Virus record (IMG/VR): IMGVR_UViG_3300032288_005778
Coordinates: 1 to 64,000 of that record
Length of the DNA: 64,000 bases
Reading direction: 5' to 3' (one strand)
DNA from: a virus
Shown in pieces: positions 1 through 64,000 of the stretch (positions are counted from its first letter, which is position 1; each line of letters starts with the position of its first letter). The notes under the pieces were generated by a model that saw only the letters and a program-made list of their open reading frames with translations, made no database searches and was not told where the DNA came from. Made by a program: the position numbers and the translations under genes.

Positions 1-240
1 AATGACATGAACAATTCAAACAGTACCATTACCAAGGAAAATGACATGAATAAATTACACAGTACCATTACCAAGGAAAATGACATGAATAAATTACACA
101 GTACCATTACCAAGGAGAACGATATGAATAAATTACACAGTACCATTACCAAGGAGAACGATATGAATAACTTAAACAGTACCATTACCAAGGAGAACGA
201 TATGAGTAACTTAAACAACATCATAATGGAAAACGATATG
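1..240 (+). repeat. 39-bp coding tandem repeat (about 6 copies, MNKLHSTITKEND)
   Basis: AATGACATGAATAAATTACACAGTACCATTACCAAGGAA and variants start at 1, 40, 79, 118, 157 and 196, decaying towards the 3' end. Confidence 0.95.
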
Positions 241-3003
241 AATAATTCAAATCAGTTAAACAACATCATAATGGAGAATAACGTGAATAATTCAAATCAT
301 GCTATTAATATAGCGCAATCAAATAACAATTGTCAAGACATTTTTGAACAATTTAAGAAAAAAGTTTTTACGGATTTTACTACAGGGAGTGGAATTGATC
401 CGGCACTATTTGAAAATGCTATTGAGTTTCATCGAGAATGCGAATGGACTGATGGAATGGATGCTTTGTACCCTATTCATGAGATCTTGGGATGGAAAAA
501 AACCCGATTCACACACAATATTTCCAAGAATGAATTATTAGGAGCTTTCCTGAAAAATGAGGATGGGAGTATTTGGCAGGTGATTGTCAACATCCCATCT
601 AAGCACAGGGAGTATTCATATTTTGCACCCAAGGGAATTGGGGACAAACCATACTTACCACCCGTGCCTAAGTCCATCAGGGAAAAAATTAATAAATCGT
701 GGGGAACTGATATTCCTATGAGCGGTAGTTTCTGGGATGCTATTAAAGAAGTGCCAGAAGTGCCTAGATTTTTAACAGAGGGTGGTAAAAAGGCATTGTC
801 AGGTTTAAGCACTGGGTTATGCGCGATCGCTCTTTATGGATGTTCCTGTGGGGGGAAAAAAGAGATTAGCCCAGCCCTTGAGCAATTTATTGGAGACGGA
901 TCTGCTATGATCCTGGCAATGGACAGAGACACCAAAAAAACAGCCGTCAAGGCTGTTCTGAAAGCTAATAGAAGATTTCACTATCTATTAAAAGATAGTG
1001 AGACCTATCTATTGGAAATGCGGTGGAAACCTGAACATGGTAAGGGTTTAGATGATTTAATCGCCAAAAACCCCAAGGAACTAAAAAAATCCCTCAAAGA
1101 GGTAAAAACGAGGTTGGACAAACTAAAACTTGAATTACACTTCCAGGAGAAGCGGAAAATCCCTACTCCTGATATTTTGGCAGCGGAAATCGCCGAAGAA
1201 TACCGAGATATTCTTGCATTCAACAATGCCAGTTTGCGTTGGATGCGCTACCAAGCAGACAGCCCAGGCGTTTGGGCCGTGGAGACTGATCAGTTCATTG
1301 CCAGTGCGGTGATGAACATTATTGAAGGCAAAGGATACACTGGATACGGTGGTGATGGGTACATCACTAACGTTACCAGAATGCTTAGGCATCATTTGAT
1401 TCAGCGTACTTGGGTAGAGCGATCGCCTAAAGAGCTACTCCCATTTAGAAATGGTGTCTTAGAAATTCAAACTGGAAGACTGATGCCTCATGCTCCTGGA
1501 TACAGACTGACATGGCAACTACCCAGGGAATATGACAGAGAGGCTAAAAACTGGGATAACATCAATGAGTTTTTAGAACATTTAAGCGGTGGCAACCAGC
1601 AGATAAAAGATCTGTTAATGTGCTATTGCAACGCCGTCATCAAGGGTCGCTCGGACTTACAGAAGTTTTTGCACTTAATTGGCTTGGGTGGCACGGGTAA
1701 AGGTACATTTACCCGGTTACTCGTATCTTTAATCGGTTCTCAGAACGTGCATACCAGTACCCTTGATGATTGGTGTAACAATAACTTTGAAGCTGCTAAC
1801 GCTTACCAGAAGCGGCTTGTGTTATTTCCTGATGAAGACAAGGCAACTGGAAAACTAGGAAAATTCCTCTCTTTAACCGGGGAGGATTTGCTACGTGCTG
1901 AGAACAAAGGACAAAAAGCATTTAGCTACCGCTACGACGGCATGGTAGTGGTCTGCTCTAACTTACCTGTATTTGCAGGTGACAGTGCTAGTCGGGTTAA
2001 GCGTCGGGTAATCACAGTGCCATGCAACAATACAGTCGGTATAGCCAAGCGGAAAAACCTTGAGGAATTGTTTGAGCCGGAATTAGCAGCTTTCACTAAT
2101 CACGTTCTGAGTTTTGACGACGACTATGTACGCAAGGTGTTGTCTGGTATCCAAGAGATACCAGAATGCACCCTTGAGTTCTGGGTTAACCGAATGCGTG
2201 TAGACTCGTTAGCTGACTGGTTAAACGAGAAGGTGATTTATGATCCTACAGCCATGACCCCTGTAGGCAGTAACAAGAATGAAGGTGCTGATGGTGGTCT
2301 CATTAAGACCCTCTTCGGCAGCTACTCTAGGCACTGTGCAGAGACAGGTAGCCAGGCCAAAGCGTCTAAAACCTTTAGCCCTGACTTAATTGAGTTGTGC
2401 AACTCAGTTCTGGGCTGGGGAGTGAAGCACAAGGCCACCAATACCGGCAAATTTATTGTTGGGTTGCGTTTGCGTCAAGTCGGTTTAGACGACGAAATTC
2501 CCACTCACGAACTACTTTTGTCTAGTTCCTTGACACATGACGGGAAAAGTTTAGAAGGCAGTGACGGGTCAGAAGTCTTGCTAGATAAGGCTTTTGAAGG
2601 TAGTGACGAGAACTCTTATACTCCAATGGAAATTAGAAATAATAATTCTAGCCTCCCTTCTCCCATATCCCCAATAGAGGATAGGAATATAGATCCTATA
2701 TATAGAGGGGATGTAGTATTGGATCTCCCGTCACCTTCCCCAAACCCTACCCAGGACAATGGTTCTGACCCGTCACCCCTCCTGGAAGAGAACCCATCAC
2801 CCGGTGATGTGGTTGAATTTTTTGTGGATGACCGGGCAAAAGAACTCAACTGCCCCATCCCAGGACCAATTAGAGAGGTCAACGAAGCTGGTTATGTAAT
2901 TAGTGTTTTCCAAAAAAATCCTGATGGAACAAGAGTCAGAAAGTTTTTATCCATTCCTGCTCGACTTGTTGTCCGCACATTAAAGCGAGCTACTAAGGTT
3001 TAG
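7..3003 (+). CDS. Phage/plasmid primase-helicase (DUF3854-like Toprim + D5_N + SF3 helicase); may extend upstream of the window
   Basis: LTEGGKKA and DRD..KGLDD Toprim-like motifs, LLPFRNGVL D5_N signature, Walker A GLGGTGKGTF, Walker B LVLFPDE. Confidence 0.9.
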   Translation: MNNSNSTITKENDMNKLHSTITKENDMNKLHSTITKENDMNKLHSTITKENDMNNLNSTITKENDMSNLNNIIMENDMNNSNQLNNIIMENNVNNSNHAINIAQSNNNCQDIFEQFKKKVFTDFTTGSGIDPALFENAIEFHRECEWTDGMDALYPIHEILGWKKTRFTHNISKNELLGAFLKNEDGSIWQVIVNIPSKHREYSYFAPKGIGDKPYLPPVPKSIREKINKSWGTDIPMSGSFWDAIKEVPEVPRFLTEGGKKALSGLSTGLCAIALYGCSCGGKKEISPALEQFIGDGSAMILAMDRDTKKTAVKAVLKANRRFHYLLKDSETYLLEMRWKPEHGKGLDDLIAKNPKELKKSLKEVKTRLDKLKLELHFQEKRKIPTPDILAAEIAEEYRDILAFNNASLRWMRYQADSPGVWAVETDQFIASAVMNIIEGKGYTGYGGDGYITNVTRMLRHHLIQRTWVERSPKELLPFRNGVLEIQTGRLMPHAPGYRLTWQLPREYDREAKNWDNINEFLEHLSGGNQQIKDLLMCYCNAVIKGRSDLQKFLHLIGLGGTGKGTFTRLLVSLIGSQNVHTSTLDDWCNNNFEAANAYQKRLVLFPDEDKATGKLGKFLSLTGEDLLRAENKGQKAFSYRYDGMVVVCSNLPVFAGDSASRVKRRVITVPCNNTVGIAKRKNLEELFEPELAAFTNHVLSFDDDYVRKVLSGIQEIPECTLEFWVNRMRVDSLADWLNEKVIYDPTAMTPVGSNKNEGADGGLIKTLFGSYSRHCAETGSQAKASKTFSPDLIELCNSVLGWGVKHKATNTGKFIVGLRLRQVGLDDEIPTHELLLSSSLTHDGKSLEGSDGSEVLLDKAFEGSDENSYTPMEIRNNNSSLPSPISPIEDRNIDPIYRGDVVLDLPSPSPNPTQDNGSDPSPLLEENPSPGDVVEFFVDDRAKELNCPIPGPIREVNEAGYVISVFQKNPDGTRVRKFLSIPARLVVRTLKRATKV
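2561..2776. repeat. Inverted-repeat element in the primase 3' end (candidate origin)
   Basis: GTGACGGGTCAGAA 2561-2574 / TTCTGACCCGTCAC 2763-2776, inner GTGAC/GTCAC pair, central CTATATATAG palindrome. Confidence 0.6.
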
Positions 3004-3011
3004 TGGAATAG

Positions 3012-3034
3012 TCTAGTGGGTTTTCCCCACTAGA
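3012..3034 (+). terminator. Hairpin after the primase
   Basis: TCTAGTGGG-TTTTC-CCCACTAGA. Confidence 0.5.
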
Positions 3035-3107
3035 TGCTTAGTAAAAATCTAAAAAATGACACCTTAAATATTGGTGTCTCTCTTAGGCTGTGCCTACATT
3101 TACTAAC

Positions 3108-3734
3108 ATGAATGGTAAGTTAATTGTTTTTGAAGGGGTAGAGGGTTGTGGGAAAACTACCCAGATGCACCTTTGCTCCCAATGGCTAGAAAGTTTGAGC
3201 ATACCTGTAGTGCTAACTCGTGAACCGGGAGGAACAGAACTGGGGGAAAGCTTGCGAGAGCTATTGTTGTCAAAGTCACCACATAAACCAATGAGTGAAG
3301 TTACAGAACTTCTATTGTATGCTGCTGACAGAGCGCAACATATCCAAGAGGAACTAAAACCAAACTTGGCCATGGGAAAATATATTCTGTGCGATCGCTA
3401 TACAGACTCTACTATTGCCTACCAAGGTTATGGCAGGGGCTTAGACATGAACTTGATCAATAATCTCAATCAGATTGCCACGGGAGGTTTACTGAGTAAT
3501 GTAACTATTTGGTTGGACGTGGATGTAGAGGTAGGTTTACTGCGTAAGCGCGGACAAGCCAAATTAGATCGCATTGAACAGGAGACAATAACTTTTCACC
3601 GTCGGGTACAAGCGGGTTATGCAGATTTGTACTTATCTCATCCATCTTCAACTATCCGAGTAGATGGTAGTGGTAGCCAAGAAGTTGTACAACTTCTTGT
3701 ACAAGAGATTTTGCAGAAACACTTGTCTTTATAA
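3108..3734 (+). CDS. tmk: Thymidylate (dTMP) kinase
   Basis: IVFEGVEGCGKTTQ P-loop, TREPGGT, ELLLYAADRAQH, CDRYTDSTIAYQG; alternative GTG start at 3090. Confidence 0.97.
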   Translation: MNGKLIVFEGVEGCGKTTQMHLCSQWLESLSIPVVLTREPGGTELGESLRELLLSKSPHKPMSEVTELLLYAADRAQHIQEELKPNLAMGKYILCDRYTDSTIAYQGYGRGLDMNLINNLNQIATGGLLSNVTIWLDVDVEVGLLRKRGQAKLDRIEQETITFHRRVQAGYADLYLSHPSSTIRVDGSGSQEVVQLLVQEILQKHLSL

Positions 3735-3753
3735 ATATTTTTTCTAAAACCTA

Positions 3754-3782
3754 TTGACAATAAATAATAGATAGACTATACT
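3754..3782 (+). promoter_or_regulatory. Sigma70-type promoter
   Basis: TTGACA-17 bp-TATACT. Confidence 0.75.
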
Positions 3783-3809
3783 GATAATATCAACATGAGA
3801 TAAACAACC

Positions 3810-3977
3810 ATGAAATATAGATGGAGAAATGGAAAAGCCCAAGCGATCGCTTACGTGCCTGCGCTAGGCAGGTGTGCGGTCGTTAAAGAAGCCAGTAGCA
3901 TCCACGAACTCTACGGCGACGAAGATGAAGACGAAGATGAAGAAGACAGTGATGAAGAAGACGATGACGAATATTAA
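3810..3977 (+). CDS. 55-aa protein with a highly acidic C-terminus (not in the ORF track)
   Basis: MKYRWRNGKAQAIAYVPALGRCAVVKEASSIHELYGDEDEDEDEEDSDEEDDDEY*, directly downstream of a consensus promoter and followed by a hairpin. Confidence 0.7.
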   Translation: MKYRWRNGKAQAIAYVPALGRCAVVKEASSIHELYGDEDEDEDEEDSDEEDDDEY

Positions 3978-4005
3978 TCCATAGCAAATACAACCCCCTT
4001 GACAA

Positions 4006-4347
4006 TCAAGAGGGTTTTTTATTGAGCTTTAATTTCCGCAACCGCTGATAATTTCGTTTTAAGCGGGCTGTAAACTCAGGGGTATTATGATTCTTCCATT
4101 CTGGATTTGTGGGGTGAACAATCCAGTTTTTAGGACTATGGCAGGCGTTTTTATGACAGTGCTTACAAACGGGGAAAATATTAATCCCATACCTGTCTCC
4201 CGACTGCCTATAACTGGAATGATGCACCTGTTCAGATTTATTGATCAAGCACACGCAACATATCCCATGGGTTCTTGCGTGTGCGTTGTGGCACTTTTTT
4301 CTGTGCTTTTTGGCATTGTTCCCATATCGAACTTGGTAGTTAGTCAT
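4006..4347 (-). CDS. HNH endonuclease-like protein
   Basis: CCVC..HH..PVCKHCH pattern; paralog of 21030-21371. Confidence 0.7.
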   Translation of the reverse strand: MTNYQVRYGNNAKKHRKKCHNAHARTHGICCVCLINKSEQVHHSSYRQSGDRYGINIFPVCKHCHKNACHSPKNWIVHPTNPEWKNHNTPEFTARLKRNYQRLRKLKLNKKPS

Positions 4348-4431
4348 TTTGACAAATAGATCAACTACTATCAATGATAATAAAAAACCCGGTTAAATTA
4401 AGTTTTAACCGGGTTAAGTGATTATTTATAT

Positions 4432-4707
4432 TTAAAATGGGATGTCGTCAGGGTCGCCCGACTTTTCGTATTCCGCCCAGTAAAAGGCATAGACTTCTTG
4501 GGCGTTTTTGATATACTCTGTATAAATAACTGGGACTGAGATTTCTAATTGAGAAATCTCCCAAGTAAATTCTATTTTTCCGTATTCAAGGTTCGACCCT
4601 TGGATAACCTCAATTTTAAGTGTAGGTAGCTTTACGAATTTGATGACAGTCAATCGCTTCCAGTACAGTTGGAAGTTGAGTTCACATAAATTAAATAGGT
4701 CTGTCAT
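4432..4707 (-). CDS. Hypothetical protein with an SSB-like DDIPF tail
   Basis: ATG at 4707 after an AGGA RBS and a TTGACA promoter; ends GDPDDIPF. Confidence 0.7.
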   Translation of the reverse strand: MTDLFNLCELNFQLYWKRLTVIKFVKLPTLKIEVIQGSNLEYGKIEFTWEISQLEISVPVIYTEYIKNAQEVYAFYWAEYEKSGDPDDIPF

Positions 4708-4740
4708 TTGCTTGTTTCCTTGTTTTTTGTTGATACTCTT

Positions 4741-4951
4741 AATATAGTCTATTTCACTATTTATTGTCAAGTGGTTTTAGAAAATATTTTTTAAATTCTT
4801 AAAACCCTTGATTTACAAGAGTTTGAGGGTTGTTGAGGTGCAATAGTCTAGCGATCGCCCAAGTCCCCAACCGTAAAATAGTTACACAAAGATATTTTTA
4901 AAAGTTCAGTACATAAACCTGTTGACAATAAATAGTGAAATAGACTATAGT
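4741..4951. promoter_or_regulatory. Divergent pair of near-identical promoters
   Basis: TTGACAATAAATAGTGAAATAGACTATA on the - strand (4770-4743) and on the + strand (4922-4949). Confidence 0.75.
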
Positions 4952-4984
4952 AGTTACATACACAGGAAACGGGGAGACAGACAA

Positions 4985-5410
4985 ATGAAATTTACAATCA
5001 ACTTTCAAATCCGCACTATCAAGCACCAAATAAAAGCTACGTTAAAACTTATTGCAGACGGCATTAAATCTTATGTTGACCAGTTGGTTATTTTAGAGGG
5101 TGATTTAGAAAAATTAGAAGCATCTCTAGCACCTTCGTTAGCTGCATTGGGTAAAATCACAAAAAACATGATTAAGTCCGTGAAGGGCAATATTCACTTT
5201 ACATCGGTAGAAATTAAGGCTATAAAGTCTATTCTTGAATCTGGTCTTTTAGGTGAAGGACATACTCAATTTAGAGTAGGAAGAAAAGATTATTATTTCT
5301 TAGGAATTGAAGGAAAAGAAATAAAAGTGAGAATTGGTGAAAACAGAACACGCGATTACAGCAATGTCATGGATTATGTTTGCAGCAATGGTGTAGTAAC
5401 TCTTAAATAA
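4985..5410 (+). CDS. Hypothetical early protein
   Basis: GGAG RBS then ATG at 4985; N-terminus similar to that of 38649-39197. Confidence 0.75.
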   Translation: MKFTINFQIRTIKHQIKATLKLIADGIKSYVDQLVILEGDLEKLEASLAPSLAALGKITKNMIKSVKGNIHFTSVEIKAIKSILESGLLGEGHTQFRVGRKDYYFLGIEGKEIKVRIGENRTRDYSNVMDYVCSNGVVTLK

Positions 5411-5480
5411 ATATTTTTTAAAACTACTTGACAATAAACAAATAGTAAGATAGTCTATATATAAACAAAAATAAAAGAGT

Positions 5481-5747
5481 ATGAAAAAAGCAGCAAAGAA
5501 TCAATATCACATTGTTTATGGCAACAGCATTATTGCAGCAAAATTTACCGCGCACAACTTGTCGGATGTGTGGAGAAAATACAACCAACGCTGCGAAGAA
5601 TTGCTTGTGAATAAACAAGATATTCCTTCGCGTGAATCCTTCGGGAATTTAGCTTGGGCTGGAAATCTGAAAAAGGATTACAAACAAGTAATTTTGAGAT
5701 TAGCTCAAGTTACAGAATCGGGCTATGTGTTTGAAAACAAGGAATAA
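5481..5747 (+). CDS. Hypothetical early protein
   Basis: ORF downstream of the TTGACA promoter at 5428. Confidence 0.65.
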   Translation: MKKAAKNQYHIVYGNSIIAAKFTAHNLSDVWRKYNQRCEELLVNKQDIPSRESFGNLAWAGNLKKDYKQVILRLAQVTESGYVFENKE

Positions 5748-5840
5748 ACGAGGAATAAGGTTTTAAGAATTTAAAAAATATTTCTTAAAACCTTTGATTT
5801 ACAAGAGTTCAAGGATTATTGCGGTGCAACTGAATAGCGA

Positions 5841-5864
5841 ACTGCTTGCAGCAGCGCTTCGCTA
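5841..5864. mobile_element. 24-bp small dispersed repeat inserted in a HIP1 site
   Basis: GCGA[ACTGCTTGCAGCAGCGCTTCGCTA]TCGC; the paralogous segment has an empty GCGATCGC at 4851-4858. Confidence 0.7.
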
Positions 5865-5948
5865 TCGCCCCAAGTACCCAACCGTAAAATAGCTACACAC
5901 AAATATTCTAAAAGTTCAGTACATACACAGGAAACAAGGGAGACACAA

Positions 5949-6203
5949 ATGTTCATTGAATTTGAAACCAGCCAATCCCAGCTTATTACCATTGATGTCA
6001 GTGAGGTCAAATCCTGGGACAAAGAGTCTCTGGTCAGGTACGCAGCCGAACAACTAAGAACTGATTACATTGACTTTAAAGTCATCAGGAAACTAAAAGA
6101 TAGAGTAGTTACTAACATAGACTGGCGACCCCTAAAAGTCGCCTATAGACAAGAATGGTTAACAATAAAACGACCGCCCCGCAAGTTTCTTGTATCTATT
6201 TAA
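5949..6203 (+). CDS. Hypothetical protein
   Basis: GGAG RBS; followed by a strong terminator. Confidence 0.7.
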   Translation: MFIEFETSQSQLITIDVSEVKSWDKESLVRYAAEQLRTDYIDFKVIRKLKDRVVTNIDWRPLKVAYRQEWLTIKRPPRKFLVSI

Positions 6204-6207
6204 TTTT

Positions 6208-6250
6208 AACCCCCCCCCGGATTAGCACTAATCCGGGGGGGGTTGTTTTT
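6208..6250. terminator. Bidirectional intrinsic terminator
   Basis: C-run-GGATTAG / CTAATCC-G-run stem between convergent genes, with a T tract. Confidence 0.85.
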
Positions 6251-6256
6251 GAACGA

Positions 6257-7045
6257 TTAAATCACATCAACTACTGATGGATACCATTGTAACGACTGAA
6301 CAGTTTTGTTATGTCCCCTTGCAGTATCTAGAACCACTTGGGAATATTGTTTCCCCTCCTCTGTGGGTAGCCATAAAGGGTTATTGTTAGCAGTGTTTTT
6401 GACCTGTAAACCCTTTTCCGCTAATAATGAGTTCATCTTTTGTGCTGACAACTTCACCCCGGTTCTAGCTTCATATAGCTCCGCTAGTTTGCCTGGTCTG
6501 ATCAGCTTGTCTTCAATGGGAATACTTAGCAGCGACTTTGATTCTTCCATCGCCGAAGCGAGCGCCGGGTAAATCTTGGCTATTTGGTTAGCCTTCACTG
6601 CGGCTTGTAGTCGCACATCTACACTGGTAACAGCAAAAACAGTATCTATTGCTAAACCAATATCTTTTATGTCTGGCCTTCCTAAATCACTGCTTACATC
6701 GTGTTGATGTACCTTATGTTTAAGCGTGCGCTCACACTCAAGGAAATATTTTCTGATAATCCTTCCTTGTTCCGTACCAACCATCATACCTAGTGATTTA
6801 AAACAGTCTATGGTTAACTCTATTTTCTCGTAAGAATGGCTGAAAGTACCGTCCTGCTTAGTCTCACGCATTTGAGTAATACGGAAATCAAGACCATTAT
6901 CAAAGTTTCTAATTAGCTTGTCTTTGGCATTCTGTTTTTTGGCATATCCCAGCCACTGCCAAGCGTCATCAAAATCAACCGGAAAATTCTCTGTTGATTC
7001 ATAAAGTGCGATCGCTAATTCCTGATTAAATGTTAAAATGGTCAT
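6257..7045 (-). CDS. Phage antirepressor (AntA/AntB-like N-terminus)
   Basis: FPVDFDDAWQWLGY..IRKYFLECE; C-terminal ~130 aa closely similar to the BRO protein at 32462-33211. Confidence 0.8.
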   Translation of the reverse strand: MTILTFNQELAIALYESTENFPVDFDDAWQWLGYAKKQNAKDKLIRNFDNGLDFRITQMRETKQDGTFSHSYEKIELTIDCFKSLGMMVGTEQGRIIRKYFLECERTLKHKVHQHDVSSDLGRPDIKDIGLAIDTVFAVTSVDVRLQAAVKANQIAKIYPALASAMEESKSLLSIPIEDKLIRPGKLAELYEARTGVKLSAQKMNSLLAEKGLQVKNTANNNPLWLPTEEGKQYSQVVLDTARGHNKTVQSLQWYPSVVDVI

Positions 7046-7080
7046 GACAGATTAACCCGCCTTTGCCGGGTGAAATGTTA

Positions 7081-7130
7081 ACCAGTGATACAACCGTTCT
7101 GAGTGGTGACACACTCTTTACGGTGCTGGT
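7081..7130. ncRNA. Structured leader/antisense motif upstream of an antirepressor (copy A)
   Basis: Nested stems ACCAG/CTGGT, CCGT/ACGG, GAGTG/CACTC; related copies at 33238 and 34848. Confidence 0.5.
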
Positions 7131-7185
7131 TTTAATTATTATAGCACGTATTGCAAATATAACAATCTTTATTGACGTATTGATT

Positions 7186-7226
7186 AAAAACCCCTGGACT
7201 GTTGCTAGTCCAGGGGTTTTGTTTTT
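7186..7226. terminator. Intrinsic terminator
   Basis: AAAACCCCTGGACT/AGTCCAGGGGTTTT. Confidence 0.75.
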
Positions 7227-7316
7227 GACTAATTAAATCAGTCCTTTACTGACTGAATAACAAGTGTAGTTGTTTCGGGTAGAGCAATACCAGGGTAAGC
7301 AATACGCCAGGCGTTG

Positions 7317-7856
7317 TCAACAGAGCAAAAGGTCTACAATCTTCAAAACTTTATAGTCTTTCTTGTACCATTCCGTAGTATTTTTTATTTTGAATCGTTT
7401 TAGCTTTTCATGAATAATTGTTTCTTGACTAATAACACAAGGTTCATACACTTTTACTAATTCAAGAAATGGATTGCTAGTTTTATGCTGATTGTGTCGT
7501 TTTTTTAAATCAGTTGTAAATCCAATTTTATAAGCATTGTTGGCGTTATCCTCAAAGATATATATATACCCGTACTCTTTTTTTAATCTTCGCTTGTCTT
7601 GATCAAGCCATCTCTGTAATTCCTCTGCTAAACTAGGATGTCCCCAAGTACCACCATTTACTCCCTCTTCTGAATAAATTATTTCAGATGTGAGTGAGTT
7701 AGCTAAAATCCTTATGTAGTCTTGAGTTTGCTTTAGTCGCGTCCAGTTGTCAAGTCGTTTCCCGTTGGCTTGACACATCTGGGTAAGGTTGATGAACCCG
7801 TTTTGACGGCGAGAAATCGTTTGTCCGTTATAATCAAAAACTGCTAAATTATTCAT
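7317..7856 (-). CDS. KilA-N domain protein fused to a T5orf172/GIY-YIG-like domain
   Basis: GFINLTQMCQANGK..W..L..GGTWGHP; GYIYIF..YKIGFT..EWY. Confidence 0.85.
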   Translation of the reverse strand: MNNLAVFDYNGQTISRRQNGFINLTQMCQANGKRLDNWTRLKQTQDYIRILANSLTSEIIYSEEGVNGGTWGHPSLAEELQRWLDQDKRRLKKEYGYIYIFEDNANNAYKIGFTTDLKKRHNQHKTSNPFLELVKVYEPCVISQETIIHEKLKRFKIKNTTEWYKKDYKVLKIVDLLLC

Positions 7857-7966
7857 GTGACCTCGGTGTTAGGTTACTTCCCCTGCGGACTTGGTGTTAG
7901 TCGCACCATCCGGCGAGGGGATTACATAGTAATTATAGCACAGTTTTTAATACATTGCCAGAAAAC

Positions 7967-9010
7967 TTACAATAACCACTGACTAATTACCGCTTGTGCC
8001 ACCTTTTCCATCATGCGCGGTGGTACACTCATACCTACCATATACTTACCTATTCTTGTACTTCTAGCTTTGTAATCATCTGGAAATGAGCCTAAGCGTT
8101 TATATTCTCTATAAGTTAATTTTCTGCATACATCCCAATGCGTATATAGTTCCGGTGTAGAACTAAGCGTGTTTGCAGGGCAACTATCATTAAGCCTAAT
8201 ATTGTTAAAACAGGAATTACGCTTCTCTGCCTTTAATAAAAAAGTTCTGTACGCATCACCTTTGCGTGTATGCTCCCAACATTTAATATCATTGGGACTA
8301 GGACGGGTTTCTTTAATTTCATCCTGTGTAAGCACTTGCAAATCACTAGTAGCTTCTCCTGCGCTAATCCATCGGTGCTTAGGTGCTAATATCAGTTTAG
8401 GTTTATGGATATCGTTGCGTAGTGCAATAAAAAATACCCGTTCTCGTCTCTGCGGTACACCACAGTCAGCAGCATTAACTAAGAATAATTGGGGGCTGTA
8501 ACCAATAGCTTTGAACTTATCAATGATGAGTTCGCAATAACCTTTAGCATTACCTAATATTAACCCTTTGACATTTTCAGCGATCGCTACTTTGGGTTTT
8601 AGCTTTTCAACTAAGTTTAAATAATCAAAGAAGAGGTCATCTAACACTTGTACAGCTTGACCTTCCCGAAAGTGTTTTTTCTTCCCCCAGTCCTTTTCCC
8701 GATTACCTGATACTGAAAAATTAGAACAGGGTGGGCTACCATCTAATATGTCTAAATGATGGAGTTCACTGGGCAATGACTTCTTAACCAAGTCCTTAAC
8801 TGGACACAAGAAATAATGTTGAGGGTTAAGATTTAGCTTGTAATGATAAGCCATTTCCGGGTCAATGTCATTAGCAGCAATAACATCGCAACCTGTCAAT
8901 TTATAACCCAAAGAACTACCACCACCGCAACTAAAAGTAGACATTACTTTTAGTCCATTTTGGGGTACGAACTTTAAATCTTTTAAGTACCAAGCGTGGG
9001 GATTATTCAT
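7967..9010 (-). CDS. C5-cytosine DNA methyltransferase
   Basis: FSCGGG (motif I), GSPPCSNFS (IV), ENV (VI), PQRRERVF (VIII); start overlaps the upstream stop. Confidence 0.93.
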   Translation of the reverse strand: MNNPHAWYLKDLKFVPQNGLKVMSTFSCGGGSSLGYKLTGCDVIAANDIDPEMAYHYKLNLNPQHYFLCPVKDLVKKSLPSELHHLDILDGSPPCSNFSVSGNREKDWGKKKHFREGQAVQVLDDLFFDYLNLVEKLKPKVAIAENVKGLILGNAKGYCELIIDKFKAIGYSPQLFLVNAADCGVPQRRERVFFIALRNDIHKPKLILAPKHRWISAGEATSDLQVLTQDEIKETRPSPNDIKCWEHTRKGDAYRTFLLKAEKRNSCFNNIRLNDSCPANTLSSTPELYTHWDVCRKLTYREYKRLGSFPDDYKARSTRIGKYMVGMSVPPRMMEKVAQAVISQWLL

Positions 9011-9557
9011 TTTTATCATTGTACTGAAAACCACATTTAGGACACTTGTGGTCAAATTCAAACTCATCTACATCAACTTCCTTGGTTGACGATTTTGGGG
9101 TAGGCTTGTCAACTTCTTCTTCCGGTTCGTCATCCAGAAAACTTAAATCTAGCAGATTGGATATCTCCAGTTCGCTAAACCCAGTTATCTCTAAATCAAA
9201 TCCACTGCTTTGTAGAAACTCAAAATCCAGTTTCAACAACTCAGGATCAAATCCAGTGTTCATGGTTAGCTTATTGTGCGTATCACGATAAGCCACCTTC
9301 TGTTCTTCTGTCAGTCCAGTAACTTGAATTACAGAAATAGTTTTATCGCCCCGTTGCTTGGCTGCTAAAAGGCGACCATGACCTGCTAGTATTTCACCAT
9401 TCTCATCTACCGCTATCGGGTCGAGGAAGGTAAATTCCCCAATGGATCTGGCTATCTGTTTTACATGGGAATCAGGATGTAATTTAGGATTGTTCCCGTA
9501 AGGAACAACGCGCTCAATACCCCATTCTTCAATCTGACTGCGTTTAATTTTGCTCAT
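9003..9557 (-). CDS. ParB/Srx N-terminal domain protein with a C-terminal CxxC
   Basis: PYGNNPKLH, PIAVDENGEILAGHGRLLAA, HNKLT, CPKCG. Confidence 0.85.
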   Translation of the reverse strand: MSKIKRSQIEEWGIERVVPYGNNPKLHPDSHVKQIARSIGEFTFLDPIAVDENGEILAGHGRLLAAKQRGDKTISVIQVTGLTEEQKVAYRDTHNKLTMNTGFDPELLKLDFEFLQSSGFDLEITGFSELEISNLLDLSFLDDEPEEEVDKPTPKSSTKEVDVDEFEFDHKCPKCGFQYNDKNE

Positions 9558-9838
9558 TAAAATACCACCTGTAGGCTCTGTTCATTGTACGTTGTATCAT
9601 ACCATATTTGTCATTATTTAACCCCTTAAAGTCAATCAATTCTCTAATTTTTTCAGCAGGAATATCTCTGAATGATTGCCCAAGTGATTGACCTATAAAA
9701 ACATCAGTCAATGTTTCTACTCCCGTGCAATGATTCCTTATTTAACAAGTGGGGATGAATCAATCTGTATAAACTTTGCCCGCGTTCAATAGCGATCGCA
9801 CCATGTCCAGTAATATCAAAAACTTTAAATATCTTCAT
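9544..9838 (-). pseudogene. Frameshifted STAS-like (DUF4325-type) gene
   Basis: MKIFKVFDITGHGAIAIERGQSLYRLIHPHL continues in another frame as TGVETLTDVFIGQSLGQ..IPAEKI, with the shift near 9730. Confidence 0.55.
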
Positions 9839-10490
9839 CTTCATCTTCATCTTCATCTTCATCACCATGATCATTAAAATTATCTTTGTCATCATCAACA
9901 ACTACGTGATCAACTGAAATATTGGGATGATCGGCATCTCTCTTGCTTGGATCTATAATCTCATACCCTTCTCCTCTCACTTTCTGGGTGGCTGCATTCA
10001 TGTCGACGTGGTATCTGAGACCTAATATCTCACTGATAGCATCTGTCGAGCGTTTAAGCGCCTGTGACAAATTATTAATTTCTACTGAGGTATGTTTGGC
10101 GATCGCTTTTTTCTTGTATTCATCAGGTAGTTTTAAGTCCTGGGCTAGTTGAGCAACTTTTTGACTTATTAATCTTGCAATATAATTTCGGGTCATTTCA
10201 TGCACCTGGTAGTTTTCCGCAACTATTGACGAAAATTCGTTAGATATCTCAGTAGATACCTTTTCAATTATTTTTTTTCGCGTTGTTGTACCGAGTGATG
10301 ATTGAAAATGTATTCTCTGTTGATGCCAGTTGCGACCCTCAATTAATTCTGCCGACCACTTTTGAATAGTGCTAGGAGCACGCCCCGAAAGCTTTGCCAC
10401 GCCCCTAATTCCTATGTCGTCATCACATTCAACGTAACGACGGCGACACTGAGTTTTTGACCACGGCTTAGGCAGTTTTTCCCACTTCAT
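9825..10490 (-). CDS. Putative terminase small subunit / HTH protein
   Basis: N-terminal HTH (IRGVAKLSGRAPSTIQKWS..W), acidic tail, adjacent to ParB and MTase genes. Confidence 0.4.
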   Translation of the reverse strand: MKWEKLPKPWSKTQCRRRYVECDDDIGIRGVAKLSGRAPSTIQKWSAELIEGRNWHQQRIHFQSSLGTTTRKKIIEKVSTEISNEFSSIVAENYQVHEMTRNYIARLISQKVAQLAQDLKLPDEYKKKAIAKHTSVEINNLSQALKRSTDAISEILGLRYHVDMNAATQKVRGEGYEIIDPSKRDADHPNISVDHVVVDDDKDNFNDHGDEDEDEDEDEDI

Positions 10491-10650
10491 AATAAGACTT
10501 TTCCTGTTTTAATTTTTGGTGATCATACACAAATACTAATCAAGCCCACTATTTTTTTATTAATCTTAATACAATATTGCATTTTATTTAAGCGTAATTG
10601 ATAAACAAAAGCAGGTCAAGTATTAACCCGACCCGCTTGCTCAATGCCCG

Positions 10651-10944
10651 CTAATTATTTTGTTTCCAGTATTTAAGCTTTGTGTAATTCTCCTCTATAC
10701 TACTCACCACATCACTACCCGTTTTGGTTAATCGGTAGTAGCCCCGATTTTTACCTTTGACTACCATGCTGCTGACTTTTTCAATAAGTTCTTTTTCGGT
10801 TAATTTGTTTAGAGATGGGTACAGACTCCCGTAGCCAATGTTGTGTCCACAGCATTCACTGATTGCTTGTTTGATCTCAAGTCCGTACATCGTGCGATCG
10901 CGGATAGCCCTTAAAATCAATTCTTCGCTGATAGACAATTTCAT
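10651..10944 (-). CDS. PadR-family transcriptional regulator
   Basis: MYGLEI..GSLYPSLNKL..RGYYRLTKTG. Confidence 0.9.
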   Translation of the reverse strand: MKLSISEELILRAIRDRTMYGLEIKQAISECCGHNIGYGSLYPSLNKLTEKELIEKVSSMVVKGKNRGYYRLTKTGSDVVSSIEENYTKLKYWKQNN

Positions 10945-11091
10945 ACTCTTGTTACACCAATGGACAATCTCTTTTAATTGCCTTAATACAAAAACTGGTA
11001 GCTTATCGTTTAAGTATTTTTCCGCAATCTCTTTTGCTTTTCAGGGTTATCAGCTTTTAAGTACAGGGGGTTAACCAGGCACTCATTTTCT

Positions 11092-11355
11092 TTAGCTACT
11101 AAGAATGTTCCAAAAAAAAGTATCATCTCTCCAATTGCGAGGGGCTGCATCAATGTGATGCAACCACCAAGTAAAATTATTTTTAATAAAGGAAAATCCC
11201 CTTAAAAACCTGCTTTCCTTCTCTTCTTTTATCCTTGAAACTGACAAAAATTCTATATCTGGATGTTCAAGTTCCGTTTGAAGCATGGCAACAATATCCT
11301 CTTGTGAGAGGCTTGGATTAACTATAACGTTAATCTTTGCATTCCAAGTTTTCAT
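11092..11355 (-). CDS. Hypothetical protein (tandem duplicate 1)
   Basis: MKTWNAKINVIV..; paralog starts at 11639. Confidence 0.55.
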   Translation of the reverse strand: MKTWNAKINVIVNPSLSQEDIVAMLQTELEHPDIEFLSVSRIKEEKESRFLRGFSFIKNNFTWWLHHIDAAPRNWRDDTFFWNILSS

Positions 11356-11399
11356 GTTTTCAAACCTTCTTAATTTCCTGCTTATTGTGTATATCAAAA

Positions 11400-11639
11400 T
11401 ATGGACAAAGCATCATTTTTCCAGTTGCAGGGCTGCATCACATTGATACAGCCACCAGGTAAGGTTTTTAATAAAGGAAAATCCCTTTAGGCATCCGTTT
11501 CTTCTTCTTCTTTGATTTCCGAGACTTCCAAGGATTCTATATCTGAATGATCAAGCTCTGTTTGAAGTATGGTGACAATATCCTCCTCTGAAAGTTCTGG
11601 ACTGACCATAACATTAATTTTCAAATTCCAAGTTTTCAT
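11400..11639 (-). pseudogene. Tandem duplicate 2, frameshifted or shorter relative to copy 1
   Basis: MKTWNLKINVMVSPELSEEDIVTILQTELDH..; the downstream GFSFIKNLTWWL lies in a different frame. Confidence 0.5.
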
Positions 11640-11703
11640 GGTTTAAATCCCCTTTTGGTTTCCTGTTTATTGATTTTTATTATATATCAAATTACGGATA
11701 ACG

Positions 11704-12033
11704 TCAAGGTCTGAATACTTGAATTAAACTTAGTTCTAACTCAAAAACAACTGCGCTTAAATAAGTGAATTTGAACGTCTCATAACGATAGAGGACCGAA
11801 TCAAGGTAGAACGGTCTACCTAAGTTTTCTGTTAAAAATTCATCTATTTCTAAATATTCAAACTGATTGTCTATAGTCAGGGTTAAAGTTTGGGTTGCTG
11901 TAGCTTGGTTAAGTTGATTTCTATTTCCCCTCTCGTCAACCCCACCCTGGTAATTCTGAGAAAGAAAACTAGATTCATGCTGTGCTGCATTATCCCACTT
12001 TAATTTTAAAGAACTAGGTGCAACTGCATACAT
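11704..12033 (-). CDS. Putative minor tail protein (lambda gpM-like)
   Basis: Size and pattern (YQGG..N.LN..IDEFL..PFY..ELSLIQVF); resembles 60998-61483. Confidence 0.45.
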   Translation of the reverse strand: MYAVAPSSLKLKWDNAAQHESSFLSQNYQGGVDERGNRNQLNQATATQTLTLTIDNQFEYLEIDEFLTENLGRPFYLDSVLYRYETFKFTYLSAVVFELELSLIQVFRP

Positions 12034-12116
12034 ATTTTAACGATAAAGCTGTTGGCTGATAACCAACAGCACCCTTAATTTATCAGAGTTTGACATTTAC
12101 AATTATATCACAAAAA

Positions 12117-12701
12117 TCAAACCTTGGCTACGGTTACAACCTCTAATTGATCTTGATATTTTCCCCTACGAGATTCATAGGTAACAGCACAAGGTTCACC
12201 TTCAAAAAATAGTAATTGTGCAACACCTTCATTGGCATAGATGCGGCAGTCAGCACTGCATGAATTAGAAAATTCTAAAGTTAAGTGACCACGCCATGCT
12301 GCTTCTGCTGGGGTCAAATTAGCAATGATTCCACATCGCGCATAACTACTTTTCCCAATACAGATTACAGTGATATTTGTGGGAACTTGCAATTTCTCCA
12401 AAGCCACGCCCAAGCCATAGGAATGAGCAGGAAGAATAAAATAACTACCCTGACTATCAGCATGTAGTGTGGCTGGTTCTAAGTTGTCAAGATTAAAGTT
12501 CTTAGGATCAATTACAGTCCCAGGAATGCGACGGAAAACGCAAAACTGAGATGGTGATAAACGAATATCATAACCATAAGAAGACAGCCCATAACTAATT
12601 ACAGGCTGGTTTTGAGGTGACTCTATCCTGCGAATCAAACTTGGTTCAAAAGGGGTGATCATGCCCTCTTGAGACTTGATCCAAACATCATTTTTAATCA
12701 T
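12117..12701 (-). CDS. dcd: dCTP deaminase
   Basis: ISYGLSSYGYDIRL, GKSSYARCG, EAAWRGHLTLE, GVAQLLF, GKYQDQ. Confidence 0.97.
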   Translation of the reverse strand: MIKNDVWIKSQEGMITPFEPSLIRRIESPQNQPVISYGLSSYGYDIRLSPSQFCVFRRIPGTVIDPKNFNLDNLEPATLHADSQGSYFILPAHSYGLGVALEKLQVPTNITVICIGKSSYARCGIIANLTPAEAAWRGHLTLEFSNSCSADCRIYANEGVAQLLFFEGEPCAVTYESRRGKYQDQLEVVTVAKV

Positions 12702-13203
12702 TTGTTTTCTGGTTTTTTGAAAAGATAACCATTTCTAATTTAAGCTTACCGTCATCATGCACTGTTTTAAATGTCACCTCTTCTTCTTTGGTTTTCCAGC
12801 TTCTTCTAACGTATCTTCTGAGCGCTCCTGTGGGAGTAATCGTATCACCCACAGAATTTGTTTTTACCGGAGCATCTTTGTACTTTTTGGTTAAGTGTTC
12901 CAAGTGGGTGCTAACATCAGTAGACAATAATATTATTTCGCTTAATTGATTGCTATCAAAAACATAGCAAACAACGTAAACAGCGTTATAGCCAGTCCAG
13001 TAGGTATTGTAAACTTCTCTGTCTAACTTAAAGTCTTCACCGCAAGTACCTTTCATAATCTCAGGTTTGTTTGGCGCAACCTTGGATACTTGCTCCGGGG
13101 TCATTCCCCATTTAGCAGCACCCCATTCAGCTTTTGCTGGTGCTGCAATCAATAGTAAAGCTGATATTCCAATCCCTAGTGTTTTTAAAAACATATTTGT
13201 CAC
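12694..13203 (-). CDS. Hypothetical exported protein
   Basis: Signal peptide ending APAKA; WGMTPEQV motif. Confidence 0.65.
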   Translation of the reverse strand: MTNMFLKTLGIGISALLLIAAPAKAEWGAAKWGMTPEQVSKVAPNKPEIMKGTCGEDFKLDREVYNTYWTGYNAVYVVCYVFDSNQLSEIILLSTDVSTHLEHLTKKYKDAPVKTNSVGDTITPTGALRRYVRRSWKTKEEEVTFKTVHDDGKLKLEMVIFSKNQKTND

Positions 13204-13267
13204 CTGGTTGTGTTTGTGCTAAAATTTAAAAATTGCCAGGAAGGTAGACCTGGCAAATGCAGATGGA

Positions 13268-13759
13268 CTAAATGATCTGGAGAAACAAATTTAACGTGGG
13301 AATAGGTACGGGGAGATGAGAGCAAAAGTCTGCCCCGTTTTTCTTTGCCCATCTTCTTAATGTCCGCGCAGATACTGATTTACCCAGATGTCTCTGCAAC
13401 CAGCTTGGCACATCCTTCCCTAGCACACCATCAATAATGACTCCATCCTTCAATTGCTGATCTACTATTGCTTTTATTACAGGTTGGTTCAACCTTTTAA
13501 TTATTTCTTTTAAATCAATACCAGACTGCCAACCAGCAGGGGGGTTATCCCCTCGTTTCTGTTCACACCGCATATATGCAAGCGCGAATAGTCGCTGGGC
13601 ATAAGTTTTGTCAAGCATTGGTTCAGTGCCTTTCGGGTTTTTGCGACCGTCCGGTACTCGACAAATACGTTTGTATTTCCGCCAGGTGCGATCGCATATT
13701 GCACCATCATAAAGTTCCACGCATTTAGCCCGTACCCACCGTTCAGGGTATTCATTCAT
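13268..13759 (-). CDS. Hypothetical DNA-binding protein
   Basis: Two HTH-like RTWRKYK / RTLRRWAK segments; overlapping operon arrangement. Confidence 0.6.
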   Translation of the reverse strand: MNEYPERWVRAKCVELYDGAICDRTWRKYKRICRVPDGRKNPKGTEPMLDKTYAQRLFALAYMRCEQKRGDNPPAGWQSGIDLKEIIKRLNQPVIKAIVDQQLKDGVIIDGVLGKDVPSWLQRHLGKSVSARTLRRWAKKNGADFCSHLPVPIPTLNLFLQII

Positions 13760-13985
13760 AAACTACAATTGCCTCCATTAGTTCTTGTAATGTAGTAAAA
13801 CCGTGAGAATTGCTACGGTATTTTTCCGCAGTGTCTAGAATTTTCTCAGCTATATATTCGTTTTTGCAAATAATAACCAATGCTTCTAAAACCTTTCTTA
13901 CTTGATGATTCTTAAGATCATTGCACTCACTATTCAGGTATTGCAATACAGTCAACAATGGAACTTTCCACATACTTACCTCCAC
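13752..13985 (-). CDS. Hypothetical protein containing the self-protospacer
   Basis: Operon-coupled ORF; 13840-13876 is identical to the spacer at 26467-26503. Confidence 0.65.
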   Translation of the reverse strand: MEVSMWKVPLLTVLQYLNSECNDLKNHQVRKVLEALVIICKNEYIAEKILDTAEKYRSNSHGFTTLQELMEAIVVYE

Positions 13986-14461
13986 TCATCAGCCCAAATA
14001 AAATCAATACCAGCAGATAAGGCGCATTGCTGATCATCTCTGTTTACACCTACCATTAAAGCATGAGTTAGCGGTAGTGATGTATAATCCTCAATAAATT
14101 GGTGAATCATGCCAGGTGCGGGCTTGCGGTAATTACGCCCAAAAGGCAATTCTACCCAGGCAGTATCGCGGTGACACCTATAAGCTGTACTTCCATCAAA
14201 GGTTGTACAAAAGTTAACAGAACTCAAGCTGGGTAACAATTCCATTGTGTAGATTTGTTCCTGAATGCAAGATGATAATGTCTTTTTACGTCCTTGTATT
14301 CCCACTTGATTGGTAATTCCAGTAATATCCCAATCTGAGTATTTACTAATGATGTCTATGACACCTGGTATTAATTCCTGGTCTCGTGGATTGAGAATAA
14401 TACTACTTCCCGATTTGGATTGCCTAATGGCGTTTAGAGATAAAAACAATATCTTACTCAT
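13976..14461 (-). CDS. HAD-IIIA (GmhB/HisB-like) phosphatase homolog with degenerate catalytic motifs
   Basis: ITNQ.GI, RKPAPGMI and A..AGIDF are present; DxD reads SLN and GD reads GV. Confidence 0.75.
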   Translation of the reverse strand: MSKILFLSLNAIRQSKSGSSIILNPRDQELIPGVIDIISKYSDWDITGITNQVGIQGRKKTLSSCIQEQIYTMELLPSLSSVNFCTTFDGSTAYRCHRDTAWVELPFGRNYRKPAPGMIHQFIEDYTSLPLTHALMVGVNRDDQQCALSAGIDFIWADEWR

Positions 14462-14822
14462 CTTCTTTGGTTTTTGTGAAGTTTAATCTTTTTCGTCTGC
14501 TGACATTTTTGTAGTGACCAAAAGACTTCATCTGGATATCTTGTACTGATACTCCAAACTCAGCAGCCTTCTCTTGTTCGTGAGACTCAACTACTTGCTG
14601 TTCCTGTCTCCATAAAGTCGCTACTGCCATTTTGATTACGTCCGTTATGTCCATGCCATAGCACGCACCTATTCTTAGTACCTTGCGCTTTAACGCACTA
14701 GGGATTTTAGCGCGAATCTCTCTGGGTTCGTCGTTGATCACCTTTTTGCCGTTGATCAACCCCCGGTCAGGATGGGTGGCAATATCCTTTTCAATCTCTT
14801 CTCTTGTGCGCGGCTTAGTCAT
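14454..14822 (-). CDS. Ribbon-helix-helix regulator
   Basis: REIRAKIPSALKRKVLRIGACYGMDITDVIKMAV. Confidence 0.55.
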   Translation of the reverse strand: MTKPRTREEIEKDIATHPDRGLINGKKVINDEPREIRAKIPSALKRKVLRIGACYGMDITDVIKMAVATLWRQEQQVVESHEQEKAAEFGVSVQDIQMKSFGHYKNVSRRKRLNFTKTKEDE

Positions 14823-14953
14823 ATAGAACCTAAAACTATTATTTCCACTAATAGCACACTAATAGTGGAATATGCTATTTTTAAAATTAAAATCCCTCTA
14901 ATTGTTGAGAGCAATTAGAGGGATATGTCACCCCGCACAGGAGCTAACTAATT

Positions 14954-15199
14954 ATGGCACGAATGAAGCTAATTGAACCAGTTTTACCCCAAAAAGAGGC
15001 AAAAGCAGCCGGACTAAACCCCGGCGATCGCGGCTACCAAAAGTTTTGTATCAACTGGGTTGAGCAAAAAATATCTAAATATTATGAAGGAACTGGGCTA
15101 CAACCACCTGTAACCGCAACCGTCCAGAAATGGTTCTACGCCGACGAATTACCGGACTGGGTGGCTGTTTTCCTTCTGAATCTAGCTAAAAATAACTAA
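14954..15199 (+). CDS. Hypothetical (HTH-like) protein
   Basis: AGGAG RBS; VTATVQKWF. Confidence 0.6.
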   Translation: MARMKLIEPVLPQKEAKAAGLNPGDRGYQKFCINWVEQKISKYYEGTGLQPPVTATVQKWFYADELPDWVAVFLLNLAKNN

Positions 15200-15310
15200 T
15201 CCAAAGCCCCTTTAATTGTCAGCAAATGTGGGATTTCCCACATATCTATTGACGCTCTATTAGAGGGGTTTTATAGTAAGTACATACCGGACATAACCCG
15301 GACATGAAAG

Positions 15311-15601
15311 ATGAATCTACCAAAGATCAGCCGAAAACAGGCGGGAGCGACTTTAAGCGTAAGTCAAAGACAAGTACAGCGATATATCCGATTTGGGTAT
15401 CAATTTTTAGGGGTGTTTGAAAACTTTTTTAACACCCAATCAGAGGAACTAAATGGATTTCCTCTAACAGAAAAAGAACTTGCTGAACTGACTAAGATAC
15501 AGCAGTTAATACGTAAGTACAAAAACACAAAAAACAGTCACCAACAAATCAAAAAGGAGTTTGATAGTGGACAATGCACAAGTGATAATTTTAATCCGTA
15601 A
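15311..15601 (+). CDS. HTH DNA-binding protein
   Basis: SRKQAGATLSVSQRQVQRY. Confidence 0.65.
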   Translation: MNLPKISRKQAGATLSVSQRQVQRYIRFGYQFLGVFENFFNTQSEELNGFPLTEKELAELTKIQQLIRKYKNTKNSHQQIKKEFDSGQCTSDNFNP

Positions 15602-15702
15602 ACCAGAAGGAGGCGGCTATATAGAGTGGAAAGCAACCGCACCGTTAAGCATCTTTACAGCCAAGGCTAAAAAAGAAATTGAGCAAATATTAGGAGTCAC
15701 CA

Positions 15703-16248
15703 ATGAACGTATTTAATATTATCAGAAATTACGTAACTCAAGATATTTCTGATGAAGAATTAGAGGCAAAAGCCACGGCGATCGCCAATGAAGTCGAGTT
15801 AGACTTAAACAGTATTTACGACTCTGAATCTAAGACTTTTGATGAACCTAACGTCAAGTTTATTGCTGAAGAAATTGACAAGCGATCCGGATCAATAGCA
15901 TTAATTCCTGGTGGTAGTTCAATTGATTTAGTTACTCAAAAACCAGGAAAGAAAGCCCAAAATACTAAGAATAAAAACACTGGGCATAACCCTATTGGGG
16001 ATTTAAAACCAGTTATCATGCAACTAAATCAAGCAATATCTTTACGGGCAACAACCATGAAAGATATTGTTGCTAAAAAGGTTGAAGAAAAGGAGGATTC
16101 AATTGTAGATGATTTAGTTGGGATAACTAACGGCATGGAATCAAATATTGTAGAAAAGTTTACCACAGAACTCAAGAAGAGGTCGGAAGAAAACAAAAAC
16201 TTTCTCCAAGAATTTGAGTCAGCATTTGACGAGGTATGGGGTAATTAG
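15703..16248 (+). CDS. Hypothetical coiled-coil protein
   Basis: AGGAG RBS; first part of a tightly packed operon. Confidence 0.7.
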   Translation: MNVFNIIRNYVTQDISDEELEAKATAIANEVELDLNSIYDSESKTFDEPNVKFIAEEIDKRSGSIALIPGGSSIDLVTQKPGKKAQNTKNKNTGHNPIGDLKPVIMQLNQAISLRATTMKDIVAKKVEEKEDSIVDDLVGITNGMESNIVEKFTTELKKRSEENKNFLQEFESAFDEVWGN

Positions 16249-16417
16249 TGGGATTATTAGCCCTTCCTATTGGCTGGTAGCAGCCATATTTGCTCAATTG
16301 TTCATAGCATCAGGAATAGTAATTTATGCAGTTTCCCAGCCATCTAGGGATAGAGGAGGATATCGAATATCAACCCCAGAAGAACCCACTAGAACTTACC
16401 GTGAAACCCAGTGGTGA
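16214..16417 (+). CDS. Small membrane protein
   Basis: One hydrophobic helix; ATG at 16235 overlaps the upstream stop region. Confidence 0.45.
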   Translation: MSQHLTRYGVISGIISPSYWLVAAIFAQLFIASGIVIYAVSQPSRDRGGYRISTPEEPTRTYRETQW

Positions 16418-16679
16418 GTTTGCAGTCAAGGGTTCTGTTCCCGAAGATATCCTTGATAGGATCATCACCTCATCCGACTACCACAAAGATCAACAGTATC
16501 GCATTGAACAACAGATTCAGCGTGACGCAACCATAACTAATATCTTCACTGTTAGTTTTTTGGGATTGACCTTTTTTGTATTAATTCTTTGCGCATATTT
16601 AAGTATCAACAAATCAACCAACCAGGAGCATCAAAATGTTGGACAACGTATTCAAGGGACTTGCACCCAGCGGCAATAA
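16326..16679 (+). CDS. Single-pass membrane protein
   Basis: IFTVSFLGLTFFVLILCAYL transmembrane helix. Confidence 0.6.
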   Translation: MQFPSHLGIEEDIEYQPQKNPLELTVKPSGEFAVKGSVPEDILDRIITSSDYHKDQQYRIEQQIQRDATITNIFTVSFLGLTFFVLILCAYLSINKSTNQEHQNVGQRIQGTCTQRQ

Positions 16680-17076
16680 AACTGACTTAAAAGGAATTGG
16701 AACTAATGTCACAAAAATCGGGGACATGGGTAGCTCTTTAGCAAGAATTAAAGAGAGAATGATCCTTCCAGAATCAGTTTCCGCCCAACAAGTTTTAGAC
16801 GAAGCTAAACATATTGGAGAAATAGAAGCCCAATTAGAATTAGCAAGAGACATAGTTACCAGTAGAAGTCAGCAAATGGATCAGCTATTAAGACTTCATG
16901 AGTTGAATGTTCAACATACTCAAAAAGTAATGCAAGTTGATGAACGTTTAAGAGGGATTGAAGCTAGTCACGGCAAAGTTGTGTCCAAGTATCAACTAGG
17001 CGCAGCAGAAACTCAAGTTAACTTAAACGCCTACGAAACAGTCTATACGGTTCAAGCCACGGAGATATTTTCATGA
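16636..17076 (+). CDS. Coiled-coil hypothetical protein
   Basis: AGGAG RBS; heptad-rich; ATGA coupling to the next gene. Confidence 0.7.
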   Translation: MLDNVFKGLAPSGNKTDLKGIGTNVTKIGDMGSSLARIKERMILPESVSAQQVLDEAKHIGEIEAQLELARDIVTSRSQQMDQLLRLHELNVQHTQKVMQVDERLRGIEASHGKVVSKYQLGAAETQVNLNAYETVYTVQATEIFS

Positions 17077-17555
17077 TATTTAAGAGGAATAGTGAAGCCG
17101 ACGCTACTCTATTCCGATTCTTTAATAAAGTTGGTTGGGGTGTGCTTGTGTACAATGCTTACACCCTGTACCCACACTTTTATAACTTATTAAAGAGTGC
17201 GGAATATTGGCAAAGAATTTTTGCAAGTGCGGTAACAGTTGCCTTGATTTTGGGGATTGAATTATCTGTAACCACAGTTTTATTTGACCCCAAAATATTG
17301 GTTAAGATTTTGGAAAAACCTAGAGCAGATAAAGAGGTGAAGCAAATATTTGATGCAGTGTTTTTTGTTGGTATAACAGCTTTTTTGCTAATAGCAGCCT
17401 ACACTTTTTGGACTGATTATCAAATCAATTTAAAACAATTAGGCAATCCTTCCTTGATGTTTCTAAAAGTTCTGTGTGGGGTATTTGTTGTTGGTAGTGA
17501 ATTAGCTTTTGGCTGTGCAAATGTATTTTATTTAGCAAGCAGAGAGGAAGACTAA
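17073..17555 (+). CDS. Multi-pass (about 4 TM) membrane protein
   Basis: Four hydrophobic segments. Confidence 0.75.
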   Translation: MIFKRNSEADATLFRFFNKVGWGVLVYNAYTLYPHFYNLLKSAEYWQRIFASAVTVALILGIELSVTTVLFDPKILVKILEKPRADKEVKQIFDAVFFVGITAFLLIAAYTFWTDYQINLKQLGNPSLMFLKVLCGVFVVGSELAFGCANVFYLASREED

Positions 17556-17556
17556 G

Positions 17557-17652
17557 ATGTTAATCCCAGACATTACAGGCGTGGTTACAATACTATTAAT
17601 CGCATTGTTCTTAGGCATGATTTTGTACTTACAATATGACATGAGAAGGTAA
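17557..17652 (+). CDS. 31-aa single-TM peptide (not in the ORF track)
   Basis: MLIPDITGVVTILLIALFLGMILYLQYDMRR*, GAGG RBS. Confidence 0.5.
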   Translation: MLIPDITGVVTILLIALFLGMILYLQYDMRR

Positions 17653-17850
17653 GTGATGACAAAATATCAAGTTATTTTTCAAGGTGATTGGGAGACTCCC
17701 AGCCAAGAAGTATTGGAGCAACCCCTACCTTATGACGAAGCCATAAAAATGGCAGCATCACTACAAGCTGATATTTCTCTTGATGAGGATCTTTCAATCA
17801 AAGATATCTTTGAGTATCAAAGTTTTTTTTGTAGTGACTCCAATCTTTGA
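17653..17850 (+). CDS. Hypothetical acidic protein
   Basis: Fills the operon gap. Confidence 0.5.
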   Translation: MMTKYQVIFQGDWETPSQEVLEQPLPYDEAIKMAASLQADISLDEDLSIKDIFEYQSFFCSDSNL

Positions 17851-17860
17851 GGATTAACCA

Positions 17861-26540: not shown

Positions 26541-28274
26541 TGCCGTATCCCAGATCGTAAGCTGTGTAAAGGTTTCATCCCCCGATCGCGCGGATCTCTT
26601 ATTTTTCTTTGTTCCAGGCTTTTGAGTTTTCGCTGAATTAGCTGAAATGCTTACTGGGTAAGGTGCGCGGGTGCTTGGTAAATTGTCAAGGTTCAGATTG
26701 CTTACGGTGTCTGCTTTTGGGGTTATTTTCACGGCTTTAGAGGTTTTTACATCCCCCCTTCCGCGCTGAGTTCCCCTTTCGGGGTTTAATTGGGAGGAAT
26801 ATCCATCTTCCGGTGGTGCTTGCACACCTTCCTGGTGACATTCTTTCTCAGAATCAGAGCCAGGCTTTCGGGTTTCCCCATGTTCCCACGCCCAAGCGCG
26901 GTACACTGCTGATAATTGTTTTTTGCCTTTGAGTAAGATGTTCTTGGCTGCGTTAGAATCACGTCCTTCAGTGTGACCACATTCTGTACAGCGGTGAGTT
27001 CTTTCGCTCAATGCTTTCTTTATTTTAGCACCACATTTTGAACAGTCAACCGTAGTGAAATGAGCAGCAACTTTTACAAACTCTCTATCAGTATCTTTAC
27101 ACTTTGTTTCAATCTTACTGATTAAATCACCCAGCGCTGAATCAGCAAAACTTTTGTTTAACCCGGCTTTACGTTTTGCACCGTTCTGTTCATAGCCATT
27201 GCCGTCTTCACGCTTTTTGGCTTTGGGTTTACGGTTCAGATTTTGTATCTTTAAGTCTTCCATCACAATCCCAGAATACTCACGCACAACCTTAGTAGAT
27301 AACTTATGGTTAAAAGCGTTGCGGCTGCGGCGGATCTTCTCATGGTGTAGGGCTATTTTTTGATAGGTTTTCTTCTGATTACATCCTCCTTTCTTCTGCC
27401 TAGATGCTTTACGCTGTAACCGTTTTAGCTTGGTTTGTTGTTTCCTAAATAACTTAGGCGGCTCAACTTCTCTACCCTGATCTGTGGTAATAACTGACAG
27501 TAAACCCGGATCAATTCCCACTGATTTATCAGATTTTGGCAATGGGTCATTGGGAATATCAACACATACATGAAGATAATAACCTGATGGTTCTTTAACT
27601 ATTCTAGCTGACCCCCATTCCTGCCAATCATATCTATCAAATAATCCCTTAACTTTAATTTTACCAAGCTTAGGGAACTGGACATAACCATTATTTGAAC
27701 CGGGTATTTTTTCTGGTTTTAGTTCTTTGAGTAAACCCCCGGCATTGAGATTAACAAGTGACTTGATTTTATCATTTCTCCCTTTGAATTTTGGCTTTCT
27801 ACCGGGGTGTTTTGGGGTGACGTAAGCTTTCCATGATTTCTTTAAAGAATCAATCACCCCTGCCTTAAATTTAGTGGGAACATCTGCCATAAAGTCAGGA
27901 ATATTGTCACTCCTATAAAATTCACATTGCCCATATTTATCAGGGTTTTCAATGTGTAAATATTGCCTAATTTCACAATAGGGATGACCGTTCTTAGGTC
28001 TGATGACACCTGTACCAACCAAGCGGACTTTCTCCCATTTCTCAGTAGACTTACCCTTTTTATCTTCAGTAACAACCTTTCGCCATTTCCACTGTAGAAC
28101 CACACCATCGGGAATAACGCGATCGCCTATTTCTTTTTCTCTGTAATATTTCTGTCTTCCTGCTAACTTTAAGGATAGCCCTGTATTCCACACCCATTTA
28201 AGTTTGTTCAGCCATTGCTCAATAGTTTGTGCCTGGGCAATAGTAGGGTACATTTTAAATTCAAGGGTCTTCAT
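26511..28274 (-). CDS. TnpB-like compact type V CRISPR effector (V-U2/C2c8-like Cas12)
   Basis: IS605 OrfB-type HTH N-terminus, RuvC-I SVGIDPG, RuvC-II VMEDL, Zn ribbon CSKC/CTEC, RuvC-III RDSNAAKNI; directly abuts the array. Confidence 0.9.
   Translation of the reverse strand: MKTLEFKMYPTIAQAQTIEQWLNKLKWVWNTGLSLKLAGRQKYYREKEIGDRVIPDGVVLQWKWRKVVTEDKKGKSTEKWEKVRLVGTGVIRPKNGHPYCEIRQYLHIENPDKYGQCEFYRSDNIPDFMADVPTKFKAGVIDSLKKSWKAYVTPKHPGRKPKFKGRNDKIKSLVNLNAGGLLKELKPEKIPGSNNGYVQFPKLGKIKVKGLFDRYDWQEWGSARIVKEPSGYYLHVCVDIPNDPLPKSDKSVGIDPGLLSVITTDQGREVEPPKLFRKQQTKLKRLQRKASRQKKGGCNQKKTYQKIALHHEKIRRSRNAFNHKLSTKVVREYSGIVMEDLKIQNLNRKPKAKKREDGNGYEQNGAKRKAGLNKSFADSALGDLISKIETKCKDTDREFVKVAAHFTTVDCSKCGAKIKKALSERTHRCTECGHTEGRDSNAAKNILLKGKKQLSAVYRAWAWEHGETRKPGSDSEKECHQEGVQAPPEDGYSSQLNPERGTQRGRGDVKTSKAVKITPKADTVSNLNLDNLPSTRAPYPVSISANSAKTQKPGTKKNKRSARSGDETFTQLTIWDTAGETGLGELG
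26541..26905 (-). ncRNA. Candidate omegaRNA/tracrRNA-like scaffold overlapping the effector 3' end
   Basis: TACCGCGCTTGGGCGTGGGAA after RuvC-III, as at tnpB 3' ends; CTTGACAATTTACCAAG (26690-26674) is complementary to the repeat 3' half. Confidence 0.55.
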
Positions 28275-28394
28275 GTCCGTTGTCTTCCTGTTGTTTTTGT
28301 CAATTGGTGTTAATACAAATAGCTACTCAAGTAATCTTGGGGTGTTTCCCTCTGATGCAGATATTAGCAAGTAATATTTGCCAATCATGTTCAT

Positions 28395-29282
28395 TCAGTT
28401 CACCATACTTATCTTTGAATTTTCAAGTAAAACAGCATCAGCATTATGTAGCCCGACAGAGCGAGTCCAGTAACGAAGCTGACAGGGTTTAATAATATAT
28501 ATGTTTTTACCCGCGTAAACCTTTAAATTACGTTGTGTAAAAACGTGATCAGCAAACTTTGATGGTACTTGTTTTGCAATACTTTCAAGCACGGTTATCA
28601 AGTCATCAGCGTGAACAGTTTGTATAATTTGCTCACGACCCGGATATGGTACTATACTAAATTTAACTACTTGCAGTGGTGCATCAGTAATATCAAATAT
28701 GTCCGCAGCTATGCTTTTTTCCTTGAGCGTATCAAAAAGTGGTTGAATCACACCCATAAAGCTCAAGGTGTATGCTTCTAGATCAGTAATTTCAGGTTTA
28801 TTGAATGTTACTGATGTCTTATTTATATACAGATGAGTTGTATCTTCAACTAAGACGCGCTCACCATTACTTAGTCCGTAGAGATCAAATACAGTCTGAT
28901 CCAATTGGTGTTTCAAATCTTCAACAGATTTAGGAAAAGATTCACGTAGCTTACTTTCTGCTTCAACGATTTGATTAATCAATCCTTTATTGTCTTCCGA
29001 GGGCTTAGGCACAGAAAGTCTCACCAAGTCCTGTGTTTTTGTTCCTAAGCACTCACTACTCAAGGTGGCAAAGATGAAGTAACTGGCAATTGACGAATTA
29101 ATTACCCCATTCAAGTAAGAGTAATTTTCTATTTCCTCAATTTTGGAGAATGAGTTTAATTTTTGGATTAAGTGCATATCCCTGGTTGTCACTACTACCT
29201 TGTCTTCTTGGATCTGCTTAACATATTCCTGAATCACATTAAATAATTGATAATAGGAATTTTCAATTTTGTTGATGCTCAT
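28395..29282 (-). CDS. Protein resembling the C-terminal part of a type IIG restriction-modification enzyme
   Basis: INSSIASYF, LDQTVFDLYGLS..ER.LVED, RYWTRS..ADAVL; no FGG or NPPY motif. Confidence 0.55.
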   Translation of the reverse strand: MSINKIENSYYQLFNVIQEYVKQIQEDKVVVTTRDMHLIQKLNSFSKIEEIENYSYLNGVINSSIASYFIFATLSSECLGTKTQDLVRLSVPKPSEDNKGLINQIVEAESKLRESFPKSVEDLKHQLDQTVFDLYGLSNGERVLVEDTTHLYINKTSVTFNKPEITDLEAYTLSFMGVIQPLFDTLKEKSIAADIFDITDAPLQVVKFSIVPYPGREQIIQTVHADDLITVLESIAKQVPSKFADHVFTQRNLKVYAGKNIYIIKPCQLRYWTRSVGLHNADAVLLENSKISMVN

Positions 29283-29813
29283 GGTGTTTTGTGTTATATT
29301 ATCAGTTGCCGCTCCCCCAAACTAGCGGCTAAGTACCTGGTAATAGAAACGTGGTTATTGGTACTAACCGCGTTTTTGGGTATTTATTTAGAATAGCACA
29401 AATCTGGTAATTTAAAAATATTTTTTATATTAAAAATTAGACATTAACTGATAGTTGCATACACCTTAAATTTTTACCCCAGTCATGTTTCAACTGATCC
29501 CTGCTTTCTTTTGTAAGACAATAATGTCAGACAATGTAAACAATGTAGACAAATAAAAACAACCACAAAACCCGTCAATTTAACCACTGGGTTCTTATTA
29601 CTTATTGAGAATTGGTAGATTAATAAATGTCTGCTTAATCAGCAGACAGTATTGCACAGGTGACAACCAAGTTATTAGTATAGCATTTATAGCAAGTTAT
29701 TTATACAACAATTAAGCAGTTACAAAATTCCGTATACTTTAGGGTTGGCACTGGAAAACTATAAGGATATTATAGGGATATAGAGACAAGAGAGGCTAGG
29801 CTAAAATAACATT

Positions 29814-30068
29814 ATGACTAGAAAACAAGAGAGTATCACGCTCTCCATATCTGAAGAAGAAAAATCAAAACTGGAGAAGCACTGCTTGGAGTTCGATTGC
29901 TATTGGGGGAAAGATAAGCCCAACATATCTAAACTGTTTAAGCAAGTAGCAAATGGAGACATAATTTTATCCCGTCCTGATGTCCCCAAGGACAAGCAAG
30001 CTTCTTTGATCAAGCAAGCGATCGCACTTATTCAAAAAGGATTGTCAATTTTAATAGAATTAATTTAG
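29814..30068 (+). CDS. RHH regulator resembling the N-terminal domain of cyanobacterial WYL regulators
   Basis: MTRKQESITLSISEEEK..LE..WG..PNISKL. Confidence 0.7.
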   Translation: MTRKQESITLSISEEEKSKLEKHCLEFDCYWGKDKPNISKLFKQVANGDIILSRPDVPKDKQASLIKQAIALIQKGLSILIELI

Positions 30069-30330
30069 TTTTTAAAGCGCTCTTGACAGGGCGTTTTTTG
30101 TTGTTTAATGAAAGTGTTTGATAAATTTTGGGAACTTGAGGAATCCATAAAAGCCATTAGAGGGACTAGATTAATGGAGTTAATAATTACGTCGCTCAAC
30201 TACAATCAAGTGCCGTCGTGGCGGAAATAAAGCCAATTCCTGTAATTCCTGTTTCTCCCACGAGTCCAGACAAATCAAATCCAGTTCACTTACCGTCTGT
30301 TTTAGCAAAAACCCTTATAATTCCGATCCG

Positions 30331-30428
30331 TTAAAATCAACGCTGGAGTCCTTAAAATCAACATTGGAGTCGTTAATTTTAAGGTTTCATCTATACTATT
30401 AAACAATCTTAATTAACAATCTTAATTA
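30331..30428. repeat. Short tandem duplications in an intergenic region
   Basis: TTAAAATCAACRYTGGAGTC twice with a 21-bp period; AACAATCTTAATT twice. Confidence 0.7.
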
Positions 30429-30579
30429 AGGGTCTCTAGTTTAAGTACAAGTTAATAAAATGCTCACCAAGGTGCATGGTGAGCATAATATGTTGAAACC
30501 TACTCAATGCAAGTATAGCAAATTTAACCATAAAAATAAAAAACTATTATAATAAGAATAAATTTATCGTTTTTATTTT

Positions 30580-31041
30580 ATGTACTTTTTAACATTCTTC
30601 ATGGGATTTGATCGAGACAAGGGACTTGATAATGGCCGCTTAAACTTGCGACATCTTGAGTTGGGAACAATAAATACATGGGTTGCCACTAGCTCTGTAG
30701 AAAGTAAACAGGGTGCTGAGGATTTTCACGAAAGAGGTGGCTTAATTCCCCCTGAATATCGCGTCCCTGGTTTAAAGAACTGGACTGTAGCAACCAAGCC
30801 AATTCCCATGCCACAAACCAAGGGAGTAGAGGGCAATTTCTACAAAATTGATCCGCACAATGTAACGACTGACAAAGGTGGTACTAGAGGCGATTTTGGC
30901 ATACATTTAGATGCAAATGTACCTGGCAGTATGGGTTGTATTGTCATGACAAAAGAGCGATTTAACGATTTTGAAAAGCAGATGGATTTATTCGCTGACC
31001 AAGGCGTTAAGTCCATCCCTTTATTCGTAACCTACAGTTAA
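30580..31041 (+). CDS. L,D-transpeptidase-fold (YkuD/Tlde1-like) protein
   Basis: IPP..Y, RGDFGIH..PGSMGCI catalytic His/Cys motif. Confidence 0.75.
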   Translation: MYFLTFFMGFDRDKGLDNGRLNLRHLELGTINTWVATSSVESKQGAEDFHERGGLIPPEYRVPGLKNWTVATKPIPMPQTKGVEGNFYKIDPHNVTTDKGGTRGDFGIHLDANVPGSMGCIVMTKERFNDFEKQMDLFADQGVKSIPLFVTYS

Positions 31042-32027
31042 ATTACATTTTTAATAGCTTCACAAATTCGTTGCATAAGCAATGGGGGAATGGAATTTCC
31101 AATTCCCCTAACATCAACCGCAGATTTACCCGACCATTTATAAGAATCAGGAAAAGATTGTATCCGTGCTAGTGCATGGGTACTTAAACTCTTGCAGGTA
31201 TCACCACAGACAATATCAATTATTTTAGAGCGGTTGCCATTGTGTCCATCGTCACCTAACACTGCACGAATAGTCCAACATGGTTCTACTGGTGTTTTTA
31301 CCTTGGGTTTATCACGATATCCAATTCGTTCTACTAATACCATTGAGTCGCCATAGAGTGCTACAGCGTCCTTCTGTCGGGGTGTTATCTGTGATTCGGT
31401 GAAGTGGGGAATCAGATCACAGATTACTTCATACCACCCAATCCAGTTTTTCTTAAATAGATTAATTTGCCCACTAATTGCTTTTCCGTACTCAGGAATG
31501 ATAGCAGGAAAGTCAAGTCCATCAGATACGGCAATACTTAAAAACCGCTTTCGGGATTGAGGTACGCCATAATCAGCAGCATTGTAAATACCTTTGCCAA
31601 TCCGATATCCTCTGTCTATTAAAAATGCTTCAAAGTCCAGATAAACCCTTGATTTAGAATAACTGGGGACGTTTTCTAAAACTATAAATTCAGGTTCATA
31701 TAAACTGTAAAATTCATGGGTTGCACTCAATATATTAGCGCGAACGCTGTCTTTATTGGTAGCTCCGTTAACCACTGAAAAATCTTGACAAGGTGGTGAA
31801 GTTTGGTGAACTAAAATATCGCCATTCCGGTCTTTTTTAGCGGGGATATCTAGATTCCTAAAGTTAACTTTGGCAATATCTTCTATTAATACATCCCCGC
31901 AATTAGTTTGATAAAGTTCTGCTATTTTAGGATCAAATTCAATAGCAGATATTGGTTTTAATGCAGTGGACATTGCACCTATAGTTGAGCCACCGCACCC
32001 TGAAAAATGAGTAGAGTAATAAATCAT
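31038..32027 (-). CDS. C5-cytosine DNA methyltransferase
   Basis: FSGCGG, SPPCQDFS, ENV, PQSRKR, RIQSFPD..IGNSIPP. Confidence 0.93.
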   Translation of the reverse strand: MIYYSTHFSGCGGSTIGAMSTALKPISAIEFDPKIAELYQTNCGDVLIEDIAKVNFRNLDIPAKKDRNGDILVHQTSPPCQDFSVVNGATNKDSVRANILSATHEFYSLYEPEFIVLENVPSYSKSRVYLDFEAFLIDRGYRIGKGIYNAADYGVPQSRKRFLSIAVSDGLDFPAIIPEYGKAISGQINLFKKNWIGWYEVICDLIPHFTESQITPRQKDAVALYGDSMVLVERIGYRDKPKVKTPVEPCWTIRAVLGDDGHNGNRSKIIDIVCGDTCKSLSTHALARIQSFPDSYKWSGKSAVDVRGIGNSIPPLLMQRICEAIKNVI

Positions 32028-32287
32028 CTATGTTTCACCTGTATTGCACCTTGAATTATCAAAAATCTCCAATCAATATTATCTCTGATTTTGTTAGAAT
32101 CACGCTTAAACATGAACCAACTTTGAAGTAATGTTCCACGCCAAAATATTGTATCTAAAATCATAACAAAATGCTCTATGTTTAGGAGTTTTAAATAAAG
32201 CCCATCGGGCTTTAAGTTAAGAACAAAGATGGTTTGTCCATCTTTTTCTATTGCAAAACCTATGTCTTTAGTTCTTTGAATTTTCAT
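32024..32287 (-). CDS. Hypothetical protein
   Basis: Stop overlaps the MTase start. Confidence 0.55.
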   Translation of the reverse strand: MKIQRTKDIGFAIEKDGQTIFVLNLKPDGLYLKLLNIEHFVMILDTIFWRGTLLQSWFMFKRDSNKIRDNIDWRFLIIQGAIQVKHR

Positions 32288-32461
32288 GTTTTTTAAGTTA
32301 ATTTACTATTGTTAAAAACAACATTACCGCTTACGTAGCGGTTTTGTTGCGGCAGTCTTACGACGACCCCTAGGCTGTGCCTATTTGAATTTTAGCACAT
32401 ACTTAGTTGGGTTTCATTGTTTTAAAAGTACCCACTAATGCGTATTAGTGAGTAGCCTTAA

Positions 32462-33211
32462 TTAAATCACGTCAACCACAGATGGATACCACTGTAGGGA
32501 CTGGACGGTTTTATTATGTCCTTTGGCAGTATCTAGAACTATTTGAGAATATTCCTTACCCTCTTCCGTTGGCAACCACAACGGGCTAGAACTGCTGGTA
32601 TTTTTAGTTTGCATCCCTTTTTCCATCAAGAGTAAATTCATCCTTCTAGCGGAAATTTCTAGCCCTGTTTTTTGAGCATAAAGTTCTGCCAATTTACCGG
32701 GACGCACCAGTTCCTTTTCCACAGGAATGCCTAAGAGGGTTTTTGATTCTTCCATGGCAGATGCTAACGCAGGATAGTTTTTGGCAATCTGATTAGCTTT
32801 GACCCCTGCTATTAAACGTAAGTCTATGACTGTACAAGCAAATACCAAGTCTATTGCTGTAGCTATTTGTTGCATTTCCGGTTGCATGGGAGTCACGCCC
32901 GGATAACTACCCGACTTCCTGATCGCTGGTAATACTTCCTCAAATACCCAATCTTGGAACTTTTCAGCACTTGGTAATTTAGAACTAAAGATGAGTTGGT
33001 AAATACCAGCTTCCTCAAGTACAGTCACAGACTGCATTCCGCCAGGGGTCTGGGTTTTACAGACCCCTTTATTTTTATCCTTCACTAGTCTAAAAACAGC
33101 ATCAGCGGGGTTTTTAAATCCCAATACTGTAGCTACATCATTAGCGACGGGTTTGCCGTCCACAAATCTAATTTCTTGACTGTCAAATTGAAAAACTGCT
33201 AAACTATCCAT
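32462..33211 (-). CDS. BRO-N domain antirepressor
   Basis: FQFDSQEIRFV, EAGIYQLIFSSKLPSAEKFQDWVFEEVLPAIRKSGSY. Confidence 0.92.
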   Translation of the reverse strand: MDSLAVFQFDSQEIRFVDGKPVANDVATVLGFKNPADAVFRLVKDKNKGVCKTQTPGGMQSVTVLEEAGIYQLIFSSKLPSAEKFQDWVFEEVLPAIRKSGSYPGVTPMQPEMQQIATAIDLVFACTVIDLRLIAGVKANQIAKNYPALASAMEESKTLLGIPVEKELVRPGKLAELYAQKTGLEISARRMNLLLMEKGMQTKNTSSSSPLWLPTEEGKEYSQIVLDTAKGHNKTVQSLQWYPSVVDVI

Positions 33212-33237
33212 ATTGGCCTACTTTACTTAGGTTGATT

Positions 33238-33289
33238 ACCAGTGATATCGCCGTTGGGAATGTTGATACCATTCTTAACGGTGCTGGTA
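33238..33289. ncRNA. Structured leader/antisense motif (copy B)
   Basis: ACCAG..CCGTTGGGAATG-loop-CATTCTTAACGG..CTGGT. Confidence 0.5.
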
Positions 33290-33496
33290 TTTTAATTATA
33301 ACACTTAATCGCAAATATAACTACACTTATTGATATAATAATCATGTACTTTTATTGATAGCCATGGGTAATCAAAGGACTACAATCCAAGCTGATTAAT
33401 AACTGAAGATTTAGGTGGTTTTATTCTTCAGCAGATGCTTTTAAATAATTGACAAAAAAATTCTTCTGCATATTATTAAGTGATTTTTGTGGCTAG

Positions 33497-33886
33497 TCAA
33501 TCTTCAACAAATGATAGATAAAACTCGCCCGAGAACTTCCATCCATCAATCCTGGAATAGGCATTGCCATAGGAAAAGATATCTTTTTTGAATATTTTAA
33601 TAAAGCATTTACCATGTTTTTCCTCTTGGTAATCTTCAATAAAAACACCATTTAAACCAGTAATTGAAGGGCAAAATCTGACATAAGGAGGAGATATAAC
33701 AACTGCTAGTTTGGGAGTAGTCAGGGGAGGGCTAGAGCATTTGTAAGTTATTACTCCATACTCAGCTAATATATTAATAGCCGTCTCACCCCCAATCAGT
33801 CCTACGTCTTTTGCCTTTTGCAATGCGTAGTCCCAGTCAATTAAAACAGCTACATTGGTGTTTTTGAATGGATTTAAAGTTTTCAT
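33497..33886 (-). CDS. Hypothetical protein
   Basis: ORF downstream of a copy of the BRO-type promoter (34010-34056). Confidence 0.6.
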   Translation of the reverse strand: MKTLNPFKNTNVAVLIDWDYALQKAKDVGLIGGETAINILAEYGVITYKCSSPPLTTPKLAVVISPPYVRFCPSITGLNGVFIEDYQEEKHGKCFIKIFKKDIFSYGNAYSRIDGWKFSGEFYLSFVED

Positions 33887-34143
33887 AGTTTTAGTTTGTT
33901 TGCTATTTAAATAGTGAAGCCGATTAATGAATAATGGATTTTATGTTAAAACTCTGTTGTAAATATTATAATATATTTAGATACTGGAACAAATACCATA
34001 AACAAAGTTTTAATATAACACTTAATTGCAAATATGACTACAGTTATTGATATAATAAATACCCACTAAAGCGTATTAGTGGGTACAAAAGATTCAAGTT
34101 AAATCGTTAATCGAGTTTTGCGACGCTTAAATCTGTATTCGAT

Positions 34144-34500
34144 TCAAGGCATCAAGATATGCTTTCTTTGGGCATCCTGCTGCGGTATCTGCTCAAAGAT
34201 TTTATTAAGAACATCATAATCCAAGAACTGAAGATGTCCTTTGATTTCATCAATAAGGTGTTCCCTTGCTTGAAGACCCTCAATATTATCTAACTCATCT
34301 GATGTCAGAGTCCTTAGTATATACGGGTGTCTTGGATTGCCAACCATCCGTCCTGTTTTAATGTTGAACCTTCTTTCGTTTTGAACGATTATTTGAGCAG
34401 GCGTTTTACCTTGCACCTTGACAAGTTCTTTATAGCCTGAGAGGTTGCAGATAATAATGGCGTGATCGCCGGGGTAAAGTTCTTTCAATGTATACATCAT
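34144..34500 (-). CDS. Hypothetical protein
   Basis: AGGA RBS; coupled to the upstream ORF. Confidence 0.65.
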   Translation of the reverse strand: MMYTLKELYPGDHAIIICNLSGYKELVKVQGKTPAQIIVQNERRFNIKTGRMVGNPRHPYILRTLTSDELDNIEGLQAREHLIDEIKGHLQFLDYDVLNKIFEQIPQQDAQRKHILMP

Positions 34501-34691
34501 TTTACTTCCTTGACTGTGATATTTTGTTCATTGTGCCGACCAGCAGACATTATCCTTTTTGCAGCATTAGCAGCGATCGCCTCTGACTTATATTCTTTCG
34601 CCTTTGATTGCGAGTCATCCCAAGTTTTCCCAGTCCAATAATCACTAAAATTAAGATTTAGTGATTTATACTTTCTCATCAAAATGTACAT
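34497..34691 (-). CDS. Hypothetical protein
   Basis: GAGG RBS before MYILMRK..YWTGKTW. Confidence 0.55.
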   Translation of the reverse strand: MYILMRKYKSLNLNFSDYWTGKTWDDSQSKAKEYKSEAIAANAAKRIMSAGRHNEQNITVKEVK

Positions 34692-34899
34692 AGCTTTCCT
34701 CAATATTTGAAACCTTGAAAGTATTGCTGCTAAAGGATTCCGCCAAAATGGCGGAATCCAAATCAATCATCAAAACACGGACTTGATTGCTATTGAAACT
34801 AAAAACTGCTAAACTATCCATATTGGCCTACTTTACTTAGGTTGATTACCAGTGATATCGCCGTTGGGAATGCTGACTACATTCCTGATGTGCGCTGGT
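34666..34899 (-). pseudogene. Truncated BRO gene remnant with leader motif copy C
   Basis: 34801-34872 is identical to 33191-33262; ORF MDSLAVFSFNSNQVRVLMID diverges at a perfect hairpin (34736-34760). Confidence 0.7.
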
Positions 34900-35047
34900 A
34901 TTTTGTTATTATAGCACACAGATAGAAAATATGACTAGATTTTGTTACAATAGATTTGGATGACTTGATTTAGTAGTTAGCGGTCAGGGTCGTTGGGAAC
35001 AACTGGGATATTCTTGACGACACTGATTTTATTAAGCAGGTTTTTTT

Positions 35048-35728
35048 ATGACAAAAGCCACTCAAGGTCAAGCACAAAGCATTTTTTATCCTACCAACAC
35101 TCATATATTTGTTGGTAATTCACTGATGGTTGCATTGACAGTTTTGTTGGTATACCTAATATATTTATGCCATAGTAAAATCATTCCATCGTTGCAATTA
35201 TTGAATAATAAAGCTTTTAGAAAAAATAATAACAGGCCACAATTATCCCCAGATCAGGAATCAAAGATCAAAGGATACATGAGAGAGATGTTAGCAATCA
35301 CAAGCTTCAATCGTGTGTCACTTTATTTTTTAGATTCACCCTATTTGTGCAATGGTTCTGTACAAGCGGAATCTTACACTTTGTGGATAGAAGCATCTCA
35401 AACTATTCCCATGCGAAAAGATACTAAATTATCTTTTGCTTATATCAGTGAAGAACTTAACCGTGCAATAGAAGCAAGAGCCAAGTACAAATACTACCAA
35501 TACGCTAAGGACGGATTGGTATGCCAGGTATGGTTGCGCGATCGCAAAACAGCAAGTTATACATTCTATATAATTCATAAGTTTTCATTTTTACTATTAG
35601 AAAGAACCTCTGTAAGCAACATTTTAACTAATCTTTTAAGACACAAAGAAAAAGATGATTATCTTAATCTTTGTGAATCTATTGAGTCTATTATTATCCC
35701 CAAACTTAATCCTATTGGTAGGCTGTAG
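35048..35728 (+). CDS. Membrane protein with a GAF-like domain (distant paralog of 21545-22351)
   Basis: TM helix; RVSLYFL, CQVWLRDRKT versus RISLFKF, CSTWLSSRDT. Confidence 0.55.
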   Translation: MTKATQGQAQSIFYPTNTHIFVGNSLMVALTVLLVYLIYLCHSKIIPSLQLLNNKAFRKNNNRPQLSPDQESKIKGYMREMLAITSFNRVSLYFLDSPYLCNGSVQAESYTLWIEASQTIPMRKDTKLSFAYISEELNRAIEARAKYKYYQYAKDGLVCQVWLRDRKTASYTFYIIHKFSFLLLERTSVSNILTNLLRHKEKDDYLNLCESIESIIIPKLNPIGRL

Positions 35729-35780
35729 TTATTGTGAATTTATTTTTTAGCAATGTCTGCGGGCTTGTCTTTTGCTTTCA

Positions 35781-36092
35781 TTACACATTGCGATCCAAAG
35801 ACATTACAGAATTAAGGCTAGTAGTCAATGTTGCCTTGATGGATCTATCCAAAGATTTGAGATAAGCATATACCAAAAAGCACGCAGTGTTAAAGCTTGC
35901 TCTTGACTCAATGGAGACTGAATAAACAATTTGTTTATTGATTGTAACCAAGCCACGGTAAACGCCATTTGAACCGCAAACGAGAATACAATAGCGTACT
36001 GTTTGCAGCATAAAATTAATCTGATTACCCTCAACCTTAAAATTGTCCTGGGTGCAGACAAAGTACCTAGATGCTGTTTCCAACAAGTCCAT
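35781..36092 (-). CDS. Hypothetical protein
   Basis: GAGG RBS; directly after nblA. Confidence 0.6.
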   Translation of the reverse strand: MDLLETASRYFVCTQDNFKVEGNQINFMLQTVRYCILVCGSNGVYRGLVTINKQIVYSVSIESRASFNTACFLVYAYLKSLDRSIKATLTTSLNSVMSLDRNV

Positions 36093-36094
36093 AC

Positions 36095-36295
36095 TTATTC
36101 CTCTTGCTGAAGTGGCTCATCAAGTCCCCACTGATGGGCTAAAAGTTTTTCGTAGCTTAATCTTTGGATCTCGTGATGCTTAAACAAATTAATCAAAACC
36201 TGTTGAGTTTGTTCGTGGGACATCTGCTTAACCTGTTGCTCAAATGCAACTATCTTAAATTGTGAAGCAAGTGGTAATTCTTCAAATTGGCTCAT
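36095..36295 (-). CDS. nblA: Phycobilisome degradation protein NblA
   Basis: ELPLASQFKIVAFEQQVKQMSHEQ..L..L......Y..LL.HQWGL matches the NblA pattern. Confidence 0.9.
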   Translation of the reverse strand: MSQFEELPLASQFKIVAFEQQVKQMSHEQTQQVLINLFKHHEIQRLSYEKLLAHQWGLDEPLQQEE

Positions 36296-36491
36296 AATAA
36301 GATCCCAGAAATACATCTAAAACTTCACCCAACACTTCATCAAAAATTTCCTCTACAGTCGCGCCCTGTTGAAGTTTACGACTCCAATGATCAACGACAG
36401 AATCTAAGTCCTGTGGCAACCAAAGATCAAGGGACGCGAGCCTTTTTCTTAACAAATCCTTTTGCCAATTAAACCAAAAATTGTCAATCAT
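36282..36491 (-). CDS. Hypothetical protein
   Basis: MIDNFWFNWQ..; overlaps the nblA start. Confidence 0.55.
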   Translation of the reverse strand: MIDNFWFNWQKDLLRKRLASLDLWLPQDLDSVVDHWSRKLQQGATVEEIFDEVLGEVLDVFLGSYYEPI

Positions 36492-36568
36492 ATTTAATTC
36501 CCAAACTATTAAACATATTATTGCAAATTTCTGGTAAAATAGCAAGCGAATTTTACACAGGTGTCATC

Positions 36569-37114
36569 ATGAAATACGTTAACTACATTAATGCAATCTC
36601 TAAAGAAATAAGATTTAAACCGCTAAACACAGTTGAAATAAAGATAATTGAATCATTATGTTTGGGCGAAACATACTTGCAGATAGCTACAGAGATAAAC
36701 TACGACCACGGGTATATTGGACAACTAGCCCGCGAGATTTACGGATTGATTGGACAAAAACACAAAGTAAAAATCAAAAGAGATAACTTTGTGGCTGTAT
36801 TAGATTCAGTCATGGGAGGGGAATTAGAGGATGATTTCTATGGCTGCCACGGGATTAATCCTAAAAGTATTTTTAACGCCAATGTTCTTGAATTTAAGCA
36901 AAGCGAGATATTAATTAACGTGACTACTTTTTGGAAATTTGATGCTAAAAATGAGTGCTTAGTTTTAAAGACCAAACATCCAATAATCTTAAAGTTAAGT
37001 GACCTAAAAACCAACTCATTCAACACAATTTTAAATGCAACTAGACAAGAACAAATGTCAGGAGATGCGCTACTGGAATTGTTTAAAATCTTAGATAATT
37101 ATTTCAATAAATAA
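36569..37114 (+). CDS. HTH protein resembling the N-terminal domain of cyanobacterial NB-ARC/NACHT proteins
   Basis: LNTVEIKII..GETYLQIATEINYDHGYI...A.E....G.....KIKRDNF. Confidence 0.55.
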   Translation: MKYVNYINAISKEIRFKPLNTVEIKIIESLCLGETYLQIATEINYDHGYIGQLAREIYGLIGQKHKVKIKRDNFVAVLDSVMGGELEDDFYGCHGINPKSIFNANVLEFKQSEILINVTTFWKFDAKNECLVLKTKHPIILKLSDLKTNSFNTILNATRQEQMSGDALLELFKILDNYFNK

Positions 37115-37169
37115 CTTATTTATTGGTAAAATGATAATGTTTTAAAAAACCTACATCACGGCATTTACT

Positions 37170-37721
37170 ATGAGGATAAGTGAGCTTCCAATAGAGACAT
37201 TACAGATTATTTTGAAAGGGAGAACCTGCGATTTAGTTAATAAACTAAATCTACCAAGACACACAATTGATTACATCAGAAGAACAATTAAGAAGGGGAT
37301 AGCAAGGGTAGATTATTCAAAGCTAGACATAAATGCTACCCCTCAAAAAATAACAAACAAGGTCATTGAGTCTCGACCTTGGAGCAGAGAATCAGATAAT
37401 TTTCTGTTAGAAAAATCAGGCTTAAAAGACTTAAACTACATAGCTCGTTTTCTGAGAAGAAGCCTGGAAGACGTAGAGGCGCGGTTGGAATACTTAATAA
37501 AAATAGAGCAGCAAAAGTATCCAATTGAACGGATACTTGCTAATTATCCCAGTCTATTGCCAGGGCAGATTGAACAGGCTCGAAGCATATACAAATACAG
37601 CCCGGCAGGCGTAGTGGAATACTGCAAGATAGTGAGTGCCTATAAAAATCATCGGACTGAGTTAAACAAAACTTTTTCCAAGGAAGGCTGGGAACAATTA
37701 CGAAAGAAATTACAAAGGTAG
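37170..37721 (+). CDS. Hypothetical protein with a Myb/HTH-like segment
   Basis: RPWSRESDNFL..IARFLRRSLEDVEARL. Confidence 0.6.
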   Translation: MRISELPIETLQIILKGRTCDLVNKLNLPRHTIDYIRRTIKKGIARVDYSKLDINATPQKITNKVIESRPWSRESDNFLLEKSGLKDLNYIARFLRRSLEDVEARLEYLIKIEQQKYPIERILANYPSLLPGQIEQARSIYKYSPAGVVEYCKIVSAYKNHRTELNKTFSKEGWEQLRKKLQR

Positions 37722-37946
37722 TGACGAGTCAAAAGCCTTATCCTGACTAGGTTTTAGCGGTAGTGACGGGGAAAGCTGACCTACATCCCTATATATAGGA
37801 TCATTTTTCTTCCCTGGGGTGTTAGTGGGGTGAATGGGAATGAGTGGGGATGTGGCTCTAAAAATTCTTTCTTTTACGCAATAGGACTTTAGTTCTCCTG
37901 TCACTATCCTTAAAACCCTTACAGAGAGGGACTTTTGACCCGTCAC
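37721..37946. repeat. Stand-alone copy of the primase-associated inverted-repeat element
   Basis: GTGACGAGTCAAAA 37721-37734 / TTTTGACCCGTCAC 37933-37946, central CCTATATATAGG. Confidence 0.65.
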
Positions 37947-38042
37947 AGCTTCTAACATTTGACCTGCCACAGTTGAGTGAAGGATGACTCAAAAATATTT
38001 TTAAGTAAGTTTAGTGTATATATAAATTATTTATTTTCGGTA

Positions 38043-38071
38043 TTGACAGTTGTTTCTTTATGCTTTATTAT
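38043..38071 (+). promoter_or_regulatory. Sigma70-type promoter (duplicated at 38591; variant at 42219-42191 on the - strand)
   Basis: TTGACA-GTTGTTTCTTTATGCTT-TATTAT. Confidence 0.8.
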
Positions 38072-38102
38072 AGAAATATATAACAACAAGGAGACAAAAA
38101 CT

Positions 38103-38519
38103 ATGTTAATTTCAAAAAGTGAAGCATTAAATCTGTATCCCAGTCTAGGAATAGAACTTTCTGATTACGACAAAACAGAATCACAAGTATATAGCTTTGC
38201 AGGACTAACCTCTCACCAAAAACGCGCTGCTGTGTTAGCAGAAAAGAAAAGTGGATGGCACAGAGTTCATGTAATGGAAGTATGTCCAGCATCTCGCCCA
38301 CCCCTGGAATACAATCACACAGTAATGCTAAAGATGTCATTGGAAAAATGGCATCAAAGAGCGCATTACTGGGAAACCGAACACAAAAAAAGTGTGGAAC
38401 TCTTGTCCAAAGAATGGTCGGAGGAAATGAATAGCGGTCGGATGGATAGAGTGTTTGAGCCGCTTTGCACTAACTCGCAGGGATTAATAATTTCCGCCCA
38501 CGACAGCGAGCTTTACTAA
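38103..38519 (+). CDS. Hypothetical early protein
   Basis: AAGGAG RBS then ATG at 38103. Confidence 0.7.
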   Translation: MLISKSEALNLYPSLGIELSDYDKTESQVYSFAGLTSHQKRAAVLAEKKSGWHRVHVMEVCPASRPPLEYNHTVMLKMSLEKWHQRAHYWETEHKKSVELLSKEWSEEMNSGRMDRVFEPLCTNSQGLIISAHDSELY

Positions 38520-38648
38520 TCGTTAAACGAGTAAATCTTTAAGTGATTTACTCGTTTTTTTGTATATATAAAATTATTTTAATTTCAGTATTGACAGTTG
38601 TTTCTTTATGCTTTATTGTAGAAATATAGAACAACAGGGAGGCAACAA

Positions 38649-39197
38649 ATGACTGCTACCACTTCTTTTAAAATCCGCACTGTCAAGCATCAAATTCAAG
38701 CCTGCCTGCGGGCTATTAAGAATGGCTTGCGGTCATTTGTAGATAGACTAATTGTTTTGGAGTCCAGATTAGAAGAATTAACAATGAAGACCCAAGAAAC
38801 AACACGGCAGCCAGAGTCTACAAATTGCGGAAGTGGAGGCTTTGCTAAGTCACAAAAAACACAACAACCAATGAAAGTTCAGATCAAAACCGGATCTGAG
38901 CATCACACAACAAATTGGCGCTCTGCTATGGTTCGTGTCAATGGAAAGCCCATTTACGAAGTTTTGAAACCACTTTCTAAACCAGATTGGGAAATGGTTG
39001 GGAATAGGGGCAATCACGGGAAGTGGTGCGTTGCTGAATACGAATTGCCTGTAGGGGCAATAATTGAGTTTGTTGCAAAGGCAAATTCCCAACAACCAAT
39101 TGAGTTTAAATTCAAAGTTGGACAAGTTTCTTCAATTGATATTGAAGGATATAAATACGGTGGTGATATATGTGGATGGATTGTCACTATTGACTAA
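38649..39197 (+). CDS. Hypothetical early protein
   Basis: GGAGG RBS and promoter; N-terminal module shared with 4985-5410. Confidence 0.75.
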   Translation: MTATTSFKIRTVKHQIQACLRAIKNGLRSFVDRLIVLESRLEELTMKTQETTRQPESTNCGSGGFAKSQKTQQPMKVQIKTGSEHHTTNWRSAMVRVNGKPIYEVLKPLSKPDWEMVGNRGNHGKWCVAEYELPVGAIIEFVAKANSQQPIEFKFKVGQVSSIDIEGYKYGGDICGWIVTID

Positions 39198-39700
39198 TGA
39201 AATACAAAACTTTGATATACAGGGCAGTTCACGCCTACACAAGCTATGCCAGGCTTTCAGCCAAAGAAGCTGACAGGATAGCTTCTCAAAATTACAATGA
39301 CATACCAGATGTCATTGTAACAAACTTAGACAATATAGATATTGCTAATGATGTCTATATGGTAGATGCTTATGAGAACCCAGGAAAAACCTGGAATCAC
39401 AGCAAGAAATCCGATTGGTATACTCATGTACCAACCGGAATTAAAGTAAAAAAAGTAGTCAAAAAGTCCCATGACTACGACAAACCCAACGGAGAAGGGG
39501 TTTGTGAGACGACCCTAACAGTTAAAATCCCATTGCCATCCAGAAGGGGGCAAAACCCCAACTCTCACCACAACAGGGAAAAAACGGGAAATGTCTCCCG
39601 TAGCATCAGATTATCTGTAGAGGATTGGGAACTTTTAGCACTACTGGGAAATGGCAGCCACTCCCAGGGAATCAGGAACATCTTAAATTCCCGTAATTAA
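39197..39700 (+). CDS. Hypothetical protein with a C-terminal RHH-like segment
   Basis: TAATG coupling; SRSIRLSVEDWELL..SQGIR. Confidence 0.7.
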   Translation: MKYKTLIYRAVHAYTSYARLSAKEADRIASQNYNDIPDVIVTNLDNIDIANDVYMVDAYENPGKTWNHSKKSDWYTHVPTGIKVKKVVKKSHDYDKPNGEGVCETTLTVKIPLPSRRGQNPNSHHNREKTGNVSRSIRLSVEDWELLALLGNGSHSQGIRNILNSRN

Positions 39701-39703
39701 TCA

Positions 39704-39732
39704 AAAACCCTGTAATTGACTTACAGGGTTTT
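39704..39732. terminator. Intrinsic terminator
   Basis: AAAACCCTGTAA/TTACAGGGTTTT. Confidence 0.75.
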
Positions 39733-39735
39733 ATT

Positions 39736-39938
39736 TTGTCACTATTCAATCGTGCCGTTGACAAGTTTTTAACGAGAATGCGTTGTTTCAGCCGCGCCTC
39801 TAGCAGTGTCAATCATGCCAGATGATGATTCTATCGTTATCAATCGTGCCGTTTGTTCCTGGGGATTTTAAGAAGGGCAGCGTGAATCTATCGCTGTACA
39901 AGGGTTTTAGGCAGTGACAAGTGAACGGTACGATTGAA
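39736..39938. repeat. Direct and inverted TCAATCGTGCCGTT repeats
   Basis: Copies at 39746, 39809 (partial) and 39840; inverted copy at 39924-39938. Confidence 0.7.
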
Positions 39939-40070
39939 TCATGAAATCAAAAGTGCCTGTTTTTGGGGTTTTCGGGTTCTTATTCCCATAAAAAACGCAA
40001 TCGCTCAACGGAAAAGCGATCGCGTTAAAGGTGTTTTCAGAAGGTACTACTATGCTATTGTAGCACAGCC

Positions 40071-40736
40071 TCATGGCTTAAAAATTAATGTTGATACTGA
40101 ATGGTTTTTTCCTAATCTAATATCAAAAACAGCGTCGTAACATTGACGACCACTGTTCATGAGAGGTTTTCCGTTCTTAAACTGCGGAACGCCATTAATT
40201 ATTTTTTGGCACTTACTCATGGGAATACCTTCCTTGAGGTAATCCACTCTATCCGCGATCGGATAGATGTGATGAATATGTGCGTCCAAAGCATCCCACA
40301 CTTTTGACTTTTCCTGAGAGCAATTCCAATCCAATGGCATTAGAAACAAGAGACGAGAATTGGGGCTATCATTGAGTAGTCGCAAAGATTTTGCAACTGC
40401 TTCAACGCACAAAGAAAAAGGTGGGTTGGTGATGATAAGGTCGCATCCCCATATAGAAACATCATTGAAAAAGCAGCCATTAACCCATGTAGCAAATGGG
40501 GCATTATTTATTCCTTGTAAAAATCGGGAATACTTGATTTCCACACACTCTACCGAGCGATCGCTCGGTAGGTATTTAGCTATTTGTCCAGAACCAGCAA
40601 AGGGTTCTAGTATCAGCCTGTCTGTGGGTAAGACCAGTCTAGACATGGCGACGGCAAGCCAGATAGGTGTTTCGTAGTCATCTTTTGTGAAGTCATCTGT
40701 GGTGACTTGTTCTTCAAAAAGCGCTAGTTGGTTCAC
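40071..40736 (-). CDS. Amino (N6-adenine/N4-cytosine) DNA methyltransferase
   Basis: DDYETP, LEPFAGSG, IITNPPF. Confidence 0.85.
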   Translation of the reverse strand: MNQLALFEEQVTTDDFTKDDYETPIWLAVAMSRLVLPTDRLILEPFAGSGQIAKYLPSDRSVECVEIKYSRFLQGINNAPFATWVNGCFFNDVSIWGCDLIITNPPFSLCVEAVAKSLRLLNDSPNSRLLFLMPLDWNCSQEKSKVWDALDAHIHHIYPIADRVDYLKEGIPMSKCQKIINGVPQFKNGKPLMNSGRQCYDAVFDIRLGKNHSVSTLIFKP

Positions 40737-40744
40737 GTGGTAAG

Positions 40745-41065
40745 CTACTCCTCTATAATTGCTAAAATACGCCGTACCTGATCCGGCGTGAGTAAATCTA
40801 ATCTTCTAAATGCAATCTCAAACTTTTTAAGGTTTTCTTTGTGTTTTAAATAGTCATTGAATAATTCTTGCGAATTAAACAGCATGCCACTGTATTCCTG
40901 GACGACAATAGGAAAGTCCCCCTCTATCTTGACTTTTATCAGGTCATATCCAACACGGACATAAAAGTATGTCCGTCCTATTTTTTCTATAATACCTTGA
41001 GAAATCTTACCTCTTGTTTTGTTGTAAGAGGTGTCCAAAAAGATCAAACTGTTACCGACTTCCAT
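40745..41065 (-). CDS. Hypothetical protein
   Basis: IEKIGRTYFYV beta-barrel-like pattern. Confidence 0.6.
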   Translation of the reverse strand: MEVGNSLIFLDTSYNKTRGKISQGIIEKIGRTYFYVRVGYDLIKVKIEGDFPIVVQEYSGMLFNSQELFNDYLKHKENLKKFEIAFRRLDLLTPDQVRRILAIIEE

Positions 41066-41138
41066 GCCTACTTTAAAAAAACTGAATTTTAAACTTTACA
41101 GACTGCATAAACAGTCTGTAATCAAACTTTGATGCAGG

Positions 41139-41540
41139 TTATGCTTGTTTTTCAGAATAATAAATAGCAGCAGCTATTACAATTATTTTTCCAAAGATTA
41201 GTCGTTCAGAGCGCTCTAAATCTTTGGGAATTTTTATTCCCAAAAGCAGGTTAATGCCTGGGCGGTACACACTCCACAAAACCTTTTGCAGCAAGCTTGT
41301 CTTTTCTGCTGACAGCAAATCAAATGTGGTCTCCCAGTCCAAATTTATGTCTTTTAAGCTTTTGTTGAAAAAACTTTCTTGCGGATTTACTCTTGCGAGT
41401 ATAGGCAATATTTTGTTCTCTGCAATACTCAAGACAAAGCTTGATGTTGCTTTGCTTTTGTTGCATTCTTGGAGAATGCAACGGACCGTTGCCTTGTCTT
41501 GTTCTGGTAGTTGGTTATAAATTGCTGTCAACGTTACCAT
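41139..41540 (-). CDS. Hypothetical protein
   Basis: 133-aa ORF co-oriented with its neighbours. Confidence 0.6.
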   Translation of the reverse strand: MVTLTAIYNQLPEQDKATVRCILQECNKSKATSSFVLSIAENKILPILARVNPQESFFNKSLKDINLDWETTFDLLSAEKTSLLQKVLWSVYRPGINLLLGIKIPKDLERSERLIFGKIIVIAAAIYYSEKQA

Positions 41541-41577
41541 ATAAAATACCCTTCATAGGTTTAATACTTTACAAGAG

Positions 41578-41609
41578 TTACTTGCGGATCATGAGAGATC
41601 CGCAAGTAA
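41578..41609 (-). terminator. Hairpin terminator
   Basis: TTACTTGCGGATC/GATCCGCAAGTAA. Confidence 0.65.
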
Positions 41610-41611
41610 AG

Positions 41612-41839
41612 TTAAAATACATCAACTACGGGATTACCGTAGCCCCAGCGGGCATTCCAGGAAAGCCCTGACCAAGTGGTGATACGGGTAATTTTCCCGC
41701 TCTCTACTGTAATACTTGCCTGCTCTGTGGGAACTTCGCCAAAGTGAAATTCATCATTCTTGGGAAAATCAGCACCCAGTAAAGTGCGAAGTGCTGAAGC
41801 ACTCTTCCAATTAGCAATAATAAATTCTTTAACGTCCAT
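41612..41839 (-). CDS. Hypothetical protein downstream of hammerhead 1
   Basis: AGGAG RBS, ATG at 41839. Confidence 0.7.
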   Translation of the reverse strand: MDVKEFIIANWKSASALRTLLGADFPKNDEFHFGEVPTEQASITVESGKITRITTWSGLSWNARWGYGNPVVDVF

Positions 41840-41863
41840 GTCTGTCTCCTGTGGGGTGTAAAT

Positions 41864-41920
41864 TTGGCTTCCCACTACTTGGTAGTTTCGTCCGGTAGCC
41901 AGCCGGACTCGTCAGGTGGG
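41864..41920 (-). ncRNA. Hammerhead ribozyme, type I (short stem III)
   Basis: CCCAC-CUGACGA-GUCCGG(CUGGCUA)CCGGAC-GAAA-CU(ACCA)AG-UA-GUGGG; loop II UGGCU can pair with 3' AGCCA. Confidence 0.85.
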
Positions 41921-41922
41921 GA

Positions 41923-42159
41923 TTAAAAGTGTTTAACACCCCTTCTTCTTCTGACTTTTTCTATGTCACTGTAGAAAAAGTCCTTGGCATCAAAACTAAC
42001 ACGATTACTGCGGGCAAAAGCCGCAGCTTTAATCGGACAATTAAAGAAGTGAAAAGAACACTGGTGTTCTTTATTTGCGTCAAGGTACTCAACTTGTACT
42101 TCCCAAAACTTCTGTTCTGGGGCTTTGCTTAAATAATCTGGTCTTTGTAGAGCTTTCAT
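41923..42159 (-). CDS. 78-aa hypothetical protein between the two hammerheads
   Basis: GGAG RBS and its own TTGACA promoter. Confidence 0.7.
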   Translation of the reverse strand: MKALQRPDYLSKAPEQKFWEVQVEYLDANKEHQCSFHFFNCPIKAAAFARSNRVSFDAKDFFYSDIEKVRRRRGVKHF

Positions 42160-42275
42160 GTTGCTTGTCTCCCTGTTCTTTGATATTTCTATCTTATTCT
42201 ATAAAGAAACAATTGTCAATACTGAAATTAAAATTATTTTATTTGACAAGTGTTTTTATTATAGTGGGTGTAAAT

Positions 42276-42339
42276 TTGGCTTCCCACTACTACCAGGGCG
42301 GTAGTTTCGTCCGGTAGCCAGCCGGACTCATCAGGCGGG
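42276..42339 (-). ncRNA. Hammerhead ribozyme, type I
   Basis: CCCGC-CUGAUGA-GUCCGG(CUGGCUA)CCGGAC-GAAA-CUACC(GCCCU)GGUAG-UA-GUGGG; full consensus core plus pseudoknot. Confidence 0.93.
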
Positions 42340-42340
42340 G

Positions 42341-43585
42341 TTAAGCGGCTTGCAACCACTTTTCAAAAGATTTAATAGGGCGGTTGGCAGTCTCCTGAGT
42401 CTTTTTATAAGCCTCATAAGCTTCTTCTATCGCTCGTTTTTCGGCGAATTTTTTACTCGCTTCTTCTTGAAAGAAGCTTATCCGTGCCATGACAGCATCT
42501 CTATCAAAACCGATGGACACTGAAGTCCTGACTCTATTGGATAAACCGTGTGTCCGGTCGTCAAGGTGTTCCCACACCGTGCCGTCCCTTTCGCTCCAGT
42601 TGAATGAAACGACCATATCATCGCCAACCCAAAAGCGGTTTAAAAATTTGTTATAAACCTCTTTCCGAAACCATTCTGGTTCAGGTATAGCCAACTTGGC
42701 AGCTTCTTCAGATGCTATTTTTGCCAGTCTATCTTGCTCCCAACGAGCGCGGATAGACTCTATCTTGAACACCAACTCAGCAAATGTAATCTTCTCACGT
42801 TTACAATATTCGTACACATACCCTTGCATCAATGCAAGGATTTGTTCTTCAGTGTTAATTTGAAGAAGATTAAGCTTTTCGCTGCACCACAGAGTACGCC
42901 CATCTGCATGGGCGTACTCCCAGACGGTATAGTAGGTTTTATCTGAGTAGATGTCCCCTGAAAAACTTAGGGACTGATTGTAAGTTGATTTAGTTCTTTC
43001 CTTTCCCGTGGGAACAAAGGTTTCCCCCCAGTATTTTCTGGGGAGGTCATGGCAGTAGATGTCTACTGCTGACTCCAAAGATTTTTGGTTAAACATAGCG
43101 CACGGTGCAGCGCTATGATGATATTTATGCCAGTCGTTCAAGCAGGTCAACGCTGACCGAACTTCTTTCAATAGAGGATCAATTTTTTGCTTTTCCTGGA
43201 CTTTATCCCAGGAAACACATTCGTGTAACCTATCAGAATCGCTATCAATATCGCCATAGATAGCGACTTCTAAGTCGTACCAATCCAAATCTTCTGGATT
43301 TAGGCTGGTGGTAATAACAGCCTTTAGTCCAGAGGTGTTTAGCACTCCATTTAATTCATCTGCTAATTTTTTTTGAATTTCAGGGTGAAGTTCACTTACA
43401 TTTATTTTAAACATTATTTTTGTCTCCTGTTTTTGCTGTACCTGTTTTGTCTGTTCCTGTTGCTCAATCTGAGCATCAATACTGATTAACTCATCTACCC
43501 AGCGGTAGATGTTTTGTTGTCCCCTCCCGACGCGGGAGATCAAGTTTACTAGCACCTGTCTTCTGTTTACCAAGTCCATGTCCAT
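42341..43585 (-). CDS. 414-aa hypothetical early protein
   Basis: GGAGG RBS; promoter TTGACA-17-CATAAT at 43646. Confidence 0.8.
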   Translation of the reverse strand: MDMDLVNRRQVLVNLISRVGRGQQNIYRWVDELISIDAQIEQQEQTKQVQQKQETKIMFKINVSELHPEIQKKLADELNGVLNTSGLKAVITTSLNPEDLDWYDLEVAIYGDIDSDSDRLHECVSWDKVQEKQKIDPLLKEVRSALTCLNDWHKYHHSAAPCAMFNQKSLESAVDIYCHDLPRKYWGETFVPTGKERTKSTYNQSLSFSGDIYSDKTYYTVWEYAHADGRTLWCSEKLNLLQINTEEQILALMQGYVYEYCKREKITFAELVFKIESIRARWEQDRLAKIASEEAAKLAIPEPEWFRKEVYNKFLNRFWVGDDMVVSFNWSERDGTVWEHLDDRTHGLSNRVRTSVSIGFDRDAVMARISFFQEEASKKFAEKRAIEEAYEAYKKTQETANRPIKSFEKWLQAA

Positions 43586-43642
43586 AACCCTCCCGCGTCG
43601 TCTGTTTCTATATTTCCATTATGTATGGATAGAATTATTTTG

Positions 43643-43849
43643 TCAAGTCTTTTCTGAAACTTTTTTTTCGCTTTCCAGAAAAGCAGCCATACCCCTTGCT
43701 ACATCTGGGTTTCGGACGAGTCTCTCAATTAGCTCACCAAAGGCTATACATAAATGATCAGCGTAGCACTGATATACACATTTAGCTGTTGGAGTAAGCC
43801 TAAGCGTAAGTTTTGCCTTGTTTTTAGCGTAGTCTGATTGTCGTGCCAT
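43643..43849 (-). CDS. Small RHH-like protein (paralog of 51392-51613)
   Basis: LTLRLTPTAK..ELIERLVRNPDV. Confidence 0.65.
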   Translation of the reverse strand: MARQSDYAKNKAKLTLRLTPTAKCVYQCYADHLCIAFGELIERLVRNPDVARGMAAFLESEKKVSEKT

Positions 43850-43857
43850 AGTCTTCC

Positions 43858-44220
43858 TTAATTGTTGGTGTCTGTCAATTCTATCATTACATCTTGCTTA
43901 CTGCTCAAATATTCAACATACTTAGCAGTTATTAGAGAGATTAATCGTTGCTGCTCTATGGGTGGTAGTCCCAAGACCACACCTAAAACATCTTCTGCTG
44001 TTTTGGGTTTTGCCTTGCCTAAGCCCAAATATTGATCCAACTCAAAACCAGGACGGCAGCCCAAAGCTAAACACAACTCTATGTATTTCTCTAATCCTGG
44101 AGATACCTTACCTGACTGCCATTCACTAAGCGTGCCTTGAGACACGCCAGATAACTTTGCGGCTTTATTTGTGCTTTGAGCGCGTTTGCATATACTAGTA
44201 ATCAATGCGCCTAAGTTCAT
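43858..44220 (-). CDS. XRE-family HTH regulator
   Basis: AAKLSGVSQGTLSEWQSGKVSP. Confidence 0.85.
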   Translation of the reverse strand: MNLGALITSICKRAQSTNKAAKLSGVSQGTLSEWQSGKVSPGLEKYIELCLALGCRPGFELDQYLGLGKAKPKTAEDVLGVVLGLPPIEQQRLISLITAKYVEYLSSKQDVMIELTDTNN

Positions 44221-44828
44221 AACAACCTGATGTAGAAATCATCCCCACTGGCAATATCTATGAAGTTGTAGATATCCAGTACGCTACCAGTATTGTCCTC
44301 AAAGAGTTCAGTATCAGCGATCGCCTCTAAGGTATTGAAACTAGGAATAACCCGACCACTTTCAATAGTCCAGATGGTTCTAGAAATCAAGGAAAAATCT
44401 TGAGAAGAACACATATCTGCTAATACTTGCTTAGTTATTCCCTTCTTTTCCCTAGTGGATTTAATTAATCCCCCTAACCTGTACAACCCGTCCTTGACCC
44501 ATCTTTTTCTTTGCTTAGATACAGGGAATTCAACGTAGGGTGTTTGGCTAATAATATCTATGCACTCATAAATGCCTAAGAGCTTACCTGAATCATCACG
44601 AAGTAAACCTGATGCTGCTATAGCTTCTATTAGGTTATACGCAGGACAAGTTTTCCCCTGTTCCATTTGCTTTAGCGCAGTGTAATTAACCGCAAAAAAC
44701 TTGTCAGAACATATCTGCGAGAAGTACCGCAGACTCATTTTTGCATCCTGGCGAGAACGTTTGACCATTACTCCCAGTTTAGCCATTCCCTCTTTTGTCC
44801 ATTTTTTTCTGTATCCTGTTCTGTTCAT
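44217..44828 (-). CDS. Tandem double-XRE repressor
   Basis: Two homologous halves W...G...LG..K..R..E.G...P.....AIA. Confidence 0.8.
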   Translation of the reverse strand: MNRTGYRKKWTKEGMAKLGVMVKRSRQDAKMSLRYFSQICSDKFFAVNYTALKQMEQGKTCPAYNLIEAIAASGLLRDDSGKLLGIYECIDIISQTPYVEFPVSKQRKRWVKDGLYRLGGLIKSTREKKGITKQVLADMCSSQDFSLISRTIWTIESGRVIPSFNTLEAIADTELFEDNTGSVLDIYNFIDIASGDDFYIRLL

Positions 44829-44849
44829 ATTTTTTTACCGTTCACATAT

Positions 44850-44925
44850 TCACACAAAATATCATAAATTTTTGTAATTCTCTTGTGTATCATGAGATAT
44901 TATGGTATTATGATATTGTGATACA
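44850..44925. promoter_or_regulatory. Candidate operator region of a divergent switch
   Basis: AATATCATAA / TTATGATATT inverted pair between divergent XRE and RHH genes. Confidence 0.45.
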
Positions 44926-44938
44926 CGAATAAGGAGAA

Positions 44939-45130
44939 ATGAATTTAACAAGAATCAAAGCTAGAGACAAACAACAGATTAGGATTGACCCTAAATTGCA
45001 CCAAAGAATTAAGATTTTAGCCGCAGAACATCACACTGAAATAGGTTTATTAGCTGAACAATTAATTCTTTTAGGCATAGAAAGCTTGAAAGATGAAAGT
45101 ACAAGACATGATCAAAAATCATCGCGGTAG
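44939..45130 (+). CDS. Arc/RHH-like (Cro-position) regulator
   Basis: QIRIDPKLHQRIKILAAE; AAGGAG RBS. Confidence 0.75.
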   Translation: MNLTRIKARDKQQIRIDPKLHQRIKILAAEHHTEIGLLAEQLILLGIESLKDESTRHDQKSSR

Positions 45131-45470
45131 TGGTCGTTTAGAAGCTTATGCAGTGGCTTTCTCAAAAGAAGTTAGTCAATGGTTTCAGGTTGGTTTAAAG
45201 TTCCTTGAGAGCGATCGCACTATAGTCAAGATTGATTATCTTGATTCAGCGGTAGAGCCAACAATAGAGTTTGATTGTCAAGAGTTACTTGAAGAATATC
45301 CATTGTCTGTTACCAGCAATAACTACAACGGAAAAACCATTATTATTCAATTTCCGTATATATGGATTGTAAAGCCAAGTGATTTAATTTTTTGGAGTAG
45401 TGAAGTGGGAAAAAAAGATGCTCAATTCATATTAAGAAAAACAGGTCGCATTAAGTCAGTATCTAACTAA
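45093..45470 (+). CDS. Hypothetical protein
   Basis: Member of a packed rightward operon. Confidence 0.6.
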   Translation: MKVQDMIKNHRGSGRLEAYAVAFSKEVSQWFQVGLKFLESDRTIVKIDYLDSAVEPTIEFDCQELLEEYPLSVTSNNYNGKTIIIQFPYIWIVKPSDLIFWSSEVGKKDAQFILRKTGRIKSVSN

Positions 45471-45722
45471 ATGATACCACCATTAAGATTACCGCCAAAG
45501 GATTTTGCTATCCTACCGCGCCCAACCAATCCCCAACCTTGGGAACGGATATCAAAGCCAGCTTATTGGTTTGGAGACAGGCTAAGGACAAATCTAGGAT
45601 GGGGAATATGTTCAGGAGTTAAACGTATAAGCGCAGGGGATTGGCTTTACTACATTGACTTAGACGATAGCTTTTGTCCACATCCGTTTGCAGAATCAGA
45701 AATTAAGGAGAAATTAAAATGA
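45471..45722 (+). CDS. Hypothetical protein
   Basis: Operon member. Confidence 0.6.
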   Translation: MIPPLRLPPKDFAILPRPTNPQPWERISKPAYWFGDRLRTNLGWGICSGVKRISAGDWLYYIDLDDSFCPHPFAESEIKEKLK

Positions 45723-46243
45723 GACAAATTGCCAAAATCAAAACAAAGAGAAACGATGATGCAGAAATGGTAACAATTGCTTACACCATTTTTAACGAAG
45801 ATAGTGAAGAGCAAAAAACCGTGACTGTACGCAGCAAAGAAGAAGCATCGGAGAGTTTTTACCAGGCACTAGACAGCCTAAGAAGCATTTTGATAGATGC
45901 AGTGGGATTAGATGCTGATATCTGGAAGGAAGGATTTGTTACTGATTTTGCAATCAAAGATAAAAAGGATTTGGTAGCAATTGGCATTGGCGGAACATGT
46001 GAGATACAAGGCAGATTTGTCACCGTTTTCAGTAAAGATGTATTGATTGAGAAATCTGCTTATGAACACAAGATTGTGTCTGCGGTACTAGTTGAAGCTT
46101 CTGAATATTTGGATGGTGAACGCGATGGTTGGAAACAGCCCTCTTTGTTCACAATGGAAAGCCTAGTCAATGCTGATGAAGACGAAGATGAAGGCGTTGA
46201 AGCAGAAGAAGAAAAAGTGGCGGAACTAGCTATTGGCTTTTAG
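45719..46243 (+). CDS. Hypothetical acidic protein
   Basis: AAGGAG RBS; ATGA coupling. Confidence 0.7.
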   Translation: MRQIAKIKTKRNDDAEMVTIAYTIFNEDSEEQKTVTVRSKEEASESFYQALDSLRSILIDAVGLDADIWKEGFVTDFAIKDKKDLVAIGIGGTCEIQGRFVTVFSKDVLIEKSAYEHKIVSAVLVEASEYLDGERDGWKQPSLFTMESLVNADEDEDEGVEAEEEKVAELAIGF

Positions 46244-46324
46244 TTTGTATACAAAAAACTCCGTTGTTTGACGGAGTTTAAAAAACAAACAAAAAATATT
46301 AGCATCTATTATCTTGTCAAAAAT

Positions 46325-46531
46325 ATGGTACAAACAACAATCAAAGAAAGTGATTACAAAGTAGGGGATAAAGTTGAGTACAAACATCCTAGTGATGGGT
46401 GGTTGAAAGGTGTTTTTATTGGTTTCCATACCCCAGGATTAGCCCCTCCGGGGTGTAGATGGAGTTTTATAGAGATTTGTATCAACGGGAAATTACACAA
46501 GGCTTATTCTTTAAATCAGATTAGAAAATGA
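46325..46531 (+). CDS. Hypothetical SH3-like protein
   Basis: YKVGDKVEY motif. Confidence 0.55.
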   Translation: MVQTTIKESDYKVGDKVEYKHPSDGWLKGVFIGFHTPGLAPPGCRWSFIEICINGKLHKAYSLNQIRK

Positions 46532-46755
46532 AAAGCTGTTTAAATTGTACCCTGTCAGGGTTTATCATTGAGAAACATGGCGAAATTTACACTTACGAAG
46601 GCGACTGCAACAATACTTATTTCCCTCTCACGGAAATAATCAAAGTTCTTAAATGTAAAAAGGATGATAAGCAAGAACTGAAAAATGAACTAGAACCAAT
46701 ATTTGCAAAAGTCGGGAGCAAGTGCAGGTTTTACGATCCTGTATCCCAACAATAA
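46528..46755 (+). CDS. Cys-rich hypothetical protein
   Basis: CLNC..C..CRFY; ATGA coupling. Confidence 0.6.
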   Translation: MKSCLNCTLSGFIIEKHGEIYTYEGDCNNTYFPLTEIIKVLKCKKDDKQELKNELEPIFAKVGSKCRFYDPVSQQ

Positions 46756-46897
46756 GAGTTAGCAGCCACCTAAGCGGGTGGCTTTTATTTGCACAAGTGT
46801 CTTAAAAGCGGAGTGTATAAAATTAATATGCAATCACTTATTGACAAACGGTAGTGAACGGTAGTAAGATAATCTTATTCAATAAAATAGGGTGGTT

Positions 46898-47152
46898 ATG
46901 AGTAAGAAAAATGAGTTCGATTACAGTACAATTGATACTTATGGAGTAGCCGTCATTGTAGTATTGGCAGTGTCAGGTCTCTTTGCGATTTTTTTAATCT
47001 TTGCCATATCCCAGCTTCAGTTTCAGGCAAATAATTCAAACCCTGAAGTAGTTGCACAAAAAGCAGGAGATTTTCGTGCAAAAAACTCTGATACGGAAGA
47101 GTTGATCTTTCATAATTTTGTTTTAAACGAAGCCATTAGCAATGATTGGTAA
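46898..47152 (+). CDS. Single-TM protein
   Basis: Hydrophobic helix. Confidence 0.55.
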   Translation: MSKKNEFDYSTIDTYGVAVIVVLAVSGLFAIFLIFAISQLQFQANNSNPEVVAQKAGDFRAKNSDTEELIFHNFVLNEAISNDW

Positions 47153-47173
47153 ATTTTTTGGAATAAAGGCAGC

Positions 47174-47563
47174 ATGATAGACAGTAAGGGATCTGGAGAA
47201 ATTGGTGTAAATCCACGCACACCAGATAAATGGTATCTGGTTTTCCAACAAGAGCCTGGTTTTTTAACAACTCTTTGTTTTGATCCAGAAACACGCAAGA
47301 TTTACCCGCAGGAAATCACTGACGAAAATTTTGTTGCTTCACTGGAAGTACCAGAGGATATCGTCGGGATATTCAAAACGATGTTAAATCAAAGCGGTTG
47401 GACTAGAATAGCAAATAAATTAGGTGGTGAGCCAAAAAAAGTAACTTGGAAGGATGGGGAATACAAGCTTTGCTTGACCTGCAAGAAGCAGGGGATGGAA
47501 ACCAGAACCAGGAGCAAAACTGGTTACTGTCGCAAACATAGACCAAATCCAAAATATTTGTAG
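47174..47563 (+). CDS. Hypothetical Zn-binding protein
   Basis: CLTC..GYCRKH. Confidence 0.6.
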   Translation: MIDSKGSGEIGVNPRTPDKWYLVFQQEPGFLTTLCFDPETRKIYPQEITDENFVASLEVPEDIVGIFKTMLNQSGWTRIANKLGGEPKKVTWKDGEYKLCLTCKKQGMETRTRSKTGYCRKHRPNPKYL

Positions 47564-47574
47564 GAGCAAAAGTA

Positions 47575-47826
47575 ATGACTCATTTTATTTGTGTACCAAG
47601 AGGATCTGACAATGACCTTATTGGTGGTTTTCAACTCGACGCTATGAAAGCGTATCAATATACTCCCAAAGGTTTTATCGACAAAGCATTAGATAAAGCC
47701 AGGGAAACAGCATTGTTGAAAATTGTGATTGGACCAGAAAATCAAACACTTTATTTCTTTGGGGAAATAGCTGATAATCTTTTATCTCAAATAGAGGATA
47801 AGCTTTTTGACAAATTAAATAAATAA
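47575..47826 (+). CDS. Hypothetical protein
   Basis: AGGAG RBS; followed by a terminator at about 47850-47880. Confidence 0.65.
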   Translation: MTHFICVPRGSDNDLIGGFQLDAMKAYQYTPKGFIDKALDKARETALLKIVIGPENQTLYFFGEIADNLLSQIEDKLFDKLNK

Positions 47827-47977
47827 TTAATATTCAACTCAAACATACAAAAGCCCTGGATGATTCCGGGGCTTTTCTTTTGCAAAACTATTAGATAGCA
47901 TCAAAACCATGTATATCAATGGTGGTTTTAGTTAATTCTTTAAACTAGCCTTTAGTTTTCATCTTTTATTCTCCAAA

Positions 47978-48268
47978 TTATTGACTTCTAAGGACTGATG
48001 AGTTGTATTCTTTTTCTGTAATTGGCTGCCACCCGCCAGGGACTTTCTTTAAATTCGTACAGCAGCACGGTATTTGTCTAAAGCTATGGCACATCCACAC
48101 TTTTTGAGATTTAATCATTTCCCTTATTTCCCAGGGGTCAGGGATTCCGCAGGCTTGTCCAGCACCTTCAAAAGGGCAATATTCGTCACAGGGTAATCTA
48201 TTCTCATCCACTAATTCTGGGTCTATAGACCCTAATGTATCAGCATCAAGACCATATGTATTAATCAT
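47978..48268 (-). CDS. Cys-rich hypothetical protein
   Basis: PCDEYCPF..WMCH..PC. Confidence 0.6.
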   Translation of the reverse strand: MINTYGLDADTLGSIDPELVDENRLPCDEYCPFEGAGQACGIPDPWEIREMIKSQKVWMCHSFRQIPCCCTNLKKVPGGWQPITEKEYNSSVLRSQ

Positions 48269-48454
48269 GTTTTTAGTTATTTAATGCGTCCCAAACTATA
48301 AACAATAATAACAGGAAAACAATTCAGGTCAACCTCTTTTAGCAAAGGATCACCTTTACTTATTTTCCACTTAGTATATAAAAATCTTTTATGGTACTAT
48401 CCCCAAGTTACTAGCGATTAAGTTATTGTAGTTTTGTTGAACCTCAAAAAAGTT

Positions 48455-48643
48455 ATGGCAAATAAGAATGCTGTGCCACCTAAAGAAGCACAGTTTAAAC
48501 CCGGATGGAAGTCCGGCAAAACCAAGGCTATCAAAGTTCCAATGGCTTTGGAGAAGGAAATTAGAGCGATCGCTTTAATACTGGACGAAAACCCCAGTAT
48601 TTTCCCTGAAATACTAGAATTTGCCAAAACACTGGCGAAATAG
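48455..48643 (+). CDS. Small hypothetical DNA-binding protein
   Basis: FKPGWKSGKTKAIKVP. Confidence 0.55.
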   Translation: MANKNAVPPKEAQFKPGWKSGKTKAIKVPMALEKEIRAIALILDENPSIFPEILEFAKTLAK

Positions 48644-48785
48644 TATAATATACAAAAAGCCACCGCACTGTTGTCAGCAGCACGATGGCAGCCCCTACTC
48701 ACGTCTTTATAACTAGGAGCATCTTAATCATGAATCAAAATCAAAAAATTGTCAACAGACTGTTGCACGTCCGTAGAGGTGTGTA

Positions 48786-49847
48786 ATGGGGGAAACAATA
48801 AGAGTCCAGCATTCCAAGAACTATACTGTAATAGCCAACGCGGCTATTAGAGATACGCGGTTGAGCTTCAAAGCGCGTGGACTACACCACTTGTTACTTT
48901 CTTATCCAGATGGATGGAAAGTCAGTATAGAACATCTGTCTACACAGTCCATAATGGACGGCGAAACAGCCGTGAAAACAGGTCTTCAGGAACTAGAAAG
49001 ACTTGGGTACTTAACCCGTGAACAAGTGCGAGAAAAGGGGAAAATCGTGGGATACGAGTCCACGATCAGAGAAGTACCGAGCGAAAATCCGCCTGCGCCC
49101 AAAAGCAGGCGAGGTAAACCACAAGTGGAAAATCCACAAGTGGAAAATCCACAAGTGGAAAATCCACAAGCGGAAAATCCACAAGCGGAAAATCCACAAG
49201 CGGAAAATCCAGTACATAATAAATACTTATTCCAAGAAGTATTTAAGAAAGAAATATCTAAAGAAAGCACAGAAGAGGATTTAAGCGGACAAGAGTTAAC
49301 TGGACAAGAGTTAAACCTAAACCACTCTAGACCTTCTGATTTAAAAGGAAGTCTTTCCCATAAACAGATATCCCCTCTAGAGGGTCAATTTGCGCCCGCC
49401 GCGCCGGGGCGTCTTGACAAAGCGAATATTGCTGAACCGTTTGGAAGACCGCGCAAGACGGCTAAAGAAATAGCCTGGGAATGGCTACCAGATGGGCCGT
49501 GGAAGAAAGAAGGACAACTGGACAATGAGTTTTGGCAATGGCTCGCGCTGCAGTGGATGTCGCAGTTTGCCACTGACATCCACCAGGCGAGGGCTAACGT
49601 CTACAGCCACTTCAAAAAAGACAGTAACAACCTAGAAATCCGATGGAAGGAATATTCCATCAAAACTAAAAAAGAAGTGGCTTTAGTCCCTCTTCCTGAA
49701 GCTGTATTGATATGGCAGCCAGGGCAGCACCAAAGAAGATGGGAGCAGTACATCAACTGCAAAAGCCTAGAAGAATTTTACCAACAATGCAGTTGGAATC
49801 AAGCGTATTTGGAGTACGCATTAATCAATCAACCCAGTTTTGATTAA
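48786..49847 (+). CDS. Phage replication initiator (O-like) with internal iterons
   Basis: NYTVIAN..D.RLSFKARGL..LLSYPDGW..ELERLGYL HTH; directly upstream of dnaB. Confidence 0.85.
   Translation: MGETIRVQHSKNYTVIANAAIRDTRLSFKARGLHHLLLSYPDGWKVSIEHLSTQSIMDGETAVKTGLQELERLGYLTREQVREKGKIVGYESTIREVPSENPPAPKSRRGKPQVENPQVENPQVENPQAENPQAENPQAENPVHNKYLFQEVFKKEISKESTEEDLSGQELTGQELNLNHSRPSDLKGSLSHKQISPLEGQFAPAAPGRLDKANIAEPFGRPRKTAKEIAWEWLPDGPWKKEGQLDNEFWQWLALQWMSQFATDIHQARANVYSHFKKDSNNLEIRWKEYSIKTKKEVALVPLPEAVLIWQPGQHQRRWEQYINCKSLEEFYQQCSWNQAYLEYALINQPSFD
49119..49208 (+). repeat. Six 15-bp iterons CCACAAG(T/C)GGAAAAT (probable origin)
   Basis: Exact tandem copies inside the initiator gene, followed by an AT-rich tract. 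Confidence 0.9.
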
Positions 49848-49892
49848 TCCAAGCATTTATCCGCATAACAATTAACAGCACCCAGGTCAACC

Positions 49893-51230
49893 ATGTTTAC
49901 TCAAGAAACTTTAGTACCCCCTCAAAGCATTGAGGCTGAAGAAGCTATTTTAGGCGGGATCTTATTAGATCCCGAAGCTATTGGACGGGTGCGCAACCTT
50001 TTGATACCCGAAGCTTTTTATGTTGATGCACACGCAGCCCTTTATAAGGCTGCTTTATACCTTCATGCTCAACACAAACCTACAGATTTACTGTCTATGG
50101 CTAATTACTTAGCTGATAACGATCAACTAACAAGAGTTGGCGGTAGGAATAAATTAGCTACATTGATAGACCGTACCGTTTCGGCTGTCAACATTGACGC
50201 TTTAGCAGGGTTGGTTGTGGAAAAATACCAGCGACGACAACTAATCAAGACCCTTAACGAGTCATTAAAAATAGCATGGGACGCTTCTTTACCTATCCAT
50301 GAAGCTATTGAAGAATGTCAACGGAAGATTCTGGATACAAGCACTACCGAAACAAAATCAGAATTAGTCCACATCAGTAGTGCTGTGACATCTTTGTACA
50401 CAGAAAAATACGAGATTCAAAAAGGGGAGCAACCCGCCCCTATCAAAACAGGATTTTATGATTTAGACAATCGTTTAGGAGGGCTGCATAAAAAATTACT
50501 TTACATCTTGGCCGGGAGACCAAGTATGGGGAAAACCGCTTGTGCCATGGCGATCGCGTGGCACGTTGCTAACTCTTTAAGAGAAAATGTTTTTGTATTT
50601 TCCTTGGAAACATCCAAGGAAGATTTAGCGGTTAGGTTAGCCGCCAAGATCACTCGAACCTGCCTAAATCAGTTTGTAAAAAACCAACTCACCCAAAGTG
50701 AATGGAATGAGTTTTTCAGTCTAACTCAGTCACAAATACTTGCTGATTCAAGACTGTTTGTTTGTGACAATTTTAGTATCTCTCCTATGGAAATGAGAAA
50801 TACAATTAGGCAAAAAAGAGCCAGGACTGGGGACGTGGGACTGATTGTGGTGGATCATCTCACCTTGCTTGCTAGAAATGACAAGTCCAACGGCAGGGAC
50901 TTTCGGATCAAAGTTGGTGACACGAGCCGGATGCTTAAAGAATTAGCAGGAGAACTTAATTGTCCGGTGCTGGCTTTGTCTCAATTGAATCGAGCTACTG
51001 AAAGCCGAACAGACAAGAGGCCTACCATGGGTGACTTATCCGAAAGCGGGAATATTGAACAGGATGCAGATGCAATCACGATGATCTATCGTGATGAATA
51101 CTATAATAGAGAAACCACAGATGTAGGTGTAGCTGAATTGATTACCACAAAGGCACGTAACGCCGAAACGGGAACAGATAGGCTGCTATTTGACGGACAG
51201 TATTCTGAATTTAAGAACTTAGCTTACTAA
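49893..51230 (+). CDS. dnaB: Replicative DNA helicase
   Basis: PPQSIEAEEAILGG, AGRPSMGKT, ALSQLNR, DLSESGNIEQDAD, KARN. Confidence 0.97.
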   Translation: MFTQETLVPPQSIEAEEAILGGILLDPEAIGRVRNLLIPEAFYVDAHAALYKAALYLHAQHKPTDLLSMANYLADNDQLTRVGGRNKLATLIDRTVSAVNIDALAGLVVEKYQRRQLIKTLNESLKIAWDASLPIHEAIEECQRKILDTSTTETKSELVHISSAVTSLYTEKYEIQKGEQPAPIKTGFYDLDNRLGGLHKKLLYILAGRPSMGKTACAMAIAWHVANSLRENVFVFSLETSKEDLAVRLAAKITRTCLNQFVKNQLTQSEWNEFFSLTQSQILADSRLFVCDNFSISPMEMRNTIRQKRARTGDVGLIVVDHLTLLARNDKSNGRDFRIKVGDTSRMLKELAGELNCPVLALSQLNRATESRTDKRPTMGDLSESGNIEQDADAITMIYRDEYYNRETTDVGVAELITTKARNAETGTDRLLFDGQYSEFKNLAY

Positions 51231-51391
51231 CACATCAACAAAAGTAAATAATTACCAATTACCCGCTTATACCAAAGTGGGTAATTTTATCTATATGTCT
51301 ATAAACGTATTTTTATTCCTATAAGTATTTAACATTTGATTTTATCATGCTAGATTGATTGCATCCATACACAATCACAAAGCGAGAATTT

Positions 51392-51613
51392 ATGAGCGGA
51401 AAGCCAGAATACGGTGAGATCAAGACTCCTAAGCAAATTATGATTACCAACGACGCTAAACAAGCCTATAGTGCTTATGCACGTTCTATAGGCACTAGCA
51501 GAAATGACTTGATTGAGCAAATGGCGCGAAACCCTGATGTATTAAGGGGTTTAGCCGATTTTGTGGAAAACAGAAAAAGTTTTCCAAAACCACTTGACAC
51601 TTCCATCTTGTAA
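51392..51613 (+). CDS. Small RHH-like protein
   Basis: YGEIKTPKQIMIT..SRNDLIEQMARNPDV. Confidence 0.65.
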   Translation: MSGKPEYGEIKTPKQIMITNDAKQAYSAYARSIGTSRNDLIEQMARNPDVLRGLADFVENRKSFPKPLDTSIL

Positions 51614-51707
51614 TGATATTATAGATATATAAACAAAAACGACCGCCCCTCCGACCAAGAAGTAAGCAGCCGCTTTGTTTTTATCCCATAAACAGGAATA
51701 GTTTATC

Positions 51708-52517
51708 ATGGCACATCAAGTCTATACTGTCAAGTTTTTACTTAAAAAAGGAATTAGCTACTGCAAAATGGTAGCTAAAGAGTTAGGTGTTACCCCAGAG
51801 GGTGACAAAAGACAATTATTCACCTGGGCTGATGCTATCGTCAGTCACCAGGCTAATTTACAGTTTGTAGAAACTCAAAAACAGCAGGTTGTTATTGAAT
51901 ACATCAAAGGTTTGACAACCTGCGACTTGGCAGCGTATGTCGTCAAAGATTTAGACGGGAAAATTGTCAGAGACGATTTTCGCACTTATCTCAGTGCGGA
52001 GTCTTGGGCTGCCAAGAGATTTAAAATAGTTGAGCAACAAACTATCGCCCAACAAGAGATTGTGAATCTCTTGGAAGAACAAATTAATGAAGTCACCGAA
52101 AAGGTGACAATTCATGAAATAGACTTCGGCGTAACCGAAGTCCGTCAAGGACAAGACATTGTAGCTACCATTAGCCACAATCTTGATAATGGGAACTGGG
52201 ATGTCCAGTTCTTTGATAGACTTGAAAGTTTTTTAACCTACGCAGAGGCAGAAGCCTTTGCAATTAATTACATGGATGATGGGCGGGGTAGCGGCAGGAT
52301 TCTACCTATATCCCAAGCTGAAAATTATACTCTTGAAGATCAGCGGGTCTGTGATCCGCTGGGCGAGCGCTACACAGTTCGCTTAATGGGACATTTAGCA
52401 GGTAATATCTGGCTAGATATTGACAGAGGGTGGACACTCGGGAGTGACTACTATAGCGACCCAATGCAAGCCGCCAAAGCACTAGCTCTTTTAACTAGAA
52501 GAGAGTTGGTAGCATGA
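51708..52517 (+). CDS. Hypothetical protein
   Basis: Promoter TTGACA-17-TATTAT at 51594, AGGA RBS. Confidence 0.75.
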   Translation: MAHQVYTVKFLLKKGISYCKMVAKELGVTPEGDKRQLFTWADAIVSHQANLQFVETQKQQVVIEYIKGLTTCDLAAYVVKDLDGKIVRDDFRTYLSAESWAAKRFKIVEQQTIAQQEIVNLLEEQINEVTEKVTIHEIDFGVTEVRQGQDIVATISHNLDNGNWDVQFFDRLESFLTYAEAEAFAINYMDDGRGSGRILPISQAENYTLEDQRVCDPLGERYTVRLMGHLAGNIWLDIDRGWTLGSDYYSDPMQAAKALALLTRRELVA

Positions 52518-52729
52518 AAACAACCAAAACCAGAGCCTACCAAAAGGCTTTAGAAAATGCTGGAGTGCCAAAAAATCTAGCCCGCAACGCAGCCGTTGTG
52601 CTGCGGGCTGATGAGTTCAAAGTTCCCCGTACAGAGCGGGGACAAAGGATAATTGAAGAGTTATTCACCCAGCATCCCAAGACGCTGTTTATGATATCGA
52701 AGATCAGACGAGTTTTGTTCTCATCATAA
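52514..52729 (+). CDS. Hypothetical protein
   Basis: ATGA coupling. Confidence 0.6.
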   Translation: MKTTKTRAYQKALENAGVPKNLARNAAVVLRADEFKVPRTERGQRIIEELFTQHPKTLFMISKIRRVLFSS

Positions 52730-52917
52730 AAACAGTGAAACTACTGGGAATAGTGGTATACTATCCAGCAGTTCCAAGCTCCAAAGAACCCTTTCTTTGC
52801 GAGCAATATCAGAGGACAAAGGACTCTGATTACCTTCCTTTTTAATCCGACTAGGCTGGGTGCGATGCCTTTATATCCGCACACTTGAAACAATGAATCA
52901 GGCAAGAAACCAAGATT

Positions 52918-53784
52918 ATGTTAACCCTAGATGTTCTGGCTCAAGACGAATTTCGTGGAAACGTTGGCAAGCTTCCAGTTTGCCAACTATTAAATGACAA
53001 ATCAAAACCGGGCTTGTTTATCAAACTGAAAGACGCTAAGTTAGCGGGCTGGACTGAAAAAAGCCAAGTAGAGGTGTATACCCATACCTATAACGACGAA
53101 TCTTCAGAAGCGGGGTATTTTTTTTCCAACCCCAAAATCCACATCCTGGGTATCAGCCCCAGGCTGGTCGAAGTGACCAAAAAAGGCGCTCAAGACAAAA
53201 CCTTCCCGTTTTGGGAACAAGGTACACTCATAGCAAATTATGAAACCCCTGAAGGTCAGGTGGTACACCACAATAAATTAACTAAATATTGTACAACCCT
53301 TCGCACCTACTACTTAATTCAGCTACTCGATGCTGAAAATGAGTTTTTCCACAAACTCCCGTTATTGTTGAGTGTCAAAGGCGCGGCTGCTGCCGAGTTT
53401 GGCAAGGCCTACACTGCATTCTGTCAGATGGCCGAGGCAGCGTTAACTCAACTGAAGTCTCCTGATGGGACTTACTTGACGTTGAACGATCAGGCTAGAG
53501 CAGTCCTAATATTTAGCCCCAAGTTTAAGTGGGTGTTAGCAGGGGATAAAGAAAAGTCGCCAGTATGTGCCGTTGAGTCCTTTTTAGAGCCTAGCGGCAA
53601 AGACGAAGCTGAGTTAAACAAAAGCTTTAATTTAGCCAAAAGTAAGCAAATTGTGGGAACTCAAAAATCGTTCCAATCTTTCACAATTGCTGCTCTCAAA
53701 CAACTGGAGCGATTTCATCCTGTACCTGAAAACATTGACCTTGGACTTAGATCAGCGCTACCACCAAGCGACGTTGATTGGTAA
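52918..53784 (+). CDS. DUF5895-like protein, candidate ssDNA-binding/annealing protein
   Basis: LP.CQLLN...GLFI, YLIQLLD..N..H..PL.L..KGAA; acidic-aromatic tail DVDW. Confidence 0.55.
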   Translation: MLTLDVLAQDEFRGNVGKLPVCQLLNDKSKPGLFIKLKDAKLAGWTEKSQVEVYTHTYNDESSEAGYFFSNPKIHILGISPRLVEVTKKGAQDKTFPFWEQGTLIANYETPEGQVVHHNKLTKYCTTLRTYYLIQLLDAENEFFHKLPLLLSVKGAAAAEFGKAYTAFCQMAEAALTQLKSPDGTYLTLNDQARAVLIFSPKFKWVLAGDKEKSPVCAVESFLEPSGKDEAELNKSFNLAKSKQIVGTQKSFQSFTIAALKQLERFHPVPENIDLGLRSALPPSDVDW

Positions 53785-53873
53785 TTAGCAATACAGCGTT
53801 AGTCAAGTTAACAGATTTGACTAACGCTACAAAGTAGTCAATTTAACAATAAATCCGCCCTAAGCGTCAAACC

Positions 53874-54083
53874 ATGAAAAAGCAATACAGAATTGACGAA
53901 AGCGTAACCAAGCCCGATTGGTGGCGCGAAGAAGACAAGCTAAATGAGAGTAATCCAAATAACAAGATATGGGTTGAAGAAGGCGTGATGATTTTTGGTC
54001 AAATTCATTACACAGAAAAGTATCGATTGATATCCCGAAAAAAATGGAAATTACTAAGCCAGCAGAAAAATAAGTTTGGTTAG
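53874..54083 (+). CDS. Hypothetical protein
   Basis: ORF co-oriented with its neighbours. Confidence 0.5.
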   Translation: MKKQYRIDESVTKPDWWREEDKLNESNPNNKIWVEEGVMIFGQIHYTEKYRLISRKKWKLLSQQKNKFG

Positions 54084-54175
54084 ATACAGCAACGATGGTA
54101 AACCCATATCTCCCATATCTGAGTTTTTCTTGTCGTTACATTTTTGGTAGTAATTGAAGTATTTGGAGTTCAAAA

Positions 54176-54505
54176 ATGTTGATTAATGATTCAGACTTAG
54201 AGCTTACTGAAAAGCTAAAAGCAGCAAGAGGAAAGCAGTTTTTAGTTTTATTAGATATGGCGATTGATAAAATTGGTCCATATCTTCAGGCTGAAATTAA
54301 AAAAAGAAACGGAAAAGTAACTGTTTTAGATATAGCACAGTTAAGTGTAAGCTATAACTTACACTTTAAAACCTGTACTGAAATGTTGGAAAAATTAAAA
54401 ATATTGCCGACGGGTACTTTCTTGTCTCTAAAAGACAGAGGACTCAATGTTAAAAAAGTCATGGCGGAAGCCGCTAAAAAAGATGTAAATGAGCAAAATA
54501 CTTAA
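54176..54505 (+). CDS. Hypothetical protein
   Basis: GGAG RBS. Confidence 0.65.
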   Translation: MLINDSDLELTEKLKAARGKQFLVLLDMAIDKIGPYLQAEIKKRNGKVTVLDIAQLSVSYNLHFKTCTEMLEKLKILPTGTFLSLKDRGLNVKKVMAEAAKKDVNEQNT

Positions 54506-54579
54506 AAGTTAAAACAAGGGTAACAACATTATGTCTAGCATAAATACAGGCATTGAATGAACAGGATTGGAAACTAAAC

Positions 54580-54942
54580 ATGAACATTGACTTAATAGAG
54601 CAAACCATTAAAACTGGTTTAAGCTTTTACGACACAGTCTTGAGTCCTGGGTTTACTTCAGACAGCCAAGACCCTAATCATTCAATAAAACTCAACATGG
54701 TCAGGGAAGTTTTAATGCTAAAAGCCGAAGCTGAATCTGAAAATATTGCTTGGGAAACAGCAGTATTGATGATGAATGTTTACAAAGCAAGAAAGACGTA
54801 TTCTAGAAACGATGAAGACGATTATTTCTTCAGTCTTTTGATGTTTAAGATGGGAAACGAACTGGGAATAAGTATAAACCTCAGTTTTTCCCTTAACGTT
54901 ATTTCGATTGCCAAACTATACAATAAGATGGAGTTGTTTTAA
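54580..54942 (+). CDS. Hypothetical protein
   Basis: TAATG coupling to the next gene. Confidence 0.6.
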   Translation: MNIDLIEQTIKTGLSFYDTVLSPGFTSDSQDPNHSIKLNMVREVLMLKAEAESENIAWETAVLMMNVYKARKTYSRNDEDDYFFSLLMFKMGNELGISINLSFSLNVISIAKLYNKMELF

Positions 54943-55286
54943 TGTACAATCTACAGGATATTCCGCATTACGAACGCTCAGTGCTTTATCATATTATCAA
55001 GGTCTCTTTAAACGAGCAAATAGCATTGATGGATAAAGAGGCAACTTCAGAAAGATGGAATTTCATAAAACTCCATTATCAAGTTTTGGAGAAATTAACT
55101 GACATCACCTCTCCGTTAATGGTTCTTCAAGAAGAACTGGATTTCATGGTATTCATCGGGCAAACAATGATGAATACTAGCTCACCAGTATTAGAGCAAA
55201 ATAGAAGATTAGCAGAAAAACTTGTCACCAAGTGGACGTCTCAAGCCTGGCTTCAAAAACAGGCAAAAAGGGCATTTAGTGTATAA
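54942..55286 (+). CDS. Hypothetical protein
   Basis: GGAG RBS; coupled. Confidence 0.65.
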   Translation: MYNLQDIPHYERSVLYHIIKVSLNEQIALMDKEATSERWNFIKLHYQVLEKLTDITSPLMVLQEELDFMVFIGQTMMNTSSPVLEQNRRLAEKLVTKWTSQAWLQKQAKRAFSV

Positions 55287-55516
55287 GGAAACAAAGCTTA
55301 AGTTAATCCAAAGTGAGGAAAAAATGATCTATTCAGATTACATGAATTATCTTCATGAGTTATATCTTGAAGAACAGTACGAAGATATAAAAATGCGCGA
55401 ACGCGCACTCTACCACAAGGCAATTTTGTTCTTTGTGTGTCAACTGATTACAGACTAATTAATTACGCGATCGCCCAACAAAAGAGCGATCGCACTCACA
55501 GTAACCAAAGGAAAAA

Positions 55517-55714
55517 ATGCAGCAGTACATTGGATACCTTTTGATTGACAAGGAGAAAATAAAAGTCCTTGTTAAAGAAGGACAAGCATACCGCTCCTTA
55601 AAAATCAGGGAAACTGGATCGGACAGTAACTTTCTCCAGAGAGAAAGCGATCTTTTTTCTAATTATCCCTCTATGATCAGGGAGCCAAAAATGGGAAGGC
55701 AGATTTTTGTTTAA
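55517..55714 (+). CDS. Hypothetical protein
   Basis: AAGGA RBS. Confidence 0.55.
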   Translation: MQQYIGYLLIDKEKIKVLVKEGQAYRSLKIRETGSDSNFLQRESDLFSNYPSMIREPKMGRQIFV

Positions 55715-55735
55715 AAATAAGTTAACAGAGGTAAC

Positions 55736-56494
55736 ATGGCTAGTACAAATACAGGTATTGAGTGGACAGATAAAACCTGGAATCCTACCACAGGTTGTGA
55801 TAAAGTTAGCCCAGGTTGCGTACATTGTTACGCAGAGATTTTAACTAACCGATTCTCCAAATCTTTTCCTTATGGATTTGATTTAACCCTATATCCAGAA
55901 AGATTGAAAGAGCCTTTAAAATGGCGTACTCCCAGTAAAATCTTTGTTAATAGCATGAGTGATCTTTTTCATGAAAAAGTACCTTTAGATTTTATTCAAG
56001 AGGTCTTTAAAGTCATTCAAGCTACCCCTCACCATGTCTATCAAATATTAACAAAAAGACCGGAGCGATTAGTTGAATTATCACCACATCTAGAATTTCA
56101 TAAAAACATCTGGTTAGGTGTATCAGTGGAAAATCAAAGTTATGTTTCTCGTATTGACTTACTGCGTCAAGTGCCGGCAAATGTGCGGTTTCTATCCTGT
56201 GAACCATTGCTAGGTTCATTAACCCTTGACCTCGCAGGCATTGATTGGGTCATTGTTGGTGGGGAATCTGGACAAAAACACCGTCCGATGAAAATTGAAT
56301 GGGCTGAAAGTATCCGTGATCAATGCCAAAAAGCAAAAGTAGCATTTTTCTTCAAACAAGTTGGTGGTAGTACATCTAAAGCTGGTGGCAATCGCTTAAA
56401 CGGGGAGTTGCTGCAAAACTTCCCGCCAGCCTGGGAAAAACACCAAGCTACTGCTTGGCTTAAACAGCCTAAGCAAGTTGCTTTATTTAACTAG
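55736..56494 (+). CDS. Phage Gp37/Gp68 (DUF5131) radical-SAM-like protein
   Basis: IEWTDKTWNP.TGC.KVSPGC.HCYA, FVNSMSDLFH, ILTKRPER, WVIVGGESG, FFKQ.GG. Confidence 0.95.
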   Translation: MASTNTGIEWTDKTWNPTTGCDKVSPGCVHCYAEILTNRFSKSFPYGFDLTLYPERLKEPLKWRTPSKIFVNSMSDLFHEKVPLDFIQEVFKVIQATPHHVYQILTKRPERLVELSPHLEFHKNIWLGVSVENQSYVSRIDLLRQVPANVRFLSCEPLLGSLTLDLAGIDWVIVGGESGQKHRPMKIEWAESIRDQCQKAKVAFFFKQVGGSTSKAGGNRLNGELLQNFPPAWEKHQATAWLKQPKQVALFN

Positions 56495-56550
56495 TTCAAA
56501 AGGGTAGGTTTTGCCTGGCGGACACCTACTGCCATTAAAGTTACAGGAAG

Positions 56551-56763
56551 GTGAACAAAATGACTGATTACATCGCCCAATTTGCCTATTGTTACATAGA
56601 TGAAGATGACTCACCGACTGAGGAAGAAATGCAGGTGAGACTGAGCCTGGCAGAATATTATCTAGATATCCCTTTCGACACAGACGGAAACACTGAAAGA
56701 CAATATCAAAGTATGATAAGCCTTTGTTTTAAAAGATGGGATTCTCGCCCAGTGATTGATTAG
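56551..56763 (+). CDS. Hypothetical acidic protein
   Basis: ORF followed by a terminator. Confidence 0.55.
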   Translation: MNKMTDYIAQFAYCYIDEDDSPTEEEMQVRLSLAEYYLDIPFDTDGNTERQYQSMISLCFKRWDSRPVID

Positions 56764-56806
56764 CCACTAACCAGCCAATCCCTTGACCCGTTTCTTCCCT
56801 GATACG

Positions 56807-56835
56807 AAACCCGCTAGTAGTAGCGGGTTTTTTTA
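56807..56835. terminator. Terminator between convergent early and tail operons
   Basis: AAACCCGCTA-GTAG-TAGCGGGTTTTTTT. Confidence 0.8.
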
Positions 56836-56843
56836 ATGATTAA

Positions 56844-57338
56844 TTACGGATTAGCGATCGCACTAATTTGATGTATGCGTTTTACTAGTAGTCCGTTGTC
56901 TATTTCCGCTTGCTGCTTTTCCAGTGCTAGTGTGCTTAGTTGCTCACTCAATTGTTTTAGCTGTAGTAGTAATTGTCCATACTTGTCCTGAGTTTCAAGT
57001 AACTCTGTCTGTAATTTTTCCTTCTCAGATTGCAATTGATTAATCTGCGTTTGTAATTGCAAATTGTGTTTAAAACTGATAATTCCTCTTACTTCATCTA
57101 AGTCGCAATCATAATTAGGGACTACCCAAGATTCAACAGGAAGAAAAGCACCATCACGAGATAAAGAGTAGTCCGCTAAAAATACCCTGTCTTGAGGCGT
57201 GGGTGGCAATTCAATAGTAATTTCCCCTTCATTAATTTCATAGGTATTAATGCCCGCCGTTACCCCAAGAAATGGAATATTTGGCTTGAGTCTAACAAAG
57301 CCTCGCTGAATATCTAATGACCCTGATATTTTGACCAT
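56844..57338 (-). CDS. Hypothetical protein with a C-terminal coiled coil
   Basis: Last gene of the tail operon. Confidence 0.65.
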   Translation of the reverse strand: MVKISGSLDIQRGFVRLKPNIPFLGVTAGINTYEINEGEITIELPPTPQDRVFLADYSLSRDGAFLPVESWVVPNYDCDLDEVRGIISFKHNLQLQTQINQLQSEKEKLQTELLETQDKYGQLLLQLKQLSEQLSTLALEKQQAEIDNGLLVKRIHQISAIANP

Positions 57339-57339
57339 C

Positions 57340-57972
57340 TTAACCTCTTATCCTTGCAACTGCGGGGAAACCACCAAATTTAAGTGTGTGGCTATGATAC
57401 TGCTTACACATCTCTAAATCCTTGCGACAGGCTCTTTTGTCTGATGTTGTTGTTTGCCCAAAGATATCAAAATGTACATTAGTGGATGCTTGGCAATCAC
57501 CATCACTTAAAGTATACTGACATCTTTTAGAGTAAGTCCGGGCTGGTAGCTTTTTCCTTTCTAGGGAGTAGGGAGAAAGGGCAAAGCTAAATTGATTTTG
57601 ATACTCACCTGTATACTGAGATACCTCTAGTAGAAGCGGGAAAAACTGACTGCTATCTGCCGTGGGTTGTCCGTCTAAAAACATCGGTAATGTTTGCTTA
57701 ACAGCAACTTCAGCCTTAATAACTTCGTGAGCATCAATGATATCCCCTACTAATCCAGAAATATCGGATACAATCAAGGAAGTACGCGCCTCAACGCTTT
57801 CCCCACTTCTACCAAAGCTCCCTAGTTGGCAGGGGTAGCCTTGGTAGAAAACACCACCAAAGGATACCGAGCCATAATTGCAGATTTTAATATCAAAGTC
57901 GTTGGTTTTGATTTGAATCAAGTCAATCAAGACCTCAGAATCTAATGATTGGTTGGCTGCTATTAATGTCAT
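57340..57972 (-). CDS. Minor tail protein L (lambda gpL-like)
   Basis: YQGYPC, L.VSDISG, FLDGQPTAD, LPARTY..C.Y..C..C.K....C....FGGFP four-Cys motif. Confidence 0.85.
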   Translation of the reverse strand: MTLIAANQSLDSEVLIDLIQIKTNDFDIKICNYGSVSFGGVFYQGYPCQLGSFGRSGESVEARTSLIVSDISGLVGDIIDAHEVIKAEVAVKQTLPMFLDGQPTADSSQFFPLLLEVSQYTGEYQNQFSFALSPYSLERKKLPARTYSKRCQYTLSDGDCQASTNVHFDIFGQTTTSDKRACRKDLEMCKQYHSHTLKFGGFPAVARIRG

Positions 57973-58409
57973 GATTGCGATTTTAATTCCTCAATCTCGT
58001 GGACATAAACAACATCAAAACCTGCTAATTCTGTATCACTTCTTTCTATAAAAGGCTGATAATTTGGGTCGGGTTCGATGCGTTGCAATAAAGCAAAAAT
58101 AGCGTTAAAAGTTTCTTCTGAAATTAGTTCACCTTCTTTTAAAATTACAAGATTTGCCAATGCAAAATCAATTGATCTACTTTGGATTGATTCTACAAAT
58201 CTTTCGTAGGTTTTTGTTTCGACAACTTTTATTGTATTCTCGTCAATCCCAATTTTAATTATGTCTTCTAGCGTGGGAACTATTGATATTTGCTCCTGTG
58301 GTTTAGGATTGGGGATTAACTTTTTTTCATTCAATTTTCCAGTTAATTCCCTGGCGGATAATTCAGGGAATTGTGCGATTTGAGAAAGTAGCCATTGTTG
58401 TTTTGTCAT
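57969..58409 (-). CDS. Hypothetical tail-operon protein
   Basis: Coupled ORF. Confidence 0.65.
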   Translation of the reverse strand: MTKQQWLLSQIAQFPELSARELTGKLNEKKLIPNPKPQEQISIVPTLEDIIKIGIDENTIKVVETKTYERFVESIQSRSIDFALANLVILKEGELISEETFNAIFALLQRIEPDPNYQPFIERSDTELAGFDVVYVHEIEELKSQS

Positions 58410-58421
58410 GGTTTTAAATTT

Positions 58422-59174
58422 TTAAATATACGGGGGTGAGAATTTAAAAGGATGGTTGTTTACTAAGTTTGCTTGTAGTTCCCATCGCCAAGCAAAATAA
58501 CCTTCAAAGTGCTGGCGGTTTGCAGTGGAGAGCGCGGACCTGATTAGCAAAAGTTCCGAAATATTTGCGTTAAGAAATTGGGCAGACCAAGACCTCCTCC
58601 CAATTTCTATTGTGCTGTCATTAGCCGTGTTTATGCTATTTGGAGCCGCTGTTATTTGCTGCAACAAAGTCCCGTTTCTGTGCCCTTGTCTAACCCCGGC
58701 ATTAAAAGAGTAGCTTTGTATATCTGCGTTGTCAGTAAAAGGGATATTGATTGGTGCAGTATTGTTGATCCAAAAGGCACCGCCCGACTCGATGCTAAAT
58801 TGTGAGCCGTTGTTACCGGTGGTATTGATTAGAGTACCAGAAGTACCTCTTATGACGGTTGATATTGTCAAACCGCTCAGTCCAGAAATTAAACCATCCC
58901 ACCCCGAAGAAGACAAAAAATCATCGACCCCGTCAAACGTCAGCACAGGCTTCCCGTTTAGTCCATTGGGTGTGTATGTTGGCTGGTTTGCTTTGGTTGC
59001 TTGTGTTGCGTGCCTGCCATTTCCTGATATATCTCTCCACTGAGAAACCGTTGTACCATTAAGAATCACGCTACTTGATTCCATAGCATCAAACCATGCA
59101 GTAATATTAATTCCTGGTATTTTATCAGGAGTCAGTAGCCTTCTCGTTATCACAATCAATTTATTGTTTCTCAT
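58422..59174 (-). CDS. LamG/concanavalin-like tail-associated protein
   Basis: WFDA..VSQWRDISGNGRHATQ..P..LNGKPVLTFDGVDDFL..EGYFAWRW. Confidence 0.75.
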   Translation of the reverse strand: MRNNKLIVITRRLLTPDKIPGINITAWFDAMESSSVILNGTTVSQWRDISGNGRHATQATKANQPTYTPNGLNGKPVLTFDGVDDFLSSSGWDGLISGLSGLTISTVIRGTSGTLINTTGNNGSQFSIESGGAFWINNTAPINIPFTDNADIQSYSFNAGVRQGHRNGTLLQQITAAPNSINTANDSTIEIGRRSWSAQFLNANISELLLIRSALSTANRQHFEGYFAWRWELQANLVNNHPFKFSPPYI

Positions 59175-59175
59175 G

Positions 59176-60030
59176 TTATGCCAAGAAAGAATTTACAGTG
59201 ATTGTACCTGTCTCTGCACCGCTTGTGGGTGTAAATGCGTTTGGAGTTACTACGTACGCCCACAAAGAAGTGCTATTTATGGCTAATTTAACCTGTCTGT
59301 TGATGTTTGATGCCATAGCAAAAAAGCTACCACCACCTCTCATCGTTGCAATTGATAAAATAATTCCATCTTCAGTTAAGTGAAAATCTCTATCAGCAGA
59401 TGCACCATTAAAAACAAGATTATCGGCGATCGCAGATGGAGGTGAAGCGCTGTATAAATAAATTACAAGGGTAGTCATTCCACTAGGAGGCGTGGAAGTA
59501 TTGAACATGATTTTTATATTATTAATAAAAATATTACCCCCACTAGGACCAATATTTGATAACTGGATTATTGAGCCATATACGTCATTAGCTGTATAAG
59601 CAGTTGCTCCTGATGGTCTTTGAATAGTTGCGGTACTAGCAAATCCAGTTCCGTTGCTTAGTGTCCTAAAGATAGCTGATAGCCACCCTAAAATACCTCC
59701 CCCGCCCGCAGGCATGGTTGCATCGGTGATTTGAGTACCAAAACTAATTTGATTCGTTACGTCTACTGGTAATCTGTTATTTATCGGTGAAGGTAATCTG
59801 TCGGTAATTGTTTTCCAAATTCCAGACAGCCACCCTAAATTACCTACACCACCCGCGGGCATGGTTGCATCGGTGATTTGAGTACCAAAGTCTGCTGTAG
59901 TAGTACCACCTCCCCCTGTACCACCACCTTCTACTTGAACAATGGGAATATAAGGAGATTCAGGCGTACCTTCTCCTGTAGCCTTAACATATTCCGCCGT
60001 TCCTCTTACTCCTAAAATAGGCTGATTCAT
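59176..60030 (-). CDS. Tail-associated protein with an internal FGTQITDATMPAGG repeat
   Basis: Repeat occurs twice; C-terminal domain paralogous to 61485-62057. Confidence 0.7.
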   Translation of the reverse strand: MNQPILGVRGTAEYVKATGEGTPESPYIPIVQVEGGGTGGGGTTTADFGTQITDATMPAGGVGNLGWLSGIWKTITDRLPSPINNRLPVDVTNQISFGTQITDATMPAGGGGILGWLSAIFRTLSNGTGFASTATIQRPSGATAYTANDVYGSIIQLSNIGPSGGNIFINNIKIMFNTSTPPSGMTTLVIYLYSASPPSAIADNLVFNGASADRDFHLTEDGIILSIATMRGGGSFFAMASNINRQVKLAINSTSLWAYVVTPNAFTPTSGAETGTITVNSFLA

Positions 60031-60077
60031 TGCTTTGTTTTACAAGAATATTGGTTCAATGTTAGCACAGAACCATC

Positions 60078-61001
60078 TTAATTTGCTACTCTCATTAATA
60101 TGTAATCTCCCGTTAGATCCTGTGCATTAGTATTACCTAATCTACCAACTACAACACAATGAATTACGCCATGGTTTTTGTATGCTGATGTGGCATTAGC
60201 CATATTTAAAGATACAATATCCCCTAGTTGGGGGGCTGGTTCAGTGCCGTCAACCTTCCATTTAAAAACATTAGGAATATATCCTAATGGAACCGTGTTT
60301 AAAGTTGGTCGCCTGAGATATAATTCAACCTCGCTTTGAGTGGCTGTACCATTAGTTTTTGTGTGAGCATAGTTAGCGATCGTCCCTGTAGTTGCCACCA
60401 ACAGATTGTCTACTAAAGTCCCCGCCAGACACTGATTTTGGCTTGACGCATTAAAAAATCCATCAGATGCTTTTCCAGTATAAAAACAATAGGAATTAAG
60501 CGGAAAAGCAAAATCTGAATTACTCAAAACTCCGTTGCTAAAAAAGTAATAATTATTTGCATTTTTAAATATGAAAATGCTAAAAGACGAATTGTTTGCA
60601 ACCATCCAACAAATTACTTGAGAATTTGTTGATGGATTCATCACAGGCGTACTACTGTAAGTCCTGACTAAATTTCCGTGAATTATAGCACTTGCATTAA
60701 CTGCTCCCCCGTTCCCCATCTGAAAAACAAATCTAGTTGTATCTGTATTTACAGAAATAGGTATATATTGCGGGGAAGCAGCTATAGCTCCGGCAAGGGT
60801 TTCTTGAGTAATATTCGGTCTCCAATCAATTCTAAAAAAGAAGTTATATGTGTTAGAATTATCGCCAAAAGCCCCATTAGCTCTATCATTAGAACCTAGT
60901 GCCTGTCTGATACAAGTTAATATTTCAGCCCAATCAATAGGAGTAGTCCCAATTTTATTACCTATATAATGATTTCCAAAAGCATCATTAAAAATAGTCA
61001 T
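60078..61001 (-). CDS. Putative tail/receptor-binding protein
   Basis: N/T/S/F-rich ORF in the tail operon. Confidence 0.6.
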   Translation of the reverse strand: MTIFNDAFGNHYIGNKIGTTPIDWAEILTCIRQALGSNDRANGAFGDNSNTYNFFFRIDWRPNITQETLAGAIAASPQYIPISVNTDTTRFVFQMGNGGAVNASAIIHGNLVRTYSSTPVMNPSTNSQVICWMVANNSSFSIFIFKNANNYYFFSNGVLSNSDFAFPLNSYCFYTGKASDGFFNASSQNQCLAGTLVDNLLVATTGTIANYAHTKTNGTATQSEVELYLRRPTLNTVPLGYIPNVFKWKVDGTEPAPQLGDIVSLNMANATSAYKNHGVIHCVVVGRLGNTNAQDLTGDYILMRVAN

Positions 61002-61483
61002 GATAAGTCCCCTTTGTTTTGTTCTTCAAAGTTTAGTAAACTAACTTGCTGTGATATAAATATTTTTTGTTCTGTAAAGGTTGCGGTTATTTCCCATAAG
61101 TTAGTTCCTTGATTTGTGGCACTCCATTTATCACAGATAAAATCTTTGTATCTAAAAGCATCACTGGGTCGCCACTGAAATCTAGCAAACCCCCCATACT
61201 GTTTAAATGTAGATACAATTTCATCTTTTAAGATTGTACTTAAATTGGGGATTGCTATTTCATAAGCTATCCTCGTAGATGCAGGATTAATCAGTATTTG
61301 GCTATAGTTATCCCCTAATCTTGTGGTTTGCTGAAATATTGTTTTATTACCAGAATAACTCCATTTTATAGGTGGTAAATTCAAGATAGGTGCATTGGAA
61401 CTGGGTGGTGGAAAAAATGTCGTGCCACTTATTGCACCCTTACTTTGTTCCTCAAATTCTAGTGCGGCTATTGGATTAATCAT
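60998..61483 (-). CDS. Minor tail protein M-like
   Basis: LGDNYSQ..INP..GGFARFQWRP..F.C..W....ITATFTEQ. Confidence 0.75.
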   Translation of the reverse strand: MINPIAALEFEEQSKGAISGTTFFPPPSSNAPILNLPPIKWSYSGNKTIFQQTTRLGDNYSQILINPASTRIAYEIAIPNLSTILKDEIVSTFKQYGGFARFQWRPSDAFRYKDFICDKWSATNQGTNLWEITATFTEQKIFISQQVSLLNFEEQNKGDLS

Positions 61484-61484
61484 A

Positions 61485-62057
61485 CTACTTAGCGTATAAT
61501 CGAACTATGAAACTACTACTAGCATTGTGACTAAAAGCAGATAAACTTACCAAATATCCCCATAGAGATGTACTGGCATTGGCTAACTTAAACACTGAAT
61601 TAATTAAGATTGTTTCAGCGACAACCGTTCCTCCGCCCCTGGCTAAGTTTGCGGTTAAGTTAATTCCATTTAATGTTAACAAGGATGCTCTGTTGTTGGT
61701 AGGAACACTAAATAATTCATTGTTAGCAAATGCAGTTGCAGGACTAGAATTAAATAAGTACAATGCAAACTCGCTCATACCAGCGGGTAAAGTTGCTAAG
61801 TCAAAGATGATGCTCATACTGGTTAATTCAATGATTCCCCCGCTACTTCCAATATTAGGAATTTGGAATAAGTTGCCATAAACTTTGTTAATATCATAAG
61901 CTGTTGTTGTGGCTGGTTTAGTGACAGCAACCTCAGAAAAATATTTTAGCCCATTAGCGAGGGAAAACACTGGTATGTAAGGTGTAGCTAAACTTCCATT
62001 GCCGGTCGCTTCTCTGTATTCTGTGTTTCCGTTTGATCCGATGTAAGGTTGTGGCAT
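61485..62057 (-). CDS. Tail-associated protein
   Basis: EY..ATG.G....PYIP and NIG.SGG.I..LANASTSLWGY shared with 59176-60030. Confidence 0.7.
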   Translation of the reverse strand: MPQPYIGSNGNTEYREATGNGSLATPYIPVFSLANGLKYFSEVAVTKPATTTAYDINKVYGNLFQIPNIGSSGGIIELTSMSIIFDLATLPAGMSEFALYLFNSSPATAFANNELFSVPTNNRASLLTLNGINLTANLARGGGTVVAETILINSVFKLANASTSLWGYLVSLSAFSHNASSSFIVRLYAK

Positions 62058-64000
62058 TAGAAATCCCCTGCAAAAAATGAGTTATTTTTGTTGTCAAAAG
62101 ATGCTATTAATTTATTAATACTAACAGCTTGAATGTATTGACTAACCTTGTTATTTGTGGTAACTGCGGCTATTCTTACAATATAATCCCCTGGACTTAA
62201 ATTATCCCATGCTGCGAATAAATCGTTAACTTCTAACAAGCTACTCCATTCAGAATTATTTGATTTTTTGTACTGCAATCTGTAGGATTTTGTGTAGCTT
62301 TCTTCTGTCAATCTTACAGCAGTAATAGTCCCGGTAGCAGGGTTGACGGTTGAGTTATTGAAAGGAAATGTAAATTGAGTATTGCTGATTTTAGTAATGA
62401 TAAATTTATCATTGTAAATGCTTTGATTTGACCCGCTAATCAAGATTAAATCATTACTTTGATAGTTGTGAGTAGTTGACGTGGTAACGGTTGCTATCCC
62501 TTGGGAGAAACTCAAATTAGAAACAGCAAATTTAGTTCCCACCTGTTCTTTCAAGGGTCGTTGCCAGGATGCAACTAAAGAGTAAGTGTCATTACCATTA
62601 ACTACAACTTTTAATAATTGTACAGAGAAATTATTAGGCGGATTAACCTCAGTTGGGAGTGGGTTTTGATCGCTATCACTAGGTATCTTGATTCCTGTTT
62701 CTACTTGGGTAAAAAAATCTTCACTGTAGGTTTTAGCCGTTACCTCAAACAAGGATCTATTTTCGCCATCAGGAACTACATCCGTGATCCTGTACAGCTT
62801 TACTCTGCTAATTTCATCTACTATCTGCCATGGTGAGTGTACAAGCGGTAATGTAGTCAATGGTGTACTGAGATTAATTTCCGTGAAAGTTCCGGCGGGG
62901 TTAGCGATCGCTCTCTCAATTACAGATTCATCAGGAAGGGTTAAATAAATCTTTTTTCCTGTATTTGCGGTCAGTGTAATAGGTGCATCTAAAGTAATTT
63001 TATTGGCTGTGACCGCAGACACCAATCCCCCAACCCTAACTTTGTTCCTGGCGGTATCAGATACTTGGATCACGTCACCAGGTTGGAAAAACATAGCCCG
63101 CGCTCTAATCTTGCAAGTCAAGGTAATGACGTTAGGTAAAGAGCTTAAAATAGTCCTGCGCCCCGATCTAATAGCAGCGGCTCGCCTAGTTTCTCCTAAT
63201 AGCGCATATTCTTCCGTTTGATACCCGTACTTGTCAATAGAAGCTGGTTCTTCGACGATCTCTGGAACTAACTCCCAATCCTCAATGGTTGACTGGTAAG
63301 ATACCTTGGCTACAGTGGTTACGGCATTCAGTTCCCTGGTTTGGTAAATAAATTTCCCTTCCTCTACATCTGCGTTAGTCAATATTTTTGGTAAGGCACT
63401 CATTGGACGCTCCTGCCAAAAGCTGATTTGTGAGCCATTCCAATAAGGTTTGACGTACATTGTGGAACAAATAGCCCGCACCATTTCTAGTACTGATTCT
63501 TGACCCCCAGAACCCAGGATAGTATTAAATAAAAATCTTCTTTCTGTTCCCCCGTCGCCATTGGAAACAAATTGGTTGTTGTACACACTGCATTGATAGA
63601 GTGCAAATTTATCAATATAGGATTCAGGTATGCCTAATCTAGATCTGGGGTTAGTCAGCAAGTAGTAAACAATCCAGGCAGGGTCTGCGGTTGCTTTACT
63701 GGGCGTGTACAGCGTCCCATCCCAACCACCATTAAAGTCTGTTCCTCTGTCAGTTGTGTTAATAGTTGCGTTACTGGGTATCTTGCAATCCTTGATGCCT
63801 TTAACCTTTGCCCAAACTTCTGGATTAGATTCAAAAGTTTTAGCAGGAAAAGCCAAGGACAATAATGCAGTGTTTGAATAAAGCACTTGGTCCAAGGAAA
63901 CTTCAGTGTAGTCCGCCCATTTTACCACTACTATATGTTTATCTTTTCTTTCGTCAGGATTTGGTGGCTCTTCTGGCAAAGTTTTCTTGACTCTAACCTC
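62057..64000 (-). CDS. Tail tip/host specificity protein J (5' truncated by the window edge)
   Basis: DPAWIVYYLLTNPR..LG..IDKFALY..Y..Q.V..G.GG.E.RF, PGDVIQVSD, FN3 domains; frame is open to position 64000. Confidence 0.93.
   Translation of the reverse strand, partial: EVRVKKTLPEEPPNPDERKDKHIVVVKWADYTEVSLDQVLYSNTALLSLAFPAKTFESNPEVWAKVKGIKDCKIPSNATINTTDRGTDFNGGWDGTLYTPSKATADPAWIVYYLLTNPRSRLGIPESYIDKFALYQCSVYNNQFVSNGDGGTERRFLFNTILGSGGQESVLEMVRAICSTMYVKPYWNGSQISFWQERPMSALPKILTNADVEEGKFIYQTRELNAVTTVAKVSYQSTIEDWELVPEIVEEPASIDKYGYQTEEYALLGETRRAAAIRSGRRTILSSLPNVITLTCKIRARAMFFQPGDVIQVSDTARNKVRVGGLVSAVTANKITLDAPITLTANTGKKIYLTLPDESVIERAIANPAGTFTEINLSTPLTTLPLVHSPWQIVDEISRVKLYRITDVVPDGENRSLFEVTAKTYSEDFFTQVETGIKIPSDSDQNPLPTEVNPPNNFSVQLLKVVVNGNDTYSLVASWQRPLKEQVGTKFAVSNLSFSQGIATVTTSTTHNYQSNDLILISGSNQSIYNDKFIITKISNTQFTFPFNNSTVNPATGTITAVRLTEESYTKSYRLQYKKSNNSEWSSLLEVNDLFAAWDNLSPGDYIVRIAAVTTNNKVSQYIQAVSINKLIASFDNKNNSFFAGDF

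Follow-up and report, generated by a model that had tools for sequence, protein, structure and literature searches.

Evidence for two type I hammerhead ribozymes between the cistrons of an operon in an uncultured freshwater phage

The DNA analysed here (the window) comprises 64,000 nucleotides, positions 1 to 64,000 of the IMG/VR virus record IMGVR_UViG_3300032288_005778, which is 82,388 bases long. On its minus strand are two elements that comparisons with related sequences support as genuine type I hammerhead ribozymes with a pseudoknot between loop II and the 3' tail, each placed between cistrons. These type I hammerheads with their 5-bp pseudoknot probably cut the operon RNA between the cistrons, and a hairpin in the cut product probably acts as a cap. 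Processing of a long operon message is the most likely reading of the sequence and is already in print. The motif, the covariation, the intercistronic placement and the competing fold described below were all computed here. The two elements, copies A and B, have the following parts.

42341-43585, minus strand: 414-aa ORF preceding copy A, with 1 nt between its stop codon and stem I
42343-42341, minus strand: stop codon TAA upstream of copy A, preceding stem I
42264-42340, minus strand: hammerhead copy A with 3' tail, after the 414-aa ORF
42339-42335 with 42287-42283, minus strand: copy A stem I, CCCGC with GUGGG
42334-42328, minus strand: copy A core CUGAUGA
42327-42309, minus strand: copy A stem II GUCCGG/CCGGAC with loop CUGGCUA, followed by GAA
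42305-42289, minus strand: copy A stem III ACUACC/GGUAGU with a 5-nt loop
42288, minus strand: copy A A17, predicted cut 42288/42287
42320-42316 with 42281-42277, minus strand: copy A pseudoknot, UGGCU with AGCCA
42268-42264, minus strand: CCCAC downstream of copy A
41925-41923, minus strand: stop codon TAA upstream of copy B, preceding stem I
41851-41921, minus strand: hammerhead copy B with 3' tail, after the 78-aa ORF
41920-41916 with 41875-41871, minus strand: copy B stem I, CCCAC with GUGGG
41915-41909, minus strand: copy B core CUGACGA
41908-41890, minus strand: copy B stem II and loop, identical to those of copy A
41886-41877, minus strand: copy B stem III ACU/AGU, 3 bp, loop ACCA
41876, minus strand: copy B A17, predicted cut 41876/41875
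41869-41865, minus strand: copy B AGCCA, pairing with UGGCU of loop II
41855-41851, minus strand: CCCAC downstream of copy B

The initial annotation had described a full core, three stems and a loop II pseudoknot in both minus-strand copies, all of which can be read directly from the sequence. The compatible variation that it saw in stem I, CCCGC (A) or CCCAC (B) against GUGGG, is confirmed, with one G-U pair in copy A, as are the positions of the two predicted cuts, their spacing of 412 nt and the distance of 36 nt between the second cut and the ATG at 41839. It had placed the start of each copy 2-3 nt after a stop codon; both copies do lie close to a stop, but the gap between stop and stem I is 1 nt in copy A and 2 nt in copy B. 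The elements are 60-67 nt long and have 28 identical bases in common. Stem I is open, as in type I hammerheads with a stem I/II pseudoknot, and the AGCCA that forms the 5-bp UGGCU:AGCCA pairing is found one base after stem I in both.

Acceptance rules for hammerheads have been published. They ask for C3 U4 G5 A6 N7 G8 A9, G12 A13 A14, the pair A15.1-U16.1 and H17, and bar a mispair adjoining the core in stems I-III as well as multiple mispairs in short stems (PMC3088659). Both window copies agree with these rules. The required core bases are all present (CUGAUGA, GAA, A-U and A17 in copy A; CUGACGA, GAA, A-U and A17 in copy B), the closing pairs are C-G in stem I, G-C in stem II and A-U in stem III, and there is no mispair next to the core in either copy. 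The core pattern matches twice in the window against 0.02 matches expected, and two matches were reached in 0 of 100 shuffles.

Rfam gave no match in the window at gathering scores. At a loose threshold, copy B aligned end to end with Hammerhead_1 (RF00163) at 22.0 bits and E 0.016, below the gathering score of 34, and copy A was matched by a type III model only, in a wrong, permuted register and at 17 bits. The window copies resemble Hammerhead_1 in their open stem I, the same core and the same order of helices, but differ in scoring below gathering, with no type I match for copy A. The relatives fail in the same way: none of 25 matches to our own model (R1, below) in 14 related loci reached any Rfam hammerhead threshold, and at gathering scores these 14 loci gave nothing but a tRNA. 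The low score is thus a limit of the Rfam model. The subfamily as a whole falls below the thresholds, so such ribozymes will go unreported by annotation pipelines. Other loose Rfam matches near the site (THF-II, MESTIT1, STnc420 and a snoRNA) were far below their thresholds and were dropped as chance. The one resembling a THF-II riboswitch is at 42455-42478 on the plus strand, inside the 414-aa ORF and opposite to it, with 23.4 bits against a gathering score of 41.

Because Rfam was silent at gathering, relatives had to supply the evidence. Scanning viral contigs with a pattern gave 39 loci, of which 28 were judged by eye to be true hammerheads and 11 were rejected (L005, L015, L016, L021, L025, L026, L027, L030, L033, L036 and L041) and left out of R1 and its locus search. 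R1 is a covariance model built from an alignment of 25 distinct related sequences. In this alignment 95.7% of the cells pair and 11 of the 21 pairs are changed on both sides, four in stem I, four in stem II and three in stem III. These values were reached in 0 of 500 shuffles, and slid controls were 24-54% paired. Compensatory changes in all three stems show that the RNA fold is under selection. In 12 of the 25 family members a further U stands between A9 and stem II (alignment column 16); the window copies lack it.

R1 scores copy A at 83.5 bits and copy B at 68.5 bits, and gives no third copy in the 82,388-base record. In 30 loci (the 28 viral loci and two stretches of Aphanizomenon phage CL131) it rendered 46 matches at E<=1, 45 of them at E<=5e-5, many with loop sequences outside the reach of the pattern. 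Among 120 loci listed from bacterial assemblies there were at least 20 matches in at least 10 loci, belonging to Firmicutes, Bacteroidaceae or Treponema bins and with up to four copies per locus; the remaining 110 of those listed, including Nostoc, Nodularia and Sphaerospermopsis, had no match at E<=0.001. A match in Faecalibacterium sp. CAG:74 (L105, 1021-1084, minus strand) has U in place of the conserved C3 and may be an inactive or variant copy.

The pseudoknot pairing is kept in 92.8% of the cells of the 25-sequence alignment, which is blind to covariation in the loop because the pattern fixed the loop sequence. Compensatory variants do occur among the R1 matches, namely UGACU/AGUCA, GACC/GGUC and UGGU/ACCA, the last of these in the second copy of CL131. 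Where the loop is other than UGGCU, a 4-bp match between loop and tail was found in 7 of 15 cases against 3.4 expected (largest 8), a weak count in which stem II was misread wherever a row had a bulge. Published work in which pseudoknots of this sort were tested by mutation concerns a type II ribozyme (PMC3088659).

The phage is uncultured, of freshwater origin and CL131-like. Its replicative helicase has 73.9% identity to the CL131 homologue, the runs containing its DNA are freshwater metagenomes, and one source assigns a homologue of its 75-aa protein to an Anabaena sp. MAG; on these grounds a cyanobacterial host is likely. CL131 is the only named phage matched by DNA, and the matching part is the ribozyme itself. 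Megablast of window positions 1-25000 against named phages gave no match, nor did tblastn of the 414-aa protein, and the primase-like ORF has distant hits only. The hammerheads are situated in a leftward regulatory operon with two HTH genes, the 414-aa, 78-aa and 75-aa genes, a ProQ-C-like gene and a methyltransferase. The 414-, 78-, 75-, 133- and 68-aa ORFs are without a Pfam or PHROG family.

A position between genes of the same strand is found in 28 of 39 viral loci, and in all 38 distinct contexts the hammerhead follows a same-strand open frame (taken as the longest one ending nearby, which need not be a gene; one has 44 codons). The next start is 31-74 nt after the cut in 32 of the 38, and one such start (L008, distance 0) is an artefact. 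In seven other viral loci the frame ending at the hammerhead is homologous to the 414-aa ORF (36-80% identity). Clusters of 2-4 copies are frequent across viral and bacterial loci, and L006, L010, L011, L014, L017, L018, L020, L034, L042 and L043 have two or three copies 346-987 nt apart.

A second structure is predicted for the RNA on the 3' side of the cuts. The 67-nt piece of copy A has the hammerhead as its minimum-energy fold (-23.9 kcal/mol), but with 32 nt of tail the best fold exchanges stem I for GUGGG:CCCAC (-25.0 vs -23.9 kcal/mol, the pseudoknot being ignored). A 5-bp downstream complement of the first five bases of the product occurs in 24 of 43 distinct products, against a mean of 11.2 and a maximum of 21 in 500 shuffles; in this count one match, L105, lacked the core by pattern (U at C3) and the row of L080 was mis-parsed. 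The complement is present in 16/16 members of the GUGGG group and 6/18 of the GCGGG group, and it changes together with stem I (GCGAG/CUCGC, GAGG/CCUC, GCGGG/CCCGC). By plain folding the signal is modest, with 25 of 32 products pairing at least four of the first five bases vs 58% of shuffles (mean z -1.4). We read the complement as a trap and cap for the cut product.

Downstream of copy B the window has the following features.

41612-41850, minus strand: 75-aa ORF with AGGAG ribosome-binding site (41850-41846), ATG at 41839
41578-41609, minus strand: 13-bp hairpin, beginning 3 nt past the stop codon of the 75-aa ORF

The tail hairpin of copy B directly adjoins the AGGAG ribosome-binding site. 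Homologues of the 75-aa protein follow a hammerhead in L018, L020, L024 and L029; the protein family is narrow (34 clusters) and has no known function. Copy B travels with this downstream gene, since DNA homology with six relatives starts at its 5' end and L018 has another gene between its copies, and the ribozymes are module borders. After the 75-aa gene, an 81-nt piece combines the 13-bp stem with an outer 8-bp helix and a second, small hairpin; its folding energy is -27.1 kcal/mol (z -6.3), equalled by 0 of 200 shuffles, and the 13-bp hairpin is kept in L029, L035, L037, L039 and L040. With one hairpin at the 5' end of the 75-aa mRNA and another after the gene, the message would be structured at both ends. 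The 13-bp hairpin is palindromic, so that BLAST aligns it in the reverse orientation as well in relatives, and it has no clean U tract.

The segment between the two hammerheads contains a gene and a promoter module that recurs in the window.

41923-42159, minus strand: 78-aa ORF between the hammerheads, ATG at 42159
42165-42242, minus strand: promoter-plus-leader module with -35 at 42219-42214, -10 at 42196-42191 and a GGGAG ribosome-binding site
38568-38645, plus strand: second copy of the module, 83% identical, followed by an ATG
38022-38097, plus strand: third copy of the module, 79% identical, followed by an ATG

The module is laid out as TTGACA, 17 nt, a -10 box, a leader of about 30 nt with a ribosome-binding site, and ATG; the promoter-like site predicted upstream of the 78-aa gene, TTGACA-17-TAAGAT, is a strong one, with 10 of 12 matches. 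Relatives L018 and L029 also have the module, and one RNA contig carries it in identical form with different flanks. The L020 version of the 78-aa protein is equally long and agrees at 65 of 78 residues; of 41 base changes in its gene, 23 are at third codon positions. No terminator-like site was predicted between copy A and the 78-aa gene. Since this gene has its own promoter, much of its RNA would start with a triphosphate and not at the copy A cut, and as the promoter is located between copy A and the gene, processing would be unnecessary for its expression. From its position, copy A looks like a maker of 3' ends for the upstream unit. The proposal that the hammerheads divide the operon into monocistronic mRNAs thus stands as the best reading of motif, covariation and intercistronic placement, but it has to be qualified for copy A, which precedes the promoter of the 78-aa gene.

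In the processing that we consider most likely, each ribozyme would cut after A17 during transcription. The upstream RNA would end in a compact ribozyme with a 2',3'-cyclic phosphate and the downstream RNA would begin with a 5'-OH, with GUGGG refolding onto the CCCAC 14-15 nt further on. Such refolding might free the product, hinder re-ligation and cap the new 5' end. At copy B the hairpin would abut the ribosome-binding site of the 75-aa gene and give a short message with structure at both ends, and copy A would close the upstream unit just before the promoter of the 78-aa gene. Cutting inside the cell is inferred from the sequence, and so is any influence that it has on expression or on the stability of the RNA. 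Of 23 runs listed, four RNA contig sets from three studies contained relatives at 90-99% identity with patchy cover of the locus; no RNA piece listed spans either ribozyme or stops there, and contigs, which do not reveal the ends of RNAs, cannot inform on cleavage. The arrangement inferred for copy B is similar to that of RiboJ, a synthetic insulator in which a hammerhead is followed by a hairpin and then a ribosome-binding site and which removes upstream context. RiboJ differs in being engineered from a satellite RNA ribozyme and in having a hairpin that does not reuse the 3' strand of stem I.

Copy B may contribute less than copy A. A tentative alternative, less likely than processing by both copies though the strongest of the competitors, is that copy B is a crippled relic in which a deletion of about 7 nt in stem III leaves a ribozyme that rarely folds correctly, with only copy A working. 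The initial annotation had noted a stem III of 2 bp in one copy; the short stem is real and belongs to the lower-coordinate copy, B, but has three pairs when A15.1-U16.1 is counted. It is the shortest among the 25 aligned sequences, and at the same place relatives L020, L024, L029 and L037 have six pairs including A15.1-U16.1, as copy A does. The hammerhead is the minimum-energy fold of the 60-nt piece of copy B, yet makes up 0.13 of the ensemble, and once the tail is added the best fold has a 5-bp stem III in a register that is inactive. A stem III of 3 bp, together with an inactive register that is more stable, may make copy B a poor cutter. Against a relic, its core, stem I, stem II and pseudoknot are intact and it is well recognised by R1, and the pseudoknot, which the folding program ignores, may hold the active fold together.

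It is rather improbable that the ribozymes act as a switch that senses translation, in which the ribosome ending the upstream ORF blocks stem I and the core, GUGGG pairs with CCCAC and the ribozyme stays uncut. It is equally improbable that cleavage would in this manner report whether the upstream gene is translated. A ribosome at the upstream stop would have a footprint covering the 5' strand of stem I and the core. In 28 of the 38 contexts the stop precedes stem I by no more than 6 nt or is supplied by the core; in seven of these the upstream ORF ends with the UGA of the CUGA core itself (L006, L010, L023, L028, L032, L042). The two competing folds of copy A are also close in energy. However, tight spacing is to be expected in any densely packed phage genome, the stop is 8-27 nt upstream in the other 10 contexts, and a trap or cap that forms once the RNA is cut accounts for the hairpin just as well.

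A role at the DNA level is unlikely to a similar degree. According to this explanation the conserved repeats of 60-80 bp at gene borders are crossover points that shuffle small cassettes, and the ribozyme is secondary or decaying. In favour of it, DNA homology with six relatives (L024, L029, L035, L037, L039 and L040) begins exactly at 41920, the 5' end of copy B, and in L018 a gene like CL131 gp141 occupies the place of the 78-aa gene between the copies. The counterpart of copy A in L020 (2645-2711, minus strand) has a stem II with the 5' half GGACGG and the 3' half CCGGAC, giving two mismatches, and looks like the product of a crossover inside the conserved loop. The window copies also share one stem II variant and the orthologous copies in L012 and L018 carry another. 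However, the compensatory changes in all three stems reveal selection on the RNA fold and the orientation always matches that of the genes; DNA and RNA roles are not exclusive.

The circles of viroid-like RNAs and retrozymes are mostly non-coding. It had been suggested that the 412-nt unit between the cuts could become a circular mRNA, with read-through RNA cut twice and the piece closed into a translatable circle for the 78-aa protein; this is very improbable, and closure by a hammerhead assembled from the copy B core and the 5' end made by copy A (GUGGG...AGCCA), or by a host ligase of RtcB type, is just as remote. Both 3' products share their first 22 bases, so the copy B core could dock the 5' end made by copy A, pairs of copies 417-438 nt apart are also found in L018 and L020, and the idea itself was raised in PMC3088659. 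Viroid-like RNAs and retrozymes (PMC7761336) are alike in that a stretch a few hundred nucleotides long is enclosed by two hammerheads and has ends that could be rejoined, but here the unit is part of a phage operon and contains a protein gene with its own promoter. With the promoter inside the unit, most transcripts would carry a 5' triphosphate, and the 5' end of the product could be locked in the hairpin. Copy number varies, with single copies in CL131 and three in other relatives, the gene between the copies is a different one in L018, and copy B may be a poor cutter. No joint was found in the four metatranscriptome contig sets, a weak test given the patchy cover and that the RNA comes from relatives, and PMC3088659 states, with data unshown, that circular or spliced products were not detected in comparable clusters. 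Five points leave the circle unsupported: a promoter inside the unit, the hairpin, a copy number that varies among relatives, the lack of joints in these weak RNA data and the negative statement in the literature. Nor would dimeric folding, proposed earlier for the short stem III, help copy B, as the shortened 3' strand is the one next to the cut and pairing with the 5' strand of copy A still gives three pairs; a palindromic stem III/loop III with a long shared stem III is the feature named for dimeric hammerheads such as those of ASBVd and newt (PMC3088659), and that of copy B (ACUACCAAGU) is not palindromic.

Elements of this kind and both functional ideas, processing and circles, have been in print since 2011, and the window is a further example. 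Clustered hammerheads flanking single genes in prophages and phages were described by Perreault et al. 2011 (PMC3088659), who proposed processing into gene-length mRNAs and mentioned circles; tandem prophage hammerheads cleaved in vitro for three sets and in E. coli for one. Those clusters resemble the window pair: several hammerheads lie between cistrons in the direction of the genes, the genes that they enclose vary, and a pseudoknot ties stems I and II. The window differs from them in the host group, in the repeated promoter inside the pair and in the conserved downstream complement of the product 5' end. The HHphage of haloviruses HF1/HF2 likewise sits a short way before the start codon of an early gene of the phage, and the 5' end of a transcript has been mapped there to within 3 nt of the cut (PMC3088659). 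It differs in belonging to an archaeal virus, in a core variant with insertions and in being a single copy, and the passage on it mentions no such pseudoknot. Hammerheads of type III occur mostly in plants or in the circular RNA agents of plants, and those of type I mostly in metazoan genomes (PMC7761336), whereas the window pair belongs to a phage operon.

A literature search rendered no paper linking hammerheads with cyanophages, and the CL131 genome paper has no mention of ribozymes or hammerheads. The locus places the subfamily in phages of bloom-forming cyanobacteria, including the cultured CL131, and CL131 in infected cells is where the purpose of hammerhead clusters can be tested. A testable detail is the downstream complement, which could hold the RNA in the cut state and provide the new message with a cap beside the ribosome-binding site. 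The CL131 genome contains two hammerheads absent from its annotation, the first following gp142 and the second gp131 (MG209611 98349-98441, locus L046; L003 4000-4083). The second overlaps an annotated CDS of 24 aa, 'gp130', which is probably not a gene.
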